Of a stretch of DNA of 64,000 nt, positions 1 to 64,000 are shown piece by piece. The notes beneath the pieces were generated by a model, which did not search any database, was not told the origin of the DNA, and worked only from the letters and a program-made list of their open reading frames with translations. Position 1 is the first letter of the stretch; every line of letters begins with the position of its first letter. Origin of the DNA: Candidatus Spongiisociaceae bacterium (GTDB taxonomy: Bacteria; Actinomycetota; Acidimicrobiia; Spongiisociales; Spongiisociaceae); NCBI GenBank assembly GCA_965202665.1, contig OZ241841.1:1504001-1568000 (forward strand), read 5' to 3'. A program made the translations under genes and the position numbers.

Positions 1-848
1 ATGCGTTCGCCGGCCAGGCGCCCGATCCCGCCCAGTTTGCGGTGACCGTAAGGGTCGGCCTCGCCGCTTTCCACCCGTTGGCCGCCGGTCATCGCCGCTC
101 CCTCCGAAATGACGGCGATGGCGTACCGGCTGGGGTTGGCCGCCCGGTCCGCCGCCAACAGGTCGGCCAGCCGATCCGGGTCGAACGGGACTTCGGCGAT
201 GACGGCCCGGTCGGCGCCGGCCAGAAAACCGGCGGCCAGGCTGGTGGCCCCCGAATAGCGGCCGAACAACTCCACCACCGCGATCCGTTCGTGGCTGCCC
301 GCCGCGCTGCGCAGATTGTTGATGAAACCCACGCACCGGGTGACGGCGGTGGAAAAACCGAGGCAATAGTCGGTGCCGGGGACGTCGTTGTCCATCGTTT
401 TGGGGATGGCCGCCACCGGGACGCCCTCCCTATGCATGCGCAAGGCGTAGGAAAGGGTGTCGTCCCCGCCGATGGCGACAATCGCCTCCAAACCGAGGGC
501 TTCCGCCGCCCGCACCGCATGTTCGGTGCAGTCGTAGGGCGGCTCCCCGGCGGGCGGAGGCAGGAAAGAGGGCAGGGCGGCGGCCGACACCCGCCCCGGA
601 TTGGCCCGGCTGCTGTGCAGGATGGTGCCCCCGGTGCGGTCGATGGTGCGCACCGCCGCCGGGTTCAACTCCAGGGAATGCCGGTGAAAGGAAGAAGGGT
701 CGTCGGGATCGATTTCCAGCAACGCCCCCCACCCCCGCAGCAACCCCACCGTTTCATGGCCGTGCTCGGCGGCCCGGTTGACGAAGGCTTTGATGGCCGG
801 GTTGAGACCGGGAACGTCCCCGCCGCCGGTCAAAATCCCAATGCGCAT
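1..848 (-). CDS. pfkA: 6-phosphofructokinase, probably PPi-dependent (3' end runs off the window)
   Basis: Not in the ORF track. Minus-strand translation from ATG 848 reads [20 protein letters not shown] and contains GGDDT and PKTMDND motifs. Confidence 0.9.
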
Positions 849-880
849 CCGTCCTCCTCGTTTAGGGTTGCCATTATAGA

Positions 881-2107
881 TTGGCGGACGAGAGGAAGAA
901 CGTGAAATCCCCGGACCGGGAACTGCGGCGGGAGGTGGAGCGGTGGCTGCGGCGGCAAGGCCTGCCGCACCTGATCGAAGACTATTCCGCCCGCACCGAT
1001 GTTTTCACGCGCATGGTGCCTTTTCTGGTACTGGTGTTTTTCGGGGAGATGTCGTTCGCCTTTGGGGAACGGTTCCGGGGTTGGGCGCAGGCGGGCGTGG
1101 CCATCCTGTTTCTGGGAGGGTTGGCGGGCGCGGCGGCGGGAGTGAACCGGATTCGGGGGCGCCGGGCTTTCCAACTGCCGGACCGGGTGGGTTTTTTGGA
1201 GTTGTCGGTGTTCGTGCTGGCCCCGGCCCTGCTCACCATGTTGTCCGCCGTCGACCGGGTGATATACGACTTTGCGGCGGTGGCCGTCCTCAACCTGGCG
1301 TTGCTGGGAATCGGATACCTGGTCACCAGCTACGGCCTGGTTTCCATGGTGCGGTGGGGATGGGAGTTTATGACCGAGCAGATCCGCCAAGTGCTGCTGT
1401 TGATGATCCGCTCTTTGCCTTTGCTTCTGCTGTTCGCGGCTTTCTTTTTTCTCAACACCGAAATGTGGCAGGTGGCGGCCAACTTCACCCCGCCCCTGTA
1501 CTGGGCGGTTCTCGGGTTGGTGGCGGCCGGCGGGTGCGGGTTTTTGATCGTGCAGATTCCCGGGGAAGTGGCCTCTTTGGAGCGTTTTTCCTCCTGGGAG
1601 GAAGTGCGGGCCTTGGCCGCCGCCTCCGACTCTCCTTTGGCGGGGGTTCCGTTGCAGCAGACGGGGGAGTTTACGGGGGAACCCCTGAGCCGGGGAGCGG
1701 CCCTCAACATCGGCCTGTTGATGTTCGTCGGCCAGATGGTGCGGGTGGGGTTGGCGGCCGTCGTCACCGGGGGGTTCTTCGTGCTGTTCGGTTTGCTGTC
1801 CGTGCGGCGCACCACCATCGAGCAGTGGCTGGCCGCCGACCAGGTGGGGGAGTTGGCCGCCTTTCCCCTGTTGGGGGCGGAGGTGGTCTTGACCGAGCCC
1901 CTGTTGTTGGTGGCCGGTTTCATCGCCGCCTTCTCCGGTTTGCAGTTCGCGGTGGCCTCCGTTACCGACTCCGTCTACCGGGAGCGCTTTTTCGCCGACA
2001 TCGCCGCCCAGTTGCGGGAAGTGCTGGCGGTGCGCCGCCAATATCTGACCTTGCCCGAAGAAGGGGAAGGCCGTCCGCCGGTTAGCGGAGAGGGGGAACC
2101 CGGATGA
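881..2107 (+). CDS. Integral membrane protein of unknown function
   Basis: 408-aa ORF with many hydrophobic helices; start uncertain (881 or 902). Confidence 0.75.
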
Positions 2108-3281
2108 TGAGGGCGTCCCCTTGGCCGCCTCCTCCGCACAGGGCGGCCGCCCCGGTCCCCCCGCCCCGCCTGCGCAGTTCGTTGATCAGGCTCACCACCA
2201 GCCGGGCCCCGGTGCAACCGATGGGATGGCCGAGGGCCACCGCCCCGCCGTTGGGATTGACGCGGGCCGGGTCCAAATCCAGCATGCGGGCCGACCACAG
2301 GGCCACCCCGGCGAAGGCCTCGTTGATTTCCACCGCGTCCAGGTCGGCGGCGGTCAACTCGGTTAGTTTGAGGGCCGCTTTGACGGCCTCGGCGGGCCGC
2401 TCGTGCAAAGTGGGGTCCGCCCCTCCGATCTGGCCGTAGGCGAGAATTTCGGCTTGGGGGGCCAGCCCGGCCGCCTCCGCCGCCCGGCGGGAGGCCATCA
2501 CCGCCGCCGCCGCCCCGTCGCTGATCTGGGAGGCGTTGCCGGCGGTAATGGTTCCCCCTTCGGTGAAAGCGGGGGACATTTCGCCCAGGGATGCGGCGGA
2601 TGAGCCGGGGCGGATGCCTTCGTCGCGGTTCACCAGTTGCGTGCCGCCCCGCTTTTGGGGGACTTCCACCGGGGCTATCTCCTGGGCGAAATGGCCCGAT
2701 TCGGCGGCGGCGGCCGCCCGGCGGTGGCTTTCCGCCGCCCAGTCGTCCTGTTCCGCGCGTCCTATGCCCAAGCCGGCGTTTTTGCGGTCGCTGGACTCGC
2801 CCATCGTGCATTGGTCGAAGGCGCACCACAGGCCATCGTATTGCAGTGAATCCACTAGGGCGGCGTCGCCCAGCCGGGCCCCCCAGCGGGCGGCGGGGAT
2901 CAGATAAGGGGCGTTGCTCATTGATTCCATGCCCCCCGCTACCGCCATGGCGGTTTCGCCGAGGCGCAAGGAGCGGTCGGCCATGGCGATGGCGGCCATT
3001 CCGGACAGGCACACTTTGTTGACGACGGTACAGGGAACGGTCATCGGGATACCCGCCGCCACCGCCGCTTGCCGGGCGGTGATCTGACCCGCCCCCGCCC
3101 CGATCACATGCCCCATCACCACTTCGTCGATCTGCCGGGGGGAAACGCCCGCCCGCTCCACCGCGGCCCGGATGGCGACCGCCCCCAAATCCGCCGCCCG
3201 CAAAGGGGACAAGCCCCCGCCGAACCGCCCGATAGGGGTGCGGGCCGCCCCCAAAATCACCGAATGATTGTCGCCTTCCAT
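2082..3281 (-). CDS. Acetyl-CoA C-acetyltransferase (thiolase)
   Basis: Thiolase motifs NKVCLSG, GGMESMS, EINEAF, GHPIGCTG and LCGGGG. Confidence 0.95.
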   Translation of the reverse strand: MEGDNHSVILGAARTPIGRFGGGLSPLRAADLGAVAIRAAVERAGVSPRQIDEVVMGHVIGAGAGQITARQAAVAAGIPMTVPCTVVNKVCLSGMAAIAMADRSLRLGETAMAVAGGMESMSNAPYLIPAARWGARLGDAALVDSLQYDGLWCAFDQCTMGESSDRKNAGLGIGRAEQDDWAAESHRRAAAAAESGHFAQEIAPVEVPQKRGGTQLVNRDEGIRPGSSAASLGEMSPAFTEGGTITAGNASQISDGAAAAVMASRRAAEAAGLAPQAEILAYGQIGGADPTLHERPAEAVKAALKLTELTAADLDAVEINEAFAGVALWSARMLDLDPARVNPNGGAVALGHPIGCTGARLVVSLINELRRRGGGTGAAALCGGGGQGDALIIRVPPLR

Positions 3282-3854
3282 AACCTCACCCTTACCATTT
3301 TCGACCCGACATCGCCCGATGACCAGGTGGTTTTACGATGGTTCTGGTGTTGCTCAAACCCCTCTAGAATGTTGACGCGGCCGACCCGTTACGAGGCCGG
3401 GGGTTCTAGTTGGCACTCCCCCCGGTTCGGGTCGGCTGCATCAATTTCACCGGTAATGGCAAATATAATATAATATATATTGAAGGTCAAATCGATGGGA
3501 GGATTCGGTTCGGCCCCATTTGGCTATACCCATCGGATAAGGCCGCGCTTGCCCCTCGCCGGCTTCAGATCTGGGCCTTGATGCAAAACCGGTTCTGGCC
3601 GGTTTTCGTTGAAAAGATGGGAGGCGTTGGGATGAGCGACGACCTCCGCCGCTGCATCATCCCATTCCCCGGGGCCCCTGAATGTAATCTCTTCGTCCCG
3701 GAGCGGGTTCTCGGAGCAACCCACTTGCCCTCCCTTCGCTAGGCGTATATCTATGCACAATCTATACAAAATCGCAATCCGTGCCTTGGCGGTCAGCGAA
3801 GCCTCTTAGATATAAACCTGGAATTCGCTTGTCCGGGGTTATGCTGGGGGTTTG

Positions 3855-4265
3855 ATGAAACTTCTTAATTTGGATCATACGGCCATCGCCGTCTACGACC
3901 TGGACGAGGCTTTGGACGGATATCGGTTGCGCTACGGGATAGAGCCGATGTACCGCGAGGTGGTGGAGGAGCAGGGGGTGGAGGAGGCGATGCTGGCGGT
4001 AGGCGGGTCGTTCGTGCAATTATTGGCCCCCCGGGGCGCGGACACGCCGGTGGGGAAGTTTCTGGCCAAACGGGGGGAAGGCCTGCACCATTTGGCTTTT
4101 GCGGTAACCGACATCGCGGCGGCTTTGGCCCACTTGCGGCGGGAAGGGGCCCGGCTGGTGGATGAGACGCCGCGCCGGGGCGGGCGGGGGGCGAAAATCG
4201 CCTTCGTGCACCCGCAGGGCGGAAACCAAACGTTGATCGAACTGGTCGAACATCCGTATGAGTAG
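3855..4265 (+). CDS. mce: Methylmalonyl-CoA epimerase
   Basis: VOC-fold motifs LDHTAIAV, GEGLHHLAF, IAFVHP and LIELVE. Confidence 0.9.
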   Translation: MKLLNLDHTAIAVYDLDEALDGYRLRYGIEPMYREVVEEQGVEEAMLAVGGSFVQLLAPRGADTPVGKFLAKRGEGLHHLAFAVTDIAAALAHLRREGARLVDETPRRGGRGAKIAFVHPQGGNQTLIELVEHPYE

Positions 4266-4539
4266 CGCCCTTTCTTCCAACGGAACTCCGTTGCGCATCA
4301 CCGGCGGGGCCGGTCCATATGAAACGGCCGCCATCGCCGCGGTGGTGGAGTTGGCGATGGAGGAGGAAAAACGGGCCTCCTCTCCGACTCGGGGCCGGTT
4401 TTCCAACTGGGTGATGGTTTCCCGCAACGGGACGGGCGACGGGTTTTCGTTCGGGCGGCGGGCGCCGCGTCGGGTCAGCCGGTCCGTCTCCGGGGAAGGA
4501 CCGCCGCCGCCTCCCGGTTCCCCAGCAACCAGGCGCTGA
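4258..4539 (+). CDS. Small protein resembling acyl-CoA carboxylase epsilon subunit
   Basis: LRITGG-x3-YETAAIAAVV helix followed by a later Trp; overlaps the mce stop codon. The family call is inference. Confidence 0.45.
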   Translation: MSSALSSNGTPLRITGGAGPYETAAIAAVVELAMEEEKRASSPTRGRFSNWVMVSRNGTGDGFSFGRRAPRRVSRSVSGEGPPPPPGSPATRR

Positions 4540-6064
4540 CCAGGTAGGCGACCCCAGTCACCGCCAGCCCGGCCGCGGTGGCCGCCGCTCCGGTCCAGAA
4601 ATCGGGGATGCGTCCGCCGGTGACGGACGAGGCGGTCAGCCAGCCCAAAACGGCGGACGCCCCCGCGGCCAGCGCCGTCTGCCAGGCGGTGCGGCCCAGC
4701 CCGGCCAAGGCCGCCGGGGAATGCCGCCGCCGCCACAGCCAAATCAGAGTGAGGGCGTGGCCGGTGATGGCGGCCGACCCGGCGGCGGCGATGCCCGCCA
4801 CCCCGCCCAGGCGGAACCCGAGCAGGAACATGGGAACCGCCGGGACCATCCAGGCCGTCCCGGCCAGCACCGGAACCCACATCTGGCGATGGGAGTAAAA
4901 GCCGCGGGCCAGCACCTGATGCACCGCCCAGGCGGGGATGCTCAGCGAATATCCGATGAGGGCGGCCGCGGTAAGCACGGTTCCAGTGGAAGAAAACTCC
5001 CCATGCTGGAAGGCGGTGCGCACCGCCGGCTGGCTGACCGCTATCACCGCCGCCACCGCCGCCCCCCCGATGAACACCGCGGTGCGCAAGGTGCGTCCCA
5101 AGGATTCGGACAGTTCGGCGCGGCGTCCCTCCGCCACCAGCCGGGCCAGGTAGGGGTAGGCGGCCACCCCGGCCGCTTGGGCGATCACCCCCACCGGCAA
5201 CATGTTGACCCGGCGGGCCAGGTTGAGGGAGAAGATGGAGCCGTCGGCGGCGGCCGCGGCCACCATCTTGCCCAAAGACTCGTCCAAAACCACGATGGAC
5301 TGGCCGATCATCAACGGGATGGCCAGAATCAGGTATTCCCGCAGGGCCGGATGCCGCAGGCGGAAAGGGCCGGGGGTTACCCGCAGGCCGGTGCGCCGGG
5401 CCCCCCACCATTGCAGGGCGAAGTTGCCCGCCAAGGCCCCGCCCACCGCTCCCAGGATGAAACCGCCGGCCGAAACCTCCCCCCCCGCCGTCCCGGCCAG
5501 GCCGCCGGCGATGATTCCCAGGTTGTAGACGATGGGGGCCAGGGTGGGGATCAGGAACCGCCCGCGGGCGTACTGGACGGCCATGAACAGCCCGCCGGTC
5601 ACAAAGAAAATTTGGGCGGGCAGAACCAGGCGGGTGAGGCGGGTCACTTCCCGTAGTTGGTCGGCGTCCAACCTGCCGCCCGTCCCGAAAGCCAACTCCA
5701 CGATCCACCCGGCGGCGGCAACGGCGGCGGCGGTGAGAAAAACCACCGCCGCCGCCACCGGCCAGAAAACGGCGTTGAAAGCCTTCCCGGCCCCCTCCTC
5801 ATCCCCCGCCGCCAGATGGCGGCTGAGAATGGGGATGAAAGTGATGGCCAAAAACCCTCCGGCCAGCAGATAGTTGAGAAAGTCGGGGATGATGAAGGCC
5901 GCTTCGTAGGCGTCGGCCATCGGACTGTCCCCCAGCCGGTTGGCCAACACCACGTTGCGGGCGAACCCCAGCAGGCGGGACAGCAGTATTCCGGCGGACA
6001 CCATCCAGGCGGCGCGGGCGATTCGTTTGCCGACCCCCGGTTCCCCCGCTTCGGGAAGGCTCAT
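4475..6064 (-). CDS. murJ: Lipid II flippase MurJ
   Basis: ILLSRLLGFAR, ADAYEAAFIIPD and many TM helices; ATG 6064 overlaps the upstream PHP gene stop. Confidence 0.92.
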   Translation of the reverse strand: MSLPEAGEPGVGKRIARAAWMVSAGILLSRLLGFARNVVLANRLGDSPMADAYEAAFIIPDFLNYLLAGGFLAITFIPILSRHLAAGDEEGAGKAFNAVFWPVAAAVVFLTAAAVAAAGWIVELAFGTGGRLDADQLREVTRLTRLVLPAQIFFVTGGLFMAVQYARGRFLIPTLAPIVYNLGIIAGGLAGTAGGEVSAGGFILGAVGGALAGNFALQWWGARRTGLRVTPGPFRLRHPALREYLILAIPLMIGQSIVVLDESLGKMVAAAAADGSIFSLNLARRVNMLPVGVIAQAAGVAAYPYLARLVAEGRRAELSESLGRTLRTAVFIGGAAVAAVIAVSQPAVRTAFQHGEFSSTGTVLTAAALIGYSLSIPAWAVHQVLARGFYSHRQMWVPVLAGTAWMVPAVPMFLLGFRLGGVAGIAAAGSAAITGHALTLIWLWRRRHSPAALAGLGRTAWQTALAAGASAVLGWLTASSVTGGRIPDFWTGAAATAAGLAVTGVAYLVSAWLLGNREAAAVLPRRRTG

Positions 6065-6915
6065 CCCGGACCGCCCGGGACGGCGGCCCGCAACTCTTCC
6101 AGGACGGAGTCGGGCACCGCCAAGTCGCCCCGGCCCACTCCTACCCGCACCCCCGGCCGGTAGTCGCCGTGGAAGTCGGAGCCGCCCGAAGCCAGCAAGC
6201 CGAATTTGGCGGCCCGAGCGGCCATCTTCCGGCGCAGAGAAGGTTCGTATTCGCCGTAGTGGCATTCCACTCCGGTCAGGCCCCAGTCGGCCATTCGCTC
6301 CCAAGCGGACGCGTATTGGCGGGCTCCGTCGATGCCCAGGGTGTGGGGGTGGGCCAGGATGGAGACCGCCCCGGACTCCCGGGCCAGCCGGATGGCTTCC
6401 CGGGGGGCCAAGCGGGGGCGGCCGGCGTAGGCGGGGCGGCCCCGGGCCAGAAAAAGGTCGAAGGCGGCCGTCATGTCGGGAACGTATCCTTTGCGCGCCA
6501 TCAGGGCCGCGATGTGGGGGCGCCCGGCGCTTTCGCCGCCCGTCTCCGCCCGCAGTTCCTCTTCGGCCACCGGCATGTCCAACTCCCGCAGACGGTCCAG
6601 GATGACCCGGTTGCGGGCTTCCCGCCCGTCGCGCAGGCCCGCCAGCCGATCCTGCAACGGTCCGGGGCCGGGGGACAGAAAGAGAACCAGGATATGCATG
6701 GTTCCCGGCTCCCATTCGCAGGAAAGTTCCACCCCCGGTATCAGTTCCAACCCCAGCCGTTCCGCCTCCCGCCCGGCCCGGGCCGCGCCCCCCAGGGTGT
6801 CATGATCGGTAAGGGCGGCCGCCGTCAGCCCCGCCCCGGCCGCCAGCCGCATCACCTCCTCCGGGGAGCGGGTTCCGTCGGAGACGGTGGAATGGGTGTG
6901 CAGGTCGACCGCCAT
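6061..6915 (-). CDS. PHP-domain phosphoesterase (TrpH/YciV family)
   Basis: Motifs DLHTHSTVSDG, LTDHDT, GRPHIA, LAHP and GGSDFHG. Confidence 0.92.
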   Translation of the reverse strand: MAVDLHTHSTVSDGTRSPEEVMRLAAGAGLTAAALTDHDTLGGAARAGREAERLGLELIPGVELSCEWEPGTMHILVLFLSPGPGPLQDRLAGLRDGREARNRVILDRLRELDMPVAEEELRAETGGESAGRPHIAALMARKGYVPDMTAAFDLFLARGRPAYAGRPRLAPREAIRLARESGAVSILAHPHTLGIDGARQYASAWERMADWGLTGVECHYGEYEPSLRRKMAARAAKFGLLASGGSDFHGDYRPGVRVGVGRGDLAVPDSVLEELRAAVPGGPG

Positions 6916-6935
6916 CGGGGACCCGGCGGTTCACC

Positions 6936-7181
6936 TCAAGAGTCGGCGGGGGCTGCGGAGTCGTCGGCGGGGATGACGGCGTCGGCGGGCGGGGGAAAAG
7001 TCGTTTCCGACGGTTGGTCGGTTGCTCGGCCGCCCAGCCAGAAAATCCCCACCAGCACGATGAGGGCCGCCGCTCCGATAATCAGCCGCCTGCGCCATTT
7101 GGCGGCGTTGTCGCGCCGTCGTTGCGCTTCCTGTTTCGCCTGCCGGTTTTCCCGTTGGCGCGTCCGTTTCTCCGAGCCCAT
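6936..7181 (-). CDS. Small single-pass membrane protein
   Basis: Basic N-terminus (MGSEKRTRQRENRQ), one TM helix and an acidic Pro/Ala tail. Confidence 0.6.
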   Translation of the reverse strand: MGSEKRTRQRENRQAKQEAQRRRDNAAKWRRRLIIGAAALIVLVGIFWLGGRATDQPSETTFPPPADAVIPADDSAAPADS

Positions 7182-7317
7182 TAGCCTCAGTTTAGACAAT
7201 CCGACCGGCGGCGGGTTTGCGGATCCGGCAACCGGGCGGTTTCAATAGACTGGACGGACAGGCCGGTTCGCGGGCGGGGCGCGGGCGTCCGGCCGGAGCG
7301 AACAAGCGAGGAAGCGC

Positions 7318-8556
7318 ATGCCCTTGGTGGTGCAGAAATACGGCGGCACGTCGGTGGCCGACCCGGAGCGGATACGCAATGTGGCCCGCCGGGTGGCCTC
7401 GGCCCGGCGAGCCGGAAACGAGGTGCTGGTGGTGGTGTCGGCCATGGGCTCCGCCACTGACGACTTGCTGGCCTTGGCCAACCGGGTCAGCTCCCGTCCG
7501 CCGCCCCGGGAGTTGGATATGCTGCTCACCGCCGGGGAGCGCATCTCCATGGCTTTGCTGGCCATAGCCTTGCACGACCAGGGGGTTTCGGCGGTGAGCC
7601 TGACCGGGTCGCAGGCGGGCATTCTCACCGACGCCGTGCACGGTTCGGCCAAAATAACCGGCATTCGGGGGTCCCGGGTGCGGGAGGGGCTGAGCGAAGG
7701 GAATGTGGTGATCGTGGCCGGATTTCAGGGAGTGGACCCCAATTCCCGGGAGGTGACCACCCTGGGGCGGGGCGGCTCCGACGCCACCGCGGTGGCCCTG
7801 GCGGCCGCGCACCGGGCCGAGGTTTGCGAGATATACACTGATGTGGACGGGGTTTACACCGCCGATCCCCGGGCGGCGCCCGAGGCCCGCAAACTGGACG
7901 AGGTTTCGTTCGAGGAGATGCTGGAGTTGGCCGCCTCCGGGGCGGGGGTGTTGATGGCCCGGTCGGTGGAAGTTGGACGGCGGTTCAACTTGCCCATCCA
8001 TGTGCGCTCCTCGTTCACGGAGGAGCCGGGCACTTGGGTCAAGGAGAAGACGATGGAACAAGCGATCATCAGCGGCATAGCCCACGACACATCCCAGGCG
8101 AAGATCATGGTGCGGGGGGTTCCGGACAGTCCGGGGGTGGCGGCCGCCCTGTTCGAAGGGATGGCGGAGGCCAACGTCAACGTGGACATGATCGTGCAAA
8201 ACGTGGGGCGGGACGGGGCGGCCGACATAAGTTTCACGGTTCCCGAAGCCGACGCCGGGGCGGCCCGGCAAGTGGCCGAACCGCTCGCCGAACGGCTGGG
8301 GGCGGCCGGGGTGGCGGTCAACGAGGCCATCGCCAAAGTGTCGCTGGTGGGGGCGGGGATGAAGACCAGCCCGGGGGTGGCGGCCCGCATGTTCCGCGCC
8401 CTGTCCGACTCCGGGATCAACATCGAAATGATTTCCACTTCCACTATCCGCATTTCGTGCGTGGTGTCGCGGGACGACGCCGAGGCGGCGGTGCGGGCCT
8501 TGCACGGCGAGTTCGAACCGCCGCTCATCACCGAGGAGACGGGCGCCGATGGGTAG
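7318..8556 (+). CDS. ask: Aspartate kinase
   Basis: [17 protein letters not shown] and tandem ACT domains. Confidence 0.96.
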
Positions 8557-9562
8557 CAGGCTGGCGGTGGCGGGGGCCACCGGGGCGGTGGGACGCACCA
8601 TGTTGTCCGTTTTGGAGGAGCGGGACTTTCCGGTCTCGGAGTTGCGGTTGCTGGCCTCGGCCCGCTCGGCCGGTTCCAAAATTTCCACCCGGTGGGGGGA
8701 GGCGGAAGTGGAGGATCTGGCTTTGGCCGACCCGTCCGGAGTGGACATCGCCCTGTTTTCGGCGGGAGGGGACCGCAGCCGGGCCCACGCCCCCCGGTTC
8801 GCCGAGGCGGGGGCGGCGGTGGTGGACAACTCTTCCGCTTTTCGCCGTCGGCCGGATGTGCCGCTGGTGGTGGCCGGGGTGAACGACCACGCCCTAGCGG
8901 GCCATGCGGGGCTGATCGCCAATCCCAACTGCACCACCATGGGCCTGCTGATGGCGGCCGCCCCCTTGCATCGGCGGGCGGGTTTGGCGCGGATGGCGGT
9001 CGCCTCCTACCAGTCGGTTTCCGGTTCGGGGATGGCCGGGATGGAAACCCTGCTGGCGCAGACCGGGGCCTTTTTGGAGGAACGGGACTCTTTGACCGCC
9101 GGGGGTTGGACGGAGCCGGAGACCGGCCCCTATCAGAGGCCCATCGGGTTCAACGTGGTGCCGTTGGCCGGTTCCATCACCGAACAGGGATATACCGATG
9201 AGGAGTGGAAACTGGTGCATGAGACTCGCAAGATTCTGGAGCGGGACGACATCGCCATTGAAGCCACCTGCGTGCGGACGCCGGTGCTGGTCGGGCACGG
9301 GACGTCGGCGGTGATGTGGTTCGACCGCCCGATGTCCCCGGAGGAGGCCCGGGCGGCTCTGGCGGAAGCCCCGGGAGTGGAAGTGTGGTCCGACGACCGG
9401 GTGCCCACCCCGTTGGATTCGGCGGGGGCGGACAATGTGCTGGCGGGCCGCATCCGGGCCACGGTGGGGGAGCCGGGGGGGATCAGCCTGTGGGCGGTGG
9501 CGGACAACCTGCGCAAAGGGGCGGCCCTCAACGCGGTGCAGATCGCGGAGATGCTGCTATGA
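8549..9562 (+). CDS. asd: Aspartate-semialdehyde dehydrogenase
   Basis: GATGAVG, ANPNCTT and [16 protein letters not shown]. Confidence 0.96.
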
Positions 9563-10326
9563 CGCAAACGGACGATTTCATCACCGAATTCACTCCCCCT
9601 GAACCGGAGTTCGGCACCGCCGCCCAATTGCGGGCCCACCGCCGGCGGCAGGTGGCACTGTCCTATCGGATTTTCGCCGCTTTGGGGTGGGGGACTTTGG
9701 GGGATGGGCATATCACCGCCCGCGACCCGGAGGAACCCAACGCCATGTGGTTGCTCCGATACGATGTTCCGTTCCGCCGGGCCGCCGTTTCCGACCTGGT
9801 GTTGGTAGGGCCGGGCGGGAGGTTGCTGGCGGGGGAGGGGCCGATTAACATGACCGCCTATTACATTCACGCCCCCATACACGAGGCCCGCCCGGAGGTG
9901 GTTGCGGTAGCCCACACCCACACCCCCTACGGCACCCCGTGGGCGGCCCGGGGGGAGCGGTTGCGGATGATATGCCAGGAGGCCACCGCCTTTTACCGGG
10001 ACCACTATGTGTTTGAAGGGGAGGAGGTGCAGGTGATGGACGCCGACGCCGGCAAACGGATCGCCCATTCTTTGGAGGACGGCAAGGCGGTGATTCTGCG
10101 CCGCCACGGGCCGGTAACCGTGGGGAGGTCGGTGGAGGAGGCCATCGGCTGGTTCCTGCTGATGGAACGGGCGGCCGAAGTGCATGTGAAAGCGGAGGGG
10201 GCGGAGCCGATCAGCGACGAGGCGGCGGCGACGGCGGCGTCCGAGATCGGGCATCTGTCCAACGCCCTTTTGGCCTACCGGCACGCGATGATGTCGCTCG
10301 TTCCCGATTCGGCGGAGGCGGGGTAG
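9559..10326 (+). CDS. Class II aldolase/adducin family protein
   Basis: GHITARDP, IHAPIHEARP, HTHTPYG and RRHG; ATG overlaps the asd stop. Confidence 0.88.
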   Translation: MTQTDDFITEFTPPEPEFGTAAQLRAHRRRQVALSYRIFAALGWGTLGDGHITARDPEEPNAMWLLRYDVPFRRAAVSDLVLVGPGGRLLAGEGPINMTAYYIHAPIHEARPEVVAVAHTHTPYGTPWAARGERLRMICQEATAFYRDHYVFEGEEVQVMDADAGKRIAHSLEDGKAVILRRHGPVTVGRSVEEAIGWFLLMERAAEVHVKAEGAEPISDEAAATAASEIGHLSNALLAYRHAMMSLVPDSAEAG

Positions 10327-10337
10327 GTTCTTACCGG

Positions 10338-10411
10338 TCGGGCAGGCGGGATTTGAACCCGCGACCTCTTCGTCCCGAACGAAGCGCGCTGCCAAGCTGC
10401 GCCACTGCCCG
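10338..10411 (-). tRNA. tRNA-Pro (CGG)
   Basis: Minus strand CGGGCAGTGGCGCAGCTTGG...CTTCG-TTCGGGA-CGAAG...GGTTCAAATCC folds as a cloverleaf; TATAAT lies just upstream (10420-10425). Confidence 0.96.
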
Positions 10412-10644
10412 TAATCCCCATTATAAACCCCAAAAGCCCCTCCCGCGCCGCGGAGACGCCGCGCGGGCTTACCCCTGTAGGTATGCGATGGCGTTGCGCA
10501 GATGGTCTCCGCCGTTTTTGAACCGGCCCAGCCCGGTGTTGCTGGTTACGTGGCCGCCCATTGAGCGAACCCGCGGTTCGGTGGAGGCGGCGGGTGGAGT
10601 CCCGGATCGGTCGGGGGGCCGTTCCGTCGGGGGGCTGTAAACGG

Positions 10645-10890
10645 GTGCCTGTATGGTCGCTGGTGCTGGCGTTTCTATCTGGGGTGGTTATGGTTTTAAC
10701 GTTTACGGTCAACGGGGTTGCGTTTGCGTTCCTTCTGCGGGTGTTCCCAATGTGGCGGCGGCGATGGCTTTATATGTTTGTCGGATATTCGTGCACGTCG
10801 GTAGCGTTTTGGTGGAATATGAGGTTGTGGATAGGGCCGGATTTCTTTGGGATTTCTGTCAATCTGCCGCCGCCCTGGAGCGGTGGCTGA
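10645..10890 (+). CDS. Small hydrophobic hypothetical protein
   Basis: Two hydrophobic stretches in a lower-GC, G/T-rich segment; start uncertain. Confidence 0.4.
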   Translation: MPVWSLVLAFLSGVVMVLTFTVNGVAFAFLLRVFPMWRRRWLYMFVGYSCTSVAFWWNMRLWIGPDFFGISVNLPPPWSGG

Positions 10891-10978
10891 TGTGCAGGTT
10901 GGCGAACGCGGGGACGAGGGAATGTAAGGTGGCGGTGCGGACGAGCCGACTAGGGATAGTACTCGGGCGGTGGCGTTG

Positions 10979-10987
10979 TGGTATAAT
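10979..10987 (+). promoter_or_regulatory. Extended -10 promoter (TGnTATAAT)
   Basis: TGGTATAAT upstream of the 11025-11792 ORF. Confidence 0.55.
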
Positions 10988-11024
10988 GCGGTGACCGGGT
11001 GTTAGTGGCCCGTGTGGTGAGAGT

Positions 11025-11792
11025 TTGGAGGTCGTTTTGGCGGCGGCGGTAATGCTATCTGATGATGTTCGGGATGGTTCTTTAGGACTGTTTGACCCGT
11101 CGGGGTGGAATGGGGCGTGGCGCCGGTTGGGGTGGAATTTCTGCTGGCGGGAGGGCATGAGGGAGACTTTCCCGCATTCTTCCCAGTTTTTGGACGGCCT
11201 GCCGGGGCGGGTGCGTGAATATCTGTTGGCGCGGGGGGCGCCGGAGGAGGAGGCGGCTGAGGTGTCGGAGTGGGTGAGGCCGCAGTATTTGGGTCAACGT
11301 GAGTGGTGGGAGGATAGGCGTTTGATTTACGAGGAGCACCCGGAGTTTCTACGTCCGTTTCAGGTGGTGCCGGAGTTGCCGGCGTTGATGCGCCGTCCGG
11401 ATGGCCGGGGGGGTTCCCGGGATTTGGTGCAGTTCTCTAAGGACTGGGCGACTCAACCGGCGGATCGGATGACGATGATGGCCTATCCTCCGCCCGCCGG
11501 GACCGAGTGGGGGATTGCTTGCAGTATCGCGACGGTGGTGCATGCGTTGTGCGATTTGGATGAGATGGTCCCGCCGGATTGGGTGTTTGGGTATCGGTCG
11601 CCGGAGACGATGTTGGTGTGGGGTATGCAGACTGTTGATGGGGCAAGGTTGCGGAGGAAGATCATTGGCAAGTCGCCGCCTGCTTGCGAGTTTCATCGTG
11701 TGTTTTTTACTCGGTCGTTTATTGAGGGTCCGTTGTGGGTTAATCCTCCCTCTGTCCGTAAATATGCTGAAAGGTCGGTTGCTGACCTGTGA
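11025..11792 (+). CDS. Hypothetical protein
   Basis: 255-aa ORF with atypical codon usage and a promoter upstream; start uncertain. Confidence 0.65.
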   Translation: MEVVLAAAVMLSDDVRDGSLGLFDPSGWNGAWRRLGWNFCWREGMRETFPHSSQFLDGLPGRVREYLLARGAPEEEAAEVSEWVRPQYLGQREWWEDRRLIYEEHPEFLRPFQVVPELPALMRRPDGRGGSRDLVQFSKDWATQPADRMTMMAYPPPAGTEWGIACSIATVVHALCDLDEMVPPDWVFGYRSPETMLVWGMQTVDGARLRRKIIGKSPPACEFHRVFFTRSFIEGPLWVNPPSVRKYAERSVADL

Positions 11793-11891
11793 TGGAGACA
11801 CCTTCCGGTTCTGATCCTACTGAACTCAACGGGCCGCGTATACTCGGTCGGCCTTGGGGGCATATCACGCAGTCTTTCGCCGGGTAGCGTT

Positions 11892-12698
11892 TCACGCCGA
11901 TGCCCGGAGCAACTCCGTCTCCGGCTCCGCATCCCGTAGCCGTTGCCGGGCGATCTCAACGTATTCCTCGGAGATGTCGATTCCCACGTAACGCCGGCCG
12001 AGCAACATGGCCATTTTGCAGGTCGTTCCCGACCCGCACATCGGGTCCAGCACCACATCCCCTTCGTTGTTCCAAGACAGGATGTGCTCCGCGGCCAGTT
12101 TTTCGGGAAAGACCGCCGGATGTTGAAAGGCGATCTTGTCCTTGGTGGCGCCCCCGTTGCCTACCGCATAGGCCCAGATGTTGGTGCGGGTTTTCTCCTC
12201 TTTCAGGACCGCTTTGCGTTTGCGGTTGATTCCGTCCGGCCGCTTGTTGAAGGTCAGCATCTCCTCCCCGTTGCGGACGGTGGGCGTTTTCAAAGGGTTG
12301 AAAGTTTTGGGAGGCCCCCCTTTGGAGAGCACGAACATGAACTCCCAGCAGTTGGTGTAGGCGTTGGACCGCATAAACGGGGTGTTCTTTTTCTGATAGA
12401 TCATCACATCATGCACCAAGAAGCCGATGTCTTGGAACATCACCGCCTGCCGAAAGCTGGTCATGGACCGGCCGCCCCGGTAGCGGTCCCCCACCACCCA
12501 AACCACCACCCCGCCTTTTTTGGTCACCCGCAACAGCTCCCGGGTCGCCCTCTCGGCGTCGAACCGGTAACCCCGGTAGTCGCGCAATCCGTCGTAGGGG
12601 GGCGAGGTCACGGTCAGGTCAATGGAGTCGTCGGGGAAGCCGCCCATCGCCTCCGTACAGTCGCCGATGTAGAAACGGTTCGTTTCCAGCGGTTCCAC
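11892..12698 (-). CDS. Site-specific DNA methyltransferase (N4-C/N6-A, beta class), orphan
   Basis: TSPPY motif IV precedes HPAVFP and VLDPMCGSGTT (motif I); AGGAGG RBS. Confidence 0.93.
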   Translation of the reverse strand: MEPLETNRFYIGDCTEAMGGFPDDSIDLTVTSPPYDGLRDYRGYRFDAERATRELLRVTKKGGVVVWVVGDRYRGGRSMTSFRQAVMFQDIGFLVHDVMIYQKKNTPFMRSNAYTNCWEFMFVLSKGGPPKTFNPLKTPTVRNGEEMLTFNKRPDGINRKRKAVLKEEKTRTNIWAYAVGNGGATKDKIAFQHPAVFPEKLAAEHILSWNNEGDVVLDPMCGSGTTCKMAMLLGRRYVGIDISEEYVEIARQRLRDAEPETELLRASA

Positions 12699-12799
12699 AG
12701 CCTGCCTCCTTTGGTTGCCTGTTTCATCCCGGCGATTACTTTATGTAGTTCGTCACGGAGGGCCGAGTCGGGATTACGGCCGCTTTCCTTTTGATATTT

Positions 12800-12825
12800 A
12801 ACGTAGGACGGGGGTGTGACAAAAA
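12800..12825 (-). promoter_or_regulatory. PafBC/RecA-NDp-like promoter of the methyltransferase
   Basis: TTTTTGTCAC-N10-TACGTT on the minus strand. Confidence 0.45.
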
Positions 12826-12870
12826 CCTCAAGTCCGGCAAATCTTCGTTGGCGGCCGGGGACGCCCCCGG

Positions 12871-14151
12871 TTATTCGGATTCGGAGGGGGCCGGGGCGGG
12901 GAGGCGGCGCACCCGCAGTTTGCTGATGCGGCGGCGGTTCATGGCCAGCGCGGTCAAAGTCAGGTTGCGGTATTTCACTTGGTCGCCCGGTTGGGGGATG
13001 TGTCCGTACTGGTAGAAGAACAGCCCGGCCAGGGTGGAGTAGGGGCCGTCCTCGATTTCCTCCCCCACCGCCTCCTCCAAATCATCGATGGGAAGGCCCC
13101 CGTCGGCGATCCACGACTGCGGCCCGATGGGGAGCAGGGTCGGATGGCGGGGGTCGTATTCATCCGCCAAATCCCCCACCAACTCGCCCACCAGGTCTTT
13201 GACGGTTACCAGGCCTTCCACCCCGCCGTGTTCGTCCAGCACCACCGCCATCCCGGTGCGGCGGGCCCGCAGGTCCTGCAACACCCGCATCACCGGGGCG
13301 CTTTCCGGCGCGTAGTGGGGTTCCCGCAACGTTTCCCCCACCTCGGCCGCCGACAGGTCCCGGCGGTGCTGGAGCACGTCTTTGGCGTACAAAATCCCCT
13401 GGATGGAGTCCAAATCCCCTTCCTTTCCGATCACCGGAAACCGGGAGTGGGCGGTGTCGGCCACCGCCCGGCCCACCTGTTCGGAGGTGACCGGCAGAGT
13501 CAAGGTCACGATGTCCACCCGGGGTGTCATTATTTCCCGCACCGGTTGGTCGGCCGCCTCGAATAGGCGCTCGATGATTTGCCTCTCCCCCCGGTCGATG
13601 TCGCCGCTCTGTTCGCCCAACGCCGCCAAAGCCCGGATGTCGGCCGGGGTGATGGACTGCCCGCCTCCCCGTTCTATGCGCAACAGGCGCAAAATCCCCC
13701 TCCCCAAACCCACGAACAGCCGGGACAGGGGGCCGATTCCCACCGCCAGGCCCCGGATGGGGGTGGCGGCGATCAGGCCGTAGCGCTCCGGGCGGCGGGC
13801 GGCCAAAGTTTTGGGGGTCACCTCCCCGAAGATCAGCACCAGCACGGTCACCGTCAGGGTGGACAGGACCGTTCCCCATCCTTCCCCCACCAAGGATATG
13901 GCGATGACGGAGGCCAGGGAGGTAGCCAGGATGTTGACGAAGTTGTTGGCGACGAGAATGGCGCTGATGGAGCCTTCCAAATCGTCGACCAGGATTTGCA
14001 GGCGCCGCCCACTTTTTCCGGTGGCCGCCAGTTGGTGGATGCGCTCCCGGGGGACGGCGGTCAAGGCGGTTTCGCTGCCGGATAGAAACCCGGAGGCCAG
14101 CAGGCACAGCCCGAATACGGCCAGCAGGATGATGCGCGCCGCGTCGGTCAT
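12871..14151 (-). CDS. HlyC/CorC (CNNM-CBS-CorC) family transporter
   Basis: FLSGSETAL, FGEVTPKTLA, CBS pair (IMTPRVDI, HSRFPV, DEHGGVEGLVT) and a CorC tail. Confidence 0.92.
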   Translation of the reverse strand: MTDAARIILLAVFGLCLLASGFLSGSETALTAVPRERIHQLAATGKSGRRLQILVDDLEGSISAILVANNFVNILATSLASVIAISLVGEGWGTVLSTLTVTVLVLIFGEVTPKTLAARRPERYGLIAATPIRGLAVGIGPLSRLFVGLGRGILRLLRIERGGGQSITPADIRALAALGEQSGDIDRGERQIIERLFEAADQPVREIMTPRVDIVTLTLPVTSEQVGRAVADTAHSRFPVIGKEGDLDSIQGILYAKDVLQHRRDLSAAEVGETLREPHYAPESAPVMRVLQDLRARRTGMAVVLDEHGGVEGLVTVKDLVGELVGDLADEYDPRHPTLLPIGPQSWIADGGLPIDDLEEAVGEEIEDGPYSTLAGLFFYQYGHIPQPGDQVKYRNLTLTALAMNRRRISKLRVRRLPAPAPSESE

Positions 14152-14176
14152 CGTTTTCCCCCGCAGGCGGCGCGGA

Positions 14177-14536
14177 TCAGGCCTCCGCTCCGGCCGCGGC
14201 CGGCCCCCCCAGCGCGGAACGCAGTTCCTGGGCGGTGAAAGGCTTCAGAAGCCAGCCGTCGGCCCCGGCCCGGCGGGCCAGGAACTCGTCCGCCCGGCGG
14301 TCCAGCAACAGGATTATGGGGGTCCCGGCGGGCAAGGTCCCTTTCAGGGCCCGGATGACGGCCATCCCTCCCATGGAGCCCACCTGCATGTCCACCAGGG
14401 CAGCTTCGGCTTCGGGCGCCTCCATTTGCTCCACCAGCCCCGGGTCGGTTATTTCCATCAGCTCGGCCCATCCGCCCAGGACGGCCCGCACCCGGTTTCT
14501 GACCCAGGGGGCGTCGGCTACTACCATCACTTTCAC
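14177..14536 (-). CDS. Single-domain response regulator
   Basis: Receiver domain motifs VVAD, LVDMQ and LKPF. Confidence 0.85.
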   Translation of the reverse strand: MKVMVVADAPWVRNRVRAVLGGWAELMEITDPGLVEQMEAPEAEAALVDMQVGSMGGMAVIRALKGTLPAGTPIILLLDRRADEFLARRAGADGWLLKPFTAQELRSALGGPAAAGAEA

Positions 14537-14613
14537 CTCCCCGACTCTAGCCGAATTCGGCGCCTGCGCGTTGCGCGGCGGCCGGCCGGCGGCGATGTTC
14601 TAACATCTGGGCA

Positions 14614-15906
14614 ATGCGCCCCCGGGTCCTCCCCGTTCTCTTGTTGCTGGCCGGCCTCCTGTCCTTCCCGGCGGCCTCCGCGTCCGGTCAGGACGCGGCC
14701 CGGGTGGACGTTATAGAAATCACCGGCCACCTGGACTGGTCGGCGGTGCGGTTTCTGGACGGACGGTTGGACGCCGCCGCCCAAGCCGGGTCGGTGGCGG
14801 CCGTCATTCAACTGGACTCCCGGGCTTCCCTGTCCCGGGATGTGCATCATCTGATCACCCGCCTGGCCGACCCGCCGTTGCCGGTGGCGGTGTGGATCGG
14901 CCCCGCCCCCGCTTACGCCTACGGGGGGGCGGCCCATCTGTTGGCGGCCGCCCCCATCCGGGCCGCCGCCCCGGGGGCCCGCATCGGTTTTTCCCAGCCG
15001 GTGGTGGCCGGCGAATCCGACTCCGGGGGATGGCGGACGGCCCCCAGCGCCCCCGGCCCGCCCGCCGGTTACCGGAGCCGGGCGGTGGAGGTGACGGAGC
15101 CCATCGCCGGGTTGGTGGACGTAGTGGCCCCTTCCCTCAACAACCTGTTGGTGGAAATGGACGGGATGACGGCGACGGTGCGGGGATCGGAGGTGGTTTT
15201 GGACACGGTGCGGGAAACGGCCGACGGAACCGCCGCCCTGCCGGCCGTGTTCTCCGAACCGGGTTTGGGAACGAGAACCTTGCGCATCGCCGTCGGAGCG
15301 GAGGCGGCTTTCTTCTTTCTGGTGACCGGGTTGGCCGTGGCCGCCTTCGAGTTTTACGCCCTAGGGCCGGGCATCGCGGCCGGGGTGGCCGCCCTGTGCC
15401 TGCTCATCGCCGGTTACGGGCTGGGGTCGTTGCCGTTGCGGTGGTGGGCCGTGGCGCTCACTTTGGCGGCGCTGGCGGCGATGACCGCCGATTTTCAGCG
15501 GGGCCGGGCCGGGCCGCTCACCGCCCTGGGGGCGGGGATGTTGTTCGCGGGCGGGTTGTTTTTCACCGACGCCGCCCCCCAGATCGTCCCCTCCTGGTGG
15601 ATTGTGGCCTTAATGGTTCTTTCCGTCGCCGCCTTCTACGTGTTCGCCATGCGCACCGTGGCCCGGGCCCGTTTCTCCACGCCCGCCATCGGCCGGGGAT
15701 ACCTGGTGGGGCGGCGGGGACGGGCGGTGACCCGGTTCGCCCCGGACGGGGTGGTGGAAGTGGACGGGGCCCGTTGGCGGGCCACCGCCGCCCGCGCCGC
15801 GGGTTTGGCGGAGGGCGATGAGGTGATGGTGGAAGAAGTTCAGGGGGCGTTTCTGGCCGTGGCCCCGGCCGAGCCCCCGCCCTCCCCCGCCGCCCCCCCG
15901 GATTGA
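14614..15906 (+). CDS. NfeD family membrane protein
   Basis: Signal peptide, ClpP-like domain (VIQLDS, VAVWIGP), TM core and C-terminal OB domain (GVVEVDGARWRA). Confidence 0.85.
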   Translation: MRPRVLPVLLLLAGLLSFPAASASGQDAARVDVIEITGHLDWSAVRFLDGRLDAAAQAGSVAAVIQLDSRASLSRDVHHLITRLADPPLPVAVWIGPAPAYAYGGAAHLLAAAPIRAAAPGARIGFSQPVVAGESDSGGWRTAPSAPGPPAGYRSRAVEVTEPIAGLVDVVAPSLNNLLVEMDGMTATVRGSEVVLDTVRETADGTAALPAVFSEPGLGTRTLRIAVGAEAAFFFLVTGLAVAAFEFYALGPGIAAGVAALCLLIAGYGLGSLPLRWWAVALTLAALAAMTADFQRGRAGPLTALGAGMLFAGGLFFTDAAPQIVPSWWIVALMVLSVAAFYVFAMRTVARARFSTPAIGRGYLVGRRGRAVTRFAPDGVVEVDGARWRATAARAAGLAEGDEVMVEEVQGAFLAVAPAEPPPSPAAPPD

Positions 15907-16008
15907 GAACGCGAAAAAAACATTACGGGTTTTGCCGCGCCGCCCAATTCCGGTGTAGGGTTGGCGATTACAACCTGGCAGGCGGAGATGAGGAGGAGGG
16001 CGTTTCCC

Positions 16009-16263
16009 ATGTCACATGAAGATTCTTGGCAGTCGCGGGCCCGTTGCCGGGATAGCCACGCGCACCTGTTTTTCCCCCGGTCCGCCGTCGAGCGCAAAGA
16101 GGAGCGCGAAAACCGCGAGCGGCGCGCCCAGGCCATTTGCCGGGTGTGCACCGTGACCCAGGAATGCCTGGACTTCGCGCTCGACATCCAGGAGCCCTAC
16201 GGCATCTGGGGGGGCCGCACCGAGGCCCAACGCCGGGAGCTCCTAGCCGGAGCCGCAACCTAA
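16009..16263 (+). CDS. WhiB family transcriptional regulator
   Basis: WQSRARC...LFF...ICRVCTVTQEC...YGIWGG with four Cys; AGGAGG RBS. Confidence 0.93.
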   Translation: MSHEDSWQSRARCRDSHAHLFFPRSAVERKEERENRERRAQAICRVCTVTQECLDFALDIQEPYGIWGGRTEAQRRELLAGAAT

Positions 16264-16367
16264 CCCCCTTCCAAGCAGGTTCCAGCAGACGGAACGCCGC
16301 GGGAGGGGTAAGCGTAAGATAAACGAGAGAAAGCTTGGTTATACCAGATTTGGGTAAAGGGAAGGTG

Positions 16368-17477
16368 ATGTTGAGGGCGAAGATATTGTCGTTGCTGATT
16401 TTGTTGGTTGCTTTGATCTCCTGCGGCAAAGACCAAGGAGCCACTTTAGGGGTGGGGAGGGTCTATCTGGAAGAGGTGGTTCCGCCTTGTATTCCTACCC
16501 TTTCTGAGCCGGATCCTTGTCCAGTGGGTATGCCCATCAATACGAATCCTTCTTCATCTTCCCTTAAATATATGCGTAGTGTTCCCACTTTTCTTGAGAG
16601 ATTGGTCACTGACGACAGAAGTCTCTTGCTTGTTCCTCATATAGTGATAAGGGGAACTATGCTAACGGGTACGACTAGATGCGATAGATATCCTGCTATA
16701 GTACCTGATTATTTGGATATGCAATTATCGCCTGAAGGAACTTTTTACTGTTTTATCGATGTTGAGGTAAAAGAATATATTATTGGCGAAGGTCCAAAAA
16801 TTATACCTGTAATAATGTTTAGATCTAATCTATGGCCCTATGTAGATGATGAGGGTAATCGAACACAGGATGGTATTCTTTTTCTGGATAAAATGAAAGA
16901 AACTACCATACTAAGATACGAAGGTAAGGAAATGGTGCTATTTCTTAGCATTCCCTTCACGTTGGGCGTAGAGGCTTGGGGTACCATTGGAGGGGGGGAT
17001 AGGTGGTTTGTGCAACAGGCTGATGATGGGATTCGTGGTGTGGCGCAGAATATTTGGTTGGCGAGAAATGATGAGATGCGTAGCAAATTGAATTTGCCGT
17101 TGGATGAGTTGGTAGAAGGGATTAAGAAAGCCTCCCGGAAACGTGTTAGGATAACCGATGGGCGTATAGGAATCGATACTGATTTGCCTATGTTGGTGAC
17201 GGATGTTCATGACTTACGTGTTTTTTATACGACGGTCGGTGCTGTTTATGAAGGGGAGGGGGCTACAGTGTTGCCGCCGCCAGTTCCCGGGGAGGATGAT
17301 CCTGCTCCACCTACCATTCCGGTTAATGAAGAGACAGCTGGTTCGTCAGTACCGCTTCCAGGCGAAGAAACTAACACCCCTTCGTCGACCGATGACGCTG
17401 GAACAACCACCACCTCCACTTCCGTGTCTACTACTACTACTACTACTACCACCACCGAGGTGGCAGAATCTGCATGA
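16368..17477 (+). CDS. Putative lipoprotein of unknown function (paralog 1)
   Basis: LISC lipobox, low GC and a Thr-rich C-terminal tail. Confidence 0.8.
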   Translation: MLRAKILSLLILLVALISCGKDQGATLGVGRVYLEEVVPPCIPTLSEPDPCPVGMPINTNPSSSSLKYMRSVPTFLERLVTDDRSLLLVPHIVIRGTMLTGTTRCDRYPAIVPDYLDMQLSPEGTFYCFIDVEVKEYIIGEGPKIIPVIMFRSNLWPYVDDEGNRTQDGILFLDKMKETTILRYEGKEMVLFLSIPFTLGVEAWGTIGGGDRWFVQQADDGIRGVAQNIWLARNDEMRSKLNLPLDELVEGIKKASRKRVRITDGRIGIDTDLPMLVTDVHDLRVFYTTVGAVYEGEGATVLPPPVPGEDDPAPPTIPVNEETAGSSVPLPGEETNTPSSTDDAGTTTTSTSVSTTTTTTTTTEVAESA

Positions 17478-18435
17478 AAGGGGATATAATGGTTAGGGCA
17501 CCTATGTTGTTATTGTTAGTATTGTTGGTTGCTTTGATCTCCTGTGGCAAAGATCAGGGAGCCACTTTAGGGGCGGGGAGGGTCTATCTGGAAGAGGTGG
17601 TTCCGCCTTGTATTCCTACCCTTTCGGAGCCGGATCCTTGTCCAGTGGGTATGCCCATCCATACAAATACTTCTTCATCTTCTCTTAGTTATATGGAAAG
17701 TGTCCCTACTTTTCTTGAGAGATTGGTTACTGACAACGAAAGCCTTTTGCTTGTTCCTCATATAGTGATAAGGGGAACTATGCTAACAGGTACGACTAGA
17801 TGCGATAGATATCCTGATATAATACCTGATTATTTGGATCTGCCACTATTACCTGCTGGTATCTTTTACTGTTTTATCGATGTTGAGGTAAAGGAATATG
17901 TCATTGGTGAAGGCCCAAAAATTATACCTGTAATAATGTATAGAAATAATCTACTTGGCTATATATTTGAACGGGGCTATATAGATGATGAAGGTAAACT
18001 GACACAGGATGGTATTCTTTTTCTAGACAAAAAGAAAGAAGATACTATACTTAAGTACGAAGGTAAGGAAATGGTGCTATTTCTTAGTATTCCGTTCACG
18101 TTGGGTGTGGAGGCTTGGGGTACCATTGGAGGGGGGGATAGGTGGTTTGTGCAACAGGCTGATGATGGGATTCGTGCTGTGGCGCAAAATATTTGGTTGG
18201 CGAGAAATGATGAGATGCGTAGCAAATTGAATTTGCCGTTGGATGAGTTGGTAGAAGGGATCAAGAAAGCCTCCCGGCAACGTGTTAGGATAACCGATGG
18301 ACGTATAGGAATCGATACTGATTTGCCTATGTTGGTGACGGATGTTCACGACTTACGTGTTTTTTATACGACGGTCGGTGCTGTTTATGAGGGAGAGGGT
18401 GCTACAGTGTTGCCGCCCCCTGTCCCCGGGGAGGA
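16400..18435 (+). repeat. Tandem gene duplication (about 16400-17295 vs 17520-18435)
   Basis: Long near-identical nucleotide blocks in the two lipoprotein genes. Confidence 0.9.
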
Positions 18436-18475
18436 ATCGACGAATACGGCTGCCGCATCTGTAGTTGAGAGTTAA
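17489..18475 (+). CDS. Putative lipoprotein of unknown function (paralog 2)
   Basis: LISC lipobox; highly similar to 16368-17477. Confidence 0.8.
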   Translation: MVRAPMLLLLVLLVALISCGKDQGATLGAGRVYLEEVVPPCIPTLSEPDPCPVGMPIHTNTSSSSLSYMESVPTFLERLVTDNESLLLVPHIVIRGTMLTGTTRCDRYPDIIPDYLDLPLLPAGIFYCFIDVEVKEYVIGEGPKIIPVIMYRNNLLGYIFERGYIDDEGKLTQDGILFLDKKKEDTILKYEGKEMVLFLSIPFTLGVEAWGTIGGGDRWFVQQADDGIRAVAQNIWLARNDEMRSKLNLPLDELVEGIKKASRQRVRITDGRIGIDTDLPMLVTDVHDLRVFYTTVGAVYEGEGATVLPPPVPGEESTNTAAASVVES

Positions 18476-19578
18476 GATACTACTTTCATCATGGTGCTTT
18501 GGCCGGGGGCGGTGCGCACTCGTCGGTAGCCGAGCAGGGCTGGGTCGGGTTCTTCTACGCCGGTGTCCACTCGCAACACGGGCGGGTCCAGGCTCCGCAG
18601 TTTTTCCTCGCTGGCCAGAATTATCACATTGTCCTCCCCCACCCGCCTGATGACCGCCGGGCTCAGTTGCTGGTTGCCCCGCCCCAGCAGGAACCCCTGG
18701 CCTCCGATGACCCCCAGGATTATGGTCGCTTCCCGTCCCTCCGCCAACAGTTCCAGCAATCGGGCCTCGGACGCATCCCGGGCCGCCAGCCTCCCGTCCG
18801 CTACCGCATCCACCCCCGCCGTCGTCCCTTCCAAACCCAGATGCTGCATCACCAAGCCGACGGTGGCCCCCGGCCCCAAAATGTAGAGGCGGCCCGCCTC
18901 CATCGCCCCGGCTATCTCCGCGCACAGCAGATCCAAGAGGCGGTCGTCCCCCGCAGGAGAGGCCGCCTTGCCGGACTGCAGAAGCCCCCGCGCATAGGGG
19001 ACGGAGGCCAGCACAAACCCGCCCACCTCCCCGCTGTCGGGTGAAACGTCCAACACTTCCCTTTTCCGCAACGAAGTCCCGCCGGGGTCTTTTAGAAACC
19101 GGGCGGCCAGCTCCCCGGCCGCCTCCGGGGCGCCTCCGAACACCGCGGAATGCATTTTCACCCCGGTCGGAATCCCCAGCAACGGCGTCCGGCAACCGAC
19201 CGCCTCCGCAATGTCGCGGGCCGTCCCGTCCCCCCCGGCGAACAGGATCAGGTCGGCCCCCGCCTCCTGCATGGCCCGGGCCGCGGCCTGCGTGTCCCCC
19301 CGGGTGGTCGGAGCGGACGGGGGCGGCCCCGCCGTCTCCGCTTCCCACCCCAGCGACCGGACGATGTCCTCTCCCATCGGCCCGCCGGCGGCCAGCACCC
19401 GCGCCCCCGGCGCCGCCCCCAGCCGGCGCAATCCCCGCACCGCCCGTTTGCCGGCGATGGGGACCGCCCCCAAAGCCTCCGCCCGGCGCCGGGCGTCCCC
19501 GTCGGTGCCGTGCAATCCGACCGAGCCGCCCATGCCTGCGATGGGGTTGATGATCACCCCCAGAATCTTGGAACTCAT
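18472..19578 (-). CDS. ATP-NAD kinase family protein
   Basis: INPIAGMGG, FAGGDGTARD, GVKMHSAVF and GQGFLLGRGNQQ. Confidence 0.88.
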   Translation of the reverse strand: MSSKILGVIINPIAGMGGSVGLHGTDGDARRRAEALGAVPIAGKRAVRGLRRLGAAPGARVLAAGGPMGEDIVRSLGWEAETAGPPPSAPTTRGDTQAAARAMQEAGADLILFAGGDGTARDIAEAVGCRTPLLGIPTGVKMHSAVFGGAPEAAGELAARFLKDPGGTSLRKREVLDVSPDSGEVGGFVLASVPYARGLLQSGKAASPAGDDRLLDLLCAEIAGAMEAGRLYILGPGATVGLVMQHLGLEGTTAGVDAVADGRLAARDASEARLLELLAEGREATIILGVIGGQGFLLGRGNQQLSPAVIRRVGEDNVIILASEEKLRSLDPPVLRVDTGVEEPDPALLGYRRVRTAPGQSTMMKVVS

Positions 19579-19700
19579 ACCGGCCAGATTTTAGAAACAA
19601 GGCCCGTCCCGCCGCCCTAAAATCAAAACCGGGCGCCCTTCGCCCCCCAAAGGCTGTACGATGATTCCCGAGCCCGGCCCGCTGTCCGTGTAGGAGGCCC

Positions 19701-21098
19701 ATGACCAAAGCCCATCCCTATATGGCCAACTCCACCGAGCAGGCCAAACGTCGTATGTTGGACGCCATCGGCGTAACCGACGCCGACCGCCTGTTCGAAC
19801 AAATCCCCGCCGACCACATCACCTCCCGGCCTTTCCAACTGCCGGAGCCCCTCACCTCCGAGGTGGAACTGAAACGCCATCTGAGCGACCTGCTCGGCCA
19901 AAACAGAACCTGCGGGGACAACCTCAACTTCCTCGGGGCCGGGGTGTGGCAACATCACGTGCCCGCCGTATGCGATGAAATATGGACCCGCAGTGAATTT
20001 CTGACTTCGGTGTGGGGCACCCCCTCCTCCGACCTGGGCCGCAACCAGGCCTGGTTCGAATTCGCCAGCCAACTGGGGGAACTGTTGGGGATGGAATTCG
20101 TCGGCCTGCCGGTTTACAGCTGGGGGGCGGCGACGGGCCACGCCCTGCGCATGGCGGCCCGCATCACCGGCCGCCGCCGGGTTTTGGTTTCCGACCTGAT
20201 GGACCCGCAACGGCTGGCGGTGGCGCGAACCTACGCCGGCTTTCCCGAACTGCGCGGCCATTTGGAAATAGTCCCGGTGGCCTCCGATTTGGCGACCGGC
20301 CGCTTGGACCTGGCCGACTTGGAGCGCAAACTGGACGGGGAGACGGCCGCCGTCTACTTCGAAACCCCTTCCTATTTGGGGGTTATAGAAGACCAGGCGG
20401 CCCTGATCTCCGCCGTCGCCCGCCGGGCCGGCGCGGAAACGGTGGTGGGAGTGGATCCCGTTTCACTGGGGGTTTTGGCCCCTCCCGCCGCATATGGGGC
20501 CGATATCGCGGTCGGTTCCACCCAGCCGCTCGGAGTCCATATGAACGGCGGAGGCGGGGTGGGCGGTTTCATCGCCACCCGCGACGAAGAACGTTACGCC
20601 CGCCAATACCCCACCCTGCAGGTGAGCATCACCGACACTTTGGCCCCGGGGGAGCGGGGCTTCGGCCTGACCCTGTTCGCCCAGAGCTCCTACGGGTCCC
20701 GGGAGGAAGGCAAAGACTGGACCGGCAATTCGGTTTACCTGTGGACGGTGGCCAACGCGGTCTACATGTCGGTTCTCGGCCCGGAAGGATTCCGGGAACT
20801 GGGCCGGGCGGTCCTGCATGGCAGCCACTACGCCGCCCGCCGCCTGGCCCGGCTCCCCAACGTGACGGTGCGCTGGCCGTCCGGTTTCTTCAAAGAGTTC
20901 GTGGTCGGGTTCGATCGGACGGGACGTTCGACGGCGGAAATCAACCGGGATCTTCTCCGCCGGGGGATTTTCGGAGGCAAAGACTTAAGCGCCGACTTCC
21001 CCCAGCTGGGGCAGAGCGCCCTGTATTGCGTGACCGAAGTCCACACCCGGGCCGACCTGGACCGCCTGGCGGAGGCTTTGGGGGAGGTGACCGGCTGA
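19701..21098 (+). CDS. gcvPA: Glycine cleavage system P protein subunit 1-like (divergent)
   Basis: HPYMAN, FLGAGVWQHHVP, RSEFLT and YGADIAVG-QPLG; several core motifs diverge. Confidence 0.85.
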   Translation: MTKAHPYMANSTEQAKRRMLDAIGVTDADRLFEQIPADHITSRPFQLPEPLTSEVELKRHLSDLLGQNRTCGDNLNFLGAGVWQHHVPAVCDEIWTRSEFLTSVWGTPSSDLGRNQAWFEFASQLGELLGMEFVGLPVYSWGAATGHALRMAARITGRRRVLVSDLMDPQRLAVARTYAGFPELRGHLEIVPVASDLATGRLDLADLERKLDGETAAVYFETPSYLGVIEDQAALISAVARRAGAETVVGVDPVSLGVLAPPAAYGADIAVGSTQPLGVHMNGGGGVGGFIATRDEERYARQYPTLQVSITDTLAPGERGFGLTLFAQSSYGSREEGKDWTGNSVYLWTVANAVYMSVLGPEGFRELGRAVLHGSHYAARRLARLPNVTVRWPSGFFKEFVVGFDRTGRSTAEINRDLLRRGIFGGKDLSADFPQLGQSALYCVTEVHTRADLDRLAEALGEVTG

Positions 21099-22648
21099 TG
21101 GCGGACAACGGCCTGCGCCGCTACCACGCCGCGGTGTGGGACGAACCGCTGGTGATGGAACTGGGGGCCCCCGGCCGCCGGGGGACGATATTCCCCGAAC
21201 CCGACCCGGAAATGTCGCGGACCATGGGGGCGGCGGAAGACCTGATCCCGCCCGCCGCCCGCCGCCGGGACGCCCCGCAACTGCCGGAACTGTCGGAGCC
21301 GGAAGCCCTGCGGCATTATCTGCATCTGTCGCAGCAGGTGCTGGGGATGATGGGGATCAGCCTGTTCGGAACGTGCACTATGAAATACAACCCCCGGGTG
21401 ACCGAAGCCCTCGCCCGTTCCCCGTGGGTGGCCGACACCCATCCCGACCAGGACCCGCAAACCCTGACCGGCACCCTGGCCGTCATCCGCGGGTTGGACC
21501 TGATGTTGCGGGAGTTGACCGGGATGGACCAGTTCGTTTTCCAGCCGGGCGGGGGGGCGGACGCCGCTTTCCTGCACGCAACGGTAACCAGGGCCTACCA
21601 CCAAGCCCGCGGCGATCTGGCGCAGCGAACGGAGATTATCACCACCGCCCAAGCCCATCCTTGCAACCCGGCCGCCGCCGCCGCCGCCGGTTTCGACGTG
21701 GTAACCCTTCCTTTAGAGGAGGAAGGGTTCGCCTCGGTGGAGGCCCTGCGGGCCGCCGTTTCCGACCGCACCGCCGCCCTGATGGTCAACAATCCGGACG
21801 ACATCGGAATCTACAACCCGCATATCCGGGAATGGGTGGAAATAGTGCACCGGGCGGGCGGGCTGTGCTTCTACGACCACGCCAACTTCAACGGGGTGAT
21901 GGGGCGCATCCGGGCCGCCGAGTTGGGTTTCGACGCCTGCATGATGATGTTGCATAAAACCTTCGGGGCCCCCAAAGCGGGGGGCGGGCCGGCGGTGGGG
22001 GCTTACGGTTGCCGGGCCGAGTTGGTTCCCCATCTGACCGCCCCGATAGTGGAGGAAAGCGGGGACGGGTATGAAATCCGCATTCCCGGGCCGGAGGCCC
22101 GCACCGGGGTCAGGGAGTTTTTGGGCAACGTTCCGGTGATCGTCAAAGCCTACGCCTGGTTGCGGGCCATGGGGGCGGAGGGGGTGCGGGAGGCGGCCGA
22201 CCTGTCGCTTCTGGCCAACAACTACATGGAAACCCGCCTGCTGGCCATCCCCGGCGTGTCCAAAGCCCTGCCCCATTTGACCAAACAGCGGATGGAGATG
22301 ACCCGCTACAGCCTGGGGGAGTTGACCGAGGAGACCGGGGTCACCACAGTCGATGTGCAGAACCGGATGGTGGACTACGGGGTGGACGCCTATTGGATGA
22401 GCCACGAACCGTGGTTCGTTCCCGAGCCTTTCACCCCCGAGGCGGGGGAGATGTGGCCTTTGGAGGATTTGGACTACTGGGTGGACGTCATCGAACAAAT
22501 CTGCCGGGAGGCCCGCACCGACCCGGAACTGGTGAAGACCGCCCCCCACAATCACCCCATCCGCCGGGTGACGGGGACCAACCTGGACGACCCGGACGGC
22601 TGGGCTACCACTTGGCGGGCCCATCGGCGCAAACATCGTCCGGACTGA
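21098..22648 (+). CDS. gcvPB: Glycine cleavage system P protein subunit 2-like (divergent)
   Basis: GTCTMKYNP, YDHANFN, LHKTF (PLP Lys), LANNY and TAPHN. Confidence 0.85.
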   Translation: MADNGLRRYHAAVWDEPLVMELGAPGRRGTIFPEPDPEMSRTMGAAEDLIPPAARRRDAPQLPELSEPEALRHYLHLSQQVLGMMGISLFGTCTMKYNPRVTEALARSPWVADTHPDQDPQTLTGTLAVIRGLDLMLRELTGMDQFVFQPGGGADAAFLHATVTRAYHQARGDLAQRTEIITTAQAHPCNPAAAAAAGFDVVTLPLEEEGFASVEALRAAVSDRTAALMVNNPDDIGIYNPHIREWVEIVHRAGGLCFYDHANFNGVMGRIRAAELGFDACMMMLHKTFGAPKAGGGPAVGAYGCRAELVPHLTAPIVEESGDGYEIRIPGPEARTGVREFLGNVPVIVKAYAWLRAMGAEGVREAADLSLLANNYMETRLLAIPGVSKALPHLTKQRMEMTRYSLGELTEETGVTTVDVQNRMVDYGVDAYWMSHEPWFVPEPFTPEAGEMWPLEDLDYWVDVIEQICREARTDPELVKTAPHNHPIRRVTGTNLDDPDGWATTWRAHRRKHRPD

Positions 22649-22657
22649 GGGGCCCCG

Positions 22658-24409
22658 GTGCGGGTGGAAATACCGGGGGTGGGGAAGCCCGCCGGGGAAG
22701 TGGGTTTCACTTTCGGGGGACGGGCGGTGGCGGCCCGCCCCGGGCTTTCCCTGGCCGCCGCCCTGACCGAAGCCGGGTTTTCGGACATGGGGGAGGCCGG
22801 GGACGGGCGGGGGCGGGGGTTGTTCTGCGGGATGGGGGCGTGCGGCGAATGCGCGGTGACGGTGGACGGGACCCCCGGCCGGTTGGCTTGCATGATTCCG
22901 GTGCGGGAAGGGATGGCGGTGGAGCGCCAACCGGCCCTCCTTCCCCCGCCCGCCGCCGCAGCCGGCCCCGGAGATGAATGGGAGCAACGGCGGATGGCCC
23001 CCGCCGTGCTGGTGGTGGGGGGCGGCCCGGCCGGTTTGTCCGCCGCTTCGGCGGCGGCCGAGGCGGGGGCGGAGACGGTCCTCATCGACGAACGTCCCTA
23101 CCTGGGGGGTCAGTTTTACAAGCAGCCTTCTCCGGAAAGCCCGGTCGATCGGAGGCGGCTGGACTCCCAGTTCCGGCGGGGAGGGAAGTTGATGGAAAGG
23201 GCCCGCCGAGCCGGGGTGCGCATCCTCAACGGGGTGAGCGTGTGGGGGGCGTTCCCACCGGGACTGCTGTTGGCCCACGGGCCGGGAACGGCTTGGACTT
23301 TGCGCCCGCAACGGCTGGTGTTGGCGGTGGGGGCGCGGGAGAGGGGGGTTCCCATTCCGGGGTGGACCCTGCCGGGGGTGATGACCGCCGGGGCCGCCCA
23401 GACCCTATTGCGCTCCCACCAGACCGCCCCCGGACGGCGGGTGCTGCTGTCCGGGACCGGCCCCCTCAACATGCAGGTGGCGGCCGAGTTGGCCCGGGCC
23501 GGAGTGGAGGTGGCGGCGGTGGCGGAGCAGGCCGACCTGCGCTGGCCGCGCAACCTGGCCGCCGGGGCGCGGATGCTGGCCGCCTCCCCGGCCCTGGTAG
23601 GCAAAGGCTTCGCCTACCGGGCGGCCCTGGCCCGGCGCCGCATACCGGTGTTGGACCGCACTTCGGTGGTGGAAATCCGGGGGGAGGGCCGGGTGGCGGG
23701 GGCGGTGACCGCCCGGTTGGACGAAAACGGCGCCCCCCTGCCCGGAACGGAACTGGAACACGAGGCGGAGGCGGTTTGCCTGGGGTACGGGTTCGTTCCC
23801 GGAACGGAACTGGCCCGGGCCCTGGGTTGCCGCCACCGGGTGGAGCCGGAAAGCGGCTTGCTGGTTACCGTTCGCACCCCGGCGGGGCGCACCACCGCCC
23901 CGGGGGTGTGGGCGGTGGGGGACGCGGGGGGGATAGAAGGGGCTTATGCGGCGGAGGCCATGGGGGAGGCCGCCGGGTGGGACGTGGTGGCCGATATGGG
24001 GATGTCCCCCCCCGGCGGGGGGGCCGGGCGGCGGAGGGCGGGGCGGCGACTGCGCCGTCACCTGGCTTTTCAGCGGGGCCTGCGCCGCCTTTACCGGGCG
24101 CCTCCCCTGACCGTTCAGTTGGCCGATGACCGAACCATCGTCTGCCGGTGCGAGTCGGTGGAGTTGCGAGCCGCGCGCCGGGCCTTCTCCGACTCGGAGG
24201 GGGCCGGGTCGGCGGGCGCCGCCAAGCGGCTCACCCGGGTGGGAATGGGCCAATGCCAGGGCCGTCTATGCGGGCCGGTAATGGACGAGTTGGCGGAGCG
24301 GGCGGGGGGCGTCCCCCGGGGCGAGTTCACCGGTTTCGCCCCCCAGCCGCCGGTGCGCCCGGTGGAAATCTCCCGGCTGGCGGCCTCCGCGCCTCCTCCG
24401 GATTGGTAG
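22658..24409 (+). CDS. 2Fe-2S/FAD-dependent oxidoreductase (fused HcnA/HcnB, opine/hydroxyproline dehydrogenase-type)
   Basis: FCGMGACGEC...C, GGGPAG, PGWTLPGVM and a BFD-like CRCE...GMGQCQGRLC. Confidence 0.88.
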   Translation: MRVEIPGVGKPAGEVGFTFGGRAVAARPGLSLAAALTEAGFSDMGEAGDGRGRGLFCGMGACGECAVTVDGTPGRLACMIPVREGMAVERQPALLPPPAAAAGPGDEWEQRRMAPAVLVVGGGPAGLSAASAAAEAGAETVLIDERPYLGGQFYKQPSPESPVDRRRLDSQFRRGGKLMERARRAGVRILNGVSVWGAFPPGLLLAHGPGTAWTLRPQRLVLAVGARERGVPIPGWTLPGVMTAGAAQTLLRSHQTAPGRRVLLSGTGPLNMQVAAELARAGVEVAAVAEQADLRWPRNLAAGARMLAASPALVGKGFAYRAALARRRIPVLDRTSVVEIRGEGRVAGAVTARLDENGAPLPGTELEHEAEAVCLGYGFVPGTELARALGCRHRVEPESGLLVTVRTPAGRTTAPGVWAVGDAGGIEGAYAAEAMGEAAGWDVVADMGMSPPGGGAGRRRAGRRLRRHLAFQRGLRRLYRAPPLTVQLADDRTIVCRCESVELRAARRAFSDSEGAGSAGAAKRLTRVGMGQCQGRLCGPVMDELAERAGGVPRGEFTGFAPQPPVRPVEISRLAASAPPPDW

Positions 24410-24435
24410 ATTGTCCGAATGACGATGGGAGGAAA

Positions 24436-25371
24436 ATGACCAAAGAGTTTCGCGGCAGCTACACGGTTTCGGTTACCCCGTTCACCGAGGACGGGTCGGC
24501 CATCGACGTCGGCGCCCTCAAAAACTTTCTGGACTGGCAGTTGCAGGCCGGGGTGCCGGGGATCATCGCCTTGGGCAGCACCGGCGAGTTCCTGACCGTT
24601 GATGACGAGGAGCGGCGGCTGGTGGTGGAAACCTATGTGAACCACATCGACGGGCGCATCCCGGTGCTGATCGGAACGATGAACGCCCACACCCCCAACG
24701 CGGTGCGCTACAGCCGCCAAGCCCAAGATTTGGGGGCGGACGGGGTGATGATCATCCCCCCCTACTATTACACTCCCACCGAGGACGAAATTTTCAACTA
24801 CTACGCGGCCATCGACCGGGCCATTTCCATCCCGGTGATGCTTTACAACAACCCGGTCACCTCCAATGTGGACATGTCGGCGCAGCTGGTGGCCCGCCTG
24901 TGCCGGGAGTTGGAAACCGTGCAGTACATTAAAGAGTCCAGCCTGGATTTGGCCCGGGTGCGGGATGTGATCGAGGTGTCCGAGGGGGAAATGAAAGTGT
25001 TCGCCGGGGAGCGGATCGTGGACTCGTTTCTGCTGGGGGCCATCGGATACGTCAACCCCTACGGCAACTACATCCCGGTCGCCTCCCACCGCATCTTCGA
25101 CTTGCTGGAGGCGGGTCGGATCGACGACGCGTTGGCGGTGCAACGGCTGATTGACCGCATCGACCACATTATCGCCGCCGGCCATCCCACTTACGGCCAC
25201 CAGTGCTACTCCAAGGCTTTGGCGGCCGCGGTCGGCTATCCGATGGGCGATGTGCGCGCCCCGCTCACCCGTTTCCCGGAGTTGGGGGAGGAGGGACGGC
25301 GGCGGACGGCGGAAATCAAAGGCTTGATGGAGGAGCTGGACGGGCTTACCGCCTCGTTGGGAATCGGCTGA
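24436..25371 (+). CDS. Dihydrodipicolinate synthase family protein
   Basis: GSTGEF, PPYY, LYNNP and IKESS (Schiff-base Lys). Confidence 0.9.
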   Translation: MTKEFRGSYTVSVTPFTEDGSAIDVGALKNFLDWQLQAGVPGIIALGSTGEFLTVDDEERRLVVETYVNHIDGRIPVLIGTMNAHTPNAVRYSRQAQDLGADGVMIIPPYYYTPTEDEIFNYYAAIDRAISIPVMLYNNPVTSNVDMSAQLVARLCRELETVQYIKESSLDLARVRDVIEVSEGEMKVFAGERIVDSFLLGAIGYVNPYGNYIPVASHRIFDLLEAGRIDDALAVQRLIDRIDHIIAAGHPTYGHQCYSKALAAAVGYPMGDVRAPLTRFPELGEEGRRRTAEIKGLMEELDGLTASLGIG

Positions 25372-25387
25372 CCCCCGGGCCGGGGGC

Positions 25388-26653
25388 TCAAAGCTCCGCG
25401 ATGCCCGATTCGATGATGTCCAAAGCCCGGTCCAAGTGCTCGTAGGGTACGTTGAGGGGCGGTATGAAACGGATGACGTTGCCGTCGGTTCCGCAAGGCA
25501 GGAAAAACAATCCTTCCCGCATGGAATGGCTGTAAACGGCTTCCAGCGCCGCCTTGGCGGGGCGGCCCCCCTCGTCCACCAGCTCCACCCCGATCATCAG
25601 CCCCAGCCCGCGAACGTCCCCTATGGCCGGGTAGCGTTCGGCCATTTCCCGGAAACGCTTCCAGGCCCGGTCGGCCCGCCCGGCCACCCCGGGAATTGCC
25701 TCCCGCAACCCGTCGACCACCGCCGCGGCCGCCGCGCAAGCCACCGGATTGCCGCTGTAGGTGGTTCCGTGAGCCCCGTAAGGCCAGTCGGCGAAAGTTT
25801 CCCGGGAGGCCCCGATGGCCGACAGGGGCAGTCCGTTGGCGATGGCCTTCCCCATCACCACCACATCCGGCTCCCAGCCCAGAACCTGGCCGGCGAACCA
25901 GTCCCCGCACCGCCCGAACCCGGTTTGCACCTCGTCGGCGATAACCAGAATCCCGTGTTCGTCGGCCGTTGCCCGCAATTCGGCCAGGAAGCCGGGGGGC
26001 GCCGGGTAGTAGCCCCCTTCCCCCTGCACCGGTTCGATGAGGAAAGCCGCCGTTTCCTCCGGGGCGATGTCGTGCCGGAAGATGCGGCGCAACCCGTCCA
26101 CGGCCCGCTCTTCGGCCTGTTGCCGGGTCATTCCCCAGGCGAAAGGATGGGGGAAAGGGGCCGTGAAAACCCCGGCGGGCAACGGATGGTAGCGGCGGCG
26201 GTGGGCGGCGGTGGAAGTGGTGTAGGCCACCGACCCCATGGTGCGTCCGTGGAATCCGCCCCGGAAGACGATGATCCCCGGGCGGCCCCGGACATGGCGG
26301 GCCATTTTCACCGCTCCTTCCACCGCCTCCGCCCCCGAGTTCATGAACAGGACCTGCTCCACCCGTTGCGGAGCGACCTCAATGATCTTCTCGGCCGCTT
26401 CCACCAGCGGCCGGTGCGGGTAGGTGGCGAACCCGGCGTGCCACAGGCGGTCCAGCTGTTCCCGGGCCGCCGCCGCCGCCCCCGGATGGTTGTGCCCCAG
26501 GTTGAGGCAGGCGATGCCGGTGGAAAAGTCCAAGTATTGGCGGCCGTCGGCGGCGGTAATCAGGGAGCCTTCGCCTTTCACCACCTCCATGCGGGCCCGG
26601 AATGACACCAGGGGGGGAATAACCTCCCGCGCCCGTTCCAGAAATTCGGCCAT
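25388..26653 (-). CDS. Class III PLP aminotransferase (GabT-like)
   Basis: NSGAEAVE, FHGRT, EPVQGEGG, DEVQTGFGR and GKAIANG. Confidence 0.92.
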   Translation of the reverse strand: MAEFLERAREVIPPLVSFRARMEVVKGEGSLITAADGRQYLDFSTGIACLNLGHNHPGAAAAAREQLDRLWHAGFATYPHRPLVEAAEKIIEVAPQRVEQVLFMNSGAEAVEGAVKMARHVRGRPGIIVFRGGFHGRTMGSVAYTTSTAAHRRRYHPLPAGVFTAPFPHPFAWGMTRQQAEERAVDGLRRIFRHDIAPEETAAFLIEPVQGEGGYYPAPPGFLAELRATADEHGILVIADEVQTGFGRCGDWFAGQVLGWEPDVVVMGKAIANGLPLSAIGASRETFADWPYGAHGTTYSGNPVACAAAAAVVDGLREAIPGVAGRADRAWKRFREMAERYPAIGDVRGLGLMIGVELVDEGGRPAKAALEAVYSHSMREGLFFLPCGTDGNVIRFIPPLNVPYEHLDRALDIIESGIAEL

Positions 26654-26680
26654 CGGGCCGCCCGCCGCCGGAGGGGTCCG

Positions 26681-27400
26681 TTACAGGGCGGCGGCCCGCA
26701 CTTGGGCTTCGGCCACGTGCAGGGAGGCCACCACCGGGTCCAGGCACAAAGCGTCGATTTTAGGGGCCGCTTCCCCGATCATCCCCCCCCAGATGGTGCA
26801 TCCGAACAGGACGGCGTCCACCGGCTCCCGCTCGATCATTTCCCGGGCGGCCGCCACCCCCTCGTTGAGCAACTGGCGGCGGAACCGCCGCAGAACTTCT
26901 TCCAACTCCACCGTCTGCGGGCCGATCAGGGCGGCTTCGCCTTCCACGTGCATGGGCACGAAGGCCACCGAACCGACCACGTCCGCCATCCCGTAAGCCC
27001 GCAGGTTGCGCCGGATCCAGTTGGCGGTGACATGCCAGGCGTGTTCGTCGGGGCACAGCACGCCCAGGTTTTTGCCGCGCCCGCCGGCCAGGGCGGCCGC
27101 CGCCTGCAGAGGCCCCACCACCGGAATCTCCACCGTGCGTTGCGCCTCCATAAGCCCCGGGTCGGAGCAACAGCCGATGATGGCCGCGTCCGCCCCCTCC
27201 CGTTCGGCGCGCATCACCTCGGAGATTAGTTCGTTTAGGTAGAGGGGGGCGGTCGGCAACATCGGCCCGGTCAACTCCGGGGGCAGTTGCAGATGGCGCA
27301 CCTCGATCGTTACGCCCGGCGAGGCATGCCGCTCCAAAACGGCGGCGGTGTGGGCGCTGTAAATGCCCGTCCCGATTGGTTCAATGTAGACGATCTTCAT
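26681..27400 (-). CDS. Asp/Glu/hydantoin racemase family protein
   Basis: Two catalytic Cys motifs, IIGCCSDPG and LFGCT. Confidence 0.85.
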   Translation of the reverse strand: MKIVYIEPIGTGIYSAHTAAVLERHASPGVTIEVRHLQLPPELTGPMLPTAPLYLNELISEVMRAEREGADAAIIGCCSDPGLMEAQRTVEIPVVGPLQAAAALAGGRGKNLGVLCPDEHAWHVTANWIRRNLRAYGMADVVGSVAFVPMHVEGEAALIGPQTVELEEVLRRFRRQLLNEGVAAAREMIEREPVDAVLFGCTIWGGMIGEAAPKIDALCLDPVVASLHVAEAQVRAAAL

Positions 27401-27503
27401 CGCGTTCTCCTTGGTGAGCCGGCCCCCCGATGTTACCCCTTTATCGCCCCGTCCCTTTGTCTAAGGTTGGGTTTTCGCAAAGCGCGGTCGGGGAGGAGGC
27501 AAA

Positions 27504-28268
27504 GTGCAAATATCGCTGGAGGGCAAGACGGTTCTGGTGACCGGGGCGTCGCGGGGCATCGGGTGGCATATCGCCCGTGAGATGGGCGGGGCGGGGGCGG
27601 CGGTCATCGCCCACTACCGCCGGCATAGGGAGGGGGCGGAGGAGGCGTTGGCCGACTTGCCCGAAAGTCGCAAATTGATCCTAAGTCGGGATTTCCGCTC
27701 CGGGGGGACGGGACGGGACTTGTGGGGGCGGGCGTTGGAATGGAAGGGGCGGGTGGATGTGCTGGTCAACAACGCCGGGGTGTTGCCGGAGACGGACTGG
27801 GACGGCTCCGACGCCGCCTGGGACCGGGCTTGGGAGACGGCCTGGCAGGTGAACGTTGCGGAGCCGGTCAACCTGGCGCGGGAAGCGGTGCGCCATTTTG
27901 CGGACAACGGCGGGGGGGTCCTCATCACGTTGTCCAGTTGGCTGGCCTACTTGGCGGGCGGGGCGCGGACGGTCGCCTACAGCGCCTCCAAAGGGGCCAT
28001 CACCGCATTCACCAAGACGGCGGCCGCCGAATACGCCCGGCGGGGGGTGACCGCTTTCAACATCGCCCCGGGCACGGTGCGCACCGACATGTCCCATAAG
28101 GCGGCCGAGCCGGTGGGAGGCGAAGAGGCGACCGCCCCGCAGTTGGCGATGGGGGAGTGGATACCCCCGGAGGAGATCGGGCGGCTGGCGGTGTTTTTGG
28201 CGGGCGGAAACTGCCGGCACCTGTCCGGGGCCACCATCGACATCAACGGCGCCAGCTACATGCGCTAA
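27504..28268 (+). CDS. SDR family oxidoreductase
   Basis: TGASRGIG, VNNAG and YSASK. Confidence 0.92.
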   Translation: MQISLEGKTVLVTGASRGIGWHIAREMGGAGAAVIAHYRRHREGAEEALADLPESRKLILSRDFRSGGTGRDLWGRALEWKGRVDVLVNNAGVLPETDWDGSDAAWDRAWETAWQVNVAEPVNLAREAVRHFADNGGGVLITLSSWLAYLAGGARTVAYSASKGAITAFTKTAAAEYARRGVTAFNIAPGTVRTDMSHKAAEPVGGEEATAPQLAMGEWIPPEEIGRLAVFLAGGNCRHLSGATIDINGASYMR

Positions 28269-28379
28269 CCCCCGCATGCCTTTGCCGGCGCGTTGGCAAA
28301 ACCGGTTTTTTCGGATGGCGGGGCGGCGGGAGGGGTATACTGGCGGTCGTCATTCCCTACTGCTAAGGAGGAACCTGGG

Positions 28380-30158
28380 ATGCGCGTAAAACGACAAAGG
28401 GGATTATTGGTACTGGGGGTTATGCTGATACTGGCTCTGATCGCTGGGGCCTGCGGCGGCGGCGACGAACCGGCCGCCACCACGGAGGCGGCCCCCACCA
28501 CCGCGGCCGCCCCGACCACCACCGCGGCTGCGCCCGCGGACGACATGGACGATGCGGACGCGGCGGAAGCCCCCACTACCACCGCGGCGGCCCCCACCAC
28601 CACGGAAGCCGCGCCCGCGCCGGCTCCCGATGACGGGTCCCGCACCCTGCGCATCGCCATCCCCGACGATGTGGAAACCTTGGACCCGACCTTCGGGCAG
28701 GCCACGCTTACCAACCTGACGTTGAAAAACATCTACATGCAACCGGTCCAGTATCTGCCGGGCGCCTCGGCGGGCAGGTTCGCCTACGCCGACACCACCA
28801 GTTTTGAAGGGCAGTCGGTGGAATCCTGGGAGTTCAGCGACGGCGGGGAGACCATCACTTTCAAGATGCGCCAAGGCCTGACTTTCCCCGAATCGGGCAA
28901 TCCGGTGACCGCCGATGACTTCATCTGGACCATCGAGCGGGCCCTGGGCACCGCGGCCGGCCCGGCCTGGGTGTGGGGCAACGTGGGCGTGTCCAGCTTG
29001 GATCAGGTGGAGAAAGTGGACGAAGAAACCATCCGCATCACCGGCGCCCGGCCTTCGGCCATCGTGTTGCCGCTGTTGCGGGACCAGACTTTGGGCCTGT
29101 TGGACAGCGAGACGGTGACCGCCCAAGCCACCGACGACGACCCGTGGGCGTTGGAATGGCTGGGGCAGAACTACGCGGGCAACGGACGCTACGTGATAGA
29201 CAGCTGGGAGAGGGGCTCCCGCCTGGTGTTGAAAGCCAATCCCACCTGGCCGGACGAGCCGTTTTTCACCACGGTGGAAATGTCGGTGGTGCCGGAGTCA
29301 TCCAACCGTTTGGCCCTGTTGCAGAACGGCGATGTGGACATTGCCTTGGACTTGTCCGCCCAAGAGTTGGACCGGGCCGAAGGCCTGGCCGGGGTGGATG
29401 TGCTGTCGGTGCCGGACCGGGCGGCCTTCAACGTCCTCCTCAACACCCAGGCGCCGCCGTTCGACGACCTCAACGTCCGGCTGGCCCTCACCTACGCCTC
29501 CCCTTACAACGCCATCGTGGAAGGGGTGTTGCGGGGACGGGCTGTTCCCTCGCAGGGGCCGATGTCGGTCAACTCCCGGTTCTTCGACTTGTACGGCCTC
29601 GGCGATCTGTGGAGTTACGACACCGACCTGGACCGGGCCCGGCAACTGCTGGCCGAAGCGGGCGTGGCGGACGGGTTCTCGTTCGACCTGATCGTTTCTG
29701 AGGCTCTTCCCTATGTGGAGGCGGCGGCGGCCAACTTGAAAGCCGCCTACGCCGAACTGGGAATTGACATGACCATCGTCCCCGTGTCGGCGGCGACTAT
29801 GGCCGAGCGCCTGTTCGCCCGGGATTACCAGGCGGCCATGCGCGGTTACCTGACCGACTACGTGGATGACCCCTTCTACCACTTCTTCCTGTGGTGGGGC
29901 ACCGACACGGTCATCAACTGGACCGGGTTCAGCGACCCGGACGTGGACCGGGTGCTGGAAGAGACCGGCCCGGTGGTGGACGACGCCGCGCGGCGGGAAC
30001 CGTACCGGGAGGCGATCGGCAAAGTGATCGACGCCGCTCCCATGGTCTGGCTGGCCAACGCCGACTTCTCGCTGGCGGTGCGGGAGGACATCGGAGGCTA
30101 CGTACATCACCCCGACCAGTTGCTGTGGTTCGCCACCTTGAACCGCACCGGCGGGTAG
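28380..30158 (+). CDS. ABC transporter substrate-binding lipoprotein (family 5, peptide/nickel)
   Basis: AGAC lipobox, Thr/Ala-rich linker, TLDP and VTADDF motifs. Confidence 0.92.
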   Translation: MRVKRQRGLLVLGVMLILALIAGACGGGDEPAATTEAAPTTAAAPTTTAAAPADDMDDADAAEAPTTTAAAPTTTEAAPAPAPDDGSRTLRIAIPDDVETLDPTFGQATLTNLTLKNIYMQPVQYLPGASAGRFAYADTTSFEGQSVESWEFSDGGETITFKMRQGLTFPESGNPVTADDFIWTIERALGTAAGPAWVWGNVGVSSLDQVEKVDEETIRITGARPSAIVLPLLRDQTLGLLDSETVTAQATDDDPWALEWLGQNYAGNGRYVIDSWERGSRLVLKANPTWPDEPFFTTVEMSVVPESSNRLALLQNGDVDIALDLSAQELDRAEGLAGVDVLSVPDRAAFNVLLNTQAPPFDDLNVRLALTYASPYNAIVEGVLRGRAVPSQGPMSVNSRFFDLYGLGDLWSYDTDLDRARQLLAEAGVADGFSFDLIVSEALPYVEAAAANLKAAYAELGIDMTIVPVSAATMAERLFARDYQAAMRGYLTDYVDDPFYHFFLWWGTDTVINWTGFSDPDVDRVLEETGPVVDDAARREPYREAIGKVIDAAPMVWLANADFSLAVREDIGGYVHHPDQLLWFATLNRTGG

Positions 30159-30172
30159 GGGCGGCGTAACGG

Positions 30173-30209
30173 ACGGGGGAGGGCGGACCGAAAACCCGTC
30201 CTCCCCCGT
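30173..30209 (+). other. Intercistronic stem-loop after the SBP gene
   Basis: Inverted repeat ACGGGGGAGGGCGG / CCGTCCTCCCCCGT. Confidence 0.6.
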
Positions 30210-30232
30210 TTCCGACCGAGGGGCAGGCGGCC

Positions 30233-31297
30233 ATGGAGCAGGAGCAGACGGCAACCGCCACCGTCGCCCAACCCCGTTTTTCCCGCTGGCGCAACTGGGG
30301 GTTTTTCCTGTTGCGCCGGCTGGGGTTGCTGGCGCTGGTCCTGCTGTTCGTCGGCACCCTGACTTTCACCGTCACCCGCTTCACCGGCACCCCCCTCTAC
30401 GCTTCGGTGGGTTTGCAGGCCGACGAAGCCACTTTGGAAGCCAGGGCCGAGTTGCTGGGCCTAAACGATTCGTTCTGGGAGCAGTACGCGACCTACATGG
30501 TCAACCTGATGAAAGGCGACCTGGGCACTTCGCGGCGCACCTACGTCCCGGTTATAGACGAAATCGGACGCCGCCTCCCCGCCACCGCCGAGCTGGTGAC
30601 GGCGGGGACTTTTTTCATCATCCTGTGGGCGATACCGCTCGGGGTGCGGGCCGGCCTGCGCCCGGGGGGCGCCGCCTCCCGGCTTGGGGAGGGGATCAGC
30701 CAGTTCGGGGTGAGCGTGCCCGCTTTCTGGCTGGGCCTGTTGTTTATCGCCCTGCTGGCTTTCCTGTTGCCCATTTTCCCCCCTCCGCTGGGACGGATGA
30801 GCGGAGCCGACCCGCCGCAGTTCGCGACCGGCTTCTACACTTTGGACGCTTTGCTGGCCGGGGATTTTGGGTTGTCGTTGCGCGCCCTGTGGCATCTGGT
30901 GCTGCCCGGTTTGACTTTGGCGGTGACCAGCGGGCCGCCGGTTTTTAGGGTGACGCGGGCCGCGGTGGGGGAAGTGGCGGCCAGCCCCTATGTGGAAGCC
31001 GCCCGCAGCTACGGGCTCCCCCGCCGGTTGGTGATGCGGCGGGACATTATCCGCAACGCCTTTCCGCCGGTGCTGAACCTGATCGCCATGACTTTCGGGT
31101 ATCTGATCGGGGGGGCCATCTTGGTGGAGGTGGTGTTTTCCTGGCCGGGCATCGGGCTGTACGCGGTGCGGGCCATGAACTTTTCCGACTACGACGCGGT
31201 GCTGGGCGTGGTGCTGATTTCGGCGGTGATCTACGTGGTTCTGTATTTCATAGTGGATCTGGCGCAGTACGCGCTGGACCCCCGGTTGCGGGACTGA
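30233..31297 (+). CDS. ABC transporter permease (DppB-like)
   Basis: GDLGTS, RLPATAEL, EAA loop and VFSWPGIG. Confidence 0.93.
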   Translation: MEQEQTATATVAQPRFSRWRNWGFFLLRRLGLLALVLLFVGTLTFTVTRFTGTPLYASVGLQADEATLEARAELLGLNDSFWEQYATYMVNLMKGDLGTSRRTYVPVIDEIGRRLPATAELVTAGTFFIILWAIPLGVRAGLRPGGAASRLGEGISQFGVSVPAFWLGLLFIALLAFLLPIFPPPLGRMSGADPPQFATGFYTLDALLAGDFGLSLRALWHLVLPGLTLAVTSGPPVFRVTRAAVGEVAASPYVEAARSYGLPRRLVMRRDIIRNAFPPVLNLIAMTFGYLIGGAILVEVVFSWPGIGLYAVRAMNFSDYDAVLGVVLISAVIYVVLYFIVDLAQYALDPRLRD

Positions 31298-31300
31298 GCG

Positions 31301-32170
31301 GTGGCCGCCGACCTGGTTTCCGACCGCCCGCCGGCCAGGGCCCCCTCCGCCTCCTCCCGGCTCGCCCAATGGTCGCGGCGAGCGCGGCGGGCCGTTTTTC
31401 TGCTGTTGGTGGCGACGGCCATATTCGGGCCGTGGGTCGCCCCCTACGACCCGCTGTGGCCCGATCCTTTCAACCCGCTCAGCCCCCCGTCCGCCGAACA
31501 TTGGCTGGGCACCGACCATTTGGGTATGGACGTGTTCTCGCGGCTGATCGCCGCCGCCCGGGTTGACTTCACTTTGGCGGTGACCGGGGTGCTGATCGGA
31601 GGGGGGCTGGGGTCGGTGCTGGGGGCCTGGGCCGCCTACCGGCGGGGGTGGGTGGACACGGTTCTGCTGCGGGCGGTGGAAATTATGCAGTCCTTTCCGG
31701 TGTTGCTGTTGGGGATCGTAATGTTCACCATTCTGGGGCCGGGGCTGGTGGTGCTGATAACCGCCATCGCCAGCATAAACTTTCCCCTCTATCTGCGACA
31801 GGTGCGCAGCGTCCTCATTCCGCTCACCGACGCCGCCTACGTCCAAGCCGCCAAATGCGGAGGCCTGGGCGGCTGGGGAATCGTCTGGCGCCATTTCCTG
31901 CCCAACGCCCGCGGGCAGATTCTGGCTTTGTTCGCCCTCACCTGCGCCTACGCCATACAGATAATCGCCGGGCTGAGTTTTATCGGGGTGGGGATCGAGC
32001 CGCCCAATCCGGAATGGGGGTCCATGATCAACGCCGGGGCGTCTTTGATCATGCAGGGAATATGGTGGCCCTCCATCTTCCCCGGTTTGGCTATTGCGCT
32101 GTCGGTCTATTCCCTGACCGCCTTCTCCGGGGAGGCGGGCGCCCCGCTCGGCCCGGCCGGTTCCTTATGA
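31301..32170 (+). CDS. ABC transporter permease (DppC-like)
   Basis: HWLGTDHLG, RHFLPN and PEWGSMI. Confidence 0.93.
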   Translation: MAADLVSDRPPARAPSASSRLAQWSRRARRAVFLLLVATAIFGPWVAPYDPLWPDPFNPLSPPSAEHWLGTDHLGMDVFSRLIAAARVDFTLAVTGVLIGGGLGSVLGAWAAYRRGWVDTVLLRAVEIMQSFPVLLLGIVMFTILGPGLVVLITAIASINFPLYLRQVRSVLIPLTDAAYVQAAKCGGLGGWGIVWRHFLPNARGQILALFALTCAYAIQIIAGLSFIGVGIEPPNPEWGSMINAGASLIMQGIWWPSIFPGLAIALSVYSLTAFSGEAGAPLGPAGSL

Positions 32171-33138
32171 GCGGGCCCTTGCTGTCCATTTCCGGCTTGG
32201 AAGTCGCCATCGACAACCGGGCCTCCCCGCCGGTCATCCCCCTGCAAGGGGTGGATCTGGAGATATTTCCGGGGGAGACGGTGGGGCTGGTGGGGGAGAG
32301 CGGGTCGGGCAAAAGCATGACTTTGCGTTCCATGTTGCGCATTCTTCCGCCCGGCGGGGCGGTGACCGGAGGGGACATCCGTTGGCGGGGCCGTTCCGTG
32401 TTGGACATGGGAGCGGAAGAGTTGGAGGCCTTTCGGGGGGCGGAGATGGCGATGATCTACCAGAATCCGGCGGCGGCCCTGGACCCGGTGCTCACCGTCC
32501 GCCGCCAAATAACCGACGCCTACCGCGCCAACCGGGACGAGCCGGACGGCGACCCGCGCCGTTTTGCGGATTCCGTCCTGCGGGAACTGGAGTTCGGCAA
32601 CCCGCGCGATATTCTCCACCGTTACCCGCACCAGTTGAGCGGGGGCATGGCGCAAAGGGTCAACATCGCCCTCGCTTTGGCCTGCGGCCCTTCCCTGTTG
32701 CTGGCCGACGAGCCGACCACCGGGTTGGACATGACCACCCAGTTGCGGGTGCTGGACTTGTTGGAGGAGCAGGTGCGGGTCCGCAACGCCGCTTTGCTGT
32801 TCATCTCCCACGACCTGCGGGCGGTGGCCCGGGTGGCGCGGCGCATCGGGGTGATGTACGCCGGGCGCATCGTGGAATTCGGAGCCCGGGAGGAGTTGCT
32901 GTCGGCCCCCGCCCACCCTTACACGCAGGCCCTCATCGAATGCATGGAGTTGCGCAGCGGGGAGCCGCCCCGTTCCATTCCCGGAGCGGTGCCTTCCATG
33001 ACCGACCGGCATTTGCTGTGCGCCTTCCGGGAACGTTGCCGGAGCCGGATGCCGGCGTGCGACCAGCAACCGGCCCCGGCCCGGTCGCTTAGCGGGGGGC
33101 GGCGGATGTTGTGCCATCTGGGAGCGGATGATGGGTGA
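32167..33138 (+). CDS. ABC transporter ATP-binding protein (DppD-like)
   Basis: GESGSGKS, LSGGMAQR, ADEPTT and HPYT. Confidence 0.93.
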   Translation: MSGPLLSISGLEVAIDNRASPPVIPLQGVDLEIFPGETVGLVGESGSGKSMTLRSMLRILPPGGAVTGGDIRWRGRSVLDMGAEELEAFRGAEMAMIYQNPAAALDPVLTVRRQITDAYRANRDEPDGDPRRFADSVLRELEFGNPRDILHRYPHQLSGGMAQRVNIALALACGPSLLLADEPTTGLDMTTQLRVLDLLEEQVRVRNAALLFISHDLRAVARVARRIGVMYAGRIVEFGAREELLSAPAHPYTQALIECMELRSGEPPRSIPGAVPSMTDRHLLCAFRERCRSRMPACDQQPAPARSLSGGRRMLCHLGADDG

Positions 33139-34099
33139 GGGGCCGATACTGGAGGTGCGGGGCCTGTCCAAAACCTACCGGGTGCGGCGTTCGGTGGGCC
33201 GGGCGGAGTCGGTGCGGGCGGTGGAAGACGTTTCTTTTGCGGTGGACCGGGCCCGGATGGTGGGGATCGTGGGGGAAAGCGGCTCCGGTAAAACCACCGT
33301 GGCCCGTTGCCTGCTCGGTTTGACCGAACCCACCGGGGGGGAAATTTTGCTCAACGGGCAGCCGCTGACGGGACTTTCCATCCGGCGCATGCGGCCCCAC
33401 CGCCGCCATCTGCAGATGGTCTTCCAAATGCCCCATTCCTCGTTCGACCCCACCCACGCCGTTGGCAGCGCGGTGCGCCAGCCGTTGCGCCGCCTGCGCC
33501 CCGACCTGTCCCGGGCGGAGCAGGAGGAGCGGTTGCGCTACGTGCTGGGGGCGGTCGGTTTGGCCGAGGAGCTGTGGGGCCGGAAACCGGCCGCGTTGAG
33601 CGGGGGGCAGTTGCAACGGGCGGCCATCGCCCGCGCCTTGGCCCCCGACCCGGATCTGGTGGTGTTGGACGAACCGACTTCCTCGTTGGACCTGAGCGTG
33701 CGGGGCGAGATTTTGACCCTGTTGCAGGATTTGCGGCAGCGGCTGTTGGCGGCTTTCGTGTTCATCTCGCATGATTTGGAGGTGGTCCGGGCCTGCTCCG
33801 ATGACCTGATCGTTATGTATCTGGGCCAGATCGTGGAACAGGGCCCGGCTGACGAAGTGTTCGACGAGCCCCGTCACCCGTACACGCAGGCTCTGGTGGC
33901 GGCCAGCCGGTTCGCAACGGACGGGCCCGCGCTGGCCCCCAAAGGCGAGCACGACCCTTCCTCGGGTTGCCGCCTGTTCCCCCGCTGCCCTTTGGCCGAG
34001 CCCGACTGCGTCGCCGACCAGTCTTTGCTCCCCATAAGCGACCACCGCCAAGTCCGCTGCTGGAAAGCCCCCGCCCCCCAGTCGGTCACCGGACGCTGA
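33131..34099 (+). CDS. ABC transporter ATP-binding protein (DppF-like)
   Basis: GESGSGKT, LSGGQLQR, LDEPTS and HPYT. Confidence 0.93.
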   Translation: MGEGPILEVRGLSKTYRVRRSVGRAESVRAVEDVSFAVDRARMVGIVGESGSGKTTVARCLLGLTEPTGGEILLNGQPLTGLSIRRMRPHRRHLQMVFQMPHSSFDPTHAVGSAVRQPLRRLRPDLSRAEQEERLRYVLGAVGLAEELWGRKPAALSGGQLQRAAIARALAPDPDLVVLDEPTSSLDLSVRGEILTLLQDLRQRLLAAFVFISHDLEVVRACSDDLIVMYLGQIVEQGPADEVFDEPRHPYTQALVAASRFATDGPALAPKGEHDPSSGCRLFPRCPLAEPDCVADQSLLPISDHRQVRCWKAPAPQSVTGR

Positions 34100-34766
34100 G
34101 CATCCGCCCCAAGGTTTCCCGATCCAGGTCGATGATGCCATCCACCAGCTCCGACAACTCACGAGCTACGCTGCGCCGGTTAGGGGTGGCGGCCACCACA
34201 TGGGCGCCTAAATCTTGGGCGGTGCGCACCGCCTCCGCCAAGTCCCGGTCGCCCGAAACTAAAACTGCGGTATCGAACACTCCCTGTCCTGCTAACCGCA
34301 CCAGATCCAAGGCGATCAGCGTATCCACCCCCTTCTGCCTCCGCTCAGGCCGAAACTCCCAATGCCGTCGGAACTCGCTGGTTAGATGATCCGGCCCAAT
34401 CCCCAGTTCCTTCGCCGTTTTTCGGAGTGCTTTGAGCAATGGCTGATCAAAAGCCTGCCTGTTCTCAGAGATGTGGCCTAGTCTCAGTCGGATACCCGGG
34501 ATTTGTCCCACCTGAGCTAAAAACCCGCGTTGGTTTTTAGCCAACTTGTGCTCTATGTGGAACGTGGCATCGTACCAATAGGCGCGGACGAAGACGCCGC
34601 TGACCGGGTTGTCGCAGTCAGCTAAATTCCGACACCAATCGGCTATCGCCTCAGCGTCAAGACGAGTCTGGGAGATCCTTTTGTTCAGGGTCCCCGCTCC
34701 CGAGGCTCTCAAGAACCCCACATCAATGAGGACCGCATAGCCGGAAAAGTTCATTTTTTCCGCCAC
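34086..34766 (-). CDS. NYN domain (LabA/DUF88, PIN-like) ribonuclease
   Basis: Acidic catalytic motifs IDVGF, YWYD, QKGVD and VSGDRD are intact; lower GC; start at GTG 34766 or ATG 34754. Confidence 0.9.
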   Translation of the reverse strand: MAEKMNFSGYAVLIDVGFLRASGAGTLNKRISQTRLDAEAIADWCRNLADCDNPVSGVFVRAYWYDATFHIEHKLAKNQRGFLAQVGQIPGIRLRLGHISENRQAFDQPLLKALRKTAKELGIGPDHLTSEFRRHWEFRPERRQKGVDTLIALDLVRLAGQGVFDTAVLVSGDRDLAEAVRTAQDLGAHVVAATPNRRSVARELSELVDGIIDLDRETLGRMLSVR

Positions 34767-34771
34767 TCCTT

Positions 34772-34803
34772 AAAAAAGGGGGACCCCTTCGTGAAGGGGT
34801 CCC
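34772..34803 (-). terminator. Intrinsic terminator immediately upstream of the NYN gene
   Basis: Minus strand GGGACCCCTT-CACG-AAGGGGTCCC-CC-TTTTTT, then AAGGAG RBS. Confidence 0.7.
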
Positions 34804-34965
34804 GGTTCACTTTTACGGCGGGGCCCGAAGGGAACCCGCCATTCCAAACGGGGAACCCTTTGAAAAGGGTTCCCCGTTTGTCTTTACAACGGGGGGGCTT
34901 TCCGCGGAAGCCCCCCCCAAAATGCACCCCCCAGGGGTGCGTACTAGCGCCGCTCAGGACGCCAA
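34772..34965 (-). ncRNA. Candidate multi-hairpin ncRNA/leader (copy 1), putative RNA antitoxin
   Basis: Six consecutive hairpins between a consensus promoter and a terminator; partly duplicated at 35392-35497. Confidence 0.6.
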
Positions 34966-34970
34966 GAGGT

Positions 34971-35000
34971 ATTATAAGCATCCCCTCCGCATCTTGTCAA
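34971..35000 (-). promoter_or_regulatory. Sigma70-type promoter TTGACA-N18-TATAAT
   Basis: Perfect -35 (35000-34995) and -10 (34976-34971) hexamers on the minus strand. Confidence 0.8.
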
Positions 35001-35137
35001 ATGAGGATTGCCCCGGGCGGGATGAATGTTCCTAGCCGGGACCGATCGCGTTGCCGGGCCGGCTTTGTTCCTCGACGGACGCCCACTTGCCCCGTAGCGG
35101 ATACCAGACGGGTGGGTATCCAGGTAGGATGCTTTTG

Positions 35138-35350
35138 ATGATGGGTGATGCTGCAACTGCGGCTGATCGGTACGCCCCGAGCGATTGGGTGGACGATCCG
35201 GTCTCCGATGCCTACTTGGCGGAAGTCGCCGAGGCTTCCGAACGCGGCGAGTTCGCGGCCGAGATAGCCGACGCCGTCGAGCGACTGGAGGCCGCGTTGC
35301 CTGATGGCCGGCGGATCGTGGGCCCGCCTTGGCGCATAGTCGGGTCATAG
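35138..35350 (+). CDS. Small acidic hypothetical protein
   Basis: About 70 aa; TAGGAT -10-like box just upstream, so possibly leaderless. Confidence 0.5.
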   Translation: MMGDAATAADRYAPSDWVDDPVSDAYLAEVAEASERGEFAAEIADAVERLEAALPDGRRIVGPPWRIVGS

Positions 35351-35391
35351 GCTAAGCCGGGATAGGGTCCCCGCGAGCCCGCGGATATGCT

Positions 35392-35497
35392 GATTAAAGA
35401 GAAGGGACCCCTGGGTAAAGGGGTCCCTCTTACTTTACAACGGGGGGCCTTTTCCGCGGAAGGCCCCCCCAAAATGCACCCCCCAGGGGTGCGTTCA
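35392..35497 (-). ncRNA. Candidate stand-alone small RNA (copy 2 of the NYN-associated RNA)
   Basis: 35433-35494 is nearly identical to 34882-34942 and ends in a GGGACCCCT hairpin plus a U-rich tail. Confidence 0.55.
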
Positions 35498-35503
35498 AGC
35501 CCC

Positions 35504-35531
35504 ATTATGCATCCCTTTCGCATTTTGTCAA
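35504..35531 (-). promoter_or_regulatory. Sigma70-type promoter TTGACA-N16-CATAAT
   Basis: Homologous to the promoter at 34971-35000, including a similar spacer. Confidence 0.65.
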
Positions 35532-35749
35532 ACGTAGATTTACGCCCTTGCTCCTCCGTTCCGTTGTTTCCGCCGCGACGTTCCGGTTGGCGGTTGGCCG
35601 GCGAGAATGGGGGGTGGGGTTTTGAATTGGGCGGGGGCGGGTTAGGATGGGGGCATGCCGTGCGCGCCTAATGCCCGATGTCGAATGTCACCTGCCGGGG
35701 GTGGGTGAGTTGGACTATGGCGGGGGAATGATGGGCGCGGGAAAGGCAA

Positions 35750-36904
35750 ATGGGCGAAACCGTCGGGTCGGTCACGACCCAGTTTTACACTTTCGGGAGC
35801 GAAGAGGAACCGTTCGTATTTGAAAACGGCGGGTCGTTGCCCGAGGTCACTTTGGCCTACGAGGTTTACGGGGAGCTCAACTCCAAGCGGGACAACGCCA
35901 TCCTGCTTTTCCACGCCCTGACCGGCAGCCACCACGCCGCCGGCTACAACCCGTCCGTGCCGGGGGCGGGCGACCGTTGGACCGACGAGTTGCACACCGG
36001 CTGGTGGGACGAATTCATCGGCCCCGCCCGTTCGCTTAACACCGACAAGTTTGCGGTCATCTGCGTCAACTGGGTGGGGCACTGCTACGGTTCCACCGGC
36101 CCCGCCTCCCCCAACCCGGCCACCGGCCAACCGTACGGGTCCGCTTTCCCCCAAGTTTCGGTGGGCGACATCGTCCGCTCCCAGTTCCGCTTGCTGGACC
36201 ATCTGGGCGTGCAACGGCTGCATGCGGTGGTGGGGGCCAGCGTGGGGGGGATGATGTGCCTGGACGCGGCCGTCCGTTTCCCGGACCGGGTGCGTTTCAT
36301 CACTCCCATCGCGGCCGGACTGCGGGCCACCGACCTGCAGATCATCCACAACTTTGAGCAGATCAACGCCATTCGCAACGACCCGCACTGGAACGGCGGC
36401 GACTACTACCGGGGATCCCCGCCCGACGCCGGGTTGGCCCTGGCCCGGATGATCGGGCACAAAACTTTCGTGTCTTTGGATCAGATGCAGGCCCGGGCGC
36501 GGGCGGAAGTGGATGCGGACGAGGAACGGGTGCGCCTTCCCCTGGAAAGCTACATGTGGCACCAGGGGCAGAAGTTCGTGCTCCGTTTCGACGCCAACGC
36601 CTACCTGCGGGCCATGCTGGCTTGGCAGGACTTCGACCTGTACGCCGAGGCGGAACGCCGGGGAATGACCGTGCCGGAAATGCTGTCCGGCGGGGCCCAC
36701 CAGTATCTGGTGTTTTCCATCGACTCCGATGTCTGCTTCTATCACGAGGAGCAGGGGGAGATGGTGGAGGCCCTGAAGGCGGCGGCCCTTCCCCTCAACT
36801 GGATCACCGTCCACTCCGAAAACGGCCATGACGCGTTTCTGCTGGAACCGCACCTGTTCGAGCCGCATCTGCGCTACCACTTCGAGTCGGAGGGACTCTG
36901 CTGA
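35750..36904 (+). CDS. metX: Homoserine O-acetyltransferase
   Basis: LAYEVYG, HALTGSHH, GASVGGM, RFDANAY and GHDAFL. Confidence 0.93.
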   Translation: MGETVGSVTTQFYTFGSEEEPFVFENGGSLPEVTLAYEVYGELNSKRDNAILLFHALTGSHHAAGYNPSVPGAGDRWTDELHTGWWDEFIGPARSLNTDKFAVICVNWVGHCYGSTGPASPNPATGQPYGSAFPQVSVGDIVRSQFRLLDHLGVQRLHAVVGASVGGMMCLDAAVRFPDRVRFITPIAAGLRATDLQIIHNFEQINAIRNDPHWNGGDYYRGSPPDAGLALARMIGHKTFVSLDQMQARARAEVDADEERVRLPLESYMWHQGQKFVLRFDANAYLRAMLAWQDFDLYAEAERRGMTVPEMLSGGAHQYLVFSIDSDVCFYHEEQGEMVEALKAAALPLNWITVHSENGHDAFLLEPHLFEPHLRYHFESEGLC

Positions 36905-38184
36905 TGGCGGAACGGGAATACGGGTTCGACACCCGCTCCATTCACGCCGGCCAACGTCCCGACCCGGAGTCGGGGGCGCGGGCCATGCCCATCTACCAGA
37001 CCACCTCCTATGTGTTCGAAGACCCGCAGCAGGCGGCCGACCTGTTCGCCTTGCAGAGTTTCGGTAACATTTACACCCGCATCGGCAACCCCACCACCGC
37101 CGCCTTCGAAGTGCGGATGGCTTCCCTGGAAGGCGGGCTGGGCGGTTTGGCGGCCGCTTCCGGGATGTCGGCCCAGCTGGTGGCCATCCTCACCGCCTGC
37201 GGGGCGGGCGACAACCTGATCGCCAACCGGGCCTTGTACGGGGGGACTTTCACCCAGTTGGATGTGACTTTGCGCCGCATGGGGATCACCGCCAAATTCG
37301 TAGACACCAACGACACGGACGCCATGGAGGCGGCCATCGACGACCGAACCCGGCTGGTCTACGGAGAGACGATCGGCAACCCGGGCGGGGACATTTTGGA
37401 CATCGCCGCCCTCTCCGAAACGGCCCATGCGCACGGGGTTCCCCTGTTCGTGGACAACACTTTCGCCACCCCCGCCCTGTGCCGCCCCATTGAGCACGGG
37501 GCGGATGTGGTGATTCATTCCGCCACCAAGTTCATCGGCGGACACGGGGCGGCCATCGCCGGGGCTTTGGTGGAAAACGGCCGGTTCCCATGGGACAGCG
37601 GCCGGTTCCCGGGCATCACCGAACCGTCCGCCGCCTATCACGGGCTCACCTTCTGGGAGAACTTCCGGGAATACGGCTACCTGATGAAAGCCCGTATGGA
37701 AACCATGCGGGACGTGGGGGCGGTCATCTCCCCTTTCAACTCTTTTCTGCTTCTGCTCGGTTTGGAAACGTTGACCCTGCGGATGGAAAAGCACGTAGCC
37801 AACGCGCAAGCGGTAGCCCGGTTTTTGGAGGACGACCGGCGGGTTTCCTGGGTTTCCTATCCGGGGCTGCCCTCCCACCCCCACTATGATCTGGCCGGCC
37901 GCTATCTGCCGGGAGGCCCGGGGGCGGTGTTCACTTTCGGCGCGGCGGGCGGATACGAGGCGGGGAGGTCGTTCATCCAACGGGCCGAGTTGGCCAGTCA
38001 TTTAGCCAACGTGGGGGACGCCAAAACTTTGATCATCCACCCGGCCAGCACCACCCATCAGCAGGTGCCGCCCGCCGAGCGGGAAGCGGCGGGGGTGGGG
38101 GACGACATGATCCGCATTTCGGTAGGCTTGGAGGACATCGACGACATTCTGTGGGATCTGGATCAAGCCTTGGGAGGAGGATGA
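36904..38184 (+). CDS. metY: O-acetylhomoserine aminocarboxypropyltransferase
   Basis: PIYQTTSY, YTRIGNPT, HSATKFIGGHG and HLANVGD...IHPASTTH. Confidence 0.95.
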   Translation: MAEREYGFDTRSIHAGQRPDPESGARAMPIYQTTSYVFEDPQQAADLFALQSFGNIYTRIGNPTTAAFEVRMASLEGGLGGLAAASGMSAQLVAILTACGAGDNLIANRALYGGTFTQLDVTLRRMGITAKFVDTNDTDAMEAAIDDRTRLVYGETIGNPGGDILDIAALSETAHAHGVPLFVDNTFATPALCRPIEHGADVVIHSATKFIGGHGAAIAGALVENGRFPWDSGRFPGITEPSAAYHGLTFWENFREYGYLMKARMETMRDVGAVISPFNSFLLLLGLETLTLRMEKHVANAQAVARFLEDDRRVSWVSYPGLPSHPHYDLAGRYLPGGPGAVFTFGAAGGYEAGRSFIQRAELASHLANVGDAKTLIIHPASTTHQQVPPAEREAAGVGDDMIRISVGLEDIDDILWDLDQALGGG

Positions 38185-38694
38185 ATGAGCGCTGAAACTT
38201 TACATGAGAACGGGGGCGGCCCGGTACCGGAAGCCGACCCTAAAACCCGCCTGCGCCTTATTAGGGAGGCTCGTTCGGCGGCTCTGGTGGGGGTGTCCGG
38301 CAACGTGTTGCGTTCCTCCAACTTCGTGGCCGCCTATCTGGTGCGCACCCACCTGCGGATATATCCGGTGAACCCGATGTACGAGGAGGTGCTGGGGCTG
38401 AAATGCTATCCTTCCCTGGCCGACCTGCCGGAAGTTCCCGACATCGTGGATGTTTTCCGACGCCGGGAGGAGTTGTCGGGGGTGGTGGACCAGGCGATCG
38501 CCGTCGGAGCCAAGGCGGTGTGGTTCCAACTGGGCCTGCGGGACGATGCGGCGGCCCGCAAAGCCATGGACGCCGGGCTGGAAGTGGTGCAAAACCGTTG
38601 CCTGAAAATCGAGCACGCCCGTTTCTCAGGCCGGCTCAACCTGGCCGGGTTTGACACGGGCGTGGTGACCAGCCGCCGCCTGCGCGCCATATAG
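38185..38694 (+). CDS. CoA-binding protein (YccU-like)
   Basis: YPVNP, DIVDVFR, WFQLG and VQNRCLKIEH. Confidence 0.9.
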   Translation: MSAETLHENGGGPVPEADPKTRLRLIREARSAALVGVSGNVLRSSNFVAAYLVRTHLRIYPVNPMYEEVLGLKCYPSLADLPEVPDIVDVFRRREELSGVVDQAIAVGAKAVWFQLGLRDDAAARKAMDAGLEVVQNRCLKIEHARFSGRLNLAGFDTGVVTSRRLRAI

Positions 38695-38772
38695 TCCGCA
38701 AGCCCAAGGCCTAATACCGGACGGAAGGGGGCGGGGTAGTATTATGGGGAAGCGGCTAAGAGAGGAGACCGG

Positions 38773-41124
38773 TTGGGTTCTACAACCAACCCGCACATCC
38801 GGGCCTGGCGCGCCCTCATCGGTTTAGCGGCGGCGACGCTGGCCGCGGCCCTGTTGCTGGGCATTGCTCCGGGCGCTCAGACGCAGGAAGGAGGAATTAC
38901 TCCCCCTCCCACTCCCGCATGCACCTCGGGCATCAGGCTGTCCGCCACGCCCGCCACCCTGTCCGAGGGGGCTTCCACCGTCTCCATTGTCATCACCGCC
39001 GGTTGGGTAAGCGGGACCGACACCACAGACCGGGCCGTAACATATACCATAGCCTTTCCCTCCGGGGTCACCACCTCCCCTACCACCCTCACCGGGACTG
39101 TGACTATCCCGATGAGCATGAGCAGTTCCTCCGCCGTTACCCACGCCACCCTCACCCTGACCGGCTTGGACAACACCGTGATAGATTCCGCTCGCAATGT
39201 AACCATCAGCGGGTCGGTGGCTGGCACTTCCATCAACGTCTGTGATGCTCTTATACCCATTACCGACAACGACAATACGGTAACTTTGGCCCTCAGCTCC
39301 GGCGGATCCGCTTTGTCGGAGGTAGATGAGGGGTCTTCCACGCAGGTAACGGTTACCGCTTCTTTGCCCTCGGGAACCACCGCTCCCACTTCCAACACCG
39401 ATTTGACTATCGCCGTGGGCGGGGATGCGAGTGATACCGCCGCGTCGGGGACGGATTTCACCGCGGTGACTGATTTTAATTTGCGCATTCCCGCCAACAT
39501 GTTGAGCGGAACGGCCAACTTCACCCTGGCTTCCCTCAACACGATTCCGTTTAGGGGCTCGAAGAGTTTGACCGTGTCCGGTTCATCTACCGGGTTCGTC
39601 GTTAACGGAGCGCAGTTGACTATTAACGATCAGACGACGGTGACTTTGTCGCTGCGTTCGGGGGGGTCCGCTTTGTCGTCGGTGGTGGAAGGTTCCACCA
39701 CTCAGGTTGCAGTTAGGGCTTCTTTGCCGTCGGGCGCCACCGTTTCCACCTCCGCCTCCGATTTGACTATTACGGTGGGCGGGGTTGCGGGTGATACCGC
39801 CGCGTCGGGGACGGATTTCACCGCCGTGACTCCTTTTACTTTGACTATTCCCGCTAACGCCTCGAGCGGAACGGCCAACTTCACCCTGGTTTCCGCCAAC
39901 ACTATTCCCACCGGGAGTTCGAAGAGGCTGACCGTGTCCAGTTCCACTACTGGAATTGACGTCACCGACGCCCAGTTGACTATCACCGCCCGTCCGGAAA
40001 CTCCTACCGAACCCACCGGACCCACCGAAACCGTTCCCCCCTCCCCCCCGCCTCCGCCTCCGTCTTCGTCCTCGTCTACCCGCAGGCCGCCGTCGCCCTC
40101 GTTGGATGAGGCGCAAACTTCCCTCACCCTGGCGGACACCTTGCCCGACTGGTCGGCCTGTCTGGGCCCGGCTAGGCGGTCTACCCGCTTTACCGACGTG
40201 GCGGACTGGGACGCCGACCCCGCCATTCGTTGCGCAACCTATTACCGGATCACCGTCGGCCGCACCCCCACGTTGTTCGCCCCCACCGAGGAGGTGCCCC
40301 GCTGGCAGATGGCCCTGTTCATGTACCGGGCGTTGGGACCGGCGGGAGTGGATACGCCGGCGGAGTCCGATCAGGGTTTCACCGACCTCGGCGGTTTGTC
40401 GGAGGAGGCCCGGAGCGCCGCCAACATGGTGGCCCAACTGGGGATCATGCCCGGTGCGGGGGAAGGGCGGTTTGACCCGCAGGGCCTGGTTTCCCGCCGT
40501 TCCATGGCCCTCATACTGCACGGTTTCATGCAAGCCGCCGTACTCCAAACGGGGGTGACGCTGGGAGGCGACTCGGCCGCCACCGGATTCACCGACCTGG
40601 CCGGGTTGTCGACGGCGGAGCGGCGGGCGGTGGGAAGCCTGTACGCCTTGGGCGTGGTTCGGGGGGCCGTCGCCGGTACGTTCGCCCCCGATGATACGGT
40701 CACCCGGGTGCAGATGGTGCGGGTGATCGCCCGGGCCTTGGCCTACACCATCGTCCGGCCGGCCGGGGTAAGCATGCAGGCCGACCGGGACACCGCCGTC
40801 GAACGGGCCGTGGATCTGGTGATTTCGGTGCGGGATGCGGACTTCCTGCCGATGCCGGGGGCCCGGGTGGATATCTTTTTCGCCCGCGACGCCGGGGATG
40901 CGTTCACAGACGCCGGACGTTGCGTGACCGGCCTGTTGTCCCCGTTGGCCGGTACGCAGGTTTGCCAAGTGGACCGGGGCGATCCGGCCGTCGGCCCGGT
41001 AGGGGATTTGCGGATGAGGATCACGGGGATCATCTCCGGTCAGCGGGTATGGGCGTGGAGCGGGACGGAGGGCGCCCGGGTAACCGACCTGGTCCGCTTC
41101 GCCCGCCTGATGTTCGTTCTGTAA
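38773..41124 (+). CDS. Secreted S-layer homology (SLH) domain protein with Calx-beta/Ig-like repeats
   Basis: Signal peptide, Ser/Thr-rich beta repeats, Pro linker and three FTD...F-P...R--MA SLH-like repeats. Confidence 0.8.
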   Translation: MGSTTNPHIRAWRALIGLAAATLAAALLLGIAPGAQTQEGGITPPPTPACTSGIRLSATPATLSEGASTVSIVITAGWVSGTDTTDRAVTYTIAFPSGVTTSPTTLTGTVTIPMSMSSSSAVTHATLTLTGLDNTVIDSARNVTISGSVAGTSINVCDALIPITDNDNTVTLALSSGGSALSEVDEGSSTQVTVTASLPSGTTAPTSNTDLTIAVGGDASDTAASGTDFTAVTDFNLRIPANMLSGTANFTLASLNTIPFRGSKSLTVSGSSTGFVVNGAQLTINDQTTVTLSLRSGGSALSSVVEGSTTQVAVRASLPSGATVSTSASDLTITVGGVAGDTAASGTDFTAVTPFTLTIPANASSGTANFTLVSANTIPTGSSKRLTVSSSTTGIDVTDAQLTITARPETPTEPTGPTETVPPSPPPPPPSSSSSTRRPPSPSLDEAQTSLTLADTLPDWSACLGPARRSTRFTDVADWDADPAIRCATYYRITVGRTPTLFAPTEEVPRWQMALFMYRALGPAGVDTPAESDQGFTDLGGLSEEARSAANMVAQLGIMPGAGEGRFDPQGLVSRRSMALILHGFMQAAVLQTGVTLGGDSAATGFTDLAGLSTAERRAVGSLYALGVVRGAVAGTFAPDDTVTRVQMVRVIARALAYTIVRPAGVSMQADRDTAVERAVDLVISVRDADFLPMPGARVDIFFARDAGDAFTDAGRCVTGLLSPLAGTQVCQVDRGDPAVGPVGDLRMRITGIISGQRVWAWSGTEGARVTDLVRFARLMFVL
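39277..39985 (+). repeat. Two tandem 360-bp (120-aa) intragenic repeats
   Basis: Units start at 39277 and 39637 (ACGGTRACTTTG) and share GATACCGCCGCGTCGGGGACGGATTTCACCGC. Confidence 0.85.
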
Positions 41125-41165
41125 CCGGGCCGGGCGGGGAAAAGGATTCGGCTAAACTGAGCCGG

Positions 41166-42083
41166 GTGGAAACCGACCGCCGACCGATTGATTACATCGC
41201 CCTGACCCGGGAGACCTACCATCTGCTGGGTTACCAGCCGTACCGATGGGCCCGCAACGAGGAGCCGCCGCCGCTGGCCCCGCTCCGCAAACCCCTGTCG
41301 GAATCCAAGCTGGGCCTTATCGCCTCCGGGGGGGTGTACCGGCATGGGCAGGTGGCTTTCACCCACCGCGACGACCTAACCCACCGGGAGGTGCCCGTCG
41401 ACGTGGACACATCCGAGTTGCGGGTTACCCATTTCGCCTTCGACCAGTCCAACGCCCGTTCCGATCCGAATGTCATTTTCCCGATCGACGGGTTGCGGGC
41501 CCTGGTCGCGGAAGGAACGATCGGGGGACTGACTTCGCACGCCCTGACTTTTATGGGCGGCATCTATTCGCAACGGCGCCTGCGGGAGCAGCTGATTCCC
41601 AAGCTGGCGGAGCGCGTCTTGCAGTTGGGGGCCGACGCGGTTTTGCTGGTTCCGGTGTGACCGGTGTGCCATCAGTCAGTTGGGCTGATCTGTCGTGAAA
41701 TTGAAGCCCGGGGGATACCCTCCCTGTCCATGACCAGCGCCTGGTCCATCACCGCCTCCGTCAATCCTCCCCGGGCCGCCTTCAACGATTTTCCGCTGGG
41801 ACACACCTGCGGTCCGCCCGGTCAACCGGCCCGCCAGGTCGCCATTCTGCGCCAAGCCCTGTCGGCGCTGGAGAAGATCGACCGGCCGGGGATGATCGTG
41901 GATTTGGAACAGAGGTGGGATGCGCCGTGGAAGGAGGAGGCCCGCCGCCCCGTCGACCACCGCACCCCCCGCTACGACACCCCCCAATATCAGAACCAGG
42001 CCGACGAGCGGGCGGCGGCGGCCGCCCACGGCCGGGAGGCGGCCTGCGGGGCCTGTCCCGTCCCGGCGGCGGCGCAGGCGTAG
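41166..42083 (+). CDS. Glycine/sarcosine/betaine/D-proline reductase selenoprotein B family protein, Sec at UGA 41658-41660
   Basis: Two in-frame ORFs joined by TGA give LLVPV-U-PVCHQSVGL; family motifs D-N-IFPID and PPRA...FPLG. Confidence 0.85.
41671..41689 (+). promoter_or_regulatory. Putative bacterial SECIS element
   Basis: ATCAGTC-AGTTG-GGCTGAT hairpin; the apical loop starts 17 nt after UGA with G-U at loop positions 2-3. Confidence 0.65.
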
Positions 42084-42093
42084 GAGGGAGGCC

Positions 42094-42351
42094 GTGGCGG
42101 AGATCAAAATGTACACCGCCGACTGGTGCGGCTGGTGCCGCCGGGCGAAGCGGTTGCTGGCCCAGCACGGTTACGAAACCATCACCGAGGTGAACATCGA
42201 CGAATGGGATCCCGACCGGGGGAAACTGAAAGGCCTGACCGGCCAGGAAACCATTCCCCAGATTTTCATAGGGGAACGCTACGTGGGCGGTTATCCGGAG
42301 CTGGTGGACCTGATCAGGCGGAACGGACTCCACCCCCTCGCCCAGGCCTGA
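42094..42351 (+). CDS. Glutaredoxin
   Basis: CGWC, TIPQIFIG and GGY; AGGAGG RBS. Confidence 0.9.
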   Translation: MAEIKMYTADWCGWCRRAKRLLAQHGYETITEVNIDEWDPDRGKLKGLTGQETIPQIFIGERYVGGYPELVDLIRRNGLHPLAQA

Positions 42352-42518
42352 CCGCCCCCGTCGTTCCGCCCTGCCGATTTTTCTCCGCGGCCCGGCCGCC
42401 CGATTGCCGGGCGGGCTAAAATGACTCTCCGCGTTTGGGGACTCTCCGGATTTAAGGGGGCCCCTTCCCCGACTTGGAATAATACCGACCATCGCGTCAG
42501 CCCCCGGAGGTGGGTTCC

Positions 42519-42923
42519 ATGGCCTCAATTGACAACATCGCCAACATGGGCAAAGACGAAGCCCGCGTTCTGCGCAAGAACGGAATCCGCACCACCTCCG
42601 TGCTGTTGCAACGGGCCGGCGACCGCTCCGGCCGCCGGCGCCTGGCCCGGGAAACCGGACTGTCCGGATCCGACCTGCTGGATTGGGCGCACCGGGCCGA
42701 CCTGATGCGCCTCCGGGAGCTGGGCCCTATTTATGCGGAACTGCTGGGCCGTTCCGGGGTGCGCACCCTCCGCGAACTGAGGCGCCGCAACCCGGCGGTG
42801 TTGCGGGCCATGATGTCCCAAGTCAACGAGCGGGACCGCCTGACGCAGCGCCTGCCGACCGAAAAGGCGGTGGAAGGCTGGGTGTTGGACGCCGCCGTCA
42901 CCGACCCGCTGGTGGCCAGCTGA
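42519..42923 (+). CDS. DUF4332 domain protein
   Basis: GIRTT..LL, W...ADLMR, YAELL...GV.TL.EL.RRN and RLP...V..W pattern. Confidence 0.8.
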   Translation: MASIDNIANMGKDEARVLRKNGIRTTSVLLQRAGDRSGRRRLARETGLSGSDLLDWAHRADLMRLRELGPIYAELLGRSGVRTLRELRRRNPAVLRAMMSQVNERDRLTQRLPTEKAVEGWVLDAAVTDPLVAS

Positions 42924-43039
42924 TTCCCCCGTTCCGGCTATGGGCGGAGGCTTGGTCCGCGTTGCCTTATTCCGCGGGGTTCCATCCTGTTAGGGTTTCT
43001 ACCCCATAAGGGCAACCGGATCGAAAACGGAGACGCAAC

Positions 43040-44053
43040 TTGATCATCGTGATGAAACCCGACGCCACCGAAGCGGATGTTAAAAAGGTGGTGGAGCGCT
43101 TAGCCGGAATCGGTTCGGAGGCGCACGTGTCCAACGGCCAGTTCCGGACGGTGATCGGGGCCATCGGCGACCGGGATCTGATCCAGGAGATTCCATGGGC
43201 GGCGGTGGAGGGGGTGGAACGGGCGGTGCCCGTGCTCAAATCTTACAAGTTCGTTTCCCGGGAGTTCCAACCGGCCGACACGGTGATCCGGGTGCGAAAC
43301 GCCCAGATCGGGGGGGGAGTGTTCGCCCCCATCGCCGGGCCGTGCGCGGTGGAAAGCCGCGACCAGTTGTTCCGCACGGCGGAGGCGGTGCGCAACGCCG
43401 GGGCGTCCATCCTGCGGGGGGACGCCTTCAAACCCCGCACCAGCCCCTACTCTTTTCAGGGTTTGGGCGAAGAGGGCCTGCGGTTGCTGGCCGAAGCCCG
43501 CGACCAGTTCGATATGCCGTTCGTGGCCGAGGTGCTCGATCCCCGCGATGTGGAAATGATCGCCGGATACGCCGACATTCTGCGCATCGGCACCCGCAAC
43601 ATGGCCAACTTCACCCTGCTGTCGGAGGTGGGGCGGGTGCACCGGCCGGTTCTGCTGAAACGGGGTTTCACCGCCACCCTGGACGAATGGTTGAACGCCG
43701 CCGAATACATCTACAAGGAGGGCAACCACGAAGTGATAATGGTGGAGCGGGGCATCCGCACTTTTGAGCAGGCCACCCGCAACACTTTGGATATTTCGGC
43801 GGTGCCCGCCCTTAAGTCGCTGTCGCACCTGCCGGTTATCGTCGACCCGTCCCATTCCTCCGGGATCCGCCACCTGGTTTCCCCGTTGGCCCGGGCCGCC
43901 ATCGCGGTGGGGGCGGACGGGTTTATCGTGGATGTTCATCCCACCCCGGAAACCGCCCTGGTGGACGGGGCCCAGGCCCTGTTGCCGGAGGATTTTGCGG
44001 AGTTGATGGAGCAGATGCGGGCTTTGGCCGGGGCGTTGTCGGTGACCATCTGA
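43040..44053 (+). CDS. aroF: 3-deoxy-7-phosphoheptulonate (DAHP) synthase, type I-beta
   Basis: [28 protein letters not shown] and VDPSH. Confidence 0.95.
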
Positions 44054-44058
44054 CGGAG

Positions 44059-45075
44059 ATGGGTCATGTCGCCATTTTCGGCGCCGGCCTGATCGGAACT
44101 TCGCTGGGGATGGCCCTGCGCCGCAACGGGGCGGCGGTGCGGGGGTGGGATCCGAATCGGGAGACGGCGGAGCGGGCCGCCCGCCGCGGGGCCTTCGATC
44201 AGGTGTGCGACGATCAACGGCAGGCGGCGCTCTCCGCGGAGACGGTGGTCCTGGCCGGGCCGTTGCGGGCCACGGTGGAAACCTTGGGCGAGTTGCAAAC
44301 CGACGGCTTGGTGACCGATGTGGCCGGGGTGAAGACCCCGGTGGTGGAGGCCCGCCCGCCGGGGATGCGATTGGTGGCGGGACATCCGATGGCGGGCCGG
44401 GAGCGTTCCGGACCGGAAGCCGCCACCCCCGCCCTGTTCCGGGGGTCGGCCTGGATTTTGTGCACGGACGGGGCGGAACCGGAGGATTTGCAGGCCGCCC
44501 GTCGGTTGGCGGAGTCGGTGGGGGCGGTTCCGGTGACGATGACCGCCGCCGAACACGACCGGGTGGCGGCCGGCATTTCCCATCTCCCGCAGATGCTGGC
44601 CGCGGCCCTGGTCAATCAGGCGGCGCGCAACCCGGGGGCGATGCGGCTGGTCTCCGGCTCTTTTCGGGATCTGACGCGGGTGGCCGACTCGGAGTCGGAG
44701 TGGTGGCCGGAGGTGCTGGCCGCCAACGCCCGTTACGTGGAGGAGGCCATCGACGGCCTGACCGCCGCCTTGCGCGCCATGCGCCGGGAGGCTTCGGCGG
44801 ATCCGGAGGCTTTGGCCGCCCGTTTCTCCTCCGCCCGGGAACGGCGCCGGGGCATGGCCCCCCCGGAAGTGCGGGTGGGGGTGGTGCTGGCCGACCAGCC
44901 GGGGGAGGTGGCCCGGGTGGGGCGGGCTTTGGAGAAGAGCCGGGTGGACGTGCGGGATCTGCAACTGCGCCACGCTTTGCACGGCGGCGGGGGGGTGCTG
45001 GCCATTTCGGTGCGGGACGGGGAGGCGGCCGCCCTGCGCTCGGCTTTGGCCGAAGAGGGCTTCGCCTTGGAGTAG
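44059..45075 (+). CDS. tyrA: Prephenate dehydrogenase with ACT domain
   Basis: GAGLIG, GHPMAG, HD...SHLP, FRDLTR and DQPG (ACT). Confidence 0.92.
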   Translation: MGHVAIFGAGLIGTSLGMALRRNGAAVRGWDPNRETAERAARRGAFDQVCDDQRQAALSAETVVLAGPLRATVETLGELQTDGLVTDVAGVKTPVVEARPPGMRLVAGHPMAGRERSGPEAATPALFRGSAWILCTDGAEPEDLQAARRLAESVGAVPVTMTAAEHDRVAAGISHLPQMLAAALVNQAARNPGAMRLVSGSFRDLTRVADSESEWWPEVLAANARYVEEAIDGLTAALRAMRREASADPEALAARFSSARERRRGMAPPEVRVGVVLADQPGEVARVGRALEKSRVDVRDLQLRHALHGGGGVLAISVRDGEAAALRSALAEEGFALE

Positions 45076-45103
45076 CCGCCGCCCCGTCCATCGGGGACGG
45101 GTT

Positions 45104-45137
45104 TGCATTATTATTCAAGATGATGCATAATATTGCC
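45104..45137 (+). promoter_or_regulatory. Tandem ARG boxes (ArgR operator)
   Basis: TGCATTATTATTCA and TGCATAATATTGCC directly upstream of argR-argG-argH. Confidence 0.8.
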
Positions 45138-45602
45138 ATGCCGGGGATGTCCTCCCGCCGCCGGGCGTTGCGTTCCATTTTGGCCCAAAAGTCCGTTTTC
45201 ACCCACCGGGATTTGGTCCCGTTGCTGGCCGAAATCGGCCACCATGTGACGCAAGCCACCGTTTCCCGGGACCTGCGGGCCATCGGGGCGGTGAAAAGGG
45301 CCGCCGGGGAGGGACGCTCCCGCTACGCCCTGCCCGACGCGGAAGCGGCGGACGTCCCCCGTCCCGCCCCCGGCCGGGCGCTGGACGAGTATGCGGAAAC
45401 CATCGCCGTCAGCGGTAACCTGGTGGTGGTGACCACCCCGCCCGGGGCCGCCCATGTGGTGGCCCGGGCCATCGACGCCGCCGGGTTGCCGGGGGCGCTG
45501 GGAACGGTGGCCGGCGACGACACCGTCCTGATCGTGGCCGACGAGCAAACCGGAGGCCGGGCGGTGGCCGGCCTGTTGGAAAAACTGGGAGATGAAATAT
45601 GA
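45138..45602 (+). CDS. argR: Arginine repressor
   Basis: [10 protein letters not shown] and GTVAGDDT. Confidence 0.95.
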
Positions 45603-46795
45603 AGGTGGCGCTGGCCTATTCCGGCGGACTGGACACGTCGGTGATCCTCAAATGGCTGGTGGAGGAGCGGGGATGCGAGGTGCTCTGTTACACGGCCGAT
45701 GTGGGGCAGGGCGAAGAGGCGGGCGAGGCGGTGGACAAAGCCCGGGCCACCGGCGCCGCGGAGGCGGTAGCCGAGGATCTGCGGGCCGAGTTCACCGAGG
45801 AATACGTGTGGGCCGCCATTCGGGCCAACGCCGTCTACGAGGACTACTACCTGCTGGGCACCTCCCTGGCCCGCCCGGTGATCGCCAAAGGCCTGGTGCG
45901 GGCCGCGCGGCGGTTCGGGGCCGACGCCATCTCCCATGGGGCCACCGGCAAAGGCAACGACCAGGTTCGGTTCGAATTGTCCGCCTACGCCCTCAACCCC
46001 GACATCAAAGTGATCGCCCCTTGGAGGGAATGGACGATGGGGGGGCGGGCCGATTTGGAGGCCTACGCCGCCAAATACGACATTCCGGTGCCCACCACCC
46101 CCGACAAGCCCTATTCCACCGACGCCAACCTGTTGCACATCTCCTACGAAGGGGGGGTGTTGGAGGACCCGTGGGCCCCCCCGCCCCCCGGAATGTTCGC
46201 CATGACCCGGGACCCGCAGGACGCCCCCGATCAGCCGCAGGAGGTGGTCATCGCCTTCCACGAAGGCAACCCGGCGGCGGTGGACGGGGAAGAGATGGCC
46301 CCCGCCGACCTGCTGGACCGTTGCAACCGGATCGCCGGGGCGCACGGGGTGGGTCGGACGGACATCGTGGAAAACCGGTTCGTGGGGTTGAAGAGCCGGG
46401 GGGTGTACGAGACGCCGGGCGGGACCATCCTCCATCACGCCCACCGGGCGGTGGAATCCATCACCATGGACCGGGAGGTTCGCCATCTGCGGGACGGCTT
46501 GTCCCTCCGCTATGCGGAGATGGTCTACAACGGGTTCTGGTTTTCCCCGGAACGGGAAGCCCTGCAAGGGATGTTCGACGAGATGCAGCGGCCGGTCACC
46601 GGGGAGGCGCGGCTGGTCCTCTACAAGGGCGGGGCGGCGGTTGCCGGGCGCCGGGCGGAAGGGGCCCTCTACGACCAGGAGTTGGTCAGTTTCGAGGCGG
46701 GCGGCTCCTACGACCAGGCGGACGCCGCCGGGTTCATCCGTCTCAACGCCCTGCGGTTGCGCACCCTGGCCCGGCGTTTGTCCGGGCCGGGTTAG
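45599..46795 (+). CDS. argG: Argininosuccinate synthase
   Basis: [24 protein letters not shown] and [10 protein letters not shown]. Confidence 0.97.
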
Positions 46796-46806
46796 GCGGC
46801 GGGGCG

Positions 46807-48159
46807 ATGACCCTGTGGGGAGGCCGCTTTGCGGAGGGGCCCGACGACGCGCTGTGGCAGTTCACGGTGGACCGGGCCGACCGGCGGCTCCTGTCCGATG
46901 ACGTCCGGGGGTCGCTGGCCCACGCCCAAATGCTGGGCGAAGCCGGCTTGCTGGACGCCGCCGAAGCGGCCGCCGTGCGGGAAGGTTTGCAGGCCGTTTT
47001 AGCCGAGGCGGAGGCGGGGGAGTTCCAATTTACGGAAGAGGACGAGGACGTCCATTCGGCCGTGGAACGGCGGCTGGGGGAGTTGATCGGGGAGACGGCG
47101 GGCAAACTGCATACCGGCCGTTCTCGCAACGACCAGGTGGCTTTGGACCTGCGGCTCTATCTGCGCCGGGCGGCGGACCGGCAGGCGGAGCGGCTGGCCG
47201 ATTTCATCCGGGCGGCGGCGGACAAGGCCGAAGAAGCGGGGGAGACGGTGGTGGCCGGCTACACCCACCTGCAGCAGGGGCAGGCGGTTCCGTTGGCGCA
47301 TCATCTGCTGGCATACGCCTGGATGGCGGTGCGGGACCGGGAACGGTTTCTGGAAGCCCGGGCCCGCATCGACGTTTCCCCGTTGGGGGCGGGGGCTTTG
47401 GGGGGGAGCGGCCTGCCTTTGGACCCGGCCCGCACCGCCCGCCTGCTGGACATGGGGGCGGCTTTCGACAACTCCATGGATGCGGTTGCCGGCCGGGATT
47501 TCGCGGCCGAATACGGGTTCGCCTGCGCCCAGGCTTTGGTTCACCTGTCCCGTTTGGCGGAAGAATGCGTGCTGTGGGCCTCCTCCGAATTCGGCTGGGT
47601 TACCTTCCCCGATTCGCTGACCACCGGTTCTTCGGCCTTGCCCCACAAGAAGAACCCGGATATCGCCGAGTTGACCCGGGCCCGCTCGGCCGGGGCCATC
47701 GGGTACGCCACCGCCCTGCTGTCCTTGCAGAAAGGGTTGCCCCTCGCCTACAACCGGGACCTGCAGGAGGACAAACGGCTGGTGATGGCCGCCGACGACC
47801 TGCTGGCCGGGGCCTTGCCGGCCATGACCGCCCTGCTGGCCGGGGCCGAATTTCATCCCCCCCGCCCCGACTCTTGGGTGACCGCTCTGGATTTGGCCGA
47901 GGTTTTGGTTGAGCGGGGGGTTCCCTTCCGGGAAGCCCACCGGGCGGTGGGCCGTTTGGTGGCCGCCCTGCTGGACGGAGGCCGGGACCTGTCGCAGGCG
48001 GAGCCCTCCGACTTGACCGCCGCCCACCCCGATTTCCGGGAGTCGGATTTGGCCCGGACGGACCCGTCCGCTTCCCCCGCCCGCCGCCCCGCCCCCGGGG
48101 CCGCCTCCCCCGACTCGGTGCGGGGGCAACTGAAAACACTCCGCGGTCTGGGCTTTTAG
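46807..48159 (+). CDS. argH: Argininosuccinate lyase
   Basis: LWGGRF, LHTGRSRNDQ, GYTHLQ, GSSALPHKKNPD and YNRDLQEDK. Confidence 0.96.
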   Translation: MTLWGGRFAEGPDDALWQFTVDRADRRLLSDDVRGSLAHAQMLGEAGLLDAAEAAAVREGLQAVLAEAEAGEFQFTEEDEDVHSAVERRLGELIGETAGKLHTGRSRNDQVALDLRLYLRRAADRQAERLADFIRAAADKAEEAGETVVAGYTHLQQGQAVPLAHHLLAYAWMAVRDRERFLEARARIDVSPLGAGALGGSGLPLDPARTARLLDMGAAFDNSMDAVAGRDFAAEYGFACAQALVHLSRLAEECVLWASSEFGWVTFPDSLTTGSSALPHKKNPDIAELTRARSAGAIGYATALLSLQKGLPLAYNRDLQEDKRLVMAADDLLAGALPAMTALLAGAEFHPPRPDSWVTALDLAEVLVERGVPFREAHRAVGRLVAALLDGGRDLSQAEPSDLTAAHPDFRESDLARTDPSASPARRPAPGAASPDSVRGQLKTLRGLGF

Positions 48160-48223
48160 CCCGCCGCCCCTTTGCCTTCCCCGGCGGGCTAAAATGGGGG
48201 GCGAACCGGAGGAGGAGATGAAT

Positions 48224-49084
48224 ATGGAAAAACGCACAGTGGAAGTGCTGGGTTTGGAGATGGCCTACGCGGAGGCCGGGGAGGGCGACCCGATCGTGTT
48301 TCTGCACGGCAACCCCACCTCCTCCTACCTGTGGCGCAACATCATCCCCTACGCGGAGGGGATGGGCCGGTGCATCGCCCCCGACCTGATCGGAATGGGG
48401 GACTCGGGCAAACTGGCCGTCTCCGGCCCCGACGCCTACACCTTCTCCCAGCATCGGGAATACCTGGATTTGATGCTGGACAGGCTGGGGGTCAGCGGCT
48501 CCGTGACTTTCGTAGTCCACGACTGGGGTTCGGCCCTCGGCTTCGACTGGGCGGTCCGCAACCCGGATGCGGTGAAAGGGGTCGCCTATATGGAGGCGAT
48601 TGTGACCCCGGTCACCTGGGATGACTGGCCGGAGGTGGCCCGCGGCATCTTCCAGGCCCTGCGTTCGCCGGCGGGGGAGGAGATGGTGTTGAAAAAGAAC
48701 GTGTTCGTGGAGCGCATCCTGCCCGCCTCCATCCTCCGCAAATTCACCGAGGAGGAAATGGAGGAATACCGGCGGCCGTTCACCGAACCGGGGGAGGGGC
48801 GCCGTCCCACCCTCACTTGGCCCCGCCAGATACCGATTGAGGGCCAGCCGGCCGATGTGCACGAGGTGGTGGAGCGTTATTCGGCCAAGTTGGCGGAATG
48901 GGATCTGCCCAAACTGTTCGTGAACGCCGACCCGGGTTCCATCCTGGTGGGCCGTCCCCGGCGGGTGTGCCGCGAATGGCCCAACCAAACCGAGGTGACG
49001 GTGCCCGGCGTTCATTTCATTCAGGAAGACTCCGCCGATATGATCGGACAGGCCCTGGCCGACTGGTATCAGGGGCTGCCCTGA
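48224..49084 (+). CDS. Haloalkane dehalogenase (LinB/DhaA-type)
   Basis: LHGNPTSSYLWRN, VHDWGS, YMEA, WPRQIP and HFIQEDS. Confidence 0.93.
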   Translation: MEKRTVEVLGLEMAYAEAGEGDPIVFLHGNPTSSYLWRNIIPYAEGMGRCIAPDLIGMGDSGKLAVSGPDAYTFSQHREYLDLMLDRLGVSGSVTFVVHDWGSALGFDWAVRNPDAVKGVAYMEAIVTPVTWDDWPEVARGIFQALRSPAGEEMVLKKNVFVERILPASILRKFTEEEMEEYRRPFTEPGEGRRPTLTWPRQIPIEGQPADVHEVVERYSAKLAEWDLPKLFVNADPGSILVGRPRRVCREWPNQTEVTVPGVHFIQEDSADMIGQALADWYQGLP

Positions 49085-49100
49085 CCGGGAGGCGGGGCCG

Positions 49101-50546
49101 GTGACGGTTTTCGCCCGTCGCCGGGAACGCCTGGCCGGGCTGGTCGGGGACGGGCTGGTCCTGCTGGCCTCCGCCGTCCCCGCCGTGCGCAACAACGATG
49201 TGGAGCACCCGTTTCGGCAGGACTCCGACTTCTACTACCTGACCGGCTTCGCCGAACCGGGGTCGGTGATGTTGCTGGACCCGTCCGCCCCGGCCGAGCA
49301 GTTCGCGCTGTTCGTGCGGCCCCGCGACCGGGAGCGGGAAATCTGGGACGGGCGCCGGGCGGGGACGGAAGGGGCCGAGGAGCGGTTCGGGGCCGACGTC
49401 GCCTACCCGGCCTCTGAACTGGATTCGGTGTTGCGGGAACGGATGGCGGGGCGGAGCGTCCTCTACCTGCCTTTCCGCGACGGCCGGTTGCGACGGCGGG
49501 CGATGAGGGCGATGGCCGCGCTGGGGGGGTTGCGGGAGCGGTTCGGAGAGCGGATACCCGCCGAGATACGGGATTTGTCCCCGGCGCTGGCCGAGCTCCG
49601 TTTGCGCAAAACGCCCGAAGAGGCGGAAGCTTTGCGGGAGGCCTGCCGGATAACCGCCGCCGGGCACTTGGAGGCGATGCGCTTCGCCCGGCCCGGGTTG
49701 TACGAGTACCAAGTGCAGGCGGCCATGGAATACGAGTTCCGGATGCGGGGGGCCCGCCGGGAAGGGTATCCGTCCATCGTCGCCTCCGGGGAGAACGCGG
49801 TCATTCTGCACTACACCGACAACGACCGGCTACTGGGGGAAGGGGACCTGGTGCTGATCGACGCCGGGGCCGAATACGAATATTTTTCCGCCGACATCAC
49901 CCGCACTTTCCCCGCCTCCGGCCGTTTCACCGCCCCGCAACGGGCGGTCTACGAGGCGGCGCTGGCCGCCCACTCGGCCGGATTGGAGTCGGCCCGGGCC
50001 GGGGGCTCCATGCGGGAAATCCATCAGGCGGCGGCGGGGGCGATCACCGAAGGATTGGTGGAGTTGGGGCTTCTGCCCGGCCCGGCGGAGCGCGCCCTGG
50101 CTTGTCATCACTACCGGGAGTTTTTCATGCACGGAACCGGCCACTGGCTGGGGATGGACGTGCACGACGCCGGAACCTACGGCTTGGAGGGAACGCCCCG
50201 CCGGTTGGAGGCCGGGATGGCTTTCACGGTGGAGCCGGGGATCTACGTGGACCCGGAACGGGAGGAGGTGGAGTTGCCGCTGGTGGAATACGACCCCGAC
50301 CTGCGGGCCCGCCGCCGCATAATGCTGGGGGCGGAGCGCGCCGAGCAGGCGGAGGCTGAGGAGCGGGAGGCGGGCGGGGCGGTCACGCACCCCGTCCCGG
50401 CGGAACTGAGGGGGATCGGGGTGCGAATAGAAGACGATGTGTTGATTACCGAAGACGGCCCCGAAATACTCACCGCCGCCGTTCCCGTTCATCCGGACGG
50501 GGTGGAGGAAGTTTGCGCCCAGGCCCCCGCCCTGCCCCGCCCGTGA
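49101..50546 (+). CDS. pepP: Xaa-Pro aminopeptidase
   Basis: FRQDSDFYYLTG, LHY, DAG..DITRTFP, HWLGMDVHD, TVEPG and RIEDD. Confidence 0.94.
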   Translation: MTVFARRRERLAGLVGDGLVLLASAVPAVRNNDVEHPFRQDSDFYYLTGFAEPGSVMLLDPSAPAEQFALFVRPRDREREIWDGRRAGTEGAEERFGADVAYPASELDSVLRERMAGRSVLYLPFRDGRLRRRAMRAMAALGGLRERFGERIPAEIRDLSPALAELRLRKTPEEAEALREACRITAAGHLEAMRFARPGLYEYQVQAAMEYEFRMRGARREGYPSIVASGENAVILHYTDNDRLLGEGDLVLIDAGAEYEYFSADITRTFPASGRFTAPQRAVYEAALAAHSAGLESARAGGSMREIHQAAAGAITEGLVELGLLPGPAERALACHHYREFFMHGTGHWLGMDVHDAGTYGLEGTPRRLEAGMAFTVEPGIYVDPEREEVELPLVEYDPDLRARRRIMLGAERAEQAEAEEREAGGAVTHPVPAELRGIGVRIEDDVLITEDGPEILTAAVPVHPDGVEEVCAQAPALPRP

Positions 50547-50558
50547 GCGGGGCGGCCA

Positions 50559-50585
50559 TTTTTGTCACAGGCTCCGGATAGAAAT
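50559..50585 (+). promoter_or_regulatory. PafBC/RecA-NDp-like promoter of the second methyltransferase
   Basis: TTTTTGTCAC-N10-TAGAAA, followed by an ATG 7 nt later (50592). Confidence 0.4.
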
Positions 50586-50591
50586 GTCGGT

Positions 50592-51575
50592 ATGGCGCAA
50601 GTCGTGCAAAAAACTGAAAAGCCCGTCTCCCGGCCCGTCGTCCAGCTAGGATGCGAAAGTATGAACGGAGATGGCCGTTCGGCTTCGCTGCTGTCGGGGC
50701 CGCTGACCGCCGTGGCGGAGGCGGGCGACGGGTATCGGTTTTACAACCGTTCCTGTCTGGAAATGCCGGAATGCGCCGATGATTCCATCGCTCTGACCGT
50801 CACCTCCCCGCCCTACTGGAATTCCATCGACTACGACATTCACACCCGCCGCGGGGCGGACGCCTGGCACCGCCAACGGGAATACGGGGCCTTCGGGCGG
50901 ACCTTCGAGGACTGGCTGGGCAACATCGAAGAGGCCTTCGGCGAGGTGCGGCGGGTTACGATGCCGGGCGGCTTCTGCGCGGTGGTGGTGGGGACCATCC
51001 TCCACAAAGGGGAGCACTACCCGGCTCCGATGATGGTCACCGCCCGGATGCTGCAGGCGGGGTGGGAGTTCCACCAAGACATCATCTGGAACAAAGTGAC
51101 CGGCGGGGTGAAACGGGCCGGGTGTTTCATCCAGCATCCCAAGCCCGGCTACTACTACCCGAACATCATGACCGAGTACGTGCTGGTGTTCCGCAAGCCG
51201 GGGGAGAAACGCCGGGGGACCAAGGCGGCCCTGGATATCGACGAGTTGTTCACCCGCGACATCGCCAACAACGTGTGGCACATAGCCCCGGTACCGCCCC
51301 GGACGATAGAACATCCCTGTCCCTACCCGGAAGAGCTGGTTCGCCGCCTGGTGGTCCTCTACTCGCAGGAGGGGGAAGAGGTTCTGGACCCGTTCCTGGG
51401 AAGCGGCCAAACCGCCGTAGCCGCCTTGCGGGAGGGCCGCCGTTGCGTAGGTTACGACATTGAGTCGGAATACCTGAACCTGTCCGAACGGAGAATAGCC
51501 GCCGCCCAAAACGGCGAAGACACCAGACGCAAATACAACCTACTACCCAAATGGGAAAAAATCACCGCGCTATGA
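50592..51575 (+). CDS. Site-specific DNA methyltransferase (N4-C/N6-A, beta class)
   Basis: TSPPYW, IIWNK, HPCPYP and VLDPFLGSG; start uncertain (50562, 50592 or 50661). Confidence 0.92.
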   Translation: MAQVVQKTEKPVSRPVVQLGCESMNGDGRSASLLSGPLTAVAEAGDGYRFYNRSCLEMPECADDSIALTVTSPPYWNSIDYDIHTRRGADAWHRQREYGAFGRTFEDWLGNIEEAFGEVRRVTMPGGFCAVVVGTILHKGEHYPAPMMVTARMLQAGWEFHQDIIWNKVTGGVKRAGCFIQHPKPGYYYPNIMTEYVLVFRKPGEKRRGTKAALDIDELFTRDIANNVWHIAPVPPRTIEHPCPYPEELVRRLVVLYSQEGEEVLDPFLGSGQTAVAALREGRRCVGYDIESEYLNLSERRIAAAQNGEDTRRKYNLLPKWEKITAL

Positions 51576-52204
51576 GGGATGGGCCCGTGCGTAAAAAATC
51601 ATACGCCCAGGAGCGGCGCGTGTTCGATCGTCTGCGGTCAGACTGTTCAGAAGGGGCCAAGAGTGAGTACGAGACCGCTGTCGCCAGATTGTTGAATCGC
51701 TACAATACGACTATACGTGAAAACCGTTTCATAGTAGGTGGGGCAGTGAAGTTTTTTACCTGCTCCTTACTACGATCGGTTGGGATAGATTGCTCTCTGT
51801 TTGAGGAGCAATCCCATCCAGGGGATATTCTGTTGCCCAATGATGGAAAGTTGTTGATCAAAAGTACTTTCACCGGCGGACCGGCTAATGTGAAACTGAT
51901 GAACAAGCTGGGGGGAGGTCATCAGATATGGGCCACGGCCACTTTGTTCGTTATTTCGGAAGTGGGGTTGGTGTACGGCTCACCAGATATGGTGGCTGAA
52001 GAACATATCAAAGATGTAAATGAAGGAACCAAACTAACAAAAGCAGGACTACAGTCTTTGATCAGTATGCCTGATAACCTGTTCAAAGTAAAAATTGCTA
52101 GGAAACCACCCACCGAGACCACTGGGTCCAATCAAAAAGATAGCACAGCGATAGCGCGGCAAATCTTGTCTGATATGCCAGCAAAACATTTGACTTGCGA
52201 CTAA
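51572..52204 (+). CDS. Putative type II restriction endonuclease (hypothetical)
   Basis: Overlaps the MTase stop (ATGA), lower GC, PD-(D/E)xK-like GDILL...IKS. Confidence 0.55.
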   Translation: MRDGPVRKKSYAQERRVFDRLRSDCSEGAKSEYETAVARLLNRYNTTIRENRFIVGGAVKFFTCSLLRSVGIDCSLFEEQSHPGDILLPNDGKLLIKSTFTGGPANVKLMNKLGGGHQIWATATLFVISEVGLVYGSPDMVAEEHIKDVNEGTKLTKAGLQSLISMPDNLFKVKIARKPPTETTGSNQKDSTAIARQILSDMPAKHLTCD

Positions 52205-52319
52205 TGATGGTTGAGCGTCGGGATGATTCCTCCACCCGGCTTTGCGGGGCGGGGATATACGATCTGGCGGAAGCCGCCCGGTTGGAGGGCGAGCTTCGGT
52301 CCCTGGAAGAACGCGCACA

Positions 52320-52780
52320 CCGATACCCTCGATGAGGCTTTGAAATGGTGCAACAACGAGGCAGGGAACGGCGAGATTATGTCCGCCGAGGGGGCGGCTA
52401 CTCGGCAGGAGGAGCGGTTCGCCTGGTGGCCGCCCGGAAACGGAGGTTAGAAATGACAGAAACGGCGACGATTGCGGGCATCACCGACGAACAGCTGGCA
52501 GCGCTGATAGCGGGACGGTGGGAAGACGACTACTCCGGCACGCCGGGCTGGGAACGCTGGGTGACAGATGACGACAACGGGGGGCGGCGGCTGGTGCATC
52601 AGTGGATGTTCCCGTCTTACTACCGCCCCGGCGAGTGGAATATGTCCTCCGGTGGAGAAGAAACGTGGATAGACACCCTCGATGAGGCTTTGAAATGGTG
52701 CGACAACCAGGCGGGGAACCGCGAGATTAAGCCACCCTCCTCGACAGCCACCAAACAGGAGGAGCGGTTCGCCCGGTGGG
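52320..52780 (+). repeat. About 110-bp imperfect direct repeats (52320-52430 and 52670-52780)
   Basis: Shared ACCCTCGATGAGGCTTTGAAATGGTGC and CAGGAGGAGCGGTTCGCC. Confidence 0.85.
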
Positions 52781-52788
52781 CGGCCTAA
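52453..52788 (+). CDS. Small Trp-rich hypothetical protein within the insertion
   Basis: GGAGG RBS, 111 aa; its C-terminus is duplicated in the upstream fragment. Confidence 0.55.
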   Translation: MTETATIAGITDEQLAALIAGRWEDDYSGTPGWERWVTDDDNGGRRLVHQWMFPSYYRPGEWNMSSGGEETWIDTLDEALKWCDNQAGNREIKPPSSTATKQEERFARWAA

Positions 52789-53325
52789 AAGCGGGACGGA
52801 GGCGTTGCATCGGGTGCGCGATGCCAAAATCCTGAATTTTCTGGATCTTATAAGCCTGTTGGTCATCTCGGAGTTGGTAAGGCGACGCGTACCGAAGCCT
52901 GAAATCATAAGGGGCGGCGAATACCTGTCCCGCCAGTTGGATACCAGATATCCTTTCGCCCACAAGGACATTGCCACCGCTGGCGCGTCCTTGTTCGGAA
53001 AATTCGGCGATTGGGTCGGCGGTAAGCTCGCTTTCCAAGATGCCATTCGGGAATATCTGAAACCGATCTCGTACGGGGGCGACGATTTGGCTTCTGCTTG
53101 GAGGCCCCGGCCTCGTATTCTGGTTAACCCGGCCATACAGGCGGGTGCTCCCTGTATTGAGGGGACCCGCGTACCCACCTTGTTGCTCGCGGAGTTGGCT
53201 GAGTCTCCGGAGGATTACCAGCAGATAGCCGGCGACTATCGCTTGACTGTTGAGGATGTGCAAGCCGCGGTTGAATACGAGCTCGCCGCATGAATCGGGA
53301 GAATCACCCTAAGAGGGTGGGTAAG

Positions 53326-54825
53326 TTATCCCTCCAGTAGAGGTGGGAGGCGGTGGTTCCAGGGGCGGGCGTTTTCCAGTTGGGAGGCTAGGCGAATAAG
53401 CAGCGACTCTTCTCCGTAGCGGGCGGTGAACTGCACTCCTATGGGCAGGCCGTCCGCCCAATGCAGGGGCACGCTCATCGACGGTTGGCCGGTGGCGTTC
53501 CACAGGGGAGTGTTGGGAATGACGTCCAAAGAACGGGCGGCGGCTTTTTTGACGGCCAGCCGAACCGCCGTCCGGCCCGGCATCCGCCCCAGCGTCTGCA
53601 AGGCCCGCAACTGCCGCTCCGACGGGTCCGCCGCTCCGCTCACCCAGGGCGGCCCGGCGATGGTTGACTCCGCGAAAATGTCGTATTCGTCAAAGAAAGG
53701 GGCCACCCCCCGGCCGATGTTCTTCACGTATTCAATGGCTTCCGCCAAAGAGGGGGCATCCAAACGCCGCCCGATTTGCCCCAGCGCCCAGTTGGCCGCC
53801 TCGAACATTTCCCCGGTCGGTTTTCGTCCCGCCTCCCGCCCGGCGGCGGTGATGTTGCGGGCCAGGTCGGCCGCTACCATCGTCGTCATCGCCCGTCGCA
53901 ACGGCCCCGCGTCTATCACCGGGCGGGCCTCCGACACCCGATGTCCCAACTCCTCCAGCAGCTGGGCCGTTTTCTCCACCGCCCGCGCGCATTCGCCGTC
54001 CATTTTGGAGGCCAGCATCGGTTCGGCGGAAAAGGCGATGCGCAACACCCCCGGCGGGCGCCCCGCCTCTTCCAGAAAAGGCCGTTCGGGCGGCGGCGGG
54101 AAATAGGGGGCCCCCGGATCGGGGCCGGAGGCGATGTCCAATAGGGCGGCGCTGTCGTGCACGGTGCGGGTCAAAGCATGATCGACGGACATTCCGAACC
54201 ACCCTTCCGCGGCGTGAGGCCCCTTCGGAGTGCGGGCCCGGGTGGGTTTCAGGCCGAACAGCCCGCACATTGAGGCCGGAATGCGAATGGATCCGCCCCC
54301 GTCGCTGCCGTGCGCGGCCGGAACGTAACGGGCGGCCGTCGCCGCCCCCGCCCCGCCGCTGGAACCGCCCGGTGAACGGTCCGTATCCCATGGGTTGCGG
54401 GTGGGGCCTTGTTGGGAGGAGCGGGTGTCGGGCGAAGACCCGAACTCCGGGGAGGCGCTTTGCCCGACGATCAGCAACCCGGCCGCTTTGTAGCGGGCCA
54501 CCAGGGCCGAATCCCCTTCGGCGATCACATCCCGGCGCATAGCCGACCCCAACGTATTGGGCATCCCGGCCACCGTCTGCCCCATATCTTTTATCAGAAA
54601 CGGAACCCCGGCTACCGGGGAGGCGGGCAGGGGGCGTTCCGCCTCCCGCAAAGCTTGTTCGTAGCGCCGGGTCCGCACCGCATTCAGATCCGGTTCGTAA
54701 CGTTCGATCTGGCCCATGGCGGCGGTGACCGCCTCCCGCGGATGGACTTGGCCGGAGGCGATCATTTCCCCCAGGCCCACCGCGTCCGTCTCCAGAATTT
54801 CCGGGAGGGTCCGTTGCTTTTCCAT
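53326..54825 (-). CDS. Amidase (amidase signature family)
   Basis: [30 protein letters not shown] and GLKPTR. Confidence 0.93.
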
Positions 54826-54854
54826 AAGATTATTTTAGAACCCGCCCGGCCCGG

Positions 54855-55463
54855 TTAGCCCAACCCGAGCTCGTCCAGCAAGGCACGCCCCTCCTCCGTA
54901 TTAGCATCGATGTCCTCCTGCTGGATTTCCAATGCGCCGATCGCATCGTCGGTAATCCGGAGCATCTCCCATCCCGCATCTATTTCCGGCCACTCTTGGG
55001 TGAACTGTTGCACCGTCGGCCGCCACCGGCGGAGGGTGTCCAACGTCCCGGCGGATATGCCTGCGCATCCTTCCATATGTTCGATCGCCGCCTCCGCGCC
55101 CCGCGTCCAAAACAGATCTTCCATCATCTCAGCAGTGCATAGATGTTCAAGCAGGGCTATATCCGCTTCCAGCGAGGTCTGTACCGAATCCCATTCCGCG
55201 AACAGAGCAACGAGATCCATCAGGTGACCCCCGCCTGCGGTCGTGGTGGTCGTAGGGGTGGTCGTAGTAGTTGTTGTTGTGGTGGGGGCGGTGGTCGTAG
55301 CGATGGTAGTGGTGGTGGTCGTTGGGGTGGCGGTAGCGGCGGTGCGTACCACAGGGGCGGGCGGGGCGGGAGGTTCTTCTTCGCCGGACGCCACCCATCC
55401 AATAATGGCCACCGTTCCCGCTATCGCCGCCGCTCCCCAAATCAGCCGATTAATGATTTTCAT
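54855..55463 (-). CDS. Secreted/membrane-anchored hypothetical protein with poly-Thr linker
   Basis: N-terminal TM/signal segment, PPAPP plus poly-T linker, acidic helical C-domain. Confidence 0.7.
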   Translation of the reverse strand: MKIINRLIWGAAAIAGTVAIIGWVASGEEEPPAPPAPVVRTAATATPTTTTTTIATTTAPTTTTTTTTTPTTTTTAGGGHLMDLVALFAEWDSVQTSLEADIALLEHLCTAEMMEDLFWTRGAEAAIEHMEGCAGISAGTLDTLRRWRPTVQQFTQEWPEIDAGWEMLRITDDAIGALEIQQEDIDANTEEGRALLDELGLG

Positions 55464-55603
55464 CCGTCTGACAATCTTCCCCGTCGTGGGCTTCCCGCCC
55501 GTCCGCCCGCGCCCTGTTCGGCCAGTCGCCGTTACTTTCGGAAAGCCCGAATCGTTCCCGGCGGGCCGGTTTGGAACCTTCCCGGTAATGGTACGATGAG
55601 GAT

Positions 55604-57382
55604 GTGCAACATCAGGCCCTTTATCGCAAATACCGTCCGCAACGATTCGACCAGGTGGTCGGCCAGGAGCACGTTACGCAAACCCTGTTGCGGGAAATCA
55701 CCGAAGGCCGGGTGGCCCACGCCTATCTGTTCGCCGGGCCGCGGGGCACCGGGAAAACCACCACCGCCCGCCTGTTGGCCAAAGCCCTCAACTGCCCGGA
55801 CCGTTCCCCGGCCGGCGAGCCGTGCGACGACTGCGACTCCTGCCGGGCGGTGACGGACTCCGTCTCCTTGGACGTAATCGAGCTGGACGCCGCCTCCCAC
55901 AACAAAGTGGAGGACATCAGAGAGCTGCGTTCCGGGGTGTCCACCGTGGCCTCGGTGGGCGGGGCGAAACGGGTGTTCATCCTGGACGAGGCGCACATGC
56001 TCACCAAAGCGGCGAGCAACGCCCTGTTGAAGACTTTGGAAGAACCCCCGGAGGGGGTGCATTTCGTGCTGGCCACCACCGAGCCGTACCGCCTGCTGGA
56101 CACCATCCGCTCCCGCAGCCAGCGGTTCGACTTCCACCTGGTTTCCATCGACCGGCTGGTCAAGCACTTGCAGGAGGTGTCCGACGCCGAAGGCTACCAG
56201 GCCGCCCCGGAGGGCCTGGCGGCGGTCGCCCGGCGGGCGGACGGTTCCGTACGGGACGCCTTGAGCCTGTTGGAGCAGGCGGCGGCCGCGGACGGAACCG
56301 TCACCGAAGAGGGGCTGTCGCGGGCTTTGGGCGCGGCCGGGCGGGAATCCTTCCCCGCCCTGGCGGAGGCGATGACCAACCAGGATGCGGGGGCGGTCCT
56401 GCGTTTGGTGTACGAGTTGGCCGGGCAGGGGGTAAACATGCGCCGGTTTGCGGCCGACGCCATAGAATTTTTTCGAGGAGTGTTCCTGGTCCAGTACGCC
56501 CCGGAGGCGGCCGGCGAGGCCGGGCATTTCCCGGAAGCGGCGGACGACTGGAAACAGGTGGCGGACGTTCTGCCCCCGGCGGCCGTGCGCCGGGCCATAG
56601 AACAGTTGGGGGAAGTGTTGGCGGCTTTGCGGGAAGGACGGGAGGAGCGGATAACGATGGAGTTGGCCCTGCTGAAACTCACCCGTCCCGAATTAGACGA
56701 TGATACGGCGGCTTTGCTGACCCGGATTGAGCGGTTGGAGCGGGGCCAACCCGCCTCCGTCCCCTCCGCCCCCGCCCGAACCGAACGGCCCCCGCCCACC
56801 GCCTCCCCTGCTAAAAAGGGGGCCGTCCCCGTCGCCGAGACGGCGGAGGCCGCCCCGCCGCCCGCCGTTCCCGCCCCGCAACCGAAAGCCCCGGCGGGCG
56901 AAGTGTCCTTGGAGGCTTTGGAGGGCGTTTGGCCGCAGTTGGTGGCTTCCGTCCGTGAGCAGAGCGTCCGCAAAGAGGCCCTCTTCCGGGATACCGTGGC
57001 CAGCCGGGTGGATGACGGCACCATTTTCCTGACCGCCCCCTCCGCTTTTTTTCTGAAAAGCCTGCAAGCAGACGAAGCGTTGCAAACTTTTCTGGCGGAG
57101 CGGGCCACCGCCCTGTTGGGGGCTGAAGCCCGGTTCGCTTTTGAGATAAACGAAGGGGATGCGCCCCCGCCGGCCGATTCTCCGCCCGTCCCGCCCCGCT
57201 CGTCGGATCCCGCTCCCGACCCGCCGTCCCCGCCCGACGCTCCCCCGACGCAGTCATCGGACCCGGTTTCCGACACGCCCGATACCCCGCCCGTCCCGCC
57301 GGAACCCGACTCCCCCTCGTCCAAGCCTCTTACCTTTGATCAGGTGACCGAAGAGTTCAGGGCCAAAGTAATAGAGCCTTGA
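55604..57382 (+). CDS. dnaX: DNA polymerase III subunit gamma/tau
   Basis: LYRKYRP, GPRGTGKTT, Zn-finger Cys, ELDAAS, DEAH and LLKTLEEPP; TGGTACGAT extended -10 lies 5 nt upstream. Confidence 0.96.
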   Translation: MQHQALYRKYRPQRFDQVVGQEHVTQTLLREITEGRVAHAYLFAGPRGTGKTTTARLLAKALNCPDRSPAGEPCDDCDSCRAVTDSVSLDVIELDAASHNKVEDIRELRSGVSTVASVGGAKRVFILDEAHMLTKAASNALLKTLEEPPEGVHFVLATTEPYRLLDTIRSRSQRFDFHLVSIDRLVKHLQEVSDAEGYQAAPEGLAAVARRADGSVRDALSLLEQAAAADGTVTEEGLSRALGAAGRESFPALAEAMTNQDAGAVLRLVYELAGQGVNMRRFAADAIEFFRGVFLVQYAPEAAGEAGHFPEAADDWKQVADVLPPAAVRRAIEQLGEVLAALREGREERITMELALLKLTRPELDDDTAALLTRIERLERGQPASVPSAPARTERPPPTASPAKKGAVPVAETAEAAPPPAVPAPQPKAPAGEVSLEALEGVWPQLVASVREQSVRKEALFRDTVASRVDDGTIFLTAPSAFFLKSLQADEALQTFLAERATALLGAEARFAFEINEGDAPPPADSPPVPPRSSDPAPDPPSPPDAPPTQSSDPVSDTPDTPPVPPEPDSPSSKPLTFDQVTEEFRAKVIEP

Positions 57383-57582
57383 CTCAATGCCCCTGCCGGG
57401 CAACGGAGGACGAACCCCTGCGACGTTACATCCCCTTCGCCGGGCTGGTAATGCTCTACAATACGAACCGGAAAGCCCTCCGGTGGAGAACGACCGATGA
57501 CTACGACCCCTACAGGAACAAAGGATTTCTGCGAAATGAAATTTATTAAGTTTTTTCCGGCCCCCGCCGGACGGGGTAGATG

Positions 57583-57834
57583 ATGTCGCGGTCGGGCGGC
57601 GGGCGGAGTAGCAACCGATACGGAGGGCGGGGGACCTACGCCTCCGTCCGCGGGTCGCATAACCATCCGCTCGCCGGGATGGACGGCGGGGATACCCGGT
57701 CGGAGCGGACGATCCGTCGCCGCGCGGAAGCTATCCGCCGTCGAAACAAAGGCCGTCGCCGGGGGACTACCGGGGACGAACCGCCCGAGACTCCCCCGTT
57801 ACCGGAGGACGAACCGCCGCCGCCGGGCGGGTAG
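57583..57834 (+). CDS. Small basic/Pro-rich hypothetical protein
   Basis: Short ORF filling the dnaX-recR gap; low complexity. Confidence 0.35.
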   Translation: MSRSGGGRSSNRYGGRGTYASVRGSHNHPLAGMDGGDTRSERTIRRRAEAIRRRNKGRRRGTTGDEPPETPPLPEDEPPPPGG

Positions 57835-57857
57835 AACGGGACGACCGCCCGCCGGGG

Positions 57858-58451
57858 TCAGAGTCGCCGGCGTCCGGTTAGGGCCCGGCCCAGGGTGATC
57901 TCGTCGGCGTAGTCCATATCCCCGCCCACCGGCAGGCCGCTGGCCGGGCGGGTGACCGTCACCCCCAGCGGCTTCAACTCCTTGGCCAAATACATGGCGG
58001 TGGTGTCGCCTTCGATGGTGGGATTGGTGGCCACGATCAACTCGGTAATGGACTCTTCCGCTATCCGCAGGCGCAACTCCCGAATTCGCAACCGGTCGGG
58101 CCCCACCCCGTCGATCGGGGAAAGGCTTCCGCCCAACACGTGGTAGCGGCCGTCGAACTCCCGGGTGCGTTCCACCACCGCGATGTCCTGCGGACGTTCC
58201 ACCACGCACACCACCGACCGGTCCCGGCGCTGGTCCAGGCAGATGGAGCATTCCCGTCCGGAGGTCACGTTGAAGCAACGGGCGCAGAACGCGGTCTGTT
58301 CGCGCAGTTCCACGATGGCCTGCGCCAGCCGACGGGCGTCGGTTTCCTCCACGTTCAACAAGTGAAAAGCCAATCGTTGGGCGGACTTGCGCCCGATCCC
58401 GGGCAACCGGGAAAGTTCATCGATCAGTCGCTGGACGGGCCGTTCAAACAT
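57858..58451 (-). CDS. recR: Recombination protein RecR
   Basis: [15 protein letters not shown]4 zinc finger, YHVLGG and Toprim ATNPTIEGD. Confidence 0.96.
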
Positions 58452-58458
58452 CCCTCGA

Positions 58459-58480
58459 AGGGTAGCCGCCCCCTGCGACA
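58459..58480 (-). promoter_or_regulatory. PafBC/RecA-NDp-like promoter of recR (probably leaderless)
   Basis: TGTCGC-N10-TACCCT, 7 nt before the ATG. Confidence 0.6.
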
Positions 58481-58522
58481 TTCCCCGGCCTATCGCCCTC
58501 CGGCGCGGCTGGGAGAAAGCCG

Positions 58523-59524
58523 TCAGGTGTGGATTTCTATTCGGTCGCCGTCGGACAGGGCGAAGCCCCGGCCGATGCGGCGGTGGGGCGTTCCGTCCCG
58601 GATGAGGCGGGCGAACTTCAGGTCGCGGGCCAAGTCTTTGTGGATCATCGCCGCCACCTCCCCCACCGTCTGGCCGCGGCGGATGGTGTAAGGGCGGTCG
58701 TCGCGTTTTTTGGCCGCCGACTCGGTGTAAACCCGCACCACCCCCAGTTCTTTGAACAGCCAGGGCCCGATATGTCCGATGCGGCCCTCCTCCACCGACG
58801 CCGACAGTTTGGGGAGGCGCAACCCCACCAGTTCCTCCAAAGCCTCCAACTCTTCCTCCCAATCCGTTGCTTGGGAGCGGGCGGCCAGCCAGGCGGCGGG
58901 CAGCAGTTTGGCGAACGGGTCGTCCGGGTCGGACGGCCCCTCCGCCCCCCGCGGCCATTCGCCGACTAGGCGCACCTTCCGCTCCTCCAGCCCTTCCAGC
59001 AACTCCGCCACCCCGGCCGCGCATCCCGGATGGGACAGGTCCACCACCAACAGCCCCCCGTCCGCCGGGCCGAGGGCGTTGCCGATCCAGGGGATGGGGC
59101 GCTGGCGGGCGATGGGCGGCAGATCCACCAGCTGGATTCCCACATCTTCCACCGGGGCCATACCCGGTTGCGGGATCTGGGTGGTGAACGGATAAGGACC
59201 GACCGCCGCTCCGGAACCGGTGAGGGCGTGATGGAGGGCCGATTTGCCGCTGTTGGGCGGCCCCAGCAACGCCACCTGCCCCGCACCTTCCGGGCGGATG
59301 GTAAGGGCCGGCCCCCCCCGGGCGCCCCCTTTGCGGGGCCCGGTCAGCTCTTCGGTCAGTTCCTTGATTTTGGTTTTGATGCCGGCCTGCAAATGTTCGG
59401 TTCCCTTGTGCTTGGGAATGGCGCGCAGCATCTCTTTCAGGCAGGCCAGGCGATCCCGCGGTTCCCGGGCCGCCTTGTATTCGGCTTCCGCCCGCTTGTA
59501 TTCGGGAGAAACGTTGGTGGGCAT
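58523..59524 (-). CDS. DRG/OBG-family GTPase with TGS domain
   Basis: [28 protein letters not shown] and C-terminal TGS ([12 protein letters not shown]). Confidence 0.88.
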
Positions 59525-59645
59525 GCCCATAAAATACCGCCCGCGGCGCACATCCGCCCGCCGCCACCGCCGCTTGTCCCGAAAAATCCGAAAAATCCGA
59601 AACAAGGGTCTGGAAAAACCGGTCCGGATGGGGCATATTGGAGAT

Positions 59646-61385
59646 ATGGGCGCGTTGTTCATCGACATCGACGGAATGCGAAACCTGGCTGCCGAACTGC
59701 GGGGGGCCGCGGCGCGGCTCGAGTACCTGCAACGGGAAGGGGTGGGGCAACTGGCCAAGGCCGGGGATTTGCACACCGGCCCTTTCGCGGCCCACATCGG
59801 GGAGGGAAGCGACCTGTTGCGGGCGGCGGCCGCCGACTTGGCGGTTCGGGCGGACGGTTTTGCGGAGGCGGAACGGGCCCTGTCCGGTTCCGAACCGTAC
59901 CGTCTCGCTTTGCTGGGTGAATACTGCGCCGTCCCCCCCTCGGGGGAAATCCTATCGGTTGCGGAACGGTTGGAGAAGTTGCTGGCCGAAGGCGGCTTTT
60001 GGTCGTTCATCGGCCGGGGCGACCGGGTGTCGGCGGCGGAGGCGGCGGAGGCGGTTGAAATTTTGCTGACCCTGCCCGCCCATCAGCGGCAGGCGGTGTT
60101 GGAATACATCGACGGGGAGACGCTGGCCGGCTGGCTGGACCGTCTCGCCCGGTCCGCTCCTCCGTCCGACCTGGCCCGTTTGCTGGACCGGCTGGCCGAA
60201 ACCCTGCCCCTGCCGGTCCTGTCCCGGTTGTTGCGGGCCGCCCCGGAGGAGATGGCCGGCCTGCTGTTGGCCGGGGTGGCCGGGGCGGCGCCCGCCCGGG
60301 CTTTGGCGGTTTTTCAGCATTGGGCGGCTGACGATGGTGAAGAAGGCTGGGGTCCCCGGATGGCGGCCGGGCTGGCAGGGCGGATGGGCTTCTACGGCCC
60401 CCCCGCCTTGCGCTGGTTGGCGGACACCGGCCGGTTCGACCGGTTCGTGGCCGCTTTGCTCAGGACGGAGAAGGAGACCGTAACCATAGGGGACATGCAG
60501 CCGATGACTCAGATTTACCGCGACCATTTCACCCCGGCGATGCGGTCCTTGGCCTACTCCATAGGTGAAATGAGGGATCCCGACCTGGCCGCCCGCTTTT
60601 TTTCGGTCGCTATGAAAACTTTGGAGGTCCCGCTGTGGCAAGCGGCCGCAGTGGACAACAACTTCGGCATGTACATGGAAATTAATGATTTCGACGACCG
60701 CCCCGCCCTGATGGAATCTTTGGCGGCCATGCTCCTGTCCGCTCCAGCGGACATTTTCGAATCGTTGCGACTGCAACATGACATTTACGGGGAATCCACC
60801 GGTATTTTCTTTCGGGAGGCTCATCGCCCCACCGACCGAAAAGGCCGGGCCGCGGACGGAAGTTTCTCGGAATGGGGGGCGGGATTCGCCAATCGGATCC
60901 TAAGGGCCGCGCTCGGCCCCGGCCTGGACCCGCAGTCGCGGGCGGAGCATTTTCAGGCCCGCGCCCGCACCGCCGGCGGCTCCTACGACTACGTCAACGC
61001 GGCCCGGCTCGGTTTCATCGTCGGCTCCGTTTCCCGCGGATTGGATGACCTGCAGGTGAACGTTTCCAACCAGTGGCAGGCGGTGGAGATCATCCTGGGC
61101 GCGGCCAAAGTGGCGGACCCCACCGCCATTGCCTCCCTGGTCGCTTTGGGGGCGGCGGCGGCCGAGCCGGCGGTGGCCATGATCCAAGCCGAACAGCTGG
61201 CGAAAATGCAAGCCGAGCAGCAGAGTTACGAGCGGGCTTTGGTGGAGAGCGTCCTGCCCCGGGAAAACGGCCGCATCTACGACGGGGACGCGGCCGACGA
61301 GTTTTTCAACACCTACAACCGAGTGGGGGGAGACGTTTTGCCGTCCGGGTCGCCGAATCCCGACCTGGCGTGGGAAGAGGACTAG
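59646..61385 (+). CDS. Hypothetical protein with a WXG100-like helical N-terminus
   Basis: 579-aa ORF; N-terminus [20 protein letters not shown]. The family call is inference. Confidence 0.65.
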
Positions 61386-61945
61386 CTGAAGTCCTGATGC
61401 ACCCGGGAGGGGGTGGGCCCCCGCTGGTCCTGATATTTGGAACCGGCCGCCCCCGACCCGTAGGGAAAGTCGGCCGGGCTGGTCATCTGGTAGAAACTGA
61501 CCTGGCCGATTTTCATCTCCGGGTAGATGGCTATGGGCAGGTTGGACACGTTGGCCAACTCCAAGGTCAGGTATCCGTTCCAGCCGGGGTCCACGAACCC
61601 GGCCGTGGAATGAATGAGCAACCCCAGCCGCCCCAGGCTGGATTTTCCTTCCAGGCGGGCCACCACGTCTTCGGCCAGCCGCACCCGCTCAAAAGTGGAG
61701 CCCAGCACGAATTCGCCCGGATGCAACACGAACTTTCCGTCCGGATCCACCTTTTTTTCCACGGTCAGGTCGGGCTGATGCTGCTTGGGGTCGATGAGCG
61801 GATACAGGTGATTTTGGAAAACCCGGAACACCCGGTCCACCCGCAGGTCCACCGAGGAGGGTTGCACGAATTCGGGTACGTAGGGATCGATTTCGATGCG
61901 GCCGTCGACGACGGCCTGTTTGATGTCCCGGTCTGAAAAAATCAT
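61382..61945 (-). CDS. dcd: dCTP deaminase
   Basis: [33 protein letters not shown] and SKYQ. Confidence 0.96.
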
Positions 61946-61998
61946 TGCCCCCTCCGGCTGGCTGCGCGTGCGCGGCGGGGGGGCCGCGCCGTTCCGGG

Positions 61999-62069
61999 AG
62001 CGGGTGAGGAGAATCGAACTCCCGTTCTCAGCTTGGGAAGCTGATGTTCTGCCACTGAACTACACCCGC
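61999..62069 (-). tRNA. tRNA-Gly (CCC)
   Basis: Minus strand GCGGGTGTAGTTCAGTGGCAGAAC-ATCAGC-TTCCCAA-GCTGA...GTTCGATTC. Confidence 0.96.
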
Positions 62070-62159
62070 AGGTTTGTCCTGATAATAGCGACTTGCCGAT
62101 GATAGCCGTCGCCGCGGCGGCGCGGTCCGGGCGGGCCGCCCCTCGTCGGGGAGAACGGG

Positions 62160-62375
62160 TCAGGTGAGGAGCCCGGCCGCCGCCCATATGCTGATCACCG
62201 CCCCGGTCGCCAACAGAAACCAGGCCCGCCCCGGACGGTAGCGGCCCTGCCGCCCGGCGGGGGGGCGCCCCCGGGCGTTGCGCCATATGGCCAGGCCGTT
62301 GCCGATGACCATGGCCAGCCCCAGGGCCAGCATCATTTGCGCCAGCAACGCGTCCAATCCGAGAATGTCCGCCAC
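62160..62375 (-). CDS. Small two-TM membrane protein
   Basis: 71 aa with two hydrophobic helices. Confidence 0.6.
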   Translation of the reverse strand: MADILGLDALLAQMMLALGLAMVIGNGLAIWRNARGRPPAGRQGRYRPGRAWFLLATGAVISIWAAAGLLT

Positions 62376-62432
62376 GGGCGCAACCTTACCGGATGGCCGG
62401 TCAAGCCCCTCCCGGCGGTTACACTCTGCCCT

Positions 62433-63338
62433 ATGGCAACCCAAGGTTCCCGGCTTGCGGTGTTGGCCGCCCTGTTCGCCAACTCCATCATCGCCGTAGC
62501 CAAATTCGCGGCGGCCGCCGTCACCGGTTCGGCGGCCATGGCCGCCGAGGGTATCCATTCGGTGGCCGACTCCGGCAACCAGGGGATGTTGCTGTGGGGG
62601 ATGACCGCCTCCCGGCGGCGGGGGGGCGATCGCCACCCGTTCGGGAGGGGCAAAGAGGTTTACTTCTGGAGTTTCATGGTGGCGGTGATGCTGTTCGCCG
62701 GGGGGGCGGTGTTCTCCGTTTACCGGGGGGTCAACTCCCTGCTCAACCCGCACCAGTTGGAGAACATCACCGTGTCGGTGTTGGTCTTAGCCGGTTCCAT
62801 AGTGGTGGAGTCGATACCGTTCACGGTGGCCATCCGGGAGTTCAACCGGGCGCGGGGCACCCGTTCGGTGTGGCGCGCCATCCGGGAGACCAAAGACGCC
62901 GCCCTGCTGGTGGTGCTGCTGGAGGATTTGGCGGCGATGACCGGCCTGTTGGCGGCCCTGGCCGGCGTGACGTTGGCCGCGGTCACCGGCGACCCGGTTT
63001 GGGATGCGGCCGCTTCCATCACCATCGGGGTTCTGCTGGCGGTGGTGGCCCTGTTGCTGGCGGTGGAAACCAAGGCCCTGCTGGTGGGGGAGGCGGCGGA
63101 CCGCCGGGACCGGGCCGAGATGAGGGCCGCTTTGCTGTCCCATCCCAACGTGCTGGCGGTGGAGCGGTTGCTGACTATGCATTTGGGGCCGGAGGACATT
63201 CTGGTAAACGCCGACGTGCTGCTGGCGGACGGCCTGACCGGGGAGCAGGCCGCCCAAACCGTGTTGGATGTGGAACGGGCCATCCGCGACGCCAATCCGG
63301 CCGCCCGCAACATTTTCGTGGAGACGGTGCGCGGCTGA
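62433..63338 (+). CDS. Cation diffusion facilitator family transporter
   Basis: HSVADSGNQ, HPFGRGKE.YFW, LEDLAA and TMHLGP. Confidence 0.92.
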   Translation: MATQGSRLAVLAALFANSIIAVAKFAAAAVTGSAAMAAEGIHSVADSGNQGMLLWGMTASRRRGGDRHPFGRGKEVYFWSFMVAVMLFAGGAVFSVYRGVNSLLNPHQLENITVSVLVLAGSIVVESIPFTVAIREFNRARGTRSVWRAIRETKDAALLVVLLEDLAAMTGLLAALAGVTLAAVTGDPVWDAAASITIGVLLAVVALLLAVETKALLVGEAADRRDRAEMRAALLSHPNVLAVERLLTMHLGPEDILVNADVLLADGLTGEQAAQTVLDVERAIRDANPAARNIFVETVRG

Positions 63339-63344
63339 AAGGCG

Positions 63345-64000
63345 ATGTTCACCGCTTCCGTTCCAGCATCCTCCGCCAACCTGGGACCGGGGTTCGACAC
63401 TTTGGCTTTGGCTTTGGATCTGCGTTGCCGGGTGCGGGCCGAGGCGGCCGGGAAATGGTCCATCGCCCACATGGGCCCGGAACGGTACGAGGGGGACCCC
63501 GGGGGCGATGCGGTGCTGGCCGCCGCCCGCCGGGTTTGCGAACGGCCTTTGCGGTTGGAAGTGTCCAACCAAATTCCGCTGTGCAGCGGGCTGGGTTCCA
63601 GCGCCGCCGCCTACGCGGCCGGGGCCTTGGCCGGCCTGCGGGCGGCGGGGGAGGATCCCGATCACGACCGGCTGTTCTCCTACGTGAAAGAAATGGAAGG
63701 CCATCCCGACAACGCGGCGGCGGCGGTGTACGGGGGGTTGGTGGCGGCGGTGGCCGGGTCGGTGGTGCGTCTCGCCCTGTCCCCGAAGCTGGTACCGGTG
63801 CTGGCCTCCCCCGGTTTTGAACTCCCCACCGATCGCGCCCGTTCCGTCATACCCGCCGCGGTGGAAGTGGAGGCGGTGGTGCGCACCGTGGGCCGGGTGG
63901 CCGCCCTGGTGGAAGGGTTGCGCACCGGTTCGGCCCGGCTTTTGGACTTGGCCCGGGGGGACGAGTTGCACGAGGGGCCGCGGGCGGCCCTCAACCCGGG
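63345..64000 (+). CDS. thrB: Homoserine kinase (3' end runs off the window)
   Basis: Not in the ORF track. VPASSANLGPGFD, IPLCSGLGSSAAA and EGHPDNAAAA. Confidence 0.93.
   Translation, partial: MFTASVPASSANLGPGFDTLALALDLRCRVRAEAAGKWSIAHMGPERYEGDPGGDAVLAAARRVCERPLRLEVSNQIPLCSGLGSSAAAYAAGALAGLRAAGEDPDHDRLFSYVKEMEGHPDNAAAAVYGGLVAAVAGSVVRLALSPKLVPVLASPGFELPTDRARSVIPAAVEVEAVVRTVGRVAALVEGLRTGSARLLDLARGDELHEGPRAALNP

Follow-up and report, generated by a model that had tools for sequence, protein, structure and literature searches.

The window analyzed in this study is a 64,000-nt stretch of a Candidatus Spongiisociaceae genome (contig OZ241841.1), and its minus strand carries a gene encoding an NYN-domain ribonuclease (34086..34754) preceded by a promoter, a hairpin-rich RNA, a predicted terminator, and a ribosome-binding site. 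The neighborhood is a housekeeping one (an ABC transporter and metX), and the GC content was 0.55-0.60 over 34250-35150 compared with 0.64-0.70 in the flanking DNA, in agreement with the module of lower GC reported in a preliminary description of this locus. The promoter proximal to the NYN gene (34971..35000) was likewise found as described, namely as a perfect TTGACA-N18-TATAAT: the TTGACA at 35000-34995 and the TATAAT at 34976-34971 gave 12 of 12 consensus matches. Two promoter-like sites were present in the 2.2 kb scanned at the locus, whereas 0.5 were expected from shuffled sequences. The RNA behind the proximal promoter, unit B, is predicted to comprise approximately 190 nt (34772..34964) from the transcription start to a U6 tract, its ends being deduced from the promoter and the terminator.

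All six hairpins previously assigned to this RNA folded at their positions, although the first (34945-34964) is weak (-8.1 kcal/mol; z = -1.4), with 21 of 200 shuffles equaling it. The hairpins that follow are H1 (34924-34940, -12.2 kcal/mol), H2 (34891-34918, -21.2 kcal/mol), H3 (34845-34880, -28.1 kcal/mol), H4 (34817-34840, -14.8 kcal/mol), and H5 (34780-34803, -18.7 kcal/mol; 10 bp, 7 of them G-C). H4 contains the letters CUUCGG, but its minimum-energy loop is CUUC and not the cUUCGg loop that had been proposed. H5 and the U6 tract at 34777-34772 form an intrinsic-terminator-like element (34772..34803), at which termination is predicted and which lies no more than 5 nt 5' of the ribosome-binding site; the latter, AAGGAG (34766..34771), follows the U6 tract as stated earlier and is located 11 nt 5' of the ATG. 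Over a 216-nt stretch of unit B, the predicted fold reached -121 kcal/mol (z = -5.4), and none of 200 shuffles was as stable. Several of the hairpins are perfect palindromes and appear terminator-like on either strand. The two RNA units claimed in the preliminary description can be discerned by eye within unit B in a diverged form, but they escaped Tandem Repeats Finder, which detected no real repeat in 34755-35540 (parameters 2,3,5; minimum score 30). A 76-aa frame inside the RNA (34751-34981) is not credible, its start falling within the -10 box.

A second promoter-plus-RNA copy, unit A (35393-35531, minus strand), had been overlooked and lies separately, approximately 530 nt upstream. Its distal promoter (35504..35531) consists of TTGACA, a 16-nt spacer, and CATAAT, and its RNA of approximately 105 nt (35393..35497) stands alone with no gene behind it. 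Three hairpins were predicted (35476-35492, 35442-35470, and 35402-35429), the third being followed by a U-rich tail. The first two are those of unit B (95% identity over 62 nt), and the G-rich stem shows a compensatory swap from G:C to C:G relative to unit B; beyond them, unit A continues with GTTGTAAAG, then the GGGACCCC hairpin, and then the U-rich tail. The preliminary description had raised the prospect of an element scattered through the genome independently of NYN genes. We searched the 2.77-Mb window genome (G000) by using blastn and a covariance model, R1, built from the RNA units of this genome and of a second genome of the same genus (G001), and the results revealed only two copies, both at the window locus. 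A blastn search of the window RNA against 40 relatives yielded no match outside the window genome.

The NYN gene encodes 222 aa when read from the ATG at 34754. Although the ORF finder lists a GTG at 34766, the ATG is likely the start codon because the ribosome-binding site runs into the GTG and the ortholog from the same genus begins at the equivalent Met. The product matched Pfam NYN (PF01936) with 43.2 bits against a cut-off of 24.2 (E = 7e-11) and keeps the acidic residues D15, D66, D148, D173, and D175; the earlier claim of an NYN gene with intact catalytic Asp residues held for D15, D148, D173, and D175. In a 50-sequence alignment, D148 and D175 were invariant and D15, D66, and D173 nearly so. 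The predicted structure (pLDDT 94.2) found its best PDB matches in 2QIP (E = 1.4e-7) and in the MARF1 NYN domains 5YAA and 6FDL, and it contains a helical insertion of approximately 40 residues that is absent from a distant NYN clade, clade 2. These comparisons of sequence and predicted fold show the window protein to be a homolog of NYN nucleases.

In the same-genus genome G001, three tandem promoter-plus-RNA units precede the NYN ortholog. Its neighborhood differs from that of the window and includes an IrrE/XRE gene, a methylase fragment, and SLH proteins; judged by these two contexts, the RNA and the NYN gene move as one module. Both genomes contain gene-less copies of promoter, RNA, and terminator. 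Model R1 also matched the leaders of NYN paralogs in other genera, namely in G015 and G041 with default filters and in G020 and G008 with filters off. When R1 was applied to 80 NYN homolog loci, all 18 matches were at the NYN start or upstream of it, and 16 shared the strand of the gene. A match in G018 (L030) has no NYN gene nearby and was set aside. R1 is an intermediate link: the canonical leaders that it detects in other genera and phyla occupy the expected position.

The leaders of the relatives contain a hairpin array that is closed by a GC-rich terminator. A CC-GUU-GG apex is conserved in the hairpins, and a YUUGA linker completes each unit. Most arrays have 2-5 units of approximately 25 nt; a single locus, L038, stands out with 7.7 units of 54 nt. 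We built a second covariance model, R2, from 32 leaders; at E <= 0.01 it gave 58 matches in 54 of the 80 homolog loci, all upstream and on the strand of the gene, and 22 of these 54 loci were outside the training set. The positive loci belong to Actinomycetota, Chloroflexota, Spirochaetota, and Acidobacteriota. Across the 19.4 Mb of five complete genomes, all nine matches with E < 1e-3 were at NYN genes, one of which belongs to the distant clade 2, and in 29 genomes of the family all four matches with E < 1e-6 were leaders of NYN paralogs. The family genomes gave 17 additional weak matches (E 0.0014-0.083), of which one was within the G001 array and 12 were inspected, none of the latter being near an NYN gene; in a sample of the class Dehalococcoidia, seven of nine matches at E <= 1e-3 had no NYN gene, one of the seven being within a coding region. 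Because of such NYN-less weak matches, the rough E-values of R2 are reliable only well below approximately 1e-6.

R2 gave no match in the window at E <= 0.01. With filters off, its three best matches in 4 kb of the window were in units A and B and on the correct strand (14.7, 11.0, and 7.9 bits). The loops in the window are UGG, CCGCGG, and others, as opposed to the GUU of the relatives. By its position, strand, and architecture and through the link provided by R1, the window RNA is a diverged, drifted member of the GUU-apex hairpin motif. The preliminary description had asked whether the RNA is conserved upstream of NYN homologs, and R1 and R2 together found a related RNA there. A search against Rfam 15 returned only two tRNAs at gathering score in the window, nothing above 23.7 bits in 34000-36000, where the only matches were weak ones to hairpin-rich small RNAs, and one tRNA but no leader family in the loci of 20 relatives. 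The GUU-apex hairpin array is apparently an undescribed RNA motif. The anticodon loop of tRNAs has a universal U33; the apex has a C at this position, and mimicry of the tRNA-Asn anticodon loop was dropped as an explanation.

The paired structure of the motif is supported by compensatory changes. In the aligned hairpins, 91.3% of cells were paired, a share inflated by the choice of rows with a hairpin finder, and 10 of 13 pairs showed compensatory changes; none of 500 shuffles reached these values. A GUU loop was present in 53 of 471 upstream hairpins compared with at most 22 of 2925 in a downstream control, and the sequence conservation of the motif is strand-specific. Tandem Repeats Finder identified repeats of 23-27 nt in 2.0-4.7 copies in 19 of the 80 loci. 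In L038, the 7.7 copies of the 54-nt repeat are 98-100% identical, and this array was amplified recently. Many relatives have a TTGACA-type -35 box 5' of the array, the array ends approximately 20-45 nt from the start codon in most loci, and the terminator has 7-8 G-C pairs followed by U6-9. The inspected leaders contained no conserved alternative pairing able to switch the terminator, and the units contained no variable guide-like segment; the stems alone vary, and they do so with covariation. The order of promoter, tandem repeats, terminator, and nuclease gene typical of type III systems, to which the window had been likened, is complete in the relatives, but the RNA of the window itself is drifted and has no clean repeats.

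The outgroup and most lineages of the NYN tree have the array; on this tree it is ancestral and was lost three times. The window gene is nested among array-bearing lineages, and its sister group is a clade of 20 close, array-less orthologs from the same family that lie in conserved synteny. These orthologs indicate that the nuclease can be tolerated when no such RNA is encoded in cis, and they make a strict toxin reading less convincing for the lineage of the window. Only four positions distinguish array-bearing proteins from the array-less clade, a number too small to interpret, and identity between the two NYN clades is 27-36%. The Streptomyces-like homologs of clade 2 had no arrays. No NYN relatives were detected in viral contigs, and the phage records held only 26%-identical NYN genes from E. 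coli prophages. Two distant homologs were found on plasmids, and one of the two, from a Kitasatospora plasmid, has an overlapping small upstream ORF in place of the array. The distribution of array and NYN gene is patchy across phyla.

In a raw count, defense or toxin-antitoxin genes were located near four of nine loci examined. One of these loci has Mrr/ResIII and a Panacea antitoxin, another has a type ISP restriction enzyme adjoining an IS1595 transposase, a third has CRISPR-Cas, and a fourth has an AAA_21 ATPase. DDE transposases were near a fifth locus, and three of the nine neighborhoods were plainly housekeeping.

We propose, with about an even chance of being correct, that the array RNA restrains the NYN nuclease by binding to it, as type III RNA antitoxins do with their toxins. 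The consensus promoter would drive a hairpin-rich RNA that ends in the terminator just 5' of the NYN gene. Most transcripts would stop there, so that RNA units would outnumber nuclease molecules; the nuclease would be made from read-through transcripts, bound by the RNA, and kept inactive, with each unit possibly being a place at which the nuclease binds or cuts. Once the RNA is gone, for instance after transcription has been shut off, the nuclease would be free to attack cellular or phage RNA. In the lineage of the window, the loops have drifted, and extra promoter-plus-RNA copies have arisen. Points in favor of this proposal are the layout, the presence of strong motif matches only at NYN genes, the covariation and the repeats, the ancestral place of the array on the tree, the stand-alone copies, and the defense or toxin-antitoxin genes near some relatives. 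Points against it are the weak R2 scores and missing tandem repeats of the window RNA, the array-less clade, the housekeeping neighborhoods, the plain hairpins where known type III antitoxins have pseudoknots, and the failure of HEC-09, the one NYN defense candidate put to the test, to protect against the phages tried. A broader and more tentative reading, which we place somewhat short of even, is that the loci constitute a fourth type III family, in which an NYN toxin would be neutralized by a GUU-loop hairpin array. Such a family would be ancient and horizontally spread through at least four phyla (with many sponge-symbiont genomes), would often lie beside restriction, CRISPR, or other defense genes, and would act in abortive infection; the lineage of the window would be one in which it is being tamed, with the RNA drifting here and lost in the sister clade.

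The main rival, which is less probable, is that the array is an autoregulatory 5' leader, the hairpins being operator or cleavage sites through which NYN senses its own level and destabilizes or terminates its own mRNA, with no role in trans and no toxin. Wherever it occurs, the array lies in cis and on the strand of the gene, in most loci approximately 20-45 nt from the start; the conserved, syntenic array-less clade suggests a non-toxic cellular role; and the ribonuclease genes rnc, rne, and pnp, which have structured autoregulatory leaders, are general precedents. However, a leader of this type would hardly call for a strong terminator (7-8 G-C pairs and U6-9) with no conserved alternative pairing, for a unit number that ranges from 2 to approximately 8 with a recent perfect amplification in one locus, or for the gene-less copies in G000 and G001, and the patchy cross-phylum distribution, with some loci among defense genes, also argues against it. 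Considerably less probable is that the RNA is a partner and not an inhibitor: NYN would cut the array into single hairpins, and these would remain bound and provide an active ribonucleoprotein with a cofactor, a localizer, or a determinant of specificity. The coupling, the covariation, and the conserved loop and linker point to an interaction and not to its sign, and the ancestral coupling persists down to the 27-36% identity between the clades; nevertheless, only the covarying stems vary among units that have no guide-like segment, and in three lineages the protein has survived the loss of the RNA. We consider it very improbable that stacked terminators or a local palindromic repeat came to lie beside NYN by chance with no functional link, as the palindromic, terminator-like hairpins and the weak Rfam matches to hairpin-rich small RNAs might suggest, since the genome has only two copies, both at the NYN locus, the RNA accompanies the gene into the different G001 neighborhood, strong genome-wide matches of the related motif occur only at NYN genes, and its sequence conservation is strand-specific.

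If the array RNA does restrain the nuclease, control of a nuclease by a repeat RNA evolved more than once, here with an unrelated nuclease and a different RNA architecture. The large and mostly uncharacterized bacterial NYN family would gain its first concrete partner, and the CC-GUU-GG apex and YUUGA linker would be a testable recognition element. The array would also be a new class of structured RNA with clear covariation and an easily searched genomic signature. Even as a mere autoregulatory leader, it would be unusual in being repeat-based and in extending across four phyla.

The leaders of rnc, rne, and pnp resemble the present locus in that a ribonuclease gene is preceded in cis by a structured 5' leader; they differ in having one or two hairpins with no repeat array, no terminator 5' of the ribosome-binding site, and no stand-alone copies. 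CsrB/RsmZ RNAs have many hairpins with the same short loop and titrate the RNA-binding protein CsrA/RsmA. The repeated loop motif, strong promoter, and closing terminator are similar, whereas CsrB/RsmZ RNAs are encoded apart from the protein gene, act on a small non-enzymatic regulator, and have GGA loops; the Rfam match to RsmW in 34000-36000 was at chance level (21.7 bits versus a gathering score of 52). The window protein has its fold and acidic active-site residues in common with VPA0982 (PDB 2QIP), the MARF1 NYN domains (5YAA, 6FDL), and HEC-09. According to the available portion of its source, HEC-09 is an NYN protein embedded in defense systems that did not protect against the phages tried (10.1101/2024.01.29.577857); that portion mentions no partner RNA. 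Full-text searches of the literature returned no publication in which an NYN nuclease is paired with an RNA antitoxin or an upstream RNA motif.

The sources on type III toxin-antitoxin systems, available in part, recognize only three families as of October 2026. In the accessible part of Blower et al. 2012, a type III locus is identified by a terminator palindrome 5' of the toxin gene, tandem repeats, and a -35/-10 promoter, and the accessible literature gives the TenpI repeats as non-identical. The window has the promoter and the predicted terminator but not the tandem repeats, which the homologous loci do have. Its protein is outside the ToxN/CptN/TenpN toxin families (Pfam NYN, with a fold matching NYN), and the preliminary statement that known type III toxins are not of the NYN family was borne out by fold comparison and by the accessible portions of the literature. 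In contrast to the ToxN/Kid-like fold of type III toxins, that of the present nuclease is NYN (PIN-like). The antitoxin RNAs known from type III systems form pseudoknots, whereas plain hairpins with a conserved apex are predicted here. With ToxIN, CptIN, and TenpIN the present loci have in common a short gap, a variable number of repeats, repeats that are non-identical (as in tenpI), a patchy mobile distribution, and the same order of a constitutive-looking promoter, RNA repeats, an intrinsic terminator, and an endoribonuclease gene.

On the minus strand of the window, the proximal unit comprises a promoter and a hairpin RNA (34772-34964) that precede the NYN gene (34086-34754). A perfect TTGACA-N18-TATAAT promoter had been claimed, and TTGACA (35000-34995), an 18-nt spacer, and TATAAT (34976-34971) indeed match the consensus at 12 of 12 positions; two promoter-like sites were found in the scanned 2.2 kb, compared with 0.5 expected from shuffles. 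All six hairpins of the preliminary description were recovered in place, with single free energies of -8.1 to -28.1 kcal/mol, although the first is weak and hairpin 4 has CUUC as its minimum-energy loop. The fold of the entire 216-nt RNA region reached -121 kcal/mol (z = -5.4), and none of 200 shuffles was as stable. The described U6 tract and AAGGAG ribosome-binding site directly follow the last hairpin (34780-34803), and the reported lower GC content of the module was reproduced (0.55-0.60 across 34250-35150 versus 0.64-0.70 in both flanks). Translation most likely starts at ATG 34754, because GTG 34766 overlaps the ribosome-binding site. The 3' ends of the NYN gene and of the ABC-transporter ATPase gene (33128-34099, plus strand) converge with a 14-nt overlap at 34086-34099, and no terminator lies between them.

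The gene product matched Pfam NYN at 43.2 bits (cut-off 24.2), and its catalytic Asp motifs are intact as described: all acidic residues invariant or near-invariant in 50 homologs are present. The AlphaFold model was confident (pLDDT 94.2), and its best matches among solved structures were VPA0982 (2QIP) and the MARF1 NYN domains. In PADLOC the protein weakly matched HEC-09, an NYN defence candidate for which the describing preprint (10.1101/2024.01.29.577857) records no protection against the phages tested.

A second promoter-plus-RNA copy, absent from the preliminary description, was identified approximately 530 nt upstream of the proximal unit on the same strand (35393-35531). This distal unit has its own promoter (TTGACA-N16-CATAAT, 35531-35504, minus strand), and its first two hairpins are those of the proximal unit, with 95% identity over 62 nt and a G:C to C:G swap in the G-rich stem that preserves pairing. 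They are followed by the GTTGTAAAG linker, as in the proximal unit, a GGGACCCC hairpin, and a U-rich tail. No gene lies behind the distal unit, and the small gene separating the two units is on the opposite strand. That gene (35138-35350, plus strand) encodes an acidic ORF of 70 aa, which matched no Pfam or NCBIfam family and has a 70%-identical homolog at an unrelated place in the same-genus genome G001, inside a 106-aa open frame. Three tandem promoter-plus-RNA units lie ahead of the NYN ortholog in G001, and a degenerate RNA copy precedes a second NYN paralog. The surroundings of the gene there are an IrrE/XRE gene, a methylase fragment, and SLH proteins, whereas those in the window are an ABC operon and metX; because the RNA still precedes the gene in this different neighbourhood, the two travel together.

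The possibility that the RNA is an element scattered genome-wide is dismissed by blastn and by covariance model R1 (built from the units of the window and of G001), both of which found only the two local copies in the 2.77-Mb genome. Rfam 15 yielded nothing besides two tRNAs across the window at the gathering score, chance-level matches only in 34000-36000, and no family match for the hairpin-array loci of 20 relatives. Elsewhere in the genome, at G000:C1 ~1997300-1997480 (minus strand), we observed a small-RNA-like element that also occurs in G001 (L153) and a further genome (L154, G020). Its TATAAT-type promoter is its own, its AGCGCUACG start is conserved, its hairpin covaries, and its CCCGGCCC-UGUU-GGGGCCGGG terminator is invariant. 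The element is conserved across two genera and adjoins no NYN gene, and Rfam gave no match for it at the gathering score.

NYN orthologs were present in 21 of the 24 other genomes of Candidatus Spongiisociaceae, the Acidimicrobiia family to which related record titles assign the window's organism. R1 also picked out leaders of additional NYN paralogs outside the genus, those in G015 and G041 at default filter settings and those in G020 and G008 once the filters were switched off. Two such paralogs are broken and retain the upstream RNA: L028 (G015) by in-frame stops or a frameshift, and L035 (G008) by an inserted stretch and a non-canonical start. The RNAs score 54.7 and 34.1 bits, respectively, with R2, a covariance model trained on 32 two-hairpin ends of homolog leaders.

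We sampled 80 NYN homolog loci from public genomes assigned, by record titles, to Actinomycetota (Acidimicrobiia, Solirubrobacterales, Egibacteraceae, Streptosporangiales, and Pseudonocardiaceae), Chloroflexota (Dehalococcoidia), Spirochaetota, and Acidobacteriota (Vicinamibacterales). The results revealed conservation upstream of the homologs: most loci have a promoter followed by 2-5 units of approximately 25 nt, each a hairpin with a CC-GUU-GG apex and, after it, an (A/U/C)UUGA-type linker. The array closes with the hairpin GGGCCCC-GUU-GGGGCCC and a U tract, in most loci approximately 20-45 nt ahead of the start codon. GUU-loop hairpins accounted for 53 of 471 in the 250 nt upstream, compared with at most 22 of 2925 in the downstream control, and Tandem Repeats Finder detected 23-27-nt repeats in 19 of the 80 loci. 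In an alignment of 32 two-hairpin ends, compensatory changes occurred in 10 of 13 pairs and 91.3% of cells were paired (slid controls, at most 70%; observed values reached by 0 of 500 shuffles); the paired share is inflated by the use of a hairpin finder to choose the rows, which does not create compensatory changes. Genes of a distant NYN clade (27-36% identity, depending on the comparison) are preceded by related leaders that share the CCGUUG apex and the CUUGA linker. In one of these loci, L038, a promoter is followed by 7.7 perfect 54-nt repeats, then by a hairpin with U5, a ribosome-binding site, and the gene.

In 362 kb of homolog loci (E <= 0.01), R2 yielded 58 matches, every one lying immediately before NYN and on its strand. 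Of the 80 loci, 54 had a match, and these 54 include 22 that played no part in training. In five complete genomes (19.4 Mb), all nine matches with E < 1e-3 were at NYN genes, including a distant-clade gene absent from training; two weaker matches were checked, and both lay within coding regions. All four matches with E < 1e-6 in 29 family genomes were NYN paralog leaders; another 17 were weak (E 0.0014-0.083), one of them in the G001 array, and none of the 12 examined had NYN nearby. Among 151 Dehalococcoidia-class genomes, both matches with E < 1e-10 were at NYN genes, and seven weak matches had no NYN, one of them (E = 1.6e-6) inside a coding region. Because weak matches lack NYN or lie inside coding regions, these rough E-values are reliable for strong matches only. 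Strict coupling therefore exists, at the level of strong matches, between this NYN subfamily and a structured, repeated RNA that is conserved, down to the sequence of its apex and linker.

R2 at E <= 0.01 did not find the window's own RNA; with filters off, its three best matches in 4 kb fell in the two window units on the correct strand, at only 7.9-14.7 bits. We constructed a maximum-likelihood tree of 82 NYN proteins rooted on the distant clade, with L094 and L114 excluded as partial. Both the outgroup and nearly all lineages have the array, which was lost three times. The window protein clusters with two G001 proteins (support 97), and this group is sister to 20 array-less Spongiisociaceae orthologs (support 99). 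The weak scores and the tree position indicate that the window RNA is a drifted version of the motif, with UGG and CCGCGG loops and extra hairpins added after GUAAAG linkers. The window's closest relatives beyond the genus no longer carry the RNA. In the array-less genus g7 (L009, L011-L016, and L020), the first beta-strand reads FVNAGF, compared with F(I/V)D(A/V)GF in all others, the first active-site Asp being replaced by Asn; the nuclease may have been inactivated there after RNA loss. Phyla are not kept apart in the protein tree, a pattern indicative of horizontal transfer. Proteins sharing 45-53% identity with that of the window are found, by record titles, in genomes of Dehalococcoidia, Spirochaetia, and Vicinamibacterales.

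Nine 16-kb regions were scanned for neighbouring genes (74 of 118 ORFs of at least 110 aa, those nearest NYN). Neighbours comprised an Mrr/ResIII giant protein and a Panacea-domain antitoxin (L188), a type ISP restriction enzyme and an IS1595 transposase (L189), type I-E CRISPR-Cas genes (L191), an AAA_21 ATPase (L192), a Sir2-family gene (L195), and housekeeping genes (L193, L194, and L196). At L190 (8129-8806, G047), the NYN-plus-array module is flanked on one side by purL and on the other by an EamA transporter gene, itself immediately preceded by a purQ-like gene. DDE transposase genes lie at a distance of a few kb, and the module seems to have been inserted into a cluster of housekeeping genes. 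The defence and mobile genes around some loci are suggestive only, because the nine loci were read without a control set. At L165 2681-3618, on plasmid NZ_CP108563.1 of Kitasatospora purpeofusca, an NYN gene with 36% identity lacks a hairpin array. It is preceded by a 100-aa ORF of no known family, and the stop codon of this ORF overlaps the start of the NYN gene (ATGA); the two-gene arrangement is type II-like and adjoins dnaB and dciA.

The array has a strong promoter ahead of it and a strong predicted terminator between the RNA and the NYN gene. The NYN nuclease may recognise the apex and linker; termination would allow RNA units to far outnumber NYN protein, and these units would keep the protein inactive. 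Such type III-like inhibition is the best reading, unproven, and in our judgement its chances are evenly balanced. That the array is instead purely a cis-acting, autoregulatory leader of the NYN gene seems rather unlikely: stand-alone promoter-RNA-terminator copies, recent unit amplification, and patchy spread across phyla favour a trans-acting inhibitor, as does the fact that no conserved antiterminator pairing was seen. The array-less ortholog clade and the housekeeping neighbourhoods point against a strict toxin reading of the nuclease.

No paper that connects NYN nucleases with an RNA antitoxin, or with any upstream RNA motif, emerged from full-text literature searches. The inferred inhibition follows the same logic as type III toxin-antitoxin systems, whose loci, in Blower et al. 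2012, are defined by a terminator, tandem repeats, and a promoter. The relatives' loci show these features and the window shows them in part; of the RNA-antitoxin-like module originally proposed, the feature itself is real and its coupling to NYN strongly supported, but its type III layout in the window is partial. The NYN nuclease differs from the toxin families of ToxIN, CptIN, and TenpIN, and therefore the system is not filed as a member of any of them. An October 2026 paper still counts three type III families; if the type III-like reading is true, repeat-RNA inhibition would extend to a toxin outside these three.
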